Notes under the pieces: generated by a model
Seen by the model: only the letters and a program-made list of their open reading frames with translations
Databases searched by the model: none
What the model was told of the DNA's origin: nothing
Part shown: one piece after another, positions 1 through 32,000 of the stretch
Position numbering within the stretch: position 1 is the stretch's first letter
Layout: every line of letters starts with the position of its first letter
Made by a program: the position numbers and the translations under genes
NCBI RefSeq assembly: GCF_000400465.1
Contig: NW_008806280.1
Location: forward strand, 60,001 to 92,000
DNA from: Wallemia ichthyophaga EXF-994
Taxonomy: Eukaryota; Fungi; Basidiomycota
Direction of reading: 5' to 3'
Length of the DNA: 32,000 nucleotides

Positions 1-36
1 TTTGCAATTTAGACCCGCTGCTCATCCAGCACCTAG

Positions 37-927
37 ACGCCAGCGAAACTCTCAACAACGGAAATTGTGATTTTGATCTTCTTTGTGAGTTGGGGATAGT
101 TTATAGTGCCCAATCTCAACCGCTGAAAGTCCACGCTGTACACCATCAACATTGCTGTGTCCAATCTGTCACTCAGTCTTGTCACAGTACCTGTTCACCA
201 GGTGGGCATTTGATTGTTTATCGGGGTTAATCTTACGTTAGCTCAGATTATAAGGTCACTAGGACCTCTCTTCACCATGGCACTAGCTGTGCCTATCCTC
301 GGATCTAAATTCTCAATACCCAAACTAGTGTCTTTGTTACCAGTAATCGCCGGTATCGCTCTGACGACATATGGCGAGATTAGCTTTACAGCACTCGGTC
401 TGTTCCTCACATTCGCGGGTACAATCTTAGCAGCTTTCAAGACAGTCGTCACCAACTTGATGCAAACTGGTCAGCGATTCCAAATGCATCCTCTCGACTT
501 ACTCCATTGGCTGTCTCCATTGGCGTTGGCGCAGTGTATCGCTTATGCCGTCTACACAGGCGAGTACTTTGAAGTATACAAGGATCTCTGGCCGATGCAT
601 AACGTCTACAAGACTATCTTGGTGATTGCACTAAATGGTGCCCTTGCTTTCGGATTGAATGTTGTATCTTTCGTGTCGAATAAGAAGGTCGGACCACTTA
701 CCATCTCAGTCGCTGCGAATATCAAGCAGGTACTCACTGTTGTTCTGTCTTTCTTCTTTTTTGAGTTGAGCGTTAGTCAAGTGGGCTTTGTGGGCATAGT
801 TTTAGCTTTGCTGGGAGGTGTGTGATGATCGTTTCAGGTGGTTTGCTTACTTGATTAACCTCCAACTACAGGTCTTTGGTATGGCAGAGTGGAGTATAAT
901 GACAAAAAACGCGCATTAACTTTGTAG
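37..927 (+). CDS. Triose-phosphate/nucleotide-sugar transporter family (TPT, SLC35E-like) protein, 5' end outside the window
   Basis: Exons 37-84, 130-201, 247-817, 872-927 (introns of 45, 45 and 54 nt) splice in frame to TPAKLSTTEIVILIFF-STLYTINIAVSNLSLSLVTVPVHQ-IIRSLGPLF...GG-LWYGRVEYNDKKRALTL*. Hydrophobic DMT-type helices and typical TPT motifs. Confidence 0.85.
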
Positions 928-995
928 ACCGCTTCTTACGCTCATGTACTATTAGTCTGTAGAATACAATAATTTATGTCTATGCTAAGGTGTGG

Positions 996-1963
996 CTACT
1001 GTTGAGCCAGCAACCAAGGTCTTTCATTCCAGAAGACGTCTTTGATAATGTCTACGTGCAATGTCTGTATGTCTCCGCGCGTGCCATCTATACCATCCTT
1101 GCGTATTTTTTCAATTCTTTTTTTTTCCTTGTAGGCACCATCCGATGGCACTTGAGGCAGTGAAGGAGGATCGCGCACCAGGACAGAACCTTTCTTGTAC
1201 ATTTCATTCAGCTGATTGTAGTTTATGCCGTAATCTTTGAACAGAATGTCATGCTTTTGAGATGAGACAGTGCCTTTCAACAGATTGTGTGCTTCCCTCT
1301 CTGTCTTCTTACCCTGCTGGACAATAGCCCAGAAGCAGGTGTTGTATAGGTTGTTTATATGTGCTGGGAGCGCTTTTAGTTTGAATATGTCAATAAACGC
1401 GCTTTAAAACCCACTATCGACTTGCCTCCAAGCGAAATAGTCGCGAACGTGTATAGTGAGGGGGTAAGTGATAATTCTACCGTCAAAAATGGGTGGATAA
1501 GCGAGTGGAATACTAAAGTGTCTGCTCCAATTGTACATAAAAGCTGAAGAAAACGCAGAAACAACCTGAGTCACTATCTTTGCTTTACGGCGATCATAGA
1601 TATGTGATTGAGGGCGCAAAAGGAAGCTTTTCGAGTGTGATTGTGAGTTTGGGTGCGAGGATTACTGGCATATTGACCCACCTATATTCATCACTCTCCC
1701 CGAAAGCCAAAATTACATCGTGGAGCTGCTGCATAACGAATTGAGCAGCGTCATTCATGCATTCTAAGGCTCGGCTATCATTTGGTTTCCTGAAATTATG
1801 TATATCGCTGAATCTAATTGCATTTTAGAGCGAATTGGAGTGCAAGATTGCTGTCACACCTGTGGAAGCTGTGACCATCTATTCTCACAACTGAGAAAGT
1901 ACTCGGGATCAATCTGTCGTGTTCCTCGAACTCCCGTACGTATCCGAATCTTGAGTTGGCCAT
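996..1963 (-). CDS. THG1: tRNA(His) guanylyltransferase Thg1, ~271 aa
   Basis: Exons 1963-1860, 1813-1682, 1626-1415, 1363-996. Contains MANSRFGYVREFE, VVRIDGHSFHRFS, FGESDEYSF and WRQVDTHINNLYNT, with both catalytic Asp motifs. Confidence 0.95.
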
Positions 1964-2126
1964 GTTGGTTGAAATAAGAAGAACATCCGAGTGGGTTAAC
2001 ATTTTAATCCTTTAAAGGAAAACCCTCAAATCCCCTGAGATTCGTCTAAAAATTAAATTTCTAAATTCAGAAATTAACCGTCATAAGCTTATCTTTCCAA
2101 CGACGACGGCGAGAAGAACTACGAAG

Positions 2127-5100
2127 ATGGATGATGACCATCCAATTCCACAGGCAGTATCAAATTTGAGGGATACGAATAAACGGTCTTCATCACAGCC
2201 TAGCAGCAGATCAGTCACTTTCTCAATTCGAGATAATGACGTTAATAATGTTGATAACGATAACGCTGTGGCAGATACAGACACTGAGGATGATTATGAT
2301 GATAATCACAGATACAGGCGCAGTCTCCGTTTCGAGGATGACCTTGATACAGGCGATGTTAATCACAATGATACCCCGGATCAGGACGACGCTTGCATGG
2401 GAAATCCGGAGAAAGTAAACGCTGATCTTGAAACGCAAGCAAAGGACACAGAACACGCGGAACCGCCACAACCACCATCACCTCGACAACCTAAATGGCA
2501 CAAATTCATTCAATGGAAGTACATTCGCTGGTTATATACAAATCACTCTTGGCATCACTTCAGACCTGTCATTAGAGCAAGTTTGGCTGCATGGCTTGGT
2601 CTTCTCCTTTTCCTCATTCAACCCGTCTTAGTCTTGATGGGCCAGGCTGCTTTCTATATCCTCGTTTGTGGTTTCTTGGCATCTCCACGTGATGCTATTT
2701 TACCAGACATTGAGCGTCAGATCATAAACCTAGTCTTTGTGTGCGCAGCCTGGGCTTGGTCAATAATCGGCCTTTCGATCGGTTTTGCAGGACGAGACGA
2801 AGCTCAGAACGAAGCTACAATGTCAGCCGTCCTTGAAGAAGCAAGCGCGATGAATAATTCTGATCTACAGCTATACATTCAACAGCAAGCTGTGGAAGGC
2901 CGGTTCATCCAAGCATCAACATCAGTCACAGCGGCCATCTTCCTTGCCTTCGGAAGTGGATTTTTCCTCTATCTTAAATCTAAACTATCACCACCACGCT
3001 ATGGAGTAGCCTGTGTGTTTTCGACAATCTGTCTGATCGTATCGTTGACACAAGGTCATACCGCTTACTCCCCCAATTACAAGATAGGATCGTATTTCGC
3101 TCTCCCTCTAGCATTACAGTCAGCAATCAATATTCTTTGCTCTATGTTCGTGCTACCTGTCACTGTCAACCACCAATTCTTGCTTGGATTACAGGCGGTA
3201 CTCCAACCGCTACAAAAGTTTACTCACGCAGAAACTGATTTGTTGGGCATTCCTGTCACGTCCGAGGATTGGATAGAAAGGGTAAGGTATCTCAAGACGC
3301 TCAACTCCCAATCCGTTCAAGCAATGATAGCGGTGCGTAGCAAGGACGCTCACGTCTTCCGTGAATACAGCTTCGGATTGTTGAGAGGCAGGGATTGTCA
3401 TGAGTTGTTGGAATTGATACGAAATGTCCACCTGCGTAGTGGTGGGTTTATCACTTTTAGCGAAGCTTTGTTGGTCGCGTTTCACAACAAACACATCTTA
3501 CAAGAAGCTGTAACACTAGCTGAGCCTGAAGATGTAGCGCAGAGTGCGGCATCTATTTACAGCCCCTCGAGAAACCCATCTCCCTTCTCATCTCAGCAAA
3601 ACACACCTAGGAGCTCAGTCGCTCTGTCGAGATACGATACTGGTGACTCGAGGGATGTTGACAGTCATCATTCAGCTTTGCACATCTTTGGTTCGCATAG
3701 TATAGGTACTCTCACAGAACTGCTGCACAAGTCGAAGAGGAAACATGTTGCACCAATTGGTGTCTTTGAATCCCAGAGATACATGGCGCTTGAGGAGCGT
3801 ATGAAATTCACTGATCAGGAGTTCGTGAGGGCACATTTTGCAATAGTCAGTGAACATTCGAGAGATCTTAACGATACCACGGCTGTTACTCTAGCACACG
3901 TCCAGAAGCAAATCGAGAGGGTTGATCGTGTTAGACTAGGATCGTGGCTTTTTCGTCGGCACGATTCTCCAGGCGAGGGTAACGCGATTATTGAGAATAT
4001 GGAGATTTGCGATAATCTCCGCCGCGCTATCACCAAATTCAAGACTGAGGATAGACTAGCAGTACTGAGAAACTACTCTCAGTTCTTCGATGGCTCGCAG
4101 CCACGCGCAAAAATACCTTACAGAGCTTTGTTTTGGAGCTTCAATTATCAGTACTACCTCCTCGGTTTCTCAGGTGCACTCCTAGAACTTGCCGAAAAAA
4201 TGTCCAATCTCGAAGCTAAGCGAAAAAAGCCTAGACTATGGATTCCTGAAGTGCATCTCTTTGGCTGGTTTGCTAGTAGCACCGAAAAGCATGGCGAAGA
4301 GGAAGAAGACGATGACGATCCCGAGCACATGGCAGATGTAATGGAAGTATACCCTCAATCGAGAGATCCCGACGTTCTAGCACCTTCGAATGTTTTTGAA
4401 AGATTTGGGTGGGTGTTTGTTTGATGCTAAGCTGATATATACTGAACGGACACCTTAAGATCAGTGTTATGGAAATTGTGGATGTTTGTTATGTCCAAAC
4501 AGTCTTTGTTTGCGCTCAAAACTGCGCTTCTGGTTGCCCTCGTTACGCTGCCTGCCTTCCTGAAAACCTCGGCAGGGTTTTACTATTACGAACGGGGATT
4601 ATGGGTCGCAATTATGGCCAATTTGACACACAGTCAACACCGAGTGAGTATTTGAGAGTTTTCACTTAGTTATAATGTCTGACGATTGGGTACAAAGGGT
4701 GATACTCTCTTCAATTGGTTCACGCGTCTGGTGTACTCTGTAGTCGGTATTTTCAGTGGTCTGCTGATATGGTAGGTAGTTGTTTGTTCATTTCTCAGTT
4801 GTTGACAAAGTGTAATTTTCTCATTAGGACAATAGCAGCTCAAAAAGGAACAGGTAATCCATACGCTGTCGGCGCGACGTGCGCAGTAGCATTCCCGATT
4901 ATGTTCTACATAGTCATGTATTTCCCCGGTACGAATGTAGGATTGATGGTGTTAATGGTTTCTGTAGCTATGGTTTTGGGCTATAGCTGGCAAGACGCAC
5001 ACAATCCATCGCTTGTGAATGTCGGATGGGGATGGGATCTAGCTTGGAAGAGACTTGTTTTGGTAATCATTGGCGTTACAGCTGCATTCGTTTTCGCATA

Positions 5101-5883
5101 CGTTCCACCAGTCTCCAGTGCCAAGAGACACCAGCGGTATATATACTCGCGCACAATAACAACAACAGCCAATAGCTGGTGTGCTATTGTTGGATATGCA
5201 CTTAACAGTCATCATAGGGATATCGATGAGCAGGCAATAACCAAAACACTTCTTGCGGTTAAGTCGAAACTTCGGAAAAGTAAAGCTAGACAGGATTTTG
5301 CAGCTTTCGAATTCAGCTTAAGGGGTAGATGGCCTAGAGCGAGGTATGAAGCATTGCTTAATGTGCAACTAGATTTAGTAGAGCTGCTGTCGCAATTCAT
5401 GGCTGTTGCGAAAGAGTTAGACCCGCTGTGGATGCAGTGCGTGATGAGTCGGAGCAGATATAACGATCATAGATTTGTGGGTGGTGATTTACAATTTGAA
5501 TCTTTAGCTGACAATGATACAATACAGGTCGGCGATGTCTTGGCTTGTTTCGAAATGTGCGCTACGAGTATCAAGACAGGAATGCCCCTTCCTCAGATAA
5601 CACCTTGTCCGTTGGTAGATCGGGGATATTCAGCAAAATTAGGATTGGATCTTGGCGAGCACGTCCCGGATGGACTACCATCGCATGTTGATTTCAATGT
5701 TTTGAAAAGCGAGGAGTATTGGGTGGGTTTGAAGTGGGAAACAAGTCTTTTCTGACAAAATCACACCAGCTTTATTGTGTCGCCTACTCGCTATCGCAGT
5801 CTATTTTGATCCGATTGGATAGACTAATGATTTACACCAAATCGCTAGTTGGTGAGCAATTCCATATTATGTTAGATGTTTAG
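2127..5883 (+). CDS. Large multi-pass membrane protein of the aromatic acid exporter / FUSC-like superfamily (Bre4/YGL140C-like), ~1165 aa
   Basis: Exons 2127-4408, 4460-4643, 4698-4771, 4828-5476, 5528-5722, 5770-5883 join in frame. Acidic disordered N-terminus, two TM clusters, and C-terminal motifs FRGRWPRARYEALL and RLDRLMIYTKSLVGEQFHI typical of this fungal family. Confidence 0.75.
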
Positions 5884-6077
5884 ACGGGAGGTTTAATTTA
5901 GTCTCGATAGTTGTATTTTTAAGGATTTATGTAAAGCATTGTTAATATCATCTACGTTAGATTGATTGGTTGTGTTTGAGTTTTGCTCACGTTTCATAAT
6001 TCAGACAATCAAAGAGTAAAATCACAAAAGCAGCAGTAATAGCCCAACGAAAAGGTGTATGGAAACGTTACATGAAT

Positions 6078-6749
6078 CTAGTAAACGTAACCGAGGATCT
6101 TACCACCAGTGTGCTTACGTCTGGCCTCCTCGTGGTCGACGATGCCGGAAGAGGTAGTAAGAATGATCTTACCGAATGAACGAGCTGGAAGGAGCATAGC
6201 AACCCAGTTCTCGATTTGAGAGAGTTGTACGTTGAATCTTGGGGAGATAACACCGCACTTGTTCAAACGACCGTTGAGTTGAACGACGACCTTTCCAGAA
6301 CGGTGGTCATCGACTTCTTCAAAGTCGCCAATGTAGCCTGAGAGAGATGTGAGAAGGTGAATGAGGAAGGGAGATGGTTTGATTGGTTGTTAGGCGAATG
6401 AAAAAGAGAGTGAAAAAGTGTAATGTAGACACGTTACCGTTTCCAACGTATATGGGTGGATACGCAAGAATGTCTTTGTGTCAGTGAATATATCGACGTC
6501 TTAAAGAATGAAGGCGGGAGGAGTAGCCACAACATCAAACAGTTATAACGTCGAAAAGGAAGGATGAAAAAATTCACCTGACAACCAACCAAACCATTTC
6601 GAATAAAGCAACTCACCATGCTTTTGCATGACAGACAAGAACTTGACGACGACCTTTGAGGAAGGACGGACGAGGACTTGACGCTTTCCGCGACGCTCAG
6701 CGTTGACGATGTTGTTGAGTGCATCGTTGAGGATAGAGACACGGACCAT
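6078..6749 (-). CDS. RPS22: 40S ribosomal protein S22 (uS8), 130 aa
   Basis: Exons 6749-6617 and 6337-6078 with a 279-nt GTGAGT..CAG intron. [33 protein letters not shown]...[36 protein letters not shown]...KILGYVY*. Confidence 0.98.
6421..6555 (-). ncRNA. Intronic box H/ACA snoRNA, snR44-like (5' hairpin guides 18S pseudouridine at yeast U106)
   Basis: Two hairpins (CGACGTT/GACGTCG and AGACAT/GTGTCT) followed by ACA plus 3 nt (6426-6424), about 135 nt. The pocket strands ATAACT and TTTAA match 18S CAUUAAA-U-C-AGUUAU. The host intron is the same as for yeast snR44 (RPS22B). The H box is non-canonical. Confidence 0.8.
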
Positions 6750-6754
6750 TTTGT

Positions 6755-6898
6755 CTGATGATGGCTAGAGTCAGTAAAGTGGCTTAACCCGACGAGGTAC
6801 ACTATCAACATGCAATTGACACTCTAGTGTTCTGTCGGGTTTGAAGGGTAATTCACACCAGCCACTAGAGTGTGTTGCATATTTCCATTACTACTAAC
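6755..6898 (-). other. RPS22 5'UTR intron (144 nt), highly structured
   Basis: Donor AG|GTTAGT at 6898, branch TACTGAC near 6771-6777, acceptor CAG at 6755 five nt before the ATG. Confidence 0.75.
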
Positions 6899-7039
6899 CT
6901 TGTGAGCGTGGGCTGGGAGCGTTAAGAGAAGCCTCGAATATTTTCTTATTTTGAGATTTCGCGCATCTCACAAAATTTAAAAAATGGGCGAGGCGGATAT
7001 CGAAATTGAGGAAAAATCGAAAGCTTTGAGTTAACCAAG
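6899..7039. promoter_or_regulatory. Bidirectional promoter shared by RPS22 and RPS17
   Basis: About 140 bp between the RPS22 5'UTR donor and the RPS17 ATG, with A/T tracts (AAAATTTAAAAAAT). Confidence 0.6.
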
Positions 7040-7695
7040 ATGGTGAGGAGAGGAAAATAGGTAGATTTGGCTGGTATTTGCAGGGAATGTGGAGGCTAGT
7101 AATATTCAAGGGTGTGGCTAGTAATTAAGCTAGTACATATTCCAGTTCAAACAATTCTTCTTCACAACGACTCAACCAGCCAAATCACCTGTACGCAATT
7201 ACTGGCACTAACACACAACTCTCCAGGGTCGCGTCCGTACAAAGACAGTCAAGCGCGCTTCTCGCGTTCTCATTGAGAAGTACTACCCAAGACTTACGCT
7301 TGACTTCCACACCAACAAGAGGATCTCTGACAGTGTAGGTAGCTTATAGATTGTGAATAACCCTCTTATTCGTTGTACAGGTCGCTGTCATTCCCTCAAA
7401 GAGACTGCGCAACAAAATTGCTGGATTCACCACCCACCTCATGAAGAGAATCCAGAAGGGTCCTGTCCGTGGTATCTCATTCAAGCTCCAAGAGGAAGAA
7501 CGTGAGCGTAAGGATCAATACGTTCCAGACGTCTCTGCTCTCGACACCACCGAGAACCCTCTCGAAGTCGACCCAGACACCAAGGACCTCATCAAGTCTC
7601 TCGGCTTCGACTCGCTCCCTGTCAACGTCGCCGCTGTCTCCTCTTACCAAGGCCCTGAGCGTCGTCAACGTCGTGCTGTTCCAGGTGCTGCTTAA
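7040..7695 (+). CDS. RPS17: 40S ribosomal protein S17 (eS17), 141 aa
   Basis: ATG (7040-7042), 184-nt intron, exon 7227-7334, 46-nt intron, exon 7381-7695. [86 protein letters not shown]. Confidence 0.98.
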
Positions 7696-7771
7696 ATTCG
7701 GTTTGAGTTTGAGTTTTGAATGTAATCATGTTTTATATGTACACGCATAAACTCCAAAACAGTGTTTGCTA

Positions 7772-8076
7772 TTAGCTTGTTTTTACCTGCTTCTCTAAAC
7801 TTGATATCCTCGCTTTGAGGTTGTTGATGTGGGTTATCTGCAGTAATTTGAGTACTTACATGCCACAAATTCTCCACCCCCACCTACCGTATCATCCAGC
7901 ACCGTCAGCTTGAAATCACTCGGCTTAGATTTATCGTTGTTGGTATCGTTGCTGACGAGCTGTCGCAGCTCCTCGAAACGCATATTCACTCTCAACCTAC
8001 GTCTCTTCTCGAGCTCTGAATGCTGCTGCCTGCGATGTGTTTCCTTCTCCTCCTTTGTCAATTCGTACTTTGTCAT
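7772..8076 (-). CDS. Small bHLH-zipper protein, 84 aa
   Basis: Exons 8076-7888 and 7837-7772 (50-nt GTAGGT..CAG intron). Basic region RRQQHSELEKRRR (H5-E9-R12-R13), helix 1 RVNMRFEELRQLV, and helix 2/zipper KLTVLDDT-ITHINNLKARISSLEKQV. Confidence 0.8.
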
Positions 8077-8140
8077 CCACGCCTATCCGTGTCCCGTGAC
8101 AAACGTTGAAAATGTACCATGTCATTGTGTCGATGACAGG

Positions 8141-8146
8141 CACGTG
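8141..8146. promoter_or_regulatory. E-box CACGTG upstream of the bHLH gene
   Basis: Perfect palindrome 65 bp upstream of the ATG within a 156-bp intergenic gap. Confidence 0.35.
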
Positions 8147-8232
8147 AGCGGCGTGGGCGGTTTGAGCGGTTTAAGCGGTAGTGAAATGTGCTATAGAAAC
8201 AGTGTATATACATTATAAAATATCCGTGAATA

Positions 8233-9749
8233 TTACACAAACAACCCCGCATTAGCAACACCTACCGAGAAATCCACCACCATTATCCGCTTGTCATGTG
8301 AAGCTGTGACGATTCTCCTACTATCAAAAGCGAGGTCAAATATGAGAGAGGAGTGATGATTGACCGTGTTAGTGTATTGAATATCGCCGTCGACCTTATT
8401 AAGATTCCACACCTTAACGCAGCGATCGTAGCTGCCACTAACAATGATACGACGTGCGCTATCGATCTGCAGCGACCTCACCAACCCAGCGTGACCGACG
8501 AGGTTACACAGGTGAGTTCCATCAGTAAGCGATAGCTGTATGGTATTATCAGAAGAACCCGACGCAATGACCTCATTGTCAACATCTATACAAGCAATAC
8601 CTCTACTATGCGTATTCTCAATCCGTCTCACCAACCTACCCTCATCGAGATTCCAGACATTGATAGCCTTATCGCCCCCCGCACTAGCGAGGACGTTAGA
8701 TTTGGTGATCGAGAGGCTGTTGACGGGCGACGAGTGTGCGTGATCGAGTTGGTAGAGCAAAGTGAGGCTCTTACGTGAGTAGACACAAATACTTGAGTCT
8801 TTACTACACGAAGCGATGAAATGGTTGTTGAAGTCTACATCGAGGACTCCCGCCGTGTGGTGTGAGAGTGTACGCGCTACTTTCGCCCGCCCTAGCGTAC
8901 GTCCACTGCCCAGCTTCCATACATGTACCACCCCATCAGAGCCGGCGGACACTCCAAACGTTTTGCAGAACTTGAGACTTATCACTGAACCGTCGTGCGC
9001 ATCAGAGTACGTCGCAAGCAGTCGCAGCGTCTGCATGTCCCAGATACGTATCGATCTGTCGCGCGAACCTGACAGAATCTTCTCGTCGTCGAACGCTACT
9101 GTGTACACCTGTGTGGTTGTCAATTCACACCTGCTGACACTGCCTACTGCCTTCAACCCACGCTGTCTGTGTGCCCTTGGAGGAAATCAATCTTGGGATC
9201 AGCACCACCAAACCACCTGCGCTCTAATTGCATCCTGCATTTGAACAACTCGTACCAGTCGAGTGAGGTTGGTTTGAAAGAGAGTGGAGTGAGTGGTGTG
9301 GATGGCGTGTGTGGTGTGTGTGGTGTGTGCACTGTGTGTGCTGGTGAATCAGTTATTGATAGTGGAGTGAATTGAGTGTTTTTGTTTATTCCACTCGCAA
9401 ATGCACTTCTGTTAACGCTATTTGATCTGCTTAATCCACTTGACCTAGATAAACTACCCACTGAGCTCGATCGAGAGAGTGTAGGTGGTGTGTATGCAGG
9501 TGTAGGCGGCGGTGTATCCTTCACTTGATCAGAAAGCTCCCAACCAAATCTGTAGAACAAGTCGCGGTATATGAGATTATCACTGGCTACATCATTCCAC
9601 GATTTACAAACTAATTGGCAGTTGAGAATGTCCTCAAGGTTTATGTGTACCAGTATGTATATTGATATTTCTAGTGGCAATTCACTTATTATATCCTTGT
9701 GTACTCCAGGTATTATAGCCGACAAAATATCCATAAACTTCATCGTCAA
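8233..9749 (-). CDS. F-box/WD40 protein, beta-TrCP/FWD-1/Pof11-like, ~487 aa
   Basis: Exons 9749-9162 and 9108-8233. F-box IISELPLEISIYIL...CQLVCKSWN. WD repeats GHTDS-VYTVAFDDEKILSGSRD, HSRGIACI..SGSSDNTI and GHAGLVRSL resemble beta-TrCP repeats. Confidence 0.88.
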
Positions 9750-9865
9750 GATGAGAATGGCTGTGATAATTACGATATAAAATTGCTATTGCATATGAAT
9801 AGAGCCGTGATAATTAGAATGAACGGTGGTAATTATATGATAATACAAGTGTCTAGAAGATTCAT

Positions 9866-10603
9866 TTATAATACATTGCTGCTCTTTTTAGCGTGCAAAT
9901 TATTTGTCGCCTGGCTAATTAGATTATTCTGGCTGCTATGAGGCGATTGGATTGGTGTTTGTAGTGGTGTTGAGCTTGTTGAGGATGTGGCTGGTGATAG
10001 TGCAGGTGTATTACTGCTACCATAGTTGAGTCTATTAAGTTTGCTTGATAATATACTTGGTGAAGAAGGTAATACTTCAGCTTCCACGCTTCTCTTCCTC
10101 CAGATATTGAATACCTTTGTGAACTTGACTATCTCTTGGGTTGTAACACGCACGTCGCAGCTGAGATATCCAAACAACTCTCTCTCCACTGCATTGACCT
10201 CCCTCTGTGAAAATATCTGTTGAGATGCTATGTACCAGCTTTGATTTGTGAATGAATCGTCGTTGAACATTTTGTTCGTGATCATGATAGCTGCTAACCA
10301 TAGCCTATGTCCTGAACTGCCTTTGGCGTTGGGGTACCTCGCCTTCAACCTCTGCAATAGGATCAACGCTGATAACGCCACCGATATATGTAACCTTGTC
10401 CTGTACAGTGCATAGTGGATGAAATCGCCGAGACTGACTATCGACTTTGATTCGGGGCATTCGAACAAACTGCTAACAAAGTTGGCTGCATCTTTTGAAA
10501 ACTCTTTTCCAGCATTGTACCTCTCCGAAGTCGAGCCAGAAACTGCAGCGGTTGAGCCATAACTAGCGGAGCAGTGTGTGTTGAAGTTATTATTTGAAAA
10601 CAT
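9866..10603 (-). CDS. Pho80/Pcl-type cyclin-like protein, ~245 aa
   Basis: First ATG at 10603. Cyclin box FIHYALYRTRLHISVALSALILLQRLKARYPNAKGSSGHRLWLAAIMITNKMFNDDSFTNQSW...VNAVERELFGYL, followed by a Ser/Thr/Pro-rich tail. Confidence 0.85.
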   Translation of the reverse strand: MFSNNNFNTHCSASYGSTAAVSGSTSERYNAGKEFSKDAANFVSSLFECPESKSIVSLGDFIHYALYRTRLHISVALSALILLQRLKARYPNAKGSSGHRLWLAAIMITNKMFNDDSFTNQSWYIASQQIFSQREVNAVERELFGYLSCDVRVTTQEIVKFTKVFNIWRKRSVEAEVLPSSPSILSSKLNRLNYGSSNTPALSPATSSTSSTPLQTPIQSPHSSQNNLISQATNNLHAKKSSNVL

Positions 10604-11892
10604 TTGTTGCTTTGATGGTTCGAGTTTGAGCTTTGGAATCGATTTTGACCTTACTTTAGTCACTCGGTCTCGATGAGTCGAAACTTCCCCACCAATTTGA
10701 CAGAGATTATTGTGGCTATTTTTCAAATTTTTGCTTCTAATCTGGTAAATTCGGGTGTCTGCATCTTAATTAGCTTCTCCTCTTCTCTCCCCGCTCACTC
10801 CTTGTCCTCGCCGACACATTTTCTCTGCGAAAAATTTGAAAATCTCGGAGTATTTCTCGAGGTACGTGCTAGAATGGTCTGTGATGTGACAAGCGGGGAT
10901 AATTGTGCTGAGGCGGCCATTTCAGTGCACTCAAAGCACGTGCCACCCCACACCCATTTCTCGGCCGTCTCATAAATAACCTCCGACTAATCAGCTTATC
11001 CAATATCTTACACTATGCATAAATCCGCAGTTGACAAGCGTTGTAAATAATACATTATAAATCTTATATTTTTTACATTATATCTATTAAATTTATACAC
11101 GCAGCGCTATAAACGGTGTACTCCGCAATACCATAGACCATTCTACGCGCGACAGACGCACTACGCACTTTTCGCAGTCTAGTCCAATTTAATCTAGTCT
11201 ACTTGCACAGCTGTGGAGTCTCGAGTCTCGAGCATTCGACGCGCATCTGCATCTGTCTACGTGCATTGCGGTGCTGCTCTAAAATTAATAAATTGGACCG
11301 TGGACTACCTACCACCCAAGTACCTCCCAAGTATCAACCTCATGCCACCTCTCGGCTGCATCTTCTCGCCCGCGCATGCCCTCGCATGAACCTCGCATAT
11401 GCCGAAAAGAGTCTGACGACAAGTTTCACACCCGTTCAACTCCCCGGCACCGCAGCTCTGCATGATGTGTGTAATCTGCGTGACTCATTTTGTCTGCTGA
11501 CCGTCTCGTTACGTGGCATTACATTGCATTTCTCGCCTGAAACTATCCGATTTGTGCGTCGCGCGTGTCGCATTTCGCCTATCGCCTTCGCATTTCGCAT
11601 CGCCCTTGGCCCGTCGCGTATCTACCCCGCCTCAGCTGATTTGCTTCTTCGCCTTGCGTCCCCGAGACAATCACAATCACACAATTGATAACTCGGGCAA
11701 GGCGATAATGATAGTGATGGCAAGTGGCAGGTGGCTGATGGAAATACCTGGAGCACATATGACCACGTTGATTAGAAATTAAACAGCACAAAACACAACA
11801 TGTCATTCCATATGCACTATATATATTCTCTTATTTAGCGTGTACACGCTCATCCACTCCCTCACAAAAGCTCCACCGCTCCACCTCCACAC

Positions 11893-12433
11893 CTAGAAAT
11901 TGAGTGATCGCAGATAATCGGCAAGCTCCTCGACAACCTTAGTCGCTTCGCCTGGGAGTACAGGAGCGTCGTATTCCGTGACGAGGATCGCCTGTACAGT
12001 GCGCACGATAACGCATCCATTAGGCTGTAATTGTGTCAATGTGGGCCATGACGTTCATGACGTTGCCACGGCACACTCACCCCCTTCTTCCCATACACCT
12101 TCCCCTCGTCAGCCTGAAGAGTGAAGAATTTCTGTCCATTGAGCTTGATGCCTGAAGCCTGCGTGGCTTCAGAGTTGGAGAAAGACCCAATGATCGCTCT
12201 CTGCTCTTCCGGAGTGAGCTGGAGGTTGTGTTAGAATGTACATGCACACTAAACTCCCAGCCCCGATCGCTACTCACTTGGTAACCTGCACTTATCGCCC
12301 ATATCCCGCCGTTCACTCCCATGATCGCGGCTCTGGATACCTTTTGCGTGCCGACAAGATTTCCATCTACGTATTCTGCGCTGCTTCAGTTGGCTCATAA
12401 ACACTCCCCTTCACACTCACGCTGCCACGACAT
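11893..12433 (-). CDS. PFY1: Profilin (copy P1, intact), 126 aa
   Basis: Exons 12433-12421, 12375-12278, 12218-12081, 12024-11893. MSWQQYVDGNLVGTQKVSRAAIMGVNGGIWAISAGYQLTPEEQ...SGIKLNGQKFFTLQADEGKVYGKKGPNGCVIVRTVQAILV...PGEATKVVEELADYLRSLNF*. Confidence 0.97.
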
Positions 12434-12594
12434 TTCTACTGTGGTATATGTGGTGGTTCAACCAAACGACGCACTCCAAGTGGGCCAAATGAGTCAAAAT
12501 TTACTGTAAGCACACGATAGTATTTATGGCTGCTTGTTTTGCTCTATTTGAACCCTTCTTTGTCGCACACATCGTTTTACATGTACGTCACTCA

Positions 12595-12624
12595 CTGCCA
12601 CTGCAACTGCAACTGCAACTGCAA
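12595..12624 (+). repeat. Hexanucleotide microsatellite (CTGCAA)x4 plus one variant unit
   Basis: ctgcca ctgcaa ctgcaa ctgcaa ctgcaa, upstream of profilin P1. Confidence 0.9.
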
Positions 12625-12673
12625 AATGGACATGTCAATGTAAATTTATAAGCTTATTCGTTGTACGCAACTA

Positions 12674-12960
12674 TTAGCCTGATCTTAACAAATTATCTCC
12701 TAGCCTCTTGACTGGGATGTTTGATTCAATCGAGTTTTGGATTTTGTCGTGTACAGCTATGACTATCACATTTTTATAGCGCGTCATTTTACTTCCAATT
12801 CTATCCTAAAATTAGTCAGCCTTAACTTTACTGTGTTAACTTCACCTACACGTGTACGTCCGTAAACCGATTTCCCAAAAAAACGAGACAGTTAATTTCG
12901 TACACCATTGAGCCTGTCGGTAGTACAATAAAAATCCTTATTCATCGAATAATATCTCAA
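12674..12960 (-). pseudogene. Profilin paralog fragment P2 (exons 3-4 only)
   Basis: RLNGVRN*LSRFFGKSVYGRTR|GTAGGT, a 44-nt intron (12849-12806), then an open exon ending VKRLGDNLLRSG*. Same intron position and phase as P1. Confidence 0.75.
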
Positions 12961-12978
12961 TCGTGAACTAACTACATT

Positions 12979-13498
12979 CTACTTTCCCAATCCTATAAAA
13001 AGACTACCATACTATCCAATATCGCGATGCTGTTACCGGGTTGTTATTGGTTAGACGTATTCCGCTATAACTACAATTGTGTTACAGGTCTTAATCACAC
13101 ACACATCGCGCTATTGATTCGTCAATGATCGATCATCGATCATTCACGGACAAGGATACCCACTCCGTCCCTGCCTAGCACGCTGTCTTCTTCAGCCCTC
13201 CTAATTCCGAATTTGCTTCCACTAAGCATGAAACCGTTTTGATATATTTCATCTGGGTTGCGGAATGACTTCAGGGTTTTTTCTGCTCTGTCTCGTTGAA
13301 CTGAGAAGGCGTTAACGGGTACACGTTGCTTGATCAAACGCCACCATTCGTCTCGAATCCCGGACTTGAATCCAAAGTACCTTCATACTTACTAACAATC
13401 GCTGATCTTGCTACATGCCCCGATACAGCAATAATTTGGCCTAAATATGCTAATTTGTGTTAATCGTGTTTAACTATACACTTACACTGCCACGACAT
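12979..13498 (-). pseudogene. Divergent profilin paralog P3, C-terminally disrupted
   Basis: ATG TCG TGG CAG T|GTAAGT (MSWQSY). Exons 13449-13345 and 13300-13164 are open. Exon 4 has a TAA at 13053-13051 and two 1-nt indels before the ancestral end FIGLGK* (12981-12979). Confidence 0.8.
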
Positions 13499-13650
13499 GC
13501 TTGTTTTGCGAAAATTTTCCTACAATCAAAGCGAAATTCACTTAACATTGAAACTTTACGAGCAGCTGGCTGAACACTTAATTGAAAATTTCATCAGCCT
13601 CACACACCAATCTATGTACTATTTATATCGCAAAAATGTAACAAACTTAT

Positions 13651-14177
13651 TCAATAACGCACCAATTTCTCAACCAGATCCGATACATATCCTTCAACTG
13701 TACCGATCTTTGCTTCTTCGGTGAAAAATGCGATAATATTCACGTTATCCGACGACGAAATGAGGCAAAATTCATGCTTTCCTTAAAAATAATCAGCGTT
13801 GACGTGGTATTGTTAGAAAACCCTACAGTCTGGCAAATTCCGAGCAACGTCAGCTTGAATAGATGAAGTGAAACTTCCTCTCCATTAATCTTGATAGAGC
13901 GTAATATATTTGAAAATTGAATCGATGGAAAAGTGCGTAACTAGTTTTTGATCTTCTCCACTTATTTATGCTAGTTATTAACGTATTGAGATTGCTCAAA
14001 CATCATTAAACACCTCAAATTCCGAACTGGAAGCCAATTGCCTCCATCATACTTAATAATAGTTGCATCTTTTATGAGGGAATACACGAGTTTCTCAACC
14101 TTATCCATTCCATCTTAGTCTTCGTACTAAAATCTTCAAGATACACACTAACACTACCAATCAACTCCTTCAGACAT
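13651..14177 (-). pseudogene. Divergent profilin paralog P4
   Basis: MSEGVDW*|GTTAGT; DATIIKYDGGNW(-1)ASSSEFE|GT; ISGEDQKLVTHF; IKING; open last exon HEFCLISSSDNVNIIAFFTEEAKIGTVEGYVSDLVEKLVRY*, which is colinear with P1 exon 4. Confidence 0.7.
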
Positions 14178-14249
14178 GATTGTTATTAATAATCGTCAAT
14201 GAACCAGTTGCGTGTCTCATGACGGATTAAGTTGAATTGAATAATTCAA

Positions 14250-14575
14250 GTTTTGAATGTGAAACTAGGTGAAACGCACCATGAATCACTCCAGTTGCAT
14301 CTCCTCGAACAACTCCTCGTATACGTCAATTGTCACAGCTAAGACAATGAACATAACCTATTCAGAGCGCAATTATACATTCATTTGCACTCTCAAATGA
14401 AACAGCGATAACTTTACAGGATATCCAACACCTACACCTCCCCGTCCGTAAAAAATTCATAAATAGATAGGTGTATCACTTTAAGCCATCGAGCCTGATT
14501 GTAGATGCCATTGTAAATTCAAAGTTGTCTTTGAATGGGATCATTGTGGATTTTGTTCATTTTCTATCTGATCTG
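14250..14575 (-). pseudogene. Profilin paralog fragment P5 (exons 3-4, decayed)
   Basis: ASTIRLDGLK*YT (P1: ASGIKLNGQKFFT), YGRGG|GTAGGT (P1: YGKKG|), ANECII, and VVRGDATGVIH (P1: VLPGEATKVVE). Confidence 0.6.
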
Positions 14576-14590
14576 AGAACAGAATCAACT

Positions 14591-15464
14591 TTAAACTCGA
14601 TTAATTGAAACAATTTTAACGTTACAAACAGGGCAATTCAAGTAGCTGCTCAAATAGCCCACTAAACACGCATAATCGTATACGTGTCCACATTGCGCTG
14701 CATACGAAACTCCGATATCGTTATTACAGCACACAGCACACCGACTAACACCATCGCCGTGCTCTTGCGTTACAGGCAGGGTTCTACGAGGTGTGAGTGT
14801 GCTCCTGCTTGTATAAACGCTGTAAACGAATTCCTGTGTTGTAATAATTCAGCATTGCACCTCACCCTGCCTTGTCGAATAGATACGCACAGTCATTACA
14901 CTCCAGACTAGCTGCCGCTGCGTGAATTCGAGGTTGATGTTGGTGACGCACCCGCTCCCCTCCACTCCCAATCCCAGCATTCTCTCGCTCAGATTCGCAT
15001 AGCGTCCACCGGCAACAAAGACAAGCCAATTCGCAAGCCCTGCTGCATCGGCCACCCTCTCTGCAACTTCCAGTAGTGACGCTAGACGGCGCTTGACGTG
15101 GTATCTAGATAGACTGCTCCAGTCCTCCACTGCCACCTTGTCCTTCAGCTTTCGGTGTGCGTATGGGATTATAACACGAGTCATGACATAGAGAAGACTG
15201 GAAATTGTGTTTAAATTAGTGTATTTGAGCAAATGCAGATCCATTCCGTATATGCTCTTGAACGCTCGCAGATATTTCCACATGTAAACACTCCGTATCA
15301 ACGTCGTTATCTCATCTGCGTTGTTCATCTCGAAACCATTGAGCTGAGTGCTAGCCAATAAAGACACTCACCCCTAACACCCTCAGCGCTTCAACCACAG
15401 GTCGACTCAGTCCTCGCACCACCTCCTCGTCTAGCTCCTGTCCATCTAATCGCTGCACCCTCAT
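14591..15464 (-). CDS. PEX2: Peroxisomal RING peroxin Pex2, ~257 aa
   Basis: Exons 15464-15372, 15328-14891, 14833-14591. MRVQRLDGQELDEEV, WLVFVAGGRYANLSERMLGL, NLEFTQRQLVWSVMT-EF, and a C-terminal RING CAVC...CGHVYDYAC...CPVC. The first acceptor is uncertain (GAG). Confidence 0.85.
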
Positions 15465-15559
15465 GACGCAAGTTTGAGAAACGAAATAAATGTATTTACA
15501 TTAAATTAGATGGAAATTTATTACTAGTCATAATTAAGCTAAATGAATGCCTGTTTATT

Positions 15560-18500
15560 TCATGCAAACCCGAATCCTGTATTGCCCTCGTGGATTGCCG
15601 TCAATATCTGTCTGCGAAGTGCCTCGTACGACGAATATGGTCCTAAATCTAGTTGATTGACTATACCTTTGATTAGTAAAGTAAATGTAGAAATCCAACA
15701 AAACTCACAGCATGTGTGTGCAGCAGGCAGTCTATCTTCTGCACCGTACGCCTTGTGAATGTTAAATCTCTGTGTGCCTTGTGATCCCTGTAGTGCACCA
15801 AATCCTTCGAGCGGTACACGAGATGAACCAGTTGCAAACTGCAAGAACGATGCTTTCTGTGTTGAGTCGAATGACCTCAGCACCCTCCAGAACCAACCGA
15901 TCACTGGATCTGAAGGTGTGAATCCATGGTAGTCTGTCTGGTTCTTCCACGCATCGACATCAATATCAGGTAAACCAGAAATTAACAACTCCAATTCGTT
16001 CTCAGAGAATATCTTAACCAGGTCTTTCGGTATTATCTCGTGGAATCCTTCCAAGAAGCACTGAATCTGTCTCTCGATCGCTGTCGTGAGGCGGAACTCA
16101 GTTACAAGCTTGACATATTCCTTCTTGTTCTGGTCTGTTACCGGTATGTTCCTGCCGTTTGGAATTAAATCTATGATGTTCACTACACCGAACTCATCAT
16201 CCTCGATCGAGAACGTCAACTCGAGCACACCCTCCAAGCTATTCTCCAACATCCAGACGAGTGAGTTGTAGTAACTCAAATCAACACTCTCCAAATCCTT
16301 AAAGTCTACCTGTCTGCCCAGCATATGCTTGTAGAACGACCTCGTAAAGTACGCATCCAACAGTCTACCATCGTAGATAGCTTTACCAATGATACGTCCA
16401 ACAAACTTGAAGAAGTCCAAATGATGCTCATTTACGTACGACGCTCTATTTGGTTGATACGTCAATCTATCGGCATCACATGGCTGGAATAGTGCGTAAT
16501 TTGGATTAAACATCTGTTGGGCGAGTACTTGGAACCATTCACGGGCAACTCCACCTGCATCGACACCCTCTTCTCCGTGGAACTTGACTGACAACTTACC
16601 ATACTTAATCTCATCTCCAGACTTCCTCTGCAGGTACTGGAATGAGTCTGCGAAAACGTGCGAGCGACGGACGTTGACGTGCAGAGTTGGATATGTCTCT
16701 CCGCGCTTCCTTGCTCTCAGGCGCTGCATAAAGAAGCTTCTCTTGTTGTCAAACTCGAGAATGCGAGGGTTTTGTACGAGAAGTGAGAATGATCCACTCA
16801 TAAGTGCTGGATTATTGCGAACCATGATATTGATGATTTTCCTGTGCTCCTCTGTGAAGTCTATGAAAATATCCTCGATGCTCTCATTCGCTGATGGGGA
16901 TACTGGTGATCCCGTCATGCGCTTTGTTCTGAGTGCTTCTGTTTGTGGATTAACATACTTGCAAACCACCATAAGTGACTCGATGAGAGGTAAGAGAACG
17001 GTAGCGATATGTGTCATTTGCTCATTCTCTTCAATGATCTTGAGGTTTTCTGAGAGTTTTTGCCACACAGAACCAAACTAGATGTGTTGTTAGTTAACCA
17101 CCTCATGCACAAGTCAACACCTACGTTAAATGAATCGTAAATAGCGTTCACCTTCAACTCATTTGTCTTAGCCTCTTCTTGCGTTGCAGCAGGTGGCTCA
17201 GCAGTTGTTTGCGGTTGCTGGTTGATATCTTCTCTCATCAAAGAGCCAAGCACTTGACGAAGCGAAGATGGCCTTTCTTCACCAGATTGCTCACTATTTT
17301 CGCTCATCTCGCTAGATTGACCGAACATGTAATCCACAGTCTTCAACACTCTAAGCAGACGCGCCTGCAGTGATGAAGCTGGGAGGAACTTCTCCATCGT
17401 TCCAGCAGAAACATCGTCGCTCTTTTCTGCATTTCTGAGTGCATCACCGAGCTCAACAAGTTCACCGTTGAGCTGCTGACCAAAGTCTTGCGCTTTCACC
17501 TTTAACTCAGCCGCAATAACATCCTTTGCGTCTGGTACAAAGCTCAAGTTCTGGATCAGACTTAGTGTCTGCTGGAACGTTTTGCTGGTGCATTCGCCGA
17601 TCGTAAGTATGTTGACGACGTATTTGAGAACATGAGTAGGAATCTGAGGAGCAGTCTTTAGTCCCTCATCCTCCTTCTCATCTTCGGTCTTCTTGTTCTC
17701 GCCCTCCTTCTCTTTAGGACGAGGTGTAACGTTCGCGTCAGCTGGCTGTTGCTGAGGCTGCTCTTGCTGCTGTTCCTGAGTACCACTAGCTTCTGGTTTC
17801 TCGTTCTTGTCATCCTTCCTAAGCGTTGACAGTGGCTTTGTGACCGTCGCCAACAGAGTGGTAAACGTATCCATCATCATCTGCGTTTTGAAAACGGTTG
17901 GGCGATCAAGCAAACTCATCAACAGCACGATCGGGAACTTAACTGGTACTGTCTGCTTTTCCTTACCCTTGCTCTTCTTCGATGGTCTCGACCTCATGCT
18001 GCTTGAGAGATCGTGTTCAGTGAGGAAGAATGTCGAAGCGGCTGAGTTGCTGGAGACGAGAGTAGTGAGTGTCTCGAAGCAACGTTGGGCAAGCAGGTTT
18101 GGAATGGTCTCTGGAGGGATCTGCAGCAATATTGGACTAGCTGGCGTTTCTTGCGTGTGCTTGCGTTTGCTAGACACCTTACTGGTAGGAGTTGAAAGAG
18201 GTGTGGAGGCAGATGGCTTAGTTCCTTTCAAAGTCAATTGAGACAAGCTACGATCAACTGCTGGCAAGTCACCCGTACCTTCTTGCAAGATGTTCAGCAA
18301 CAACAACAACAGGTCGTTTCTAGAGCGAGAGTTTTCGATAAGCTGCGGTAATTGTTAGATGATAGGGAATCTTGTACAGATCTACCCACATTGGCAAGAA
18401 TCTTGAACAAGACCGATTTCTTGATTAGGTTTGGATAGAAAAGCAAACGTATCAAGATGGCCAATCCGCTCTTGTCGAGAAGCTGTATGGCATCCTTCTG

Positions 18501-21500
18501 GCGATGCTTCTCAGTGGCCTTCTTTGGTGGTGCCCGTGGTCCAGATGGTCTTCTACCACCAAGTATTTGTTGCAAATCCGCTCTACCCATCGATCTTTCA
18601 CCGTCATGTTGAGGATCGAGCATTTCGCCGTTCATCAGAATGAATTGTCTCATACTTGGTTCTATGGAGTTGAAGAATGGGCTTGGATCTCCCATTGCAC
18701 CAACTGCACCAACCTGAGATGAACGGCGCTCGTTACCACCTTCTGGTTGTCTTCCGCGATGGATTGACTCAAAGGCTTCTTGCTGAAGCACCTCGGCGCG
18801 AATCTCTGCTGGAAGAGCATTCAAGAACTCCATCGATATTTCGGAATCATCGTTTCCTTCTGCAGCTGGTGGGGCGCCTTCAGTAGTACGATTCTGGGCA
18901 GCTGCTGAATTTGCAGCTCTTCTCTGCTCACGAAGATGCTGCGTGAGAACCTCCTCACGCATATCATCTGGCAAGGCCTCCATAAAGCTGTTAAGGGTGT
19001 TAGACGAATGACACACTCCTCTAATCAAAATACTCACGATGGATCTATGCCAGTGTTTGTGATATCGACATCACGTCCATTGATCTGAATACTAACACGC
19101 TCTTGCGGAGCACTCGAAGAAGCATCTTGTTCTTGTTCTGCTGGTGCATCTTCAGCCATTTCGACATCTTCCTGCTGCTGGGCTTGAGGTTGGCTTTCAG
19201 CTTGCGCCTCTGACTGAACTTCTTGAGGACGCTCTGCTTCTCTCATTTCTTCTTCATGAGCTTGCTTTTCACGAGCGTCTTTCTCCTCTTGCTCCTTCTT
19301 AGATTTCTCTTCAGCCTCCTTCTGAGCTTTGTCCTCCTCATCTTTCTTGGTCTTTGCTTCGAGTTCCTTCGTCTTCTCAGCTTCCTCGGCACGGGCCTTC
19401 GCTGATGCTTCTCTAGCAGCTGGCAACAGCATCAGAATAATATGGTTGGTGATTTTGGATGAACGCTCTTGGGATGTTGAACCATAAAACAGCTTTGCAC
19501 TATCGTACCACCTGCTAAATGTAGGCAGAGCCGCTAGACCATTGACAGCGCTCAAGATGTTCGCCGAATGAGTTTGAGGAGTTTGTTGGCGTCTTGAGTG
19601 CATGTTGGTGAGTTGCTCAATTGGAATAGAGCCGCTTGGTCCATTTGGCGAGTGCAATTCAAGATGCACACGTGCTCCAGCTGGCACCCCTCCTGCTGTT
19701 CCACCAGTTTCACGCTGAAGAAGCTGCTCAATGATCTGGAAACCGTTTCTACCGAACATGCTCTCAATGGTCTGCAAGAGTGGATTAGGGGCACCTGAGC
19801 GTTGGGAGCTCTGGCGTCTGTTTCCTGTATCTTGAGATGCTGGCGTTGAGCTAGGTGGTGCTTGATCAACGAGCAGTGGTTGTTGAGGGAGCTCGCGGTC
19901 ACTCTCGAGACGATCGCGATTACCACCGAGGAAGCTTTGTGATCCTCCTTAAAGCTTGTCAGTAGAAAAATTATGGCTGCACCAATAACTCACCTCCAAA
20001 CATACGTCTTCTTGATGATCCACCGCCGAGTAGAGGGCTTCCAAAGATAGCCGTTGTCTCTCCCATGCCACCACGGCCATCGAGAAGACTGCCTATGCGG
20101 GGAGCGCGCTCAACATCCGCCTCATCTCTGAACGCCAGACCTTCTTCCTCCGCGTCCTCATCAGTCTCTGAGAAACCGTCATCAATCAAACCATCATCGT
20201 CGAATTCAGGATCAGCAACACTCTCAGCCTCTTCTTCGTCGGGCGTTGGTGCTTCAATGACTGGATCAGCTTCGTCAAAGATAGATGGGTTTTCCTCGAT
20301 TGGATTAAGCGCTTCCTCCTCGTCATACGCATCTTCGTCAAAATCGACTTCTTCACTGTTACAATGTTAGCATGACGCTTGAAGATCTGTACCAACGCAC
20401 CCTTCATCCTCCTCATCAATCCAATCGTCAGCTTCTCCCTCCTCTATCTCGTCATGATCTTCCATGTCATCCGAGTCACCGTCACTGGATCCAGAATCAT
20501 CGTCCGAAGATTCCGAGTGGTTACCAGAACCATGATGATGATGGAAATCAACTTCCATATCGTCGAAGTCTTCTTCTGCAATGGAAATGTCAGCAAATAG
20601 CCAATCGCTGGATACCAACTCACCATCCATTTCGCTGTCTTCATCGCCATCGTTTTCTTCGCCGTAATTTTCTCCACTGTACATACCGAGTGCAGAGTTG
20701 CGGTACAAATCAGGTGTACCAGCTCTGTCAGCATTACGCATCTCATCAGCACCAATATCATCCTCATCGCTGGAGTTGTCCTCATCGTCATCGTCCTCAT
20801 CTTCATCCTCATCCTCGTCTTCATTTTGCTCATCCTGGCTGTTGGAGTCCTTCTTGTCCCCATTCTTGGCCATCTTGATCGAAATTTTGGTCAAACGTTC
20901 AAGTGGGGAGAGCAAGGCGCCGATGGTGACCTTCGAGTGTGGGAAAGAGATATCTATATCACCAAGTGCGTGCGTAAGGGTAGTGACATAGTTTTTCTCC
21001 AACATCACTTTAGCCATGTGGACAGATGACTCTGTTGAAGACTTTCCAGTAACAGGATTAACAGGCCTTGCGTCTATCAATCTGGCAATAATCTCAGACA
21101 AAGCTGTCAGTCTAGCGTATCTAACACTGAGATCCTCATCAGTGACACCAGATGTATTGTCCTTGATCAATTTGCTAATTACATCCAAGACGAACTTGCG
21201 TGAGAGGACAACCTCGTTTGGAATTTCTTTGCTGTCAGTCCAAGGTGAAGTGTCACTACATGTGCTGACAAAGACTGCAATTGCCCATTCAGCTAGCGCT
21301 CTTTGCTTGCGACCGACATTGTCATGGTTCGGTGCGCCGAGCGATGGCATGGAAATGAGCTCGCTGATCAAAAAGTTGAGGAACGACACCTTTGGTTTGA
21401 ATGGTGTGCCACCGCCCTGCTTCTTCTTATTGGTCATAACTAGATTGACTTTGGAAGATGGATAGCTGGCGCAGATCTCGGTGATAGATTGGAGGATGAA

Positions 21501-24500
21501 ACACGCATAGAAGTACTCTAAGGCTCCATCAGGAGTGCTTTCTTCCTTCTTTTCATCTTTCTTCTCTTGATCGGAAGCAGCTGAAGTGGAGGATTGAGGC
21601 TGTTGTGCTGGATCTTCTTGCTGTTGCTCACTTGAGCTGTTCTTCTTTTCCTCACCTTCTTTCTTTTTCTCTTCATCCGTCTTTTCAGCCAATGAAGCGA
21701 ATTTCCTAGCCGTCTTGCCGACCCTCATGAGCTCAGCAACCAGGAATTGAAGGATAGATTCGAGAACCTCTGATGGCATGGGTGGTGCCTGAGAATTATC
21801 GTCCAGCTGCATGTCTTCGCCACGTTGCTGCTGGCCAGAATGCTCACCATCCTTTTTATCACCCAACTTCGATTTGAGCTCTGGGACGACGTCTGGACGC
21901 AGCTTGATGTGGAAGACGCCAGCTGCTGGTGAGTCACTCACAAGCATGCAGTTTTCCTTGATCACTTCCATAAACGCCTTCGTATCGCGCAAGGCTAGAG
22001 GTGACGCGGTCTTCGTGAAGGTCGATACATCAACGACCTTGCTCCCTGAGCTTGAACCTCTTGTTGGTGAGGAAGCGAAGTACGACAAAAGCTCGTTGTG
22101 CATTGTTGACTTGATGAGAGAGTCGTCTTCGATCAAATTTCTCATAATGAAGCTCAAGAAGAGTGTGGAGCCGCGGGCATTGTCAAGAGGACCGTCGAAT
22201 ATACTGCTGAGCATCTGCAATAGAGTTAGTAAATGCTTGTTCAATGTCAGGCCACAACTTACTTGCACACCACCAGCAGAGAAAAGGTCCTTCGAGTAGC
22301 GCGTTGAGCGAGTGAGCAAAGTAAGCACCTGCAATACCGCCATCAGATCAGCTTTCTTGAGTTCCCAGTTCTTATCCTTCGAGCGTTTAAATGTTGTCAA
22401 GGCAATCTCAAACAAGGCATTCTTCTGCTCTTCGAATGAGCCAGTGTCGACAATCTCCTCAATCTTAACTTCAGGAATGTTTTCGCCGACCTTGGTTGGA
22501 TCATCTGCAGTCTTGATGACTTCTGAACATCCCAGCATTATAGCACTAGCTAATAAAAATGGAGCCAGCCACTTGGGAGGTGTTTGGCTGTCTATCACAG
22601 CTGGTCCAGACTTGTAAGTCAAGTTCAAAAGACGTTCACGCTGGTTGATAACGTTATCCTTCTGAGAAAACTGATGGTCTGATATCATGACTGAGAGTAA
22701 GTGCCAACGAACGTAGAGCTTGCCTTCGCACTGACGATCCTTTGCATCTAGCGTCTCAACCTCGTCGAGAAGAGTCTTGACACCGATCTGCTCAGCTGAC
22801 TTTTCTTTGTCATCCTTAAACATATCTTTCACGTCGAAAACTATCTCGTAATGTGCATCAGCGAGGTTAAGCAAGATACTTGGGATGGTAGAGTAGAGAT
22901 TCTGGCGAGCTTGATCGAGGGATCTCTTTACAGCATCTATATTATCGTTCATTGGCGTAATTTTACCTTCGGCTAACTTTGTCTCGTAATCCTTCTTTTC
23001 CTCGTCTTTTTGGCGTTTCTGACGTAGTTCAAACTCCCTAGCTATATCGACGTAGTCTGGTCTTGCCACTAACCATTCAGCAGCTTGAGCAACGTCGTCA
23101 CCATTGTACATCAGCGCAACAGCCGAAGCATATTTTGGAAAGTCCATACTCATCATTTCTTGGAGTAACGTTTCGTTTAATCTATCAATTTTCATCACTC
23201 CCTCAATGTCTTCCATAACTTTGATTTCAACGTCCGAACGTGATTCAGCAGCTGGATGAGGCGGAGGTGGTAATTCAGGTTGAGACGTTTGTGCCTCAGA
23301 TGGCTGCGTAGCATCTGATTCACTTTGAGCAGCTTCAGTTGGAGGCTCCTCACCCAAAATTCTGTGTAAAGGTGATGAGCGCATGTTAAAAAGAGCTCTC
23401 TCCAAATCCTGCAAATGACCAATACGTTCGGAAGGTGGATTACCTAATCTACCCTGCGGTCCAGCTGGTGGCTCAGCAGCTTCACCCTCGGCCTTGATAA
23501 TGTTGAGGAAAGTCTGCACAATCAGTCTTGTAGGCTGACCGAGGGGTGCCTTGGATAACCATTCACTTTGGCATACCTTAACAAGAACTGGCATAATGAT
23601 CGATCTTAATCTGACCAAGAAGTCGTTAGAGTTGAAATACTCTGCCGAGCTCTTGTCAGCTTCCCTCAACTGCAGCGGTCCAGTTTGACTGGATTCGAGG
23701 AGTGGTCTGGTGGCAGCAAAAGTATGGAAAAGCGGCATTATGTTCTCCAAAATACGATAGATTCTGAATTGTTGCATCTCAGCCGGAGACTTTGGAATCT
23801 CGTTATCGGTAATAGTCTGGTGCGAGAGCTCGTCACTTATTTGATCGAGCCTGTGGGTCAGAAGTTGCACTCCACCGAGTTGAGCGAAAGCGAATACCAG
23901 AGGTGTTTGGAGATGATTATGTGATGTGCGATCATCGAAAAAGAGCGCATTGATCGCTTTGAGGATCTGACACATGTATGCGCAGCTTGGGCGTGGATCT
24001 CCGTTGCCAGTGAACTGGAGGTGATCAACGAGTATCTGAGCCATAGCCTTAGATGTAATTACAGAGTTCTTCTTATGCGACTGGTCACTCTGACGTCTGT
24101 ACAAGAACATCTTGACAACAGCTATGGTGGCGTTAGAAGGTACATTTCCAATAATACCATTACCCACCTTGGTAGAACGGAGTAGCAGTCTGAGGAATGT
24201 ACATCGAGAGATGTGACAAAGATTTGTAATTGAGCTTGGAAGGGGTGCTTTCCTCAGCCTTCTTTTCTTCGTCAGACTTGTTTCCACTCTTTATGTTGAC
24301 CGTTGGGTCTAAGTTGTTCATCATGATGTTTAGATTCTTCTCATACTTCTCATTTGACGACTTGGAACCTGACTCCAGCTCCTTCCAATCAAATTCAGTT
24401 TCTTTGTTCTCCTCAGCATTGAGCAAAAGGTGTTCCCAGGTGAGACTTCTGTCGAGTATGCCAATCATGTTTAACGTTTCTAAATTTCTAGGCTCGTTCA

Positions 24501-27086
24501 ACTTTGGCAGGAAGAAACCATTCGAAACTCTAATATTCAAGAAGCCGATGGATGCGAACATATCAGAAATAAGCTGCACTCTCGAGTACAACTCAATCAA
24601 ACTCCTGAACGTAGCATTTGCTTCCTCGTAGTCAGATTCATTGAGATCTTTCATCTTGATGAAGAGAGACTTGTTGCGCATTTCAGACCAAATGTGTCTG
24701 GTGCTTTCGAGCTTCTCTCTAACTTGCTCCATTGACCACATTAACGTCACTTCAGGCTTGATCTCGATTAACACTCTACCGAGCTGTGCGATAGCTTCAG
24801 ATGCGCGACTAATGGAGAAGTCGTAAGGTAAGCAAGGCAGACCGAAGAACCTTCCAAGTCTTTCCAATCCACCTGCATCCAAAAATTCTTTTGCGTGTGT
24901 ACCATTTGTGAAGACGGACTCGAGGAACTGTATTGGGTTAGGGAGATAAACCTGACTTCTAACGAACTCACTCTGGCCATGACATCGATGCATTTCATCG
25001 CGAAAGGATCTTCTCTCTTATCGTTTGGCACATTCTCCACCATGGAATGCTCGTCCTGGGTCAGCAGTCTGTATCTCGCCACCTCGCTCAAACCATACTG
25101 GCCGACTTCATTGCAGTCGAAAGCACCACCGATCTCTGCAATTCTATCTAGTTGACCGTTGATGGCATTCAATACCTTAGGTTTGAGTGAAGGTTGGTGT
25201 CTTATAAGTTCATCGACACTCGATCCAATGTTGACAGCATTCTCCTTTTCGCTCAACACCTTGATATGGGTAGCAGAGGTGAACATTTCGAATATCTTAC
25301 CAATAATCGTATCAGATCTCTGCATGAATTCGTTCAAGCCGTTCTCATTCAAACAGCAAGCTGAGATGACATTGAAGATAACAGTGAGAATATCGATATG
25401 CGGTTCTATATACTCTTCGATACTGTTGTAAAACTTGGCAGGCAACTGTGCCTCCTGTATGATTGAGAGGGATGTAGGCTCGTTGTGTACGAATGTAGCC
25501 ATGATATTGAGAGCGAATGAGGTGATCGATGCACCGAAGAATCTGCGGTTGTCGAGGATAAGATGAATGTCCTGCAGAAGTGTAGTGTCTATCAGATTGC
25601 GTATTCCACCCTCAGTACCTGAGGATGTAAGCAGCCTGTAGATAGAACGTAGCGACGATTTCATTGCTTGTGATTCAGAGACAGGGAGACGGCCAAATGT
25701 TGTTGCAACGTCCTCGTCATTGTCACTCTTCGCTTCCAACTCTGCCTTATGCTCTACACTCGCAAGAACTCGGTGGTGGATCTTCTCAACGAGTGTGGTG
25801 AGTCCATTGGCGTTGATAAAGATGGGAAGAGCGTTGCGGTATGAGTACAAAAGTGCATCGAGGAGTTGAAGACACTTTGTGATTAGCGTTGAGCTGTCGA
25901 CTTTGAAGAGATTGATAAGCAATGTAATCAGCCCGGCCCCAACCAGCATCTGGCCACCCGAATTCGAAGTCGAGAGATGGCTGATCATAGAAAAAATGCT
26001 GTCCACAAGGTCCACAAGCTGTGGTGATGGTGGTGATGATTGAGACAACTTATTGGTGACATTGCGAATATAGGTGAACAACAAGCCCTGGTTGACACCT
26101 GCATTTAAGCAACTAAGAACTTCACTCACGCGCGTCTTGTAGTGCGCCAAAGATTCAAGGCAGATGAGAGAGGTGGATTGGATTGAGATATACTCATCGT
26201 CCAATGGAAGTTGAAGGAGGTGGGTGAGCTGCTGCACAAGTGTTGGTTCATAAATAAGCAGATTGTGTTGAGCTTGAGATTCTTTAACGAGCTGTAAATA
26301 TAAACTCAAAGCTAGGAGTCTAGATTCGATGAAATGACGTCTGGAAGGGCTATCAAAAACCTTGATGGATCTGATGCGATGATATAGATCAAAGTTGTTC
26401 GAGTTGCCGTCTTTTGGTATTTTGTACTGATCAACGCACTCCTTGTGTAGGTCGAGGTCGCTAAGTGGATTTTCACCAACTTTTTCCAAGTGAATACTTC
26501 TCGACTGGGTGTCAAAGAATTGGAAAGAGACTGTGTCATTGAGGGGAGGAATAGAGGTTGTAATGGAATCAGCGAGACTGGCGCTACTTGGCCAGTTCCA
26601 CGCCACTGATAGCAGAGCCTTGCTGTTGAGCTGGAGAGCGTTGCGATGGTGAGCTTGAATAGACAGAATAAGTTTGAGATTGTTGGAAAGCACCTCGACA
26701 TCGTTTGTTAAAATGAGAGCGTCTAAATGCTCCACCGAATTAAATATCTTTCTATTGGAGCAATTATCGATGAGAAGCTTGAGAAATCTAAGGACAGCGT
26801 TGATAAGCCTCTTAGAGGATGCGTCAAAGAGCTTATCCTGCACACCGTAGCCAGCAGATTTCAAATTAAAGTCATTTGTAATCTTCTCGAGCGTGCCATC
26901 CAATCTATTGAGTACTCCGATGTACGCATAGAGATCTCCCTTGGGCCAAACCCACTCTTTGAAATCTTCGAGATGCGCTGCCATCTCCTCATCGGTGCAC
27001 TTCTCAACAAGATGTAGCTTGTGACGGAGCGTCGTGGGGATTGTAGCCACTGTCCTTCTTGATGTACGTGGACGTACAGGGGCCAT
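15560..27086 (-). CDS. TOM1: HECT E3 ubiquitin ligase Tom1/HUWE1, ~3685 aa, 11 exons
   Basis: Introns at 24971-24928, 24167-24122, 22262-22215, 20623-20576, 20400-20356, 19993-19948, 19037-18988, 18389-18343, 17124-17078 and 15708-15661 give an 11058-nt frame. N-terminal ARM-like region, UBA-like MDFPKYASAVAL..DVAQAAEWL, acidic tract, IDPSFMEALPDDMREEVL, and HECT FHGEEGVDAGGVAREWF...LPAAHTCFNQLDL. Confidence 0.95.
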
Positions 27087-27256
27087 TGTAATTATTATTT
27101 ATTTATTTTCAACTTGAACTTGATTGTTCTAAACCAAGTGTGGTGCGTCGTGGTCCTTGTGCTTTGTATTACGCAACACTCCAATCAAAATTTACGATGC
27201 AATAAATAACTTTTTTACTATATATACAAGCTGTGGTATATCAGTTGATCGCCGTG

Positions 27257-28834
27257 CTAGCTCTTGCTTTTCTTGAGCGTCGTTGCGTCTGGTGGCTGCT
27301 CCTGTCATGTTTGGTGAGAGCAACGCGGGTATTTAAATAACCCACACTCTTCTCCGAGACCATTGTATTCTCTCGCCCTCTTTTTAGTGCTGCTGCTCTT
27401 GATTCGGCACCTTTGTTCTGCCACTTCGTTAGCCCACACGGTCGATATCCCCGGTACTCACTTTTTTAGGCGATGAGAATGGTGTTTGTTGTGCTTGTGC
27501 ATGTGGTTGCGGTTGTGGTAAGTCCTGCTGCTGATGTGGTGGCGATGGCTGCTGTTGATAGCCATTAGGTATAGGCGGCGGAGGCATGAGCAAGCTCCTT
27601 TTGTTATTGTGACTAGGAAGACGTCTGAGAATAAAGCTAAAGGCCCAAAGCCAACACCAAACTCACCCATCATTTATGTCATTCAACGAGCCTACGTTGA
27701 CATTAGCACTGGCATTGGTATTGGTGTTGTCATCTATGACCGACTTGTCATCCACTACCGATACCATACTCGCGTCATTCATTTCGAACCCATCCCAAAT
27801 CAGATCGTCGTCTTTGGTGGGATGTATTGATGAATGCGCAGAAGTATTGAGACTGCCATTGCTGTTACTGTTGCTCACACCGCTCATCCTCCTTACATTT
27901 GCCTCATGATACTCCCTCTCCTTCTCCCTCTCCTTCTCCTGCGCTTGCTGCTGCTGTCTCTGCTGCGTCAGACGCCTTTCCTCCTGCTCACGGACGTGGT
28001 TTGGTCTGTAGTCAAATTCTGGTGGTCTGTAGAGCTGATCTGGATCATAACGGTACTGCGGTGGATGATAATGTGAGTTCTACATTCCAAAACCACGCCA
28101 TACCACTCACTCTATTCTTATCCTTATGTTTGATAATCTCCTTAGAGTAATCCTTATCGTACAGACAGTTACCGGTTGAGTTACCAAAGTAGCGCAAGCA
28201 CCTCTTTACAGCGTCTGTGACTGACTCCTTGCGGCTCTTCTCGATAGCTGCTCCACGCGTTGGACAGTTAACCATTTCACCGAAACCGAAGTCTTCATGG
28301 AAAGCGCCCGTTGTGAATACTGTTACTCTCACGACTGTTGTGATAGCGCAGTTGAATTTGCCGGCAGGAGTAGGCTCAAGCTGTTACGGTGTTATTCGTG
28401 TGTACGCGTGCTCTCCAACGTACAAATTCAGTCGTGCTGCTCATGAGCTGAGTGGACCAGCCATCGTGGCCGAATATGCTGTTCGCGAGTGAAATGGCCT
28501 GGTTGCCTTCGATATAAGATACCTCTGATCGGCGTGTATGCGTCAGTGCGTCCTCGTTCATCACCCTGCCCCACTTACTGCTTCCGCCGGGCGCTGGTCG
28601 CTGGGAGATGCACTCCGGCGCCAGTCTCTTTGCCAGCTTCTCCGCAATCTCTTCTCGCTGTGTGGCGGAGAAAAACCTCTCTGACTGCTGCGAAAGCACT
28701 TGCGTTTCGTTGGGTGTAGACATGCCGAGTGCGAAGTTGGACGGTGCCGCGGCGTGATAGTCGTTCCTATCGCTATTGATTCCGATATTCGTGCGTAAAA
28801 TATCTGGATTTCTGCCGTGGTTGTTACCGTTCAT
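27257..28834 (-). CDS. RAD52: DNA repair and recombination protein Rad52/Rad22, ~431 aa
   Basis: Exons 28834-28579, 28524-28424, 28380-28111, 28055-27667, 27624-27462, 27417-27346, 27301-27257. KRLAPECISQRPAPGGS-KVSYIEG, ANSIFGHDGWS, FHEDFGFG, EKSRKESVTDAVKRCLRYFGNSTGNCLYDK. Confidence 0.93.
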
Positions 28835-28952
28835 CTGCGCAGATTGAGTTGATTGAGATGGTGGTGTGTTGATAACGGACTAAATTACGTAAATACACGC
28901 TAAATGAGTAGTCTATTACAATGCTATCACAACATGACGTCAAAATACATTC

Positions 28953-30885
28953 TCATTTCCCAGCAGAGAACGGACTCTGCCAGGCGCTCTCAGCTTCATC
29001 GTTCACACTGCCATTAACTGACGTCGATCGCGATGCTGGCATTGAATTCCTCGCCTTACCTGCGATATACGCGCCAAAGCCACCAAGAGTGCTCTTAACC
29101 GACGCGTTCGGTGTAGTGGGGCTGCTCCCATTTGCACCAGCACTCGCACTCCTCCGATCATGCATATCCGACACTCCCTCACTCAGCCGCAGTCCTAAAC
29201 CGTTGCCGCTCATGTGTGGATGTCGAGGCTCAATGAGGTCGAATAGTGCGACATCTGTGCGCATATTCCAGTCAATGAACGCAGTGCTCGTCCGCATTAC
29301 ATTCACAAACCCTTCACCAAAAGCCTGTGAAGGGTTTTTCTCGTAACTCATACCAACCAGACTGTCTTTCTTATTGTTACCGGTGCCATACTTGACATAA
29401 TCGACATACTTGATACTGGCGAGAGCGGAGCAGATGTAGTCTTCAAATTTAGCTCTCAGCCAATCGTCACTGTCGACGAAAGACACGGGTCCACCACCCA
29501 TGTTTTGGCGATGATGCGTCGCTGTAACGCTCGCGACTACCTCGTCCATCCACTTGCGATCTTGCGATGTCGGAGCGACCAGTTTCTCCAGACCCGGCGA
29601 ATGCCACTCTAAGGTCCCATTGTCGATGTCGACAACAACATCTAACTTGAGATTCTTTTGCTGTGTGAACACGGCATTCGTAGTGCCGGCGAGGAAAGCA
29701 TTTGTGCGCGCATCCATCAGCATCTCTATCTGTTGCAGCGGCATGTAGGGCTGGAAGAAGGAGCCTTTGCCAAAGAGGTCAAGCGGCATACCGGCGTATT
29801 CGAGAAGACTGTCGCGGTCTGTAGTACGCATGCTGCCAGTTGTGGTATTTCCACTCACTCTGCGCCCTAGTGTCGTGGGTATATCAGGACTAGCAGCATG
29901 TGCGAGTGCATGTAGCAGATTAGGAATGAGTGAGATGAGCGAGTATTGGAAGTTGCACAGCCGCTCGACAGGATACTCAGGGTGCTTGGACAGAGGGCGG
30001 TAGCCAAAGAATAAGATACGCTTTTGCAAGAGAAGAAGTTTCAGTAGGGTGAGTGTTTTGTGTTTGAACTTTAGCACAAGCTCGTGTAGGTTGGTGCCTG
30101 TGTTAAGAACAGCCTGGTTAGTGTAATCGAGCAAGCTGTGTTCAAGCGACTGGTGAAATTGGACAAGCAGCTGTCGTTCGCTGAAGTTGCGCTGGTGAAA
30201 AAAGGCACGCGTGATGACGCCGAGCTTGTCCCTGTTGAGCGTGAGCGTGTAAGAAGCGAGCAGTCACCAGCAATGCAACCCACCTTATTGGTCCAAAAAC
30301 TGGCTTAGTAGTGAGTACCACGATTGCCTTCTGGACAATTGACCTGGTAACATGGCTATCTCTTTCGATCAACTCACTCGCCTTGAGCTGCCGATTGCAA
30401 CTAATACCGAAGACGGTGGATTTGCCGAGCTTGCCGTCCTCCGGCGGCTTCAAGTGAAAGTAGGAAAAGTCCTCTTGCGTCATATGTGCGCCGTCAGGGA
30501 GAGCGAGGAAAGGGAGAAGACGGGCAAATTCGGAGTCAGTGACGGTATTTGGTGGGTGGCAGAACTCAATAATTGGGCCGAGATTGTGATGGAAGTCTAT
30601 GAGTAGAGTTGCGAGGAGTGGATCGTTCTCGCTACGCTGCGATTGTGCGGCAGAAATATCATCGCTAGTTGAGCGTGTAGAATGAGATGAAGGACCTGGC
30701 AGTGGCGACGGCAGTGATGGCAGCGTTGCGTGCTTCGTATGCGGTGTATGCTGGGAATGCTCGTACTCGAATGGATTTACATCTTGGTGAAACGGCGTCG
30801 GAGTGAGCTTGGATTGAAGTTCCGATAGAGACGCCCGCGGATCTGATGCCCAGGGATCTTGGTCGAATGAGTTTAGGTGGGACAT
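28953..30885 (-). CDS. AVL9: Late secretory pathway protein Avl9 (DENN-related), ~626 aa
   Basis: Exons 30885-30284 and 30231-28953. LIDFHHNLGPIIEF, LPFLALPDGAH..EDFSYFHL, FGISCNRQL, VTRSIVQKAIVV, PVFGPIR-DKLGVITRAFF, FQPYMPLQQ. Confidence 0.92.
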
Positions 30886-30975
30886 GGCCGTGTGTGCGCA
30901 AGGAGGTACGTGTGCCTCGAGATTTCCTCCAATTACTGCTGGAATGACACGAAATGTATATTTGTCGCATGAAAT

Positions 30976-31869
30976 CTAATTTAAAATGATACAGAATCTA
31001 AGAAAGCCGTCGGGAGATGCCATCGTTGACGCCAGCCACGAAATGTCAGCTTCGAGAGGGATAGCTGTGCCGTGAAGAACGGGATAAGCTAGCTGTGGGT
31101 ATTTGGAGCTGTCTGAGGGGAATAGTAAGGGCAACGATGTCGATAAAGCTTGCTGGAGTGTTAACTTTGGCGGAAGAATGTCTTGAATTACAATCTGATC
31201 TGGTAAGATGAATTTGAGCGGGATTGAGCGCGGTTTTGGCGTTTCATTATCATCCATCTCTTTTTCTTTGATTGACAAGGGCAATGGGAGCAATTTGTCC
31301 GCAATTTTGAAGTATTCGTCAATGTCATTCGACTGAATTGAGTGCCACAGCTGCTCAGTTTGATTAGTTTTTAACTGAGTTATGCGCTTAACAGTGCCCC
31401 AGTATATCAGCTGAGATTCCTTCAAACTACCCATGAAGCTCAGTTTGGTGGATTGCAGGTGAGCAGCAGCACTATCAGCAGAATTGGACAAGTGCAGGAT
31501 GAGTTTGAGAGGAGGGGCGTGATTTTTAAGTGGATTATAATTAAACGTGTAATAATCATACGATAGACCAATATTCCAATGCAATTTGAGCTTATCGGGG
31601 ATGTTATTAGCGGTCGTGTTGCTCTCGGGCAAATCAACGACTTCAAACCAAATATCGTCGTCGTTGATACTGTTAAGCTGGTTGGAGCTATGATTTGATT
31701 GCAGGAACGCATATTTCAATTGCTGGTATATGAAAAATGGGTAGGAATTTCTATACGCCGTGAAGTAAACGGTATCTAGCACGCTAAGGCCATCTTTTCT
31801 AACAGAGAGTTCCAAGGAGACGGTAGAATTCCAATTGAGACTCCTAAAGTAATTCAAGTCAGAGGACAT
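30976..31869 (-). CDS. ATG5: Autophagy protein Atg5, ~297 aa
   Basis: MSSDLNYFRSLNWNSTVSLEL, KLHWNIGLSYD, FMGSLKESQLIYWGTVKRITQLK..TEQLWHSI, RSIPLK..LP..IVIQDILPP, STMASPDGFLRFCI. The ATG at 31869 fits the family N-terminus better than the longer upstream ORF start. Confidence 0.9.
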   Translation of the reverse strand: MSSDLNYFRSLNWNSTVSLELSVRKDGLSVLDTVYFTAYRNSYPFFIYQQLKYAFLQSNHSSNQLNSINDDDIWFEVVDLPESNTTANNIPDKLKLHWNIGLSYDYYTFNYNPLKNHAPPLKLILHLSNSADSAAAHLQSTKLSFMGSLKESQLIYWGTVKRITQLKTNQTEQLWHSIQSNDIDEYFKIADKLLPLPLSIKEKEMDDNETPKPRSIPLKFILPDQIVIQDILPPKLTLQQALSTSLPLLFPSDSSKYPQLAYPVLHGTAIPLEADISWLASTMASPDGFLRFCIILN

Positions 31870-32000
31870 TTGAATCGTCTGCTCGGTATGAAGATTCAAA
31901 CTAAGTTGAACGGGTAAAAACAAGGCTAGAAGGACTACGATGAAATTATTCAACAAGTTCAACAAGAAGAGGAGTAACAAGAAGACCAAGAAGGGAATAT

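Follow-up and report, generated by a model that had tools for sequence, protein, structure and literature searches.

Wallemia ichthyophaga is an extreme halophile, and profilin is usually a single-copy gene that is strongly conserved across fungi. We analysed a 32,000-nucleotide stretch of the W. ichthyophaga genome (the window), which represents the haplotype of the reference strain. The window contains an intact profilin gene (P1), and the 2.1-kb gene-free stretch between the PEX2 stop (14591) and P1 (12433-11893) is occupied by four profilin-derived units on the minus strand, P2 to P5 (Table 1). Hence the original prediction of four same-strand profilin-derived units upstream of P1 was confirmed at near-identical coordinates. 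P2 directly adjoins the 3′ end of P3, and P5 begins ~35 nt past the PEX2 stop. The block was found in eight independent assemblies and is therefore not an assembly artefact; every W. ichthyophaga haplotype examined carries it. No gene model was present within it in any assembly examined, and an Rfam scan of the whole window returned no RNA family.

Table 1. Features of the profilin locus in window coordinates.
Feature	Position	Strand	Structure and remarks
P1, intact profilin	11893-12433	-	4 exons, 126 aa
P1 exons	12433-12421, 12375-12278, 12218-12081, 12024-11893	-	Introns of 45, 59 and 56 nt
P2-P1 spacer	12434-12673		Last ~38 nt (12471-12434) homologous to what separates PEX2 from profilin in the sister species; (ACTGCA)n microsatellite, polymorphic, at ~12597-12626
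Inserted block	12472-14588		2117 bp
P2, 5′-truncated relic	12674-12969	-	Part of exon 3 (12969-12850), intron 3 (44 nt, GTAGGT...TTTTAG), exon 4 (12805-12674; 43 open codons and stop)
P3, full-length pseudogene	12993-13498	-	Exon 1 (13498-13486; MSWQ plus T, then GTAAGT); exons 2 and 3 (13447-13164 in total), joined by what is left of intron 2, 36 nt that can no longer be spliced; intron 3 (53 nt); exon 4 (13110-12993); three intron positions kept
P4-P3 spacer	13499-13650		3′ ~40 nt weakly resembles the spacer upstream of P1, read directly
P4, full-length, very diverged pseudogene	13651-14177	-	Exon 1 (14177-14154; ATGTCT, a 12-nt insert, TGG TAG); exons 2, 3 and 4 (14111-14014, 13961-13827, 13776-13651); three intron positions kept
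P5, 5′-truncated relic	14254-14556	-	Part of exon 3 (14556-14436), intron 3 (44 nt, GTAGGT...TTTGAG), exon 4 (14391-14254)
PEX2, last (RING) exon	14591-14734	-	Stop (14593-14591) is the upstream limit of the inserted block

P1 encodes the W. ichthyophaga profilin (100% identity) and scores 153.5 bits against the Pfam profile PF00235, for which the gathering threshold is 25 bits. It is a typical canonical fungal profilin of the kind represented by S. cerevisiae Pfy1 and S. pombe Cdc3, and is 60-75% identical to other basidiomycete profilins. Together with its 38-nt upstream spacer, P1 aligns at 71% with the profilin locus of a sister species, represented by the Logan contig L013, and by position it is orthologous to the one profilin that the relatives carry. 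It is also the sole working gene of the five units, and profilin would be supplied by P1 alone. Five profilin genes had been proposed at this locus; the tandem array, in which exon lengths and the positions of introns are conserved, stands, but P1 is its only gene, and P2 and P5 are 5′-truncated.

Intron positions and lesions of P2 to P5

We used P1 as the reference structure, with a phase-1 intron after MSWQ plus one nucleotide, a second intron near the junction of GYQ and L, and a third, of phase 0, following YGKKG. Introns 1 and 3 of P3 and P4 occupy the P1 positions. Intron 2 of P3 is degraded; in P4 its donor lies at the homologous site, placed in phase 2 by a 1-nt deletion in exon 2, and its acceptor lies 5 nt further downstream. 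All three P4 introns are of the GT..AG type at profilin positions, and every acceptor is the disfavoured AAG. P2 and P5 lack exons 1 and 2 along with the opening ~8-10 codons of exon 3; they retain intron 3. Overall, the exon-intron structure of P2 to P5 agrees with that of P1. The motifs SVYGRTR, VLGRDG, LLGICQT and FYGRGG are followed directly by the donors GTAGGT, GTGGGT, GTAGGG and GTAGGT, respectively, and then by introns of 44-56 nt at the position of the phase-0 intron 3 of P1, as had been predicted from these motifs.

All four units carry lesions, some of which are shared by all strains. In P3 the common lesions are an early TAG and a frameshift plus TAA after AEYV, whereas a TGA at 13334 and the loss of one A at 13283, within an A-run, occur in the window strain only. 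P4 has a CAG to TAG nonsense change at codon 8 that is fixed across all haplotypes, and a frameshift (an extra T at 13916) confined to the window strain. At the three sites damaged in the window strain only, five other haplotypes read through. The remaining exon 3 of P2 has one in-frame TGA; that of P5 has a TGA and, within a T-run, a frameshift, and exon 4 of P5 contains two further TGA codons. In the window strain the lesions thus amount to truncation and one stop in P2, three stops and two frameshifts in P3, one stop and one frameshift in P4, and truncation, three stops and one frameshift in P5. An uninterrupted frame of ~125 aa with N- and C-terminal helices is absent from P2 to P5 in the window. 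Lesions are fewer in the other strains of W. ichthyophaga, the least damaged allele being a P4 with the single stop at codon 8, yet none of these strains holds an intact copy. In comparison with a canonical profilin, therefore, P2 to P5 keep the exon lengths and intron positions, and P3 still matches the profile, but all are either broken by stops and frameshifts or 5′-truncated, and P4 and P5 no longer match it.

Descent from a profilin gene

The lesion-bridged translation of P3 scored 64.5-71.3 bits against Pfam, and its spliced-alignment score was 123 compared with 27 ± 4.5 for shuffled sequences. P2 reached 16.7 bits (E = 0.008, profile positions 59-126), which is below the threshold, and the bridged translations of P4 and P5 gave no Pfam match. 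When the exons were scanned one by one with an HMM of seven profilins, those of P3 alone stood out; single exons of P2, P4 and P5 scored 2-4.5 bits, no better than the opposite strand, and the spliced-alignment score of P2 was reached by 27 of 300 shuffles. Taken by themselves, these values would suit a reading in which P3 is the sole true relic and the likeness of P2, P4 and P5 arose by chance in AT-rich spacer DNA.

Alignments at the DNA level contradict such a reading. We aligned the units locally to the L013 profilin gene, an independent orthologue, using 500 dinucleotide shuffles and 200 real windows from the rest of the window as controls. P4 and P3 each scored 54 and P5 scored 44, none of which was reached by any shuffle, and the best of the 200 control windows scored 32. 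P2 also scored 32, a value reached by 3 of the 500 shuffles. P4 further aligned to P1 with a score of 40 and to P3 with a score of 50 (0/500 shuffles in each case), and P2 and P5 matched one another in blastn with 62% identity over 165 nt (E = 1e-9). Profile comparison with the seven profilins by hhalign gave P = 0.005 for P4, 0.006 for P5 and 0.025 for P2, with the correct, colinear register in all three. Furthermore, intron 3 of P4, P2 and P5 lies at the same position as that of the orthologue and is 59-71% identical to it (71% for P4 and 68% for P2). The blastn match between P2 and P5, the L013 alignments and the real-window controls rule out chance similarity, to which we would assign hardly any probability. 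The homology of P2, P4 and P5 hence stands on DNA alignment and gene structure despite the silence of Pfam, and P2 to P5 are, judged by sequence, descendants of a profilin gene. Pfam silence on P4 and P5, and a single profilin in the relatives, had been named as findings that would refute the array; both were made, and homology nonetheless holds.

The units also bear states specific to Wallemia or to W. ichthyophaga, namely LNG and the residues G76, K77 and D102. P2, P3 and P5 share P1-derived residues (G76, K77, D102 and E75), of which P2 carries the first three.

We also considered whether the copies diverged through repeat-induced point mutation (RIP) of duplicated DNA, or are retrocopies. 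The array has a lower GC content than P1 (38% against 52%), and the P4 stop arose by a CAG to TAG transition, both of which would suit RIP. However, transversions outnumber transitions (109 against 65 in P4; transition/transversion ~0.6), and the indices TpA/ApT = 0.79 and (CpA+TpG)/(ApC+GpT) = 1.14 are like those of the rest of the window and outside the RIP range. RIP is rejected on these grounds, and a retrocopy origin is rejected because introns are kept in all four units; we regard either process as exceedingly improbable.

Lineage restriction and possible order of duplication

In the comparison set, which consisted of the sister-species contig L013 and W. mellicola, PEX2 is followed directly by a single profilin, with a gap of ~52 nt in L013 and 44 nt in W. 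mellicola. Colinearity between W. ichthyophaga and L013 stops exactly at 14589 and 12471, and the PEX2 RING exon is 85% identical to L013 and 53% identical to W. mellicola in tblastn. Since PEX2 is directly followed by one profilin in the relatives, the block is a clean 2117-bp insertion. No relics were detected in the PEX2-profilin gaps, around the L013 profilin or between profilin and cyclin in W. mellicola (2.36 kb). Neither these two relatives nor searches of public proteins with P4 (see below) bear out the suggestion that related species might hold the family in intact form.

We consider it likely that the block consists of lineage-specific tandem duplicates of the profilin gene, made at the DNA level and since pseudogenised, and so far seen only in the W. 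ichthyophaga lineage. The duplications would be younger than the divergence from W. mellicola and, on the simplest view, younger than that from the sister species too. The spacer and profilin may have been duplicated as a unit through unequal crossing-over or replication slippage. P2 and P5 were already 5′-truncated at copying; one copy would have lost its 5′ part, and the truncated copy would have been duplicated again to give the P2/P5 pair. P2 and P5 are the sole pair recovered by self-blastn of the array, in which the similarity between spacers is too weak to order the duplications. The sequence of intron 3 does suggest an order. It is L013-like in P4, P2 and P5, which may therefore have left the lineage first, whereas a CATTGAC-type intron 3 is common to P3 and P1, which suggests that P3 left last.

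The same introns bear on a different timing, in which the array predates the split between W. ichthyophaga and the sister species and collapsed to one copy in the latter via unequal recombination. Intron 3 of P4, P2 and P5 is nearer to L013 than to P1 (39-42% identity), alignment scores of the units are higher with the L013 gene than with P1, and tandem arrays are prone to collapse. However, the low similarity to P1 is explained otherwise, by an internal duplication in P1 intron 3; a collapse in the sister species needs an additional precise loss that restored the ~50-nt PEX2-profilin spacing of W. mellicola; and the P1-derived residues in P2, P3 and P5 oppose an origin before speciation. We regard this earlier origin as doubtful, though it deserves more weight than any of the other alternatives.

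Probable coding past and apparent present neutrality

P4 has one stop in 127 codons and P3 two or three in 143, compared with 6-7 expected under neutral decay, in reading frames picked by eye and with our own alignment, a choice that favours open frames. A neutral simulation gave a probability of 0.005-0.015 for one stop or fewer, a value that depends on a simple substitution model. Both full-length units also retain residues that are invariant in seven basidiomycete profilins more often than variable ones (44% against 26% in P3, 37% against 18% in P4), with P3 keeping 23 of 52 and P4 18 of 49 invariant residues; P2 and P5 show no such excess. Identity is 0.37-0.59 at codon positions 1 and 2 and 0.30-0.40 at position 3, which fits neutral and selected divergence alike. 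Given that the stops in P3 and P4 fall far below the neutral-decay expectation, these two units were probably coding for a long period before breakage. For a large part of their history they were probably translated and evolved fast, with selection either relaxed or diversifying, until P4 would have been knocked out by the Gln to stop change at codon 8 and P3 by the frameshift and stop in exon 4. The proposal that the copies diversified as functional proteins and decayed later is thus supported for P3 and P4, by their few stops and retained invariant residues.

The present polymorphism of the block looks neutral. Over 1.9 kb, the array contains 23 SNPs (a density of 1.2%) and 5 indels; the SNP density is 0.4% for P1, 0.9% for PEX2 and 1.3% for the P1-cyclin spacer. 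Coding polymorphisms in P4 run at ~6 non-synonymous for every synonymous one, along with a 9-nt deletion and the frameshift. All four units are disabled in the window, the data reveal no new functional profilin family, and the whole block would now drift neutrally with no protein role.

P4 invites a different reading, in which it is functional in most strains as a diverged profilin-fold protein of 117 aa with a new role, starting from an internal ATG at 14108, and the frameshift of the reference strain is a private loss of function. In L001, L002, L005, L006, L014 and L015, exons 2-4 read without interruption and are separated by GT..AG introns, and in five of six haplotypes (all but that of the window) the frame runs for 117 codons from this ATG across two GT..AG introns to the stop. 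A run of 120 stop-free codons has a probability of 2e-4 at this composition, the only other coding indel (the 9-nt deletion, in L002) preserves the frame, and P4 is enriched in invariant profilin residues. Against this, the ancestral start is isolated by the fixed TAG, so that the N-terminal helix is lost; the acceptors of all three introns are AAG; polymorphism in P4 is mostly non-synonymous, at a density equal to that of intergenic DNA; and no assembly has a gene model for P4. An AlphaFold2 model from the single sequence, made with no alignment, is unconfident (pLDDT 44) and uninformative.

Searches of public proteins also found no relative of P4. Of 5.8 billion proteins, none matched in a word-indexed search, and a full HMMER search against 1.84 billion representatives returned 33 matches. 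One of these is a 45-aa ORF of W. ichthyophaga itself, and the others cover only a short stretch (~residues 13-31), with several repeats each; the three that were scanned with Pfam are bacterial repeat or beta-propeller proteins, and we rejected the matches as chance motif matches. Collectively these data make a functional P4 improbable. The same low standing applies to the wider proposal of a short-lived, fast-evolving profilin-fold family that arose after the separation, with P4 still expressed in most strains in a new role, lacking the N-terminal poly-proline site, and the reference strain as a natural knock-out.

Profilin multigene families are known in plants, in Dictyostelium and Acanthamoeba and in mammals (PFN1-4), together with their pseudogenes. 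As in those families, profilin was duplicated and the copies diverged, and the full-length W. ichthyophaga copies show signs of a coding phase. Unlike them, the W. ichthyophaga expansion is tandem and confined to one fungal species lineage; its copies have diverged far more (26-34% identity to the parent) and are all defunct, with no paralogue kept. In the literature searched, no paper links Wallemia with profilin genes.

The array also resembles non-processed pseudogene arrays formed by birth and death, in that the copies share one strand in head-to-tail order, include introns and spacer and are in part truncated, while their lesions are segregating within the population and the level of polymorphism is neutral. 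It differs from the usual case in its setting, an unusually compact genome (9.55 Mb, more than two thirds of it coding; PMC6738226) in which 2.1 kb of dead DNA is conspicuous. The locus preserves the traces of a burst of three or more tandem duplications, followed by a probable period of coding, in which divergence was very fast, and by loss. With lesions still segregating among strains, it provides a compact example of birth and death. It is a small evolutionary curiosity and does not reveal a working new gene family. Its practical use is limited to annotation, where four pseudogenes can be marked and PEX2 corrected, and to serving population genomics of Wallemia as a yardstick of the neutral rate. 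Relics of this kind elude profile searches and gene callers, and aligning the DNA to the gene of a sister species recovers them.

The profilin locus and its units

Fungal profilin is normally encoded by a single gene. The intact profilin gene P1 comprises four exons (MSWQ+C / ..GYQ / LTPEE..GKKG / PNGC..LNF) separated by introns of 45, 59 and 56 nt. Its spliced product scores 153 bits against PF00235 and shows 100% identity to the Wallemia ichthyophaga profilin and 75% to its W. mellicola counterpart. Every gene of the stretch from the HECT ligase to the cyclin is on the minus strand, and over 6.4 kb the window shows no differences from the reference assembly (GCA_000400465.1) or from one re-sequenced assembly.

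The original prediction was of an array of profilin-derived units, P2 to P5, lying 5′ of P1, and this observation was confirmed: all the units are present with coordinates agreeing to within a few bases, and a GT follows each of the four motifs used to recognise them, at the site where P1 has its phase-0 intron 3. Exon 1 of P4 is a P1-type exon 1 in which CAG has mutated to TAG; it is followed by three GT..AG introns and then a stop, giving a length close to that of P1.

Features of the locus in gene order, with lesions and the percentage of residues retained at positions invariant/variable in seven true profilins
Feature	Coordinates	Strand	Structure or position	Lesions	Retention (invariant/variable)
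HECT ligase, C-terminal end	from 15560	-	first in gene order		
PEX2 last RING exon	14734-14591	-	second, after HECT ligase		
Gene-free stretch, 2.1 kb	PEX2 to P1		no gene called in 6/6 annotated assemblies		
P5	14556-14254	-	distal two thirds of exon 3, 44-nt intron 3, exon 4 only	5′ truncation; three TGA; T-run frameshift	25%/37%
P4	14177-13651	-	ATGTCT + 12-nt insert + TGG TAG T/GTTAGT	codon 8 TAG; +1 T at 13916	37%/18%
P3	13498-12993	-	starts ATGTCGTGGCAGT/GTAAGT, phase-1 exon 1 as in P1; exons 2-4 colinear	intron 2 a 36-nt unspliceable relic with in-frame TGA (13334); -1 in A-run (13283); exon-4 frameshift and TAA; early TAG	44%/26%
P2	12969-12674	-	distal two thirds of exon 3, 44-nt intron 3, exon 4 only	5′ truncation; one TGA	29%/30%
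Profilin P1	12433-11893	-	after gene-free stretch		
Cyclin	10726-9866	-	after P1		

PEX2 in W. ichthyophaga is probably wrongly annotated as truncated (14591-14849, minus strand). The models of 190-195 aa end at an ORF stop near 14849 and leave out the conserved RING exon (..CPVCNVKIVSINRV*). This exon shows 85% identity to that of the sister species and 53% to that of W. mellicola, whose PEX2 model has 268 aa. Some assemblies (L004-L006, locus coordinates 1-3772) fuse ATG5, Avl9, Rad52, the HECT ligase and PEX2 into a ~5080-aa model, evidently an annotation artefact. An (ACTGCA)n hexanucleotide microsatellite at ~12597-12626, ~170 nt 5′ of the P1 ATG, differs in length by 12 nt in strains L005 and L006.

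Homology of the units to profilin

P3 scores 64-71 bits against Pfam, and a frameshift- and intron-tolerant spliced alignment gave 123, compared with 27 ± 4.5 in dinucleotide shuffles; its similarity to profilin is beyond doubt more than chance. The protein-profile signal is weak for the other units, with 16.7 bits for P2 and zero Pfam profile matches for P4 and P5. Using hhalign with seven basidiomycete profilins, all three aligned in the correct register (P = 0.005 for P4, 0.006 for P5 and 0.025 for P2), and their spliced-alignment scores were attained by 1/300, 3/300 and 27/300 shuffles, respectively.

Local DNA alignments to the profilin gene of L013, a 55.7-kb Logan contig (SRR25399871) taken to be from a sister Wallemia species, scored 54 for both P4 and P3, 44 for P5 and 32 for P2. 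These scores were attained by 0/500 shuffles for P4, P3 and P5 and by 3/500 for P2, and the maximum among 200 real 560-nt control windows taken elsewhere in the window was 32. P4 also aligned to P1 (score 40) and to P3 (score 50), neither attained in 500 shuffles, and P2 matched P5 by blastn (62% over 165 nt, E = 1e-9) across intron 3. Identity of intron 3 to its sister-species counterpart was 71% for P4, 68% for P2 and 59% for P5. This DNA-level evidence is decisive for the homology of P2, P4 and P5, and indicates that the array is real and that P2-P5 all derive from a profilin gene; by descent they are relics of the profilin family (PF00235). At the protein level P2, P4 and P5 fall short of the profile threshold, and none of the four units in the window has an intact ORF.

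Residues 13-31 of P4 (14075-14019, KDATIIKYDGGNWLPVRNL) matched, in multiple copies, a motif that recurs within other proteins, with E-values as low as 1e-10. Three of these, scanned with Pfam, were bacterial beta-propeller/repeat proteins (Rax2-like, DUF6087, Por secretion tails), and the similarity was judged to be a chance resemblance of motifs rather than homology.

Origin and age of the array

Introns and upstream spacer were copied along with the units, hence P2-P5 are DNA-level tandem duplicates and a retrocopy origin is ruled out. P2 is most closely related to P5, and P5 to P2, and both have lost the same 5′ part, which suggests that an already truncated copy was duplicated again to give the pair, probably within a larger block. 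RIP was rejected as the cause of divergence, since transversions exceed transitions and each of the two RIP indices has the same value in the array as elsewhere in the window. The GC content of the block is 38% versus 52% for P1, consistent with a general substitution bias (GC→AT at 0.43-0.49 of sites versus 0.23-0.29 for AT→GC).

The PEX2 stop and the profilin ATG are separated by 44 nt in W. mellicola and by ~52 nt in L013, and no profilin-like fragments were found in the gaps flanking the profilin gene of either; the family proposed as possibly intact in relatives is absent there. The L013 profilin is ~89% identical to P1 (112/126 residues), with identities to the window of 91% for HECT, 82-85% for PEX2 exons and 88% for the cyclin. 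Colinearity with L013 stops at 14589, just past the PEX2 stop, and restarts at 12471, 38 nt before the P1 ATG. As these two points are only 6 nt apart in L013, the 2117-bp array was inserted cleanly, leaving P1 as the positional orthologue.

The units carry the lineage-specific LNG in place of the LAG of other basidiomycetes. G76, K77 and D102, derived in P1, are also present in P2, D102 occurs in P5 as well, and E75 in P3. Because such states are shared and none of P2-P5 aligns to the W. mellicola profilin gene, the duplications are later than the W. mellicola split. The simplest reading is that the array arose after the L013 split. An origin just before that split, followed by collapse in L013, is less simple; it would fit the greater resemblance of intron 3 of P4, P2 and P5 to L013 than to P1. 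However, P1 intron 3 (12080-12025) contains a tandem 9-nt duplication (AACGTCATG x2) absent from the sister species, so that it aligns worse to its orthologue than the relic introns do. Intron 3 of P3 is of the P1 type (CATTGAC), and P3 therefore seems to be the youngest copy.

HECT directly adjoins PEX2 in W. ichthyophaga (15470-15560) and in the sister species (L013 8767-9147), whereas W. mellicola (L007-L012, 1759-7080) has four to five additional genes between them (rotamase, Arf GTPase, an unnamed 181-aa product, GDPD and OBG GTPase). This synteny difference has no connection with the array.

Decay and a probable past coding phase

Five further haplotypes, taken from four annotated assemblies and two Logan assemblies, were compared with the window (98.8-99.3% identity). 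The P3 TGA, the P3 -1 and the P4 +1 occur only in the reference strain. In all the non-reference haplotypes compared, P3 exons 2-3 form a single ~97-codon open frame and P4 reads through exons 2-4 without interruption, for 117 codons from an ATG at 14108. Every haplotype carries the P4 TAG and the exon-4 lesions of P3, which are thus fixed, and in one strain exon 4 of P4 has lost 9 nt in frame.

The array contains 23 SNPs and 5 indels in 1.9 kb, and its within-species variation looks neutral: SNP density is 1.2% there, 1.3% for the P1-cyclin spacer, 0.9% for PEX2 and 0.4% for P1. P4 has ~6 non-synonymous changes versus 1 synonymous, plus the deletion and frameshift. All three P4 acceptors are the disfavoured AAG, searches of 5.8 billion and 1.84 billion proteins found no P4 relative, and a single-sequence AlphaFold model of P4 was unconfident. 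From these results the whole P2-P5 block probably consists of pseudogenes; that P4 is still expressed in non-reference strains appears improbable.

P1 and the L013 profilin gene have diverged almost to saturation at silent sites (24/60 four-fold sites identical), and intergenic DNA cannot be aligned between the two species. Neutral simulation of P1 to the observed nucleotide identity gave 6-7 in-frame stops (P(≤1) = 0.005-0.015), and at the stop-trinucleotide frequency of the block (0.068) the chance of 120 codons without a stop is 2e-4; the actual count is one in P4 and two in non-reference P3. Invariant residues are retained above variable ones in the full-length P3 and P4, an excess not seen in the truncated P2 and P5. 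As read from alignments, a 1-nt deletion in P4 exon 2 is compensated by an acceptor 5 nt downstream, the ancestral AG now being AA, and an internal +5/-5 pair restores the frame in exon 3. With frames chosen by the analyst and simple tests, these data argue that P3 and P4 stayed translated during fast divergence and that P2 and P5 never functioned after they arose. The original interpretation holds in part: a past coding phase is plausible, but there is no living family.

The array is an ordinary case of the known birth-and-death of tandem duplicates, although unlike the usual cases it concerns profilin and persists in a compact genome (9.55 Mb, more than two thirds coding; PMC6738226). Our literature search found no paper describing it. 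The P1-cyclin spacer (11065-11892, 0.83 kb) cannot be aligned with the sister species and has indels of 11 nt (11399), 9 nt (11804) and 2 nt (11005-11006) within W. ichthyophaga, and provides a handy local neutral yardstick.
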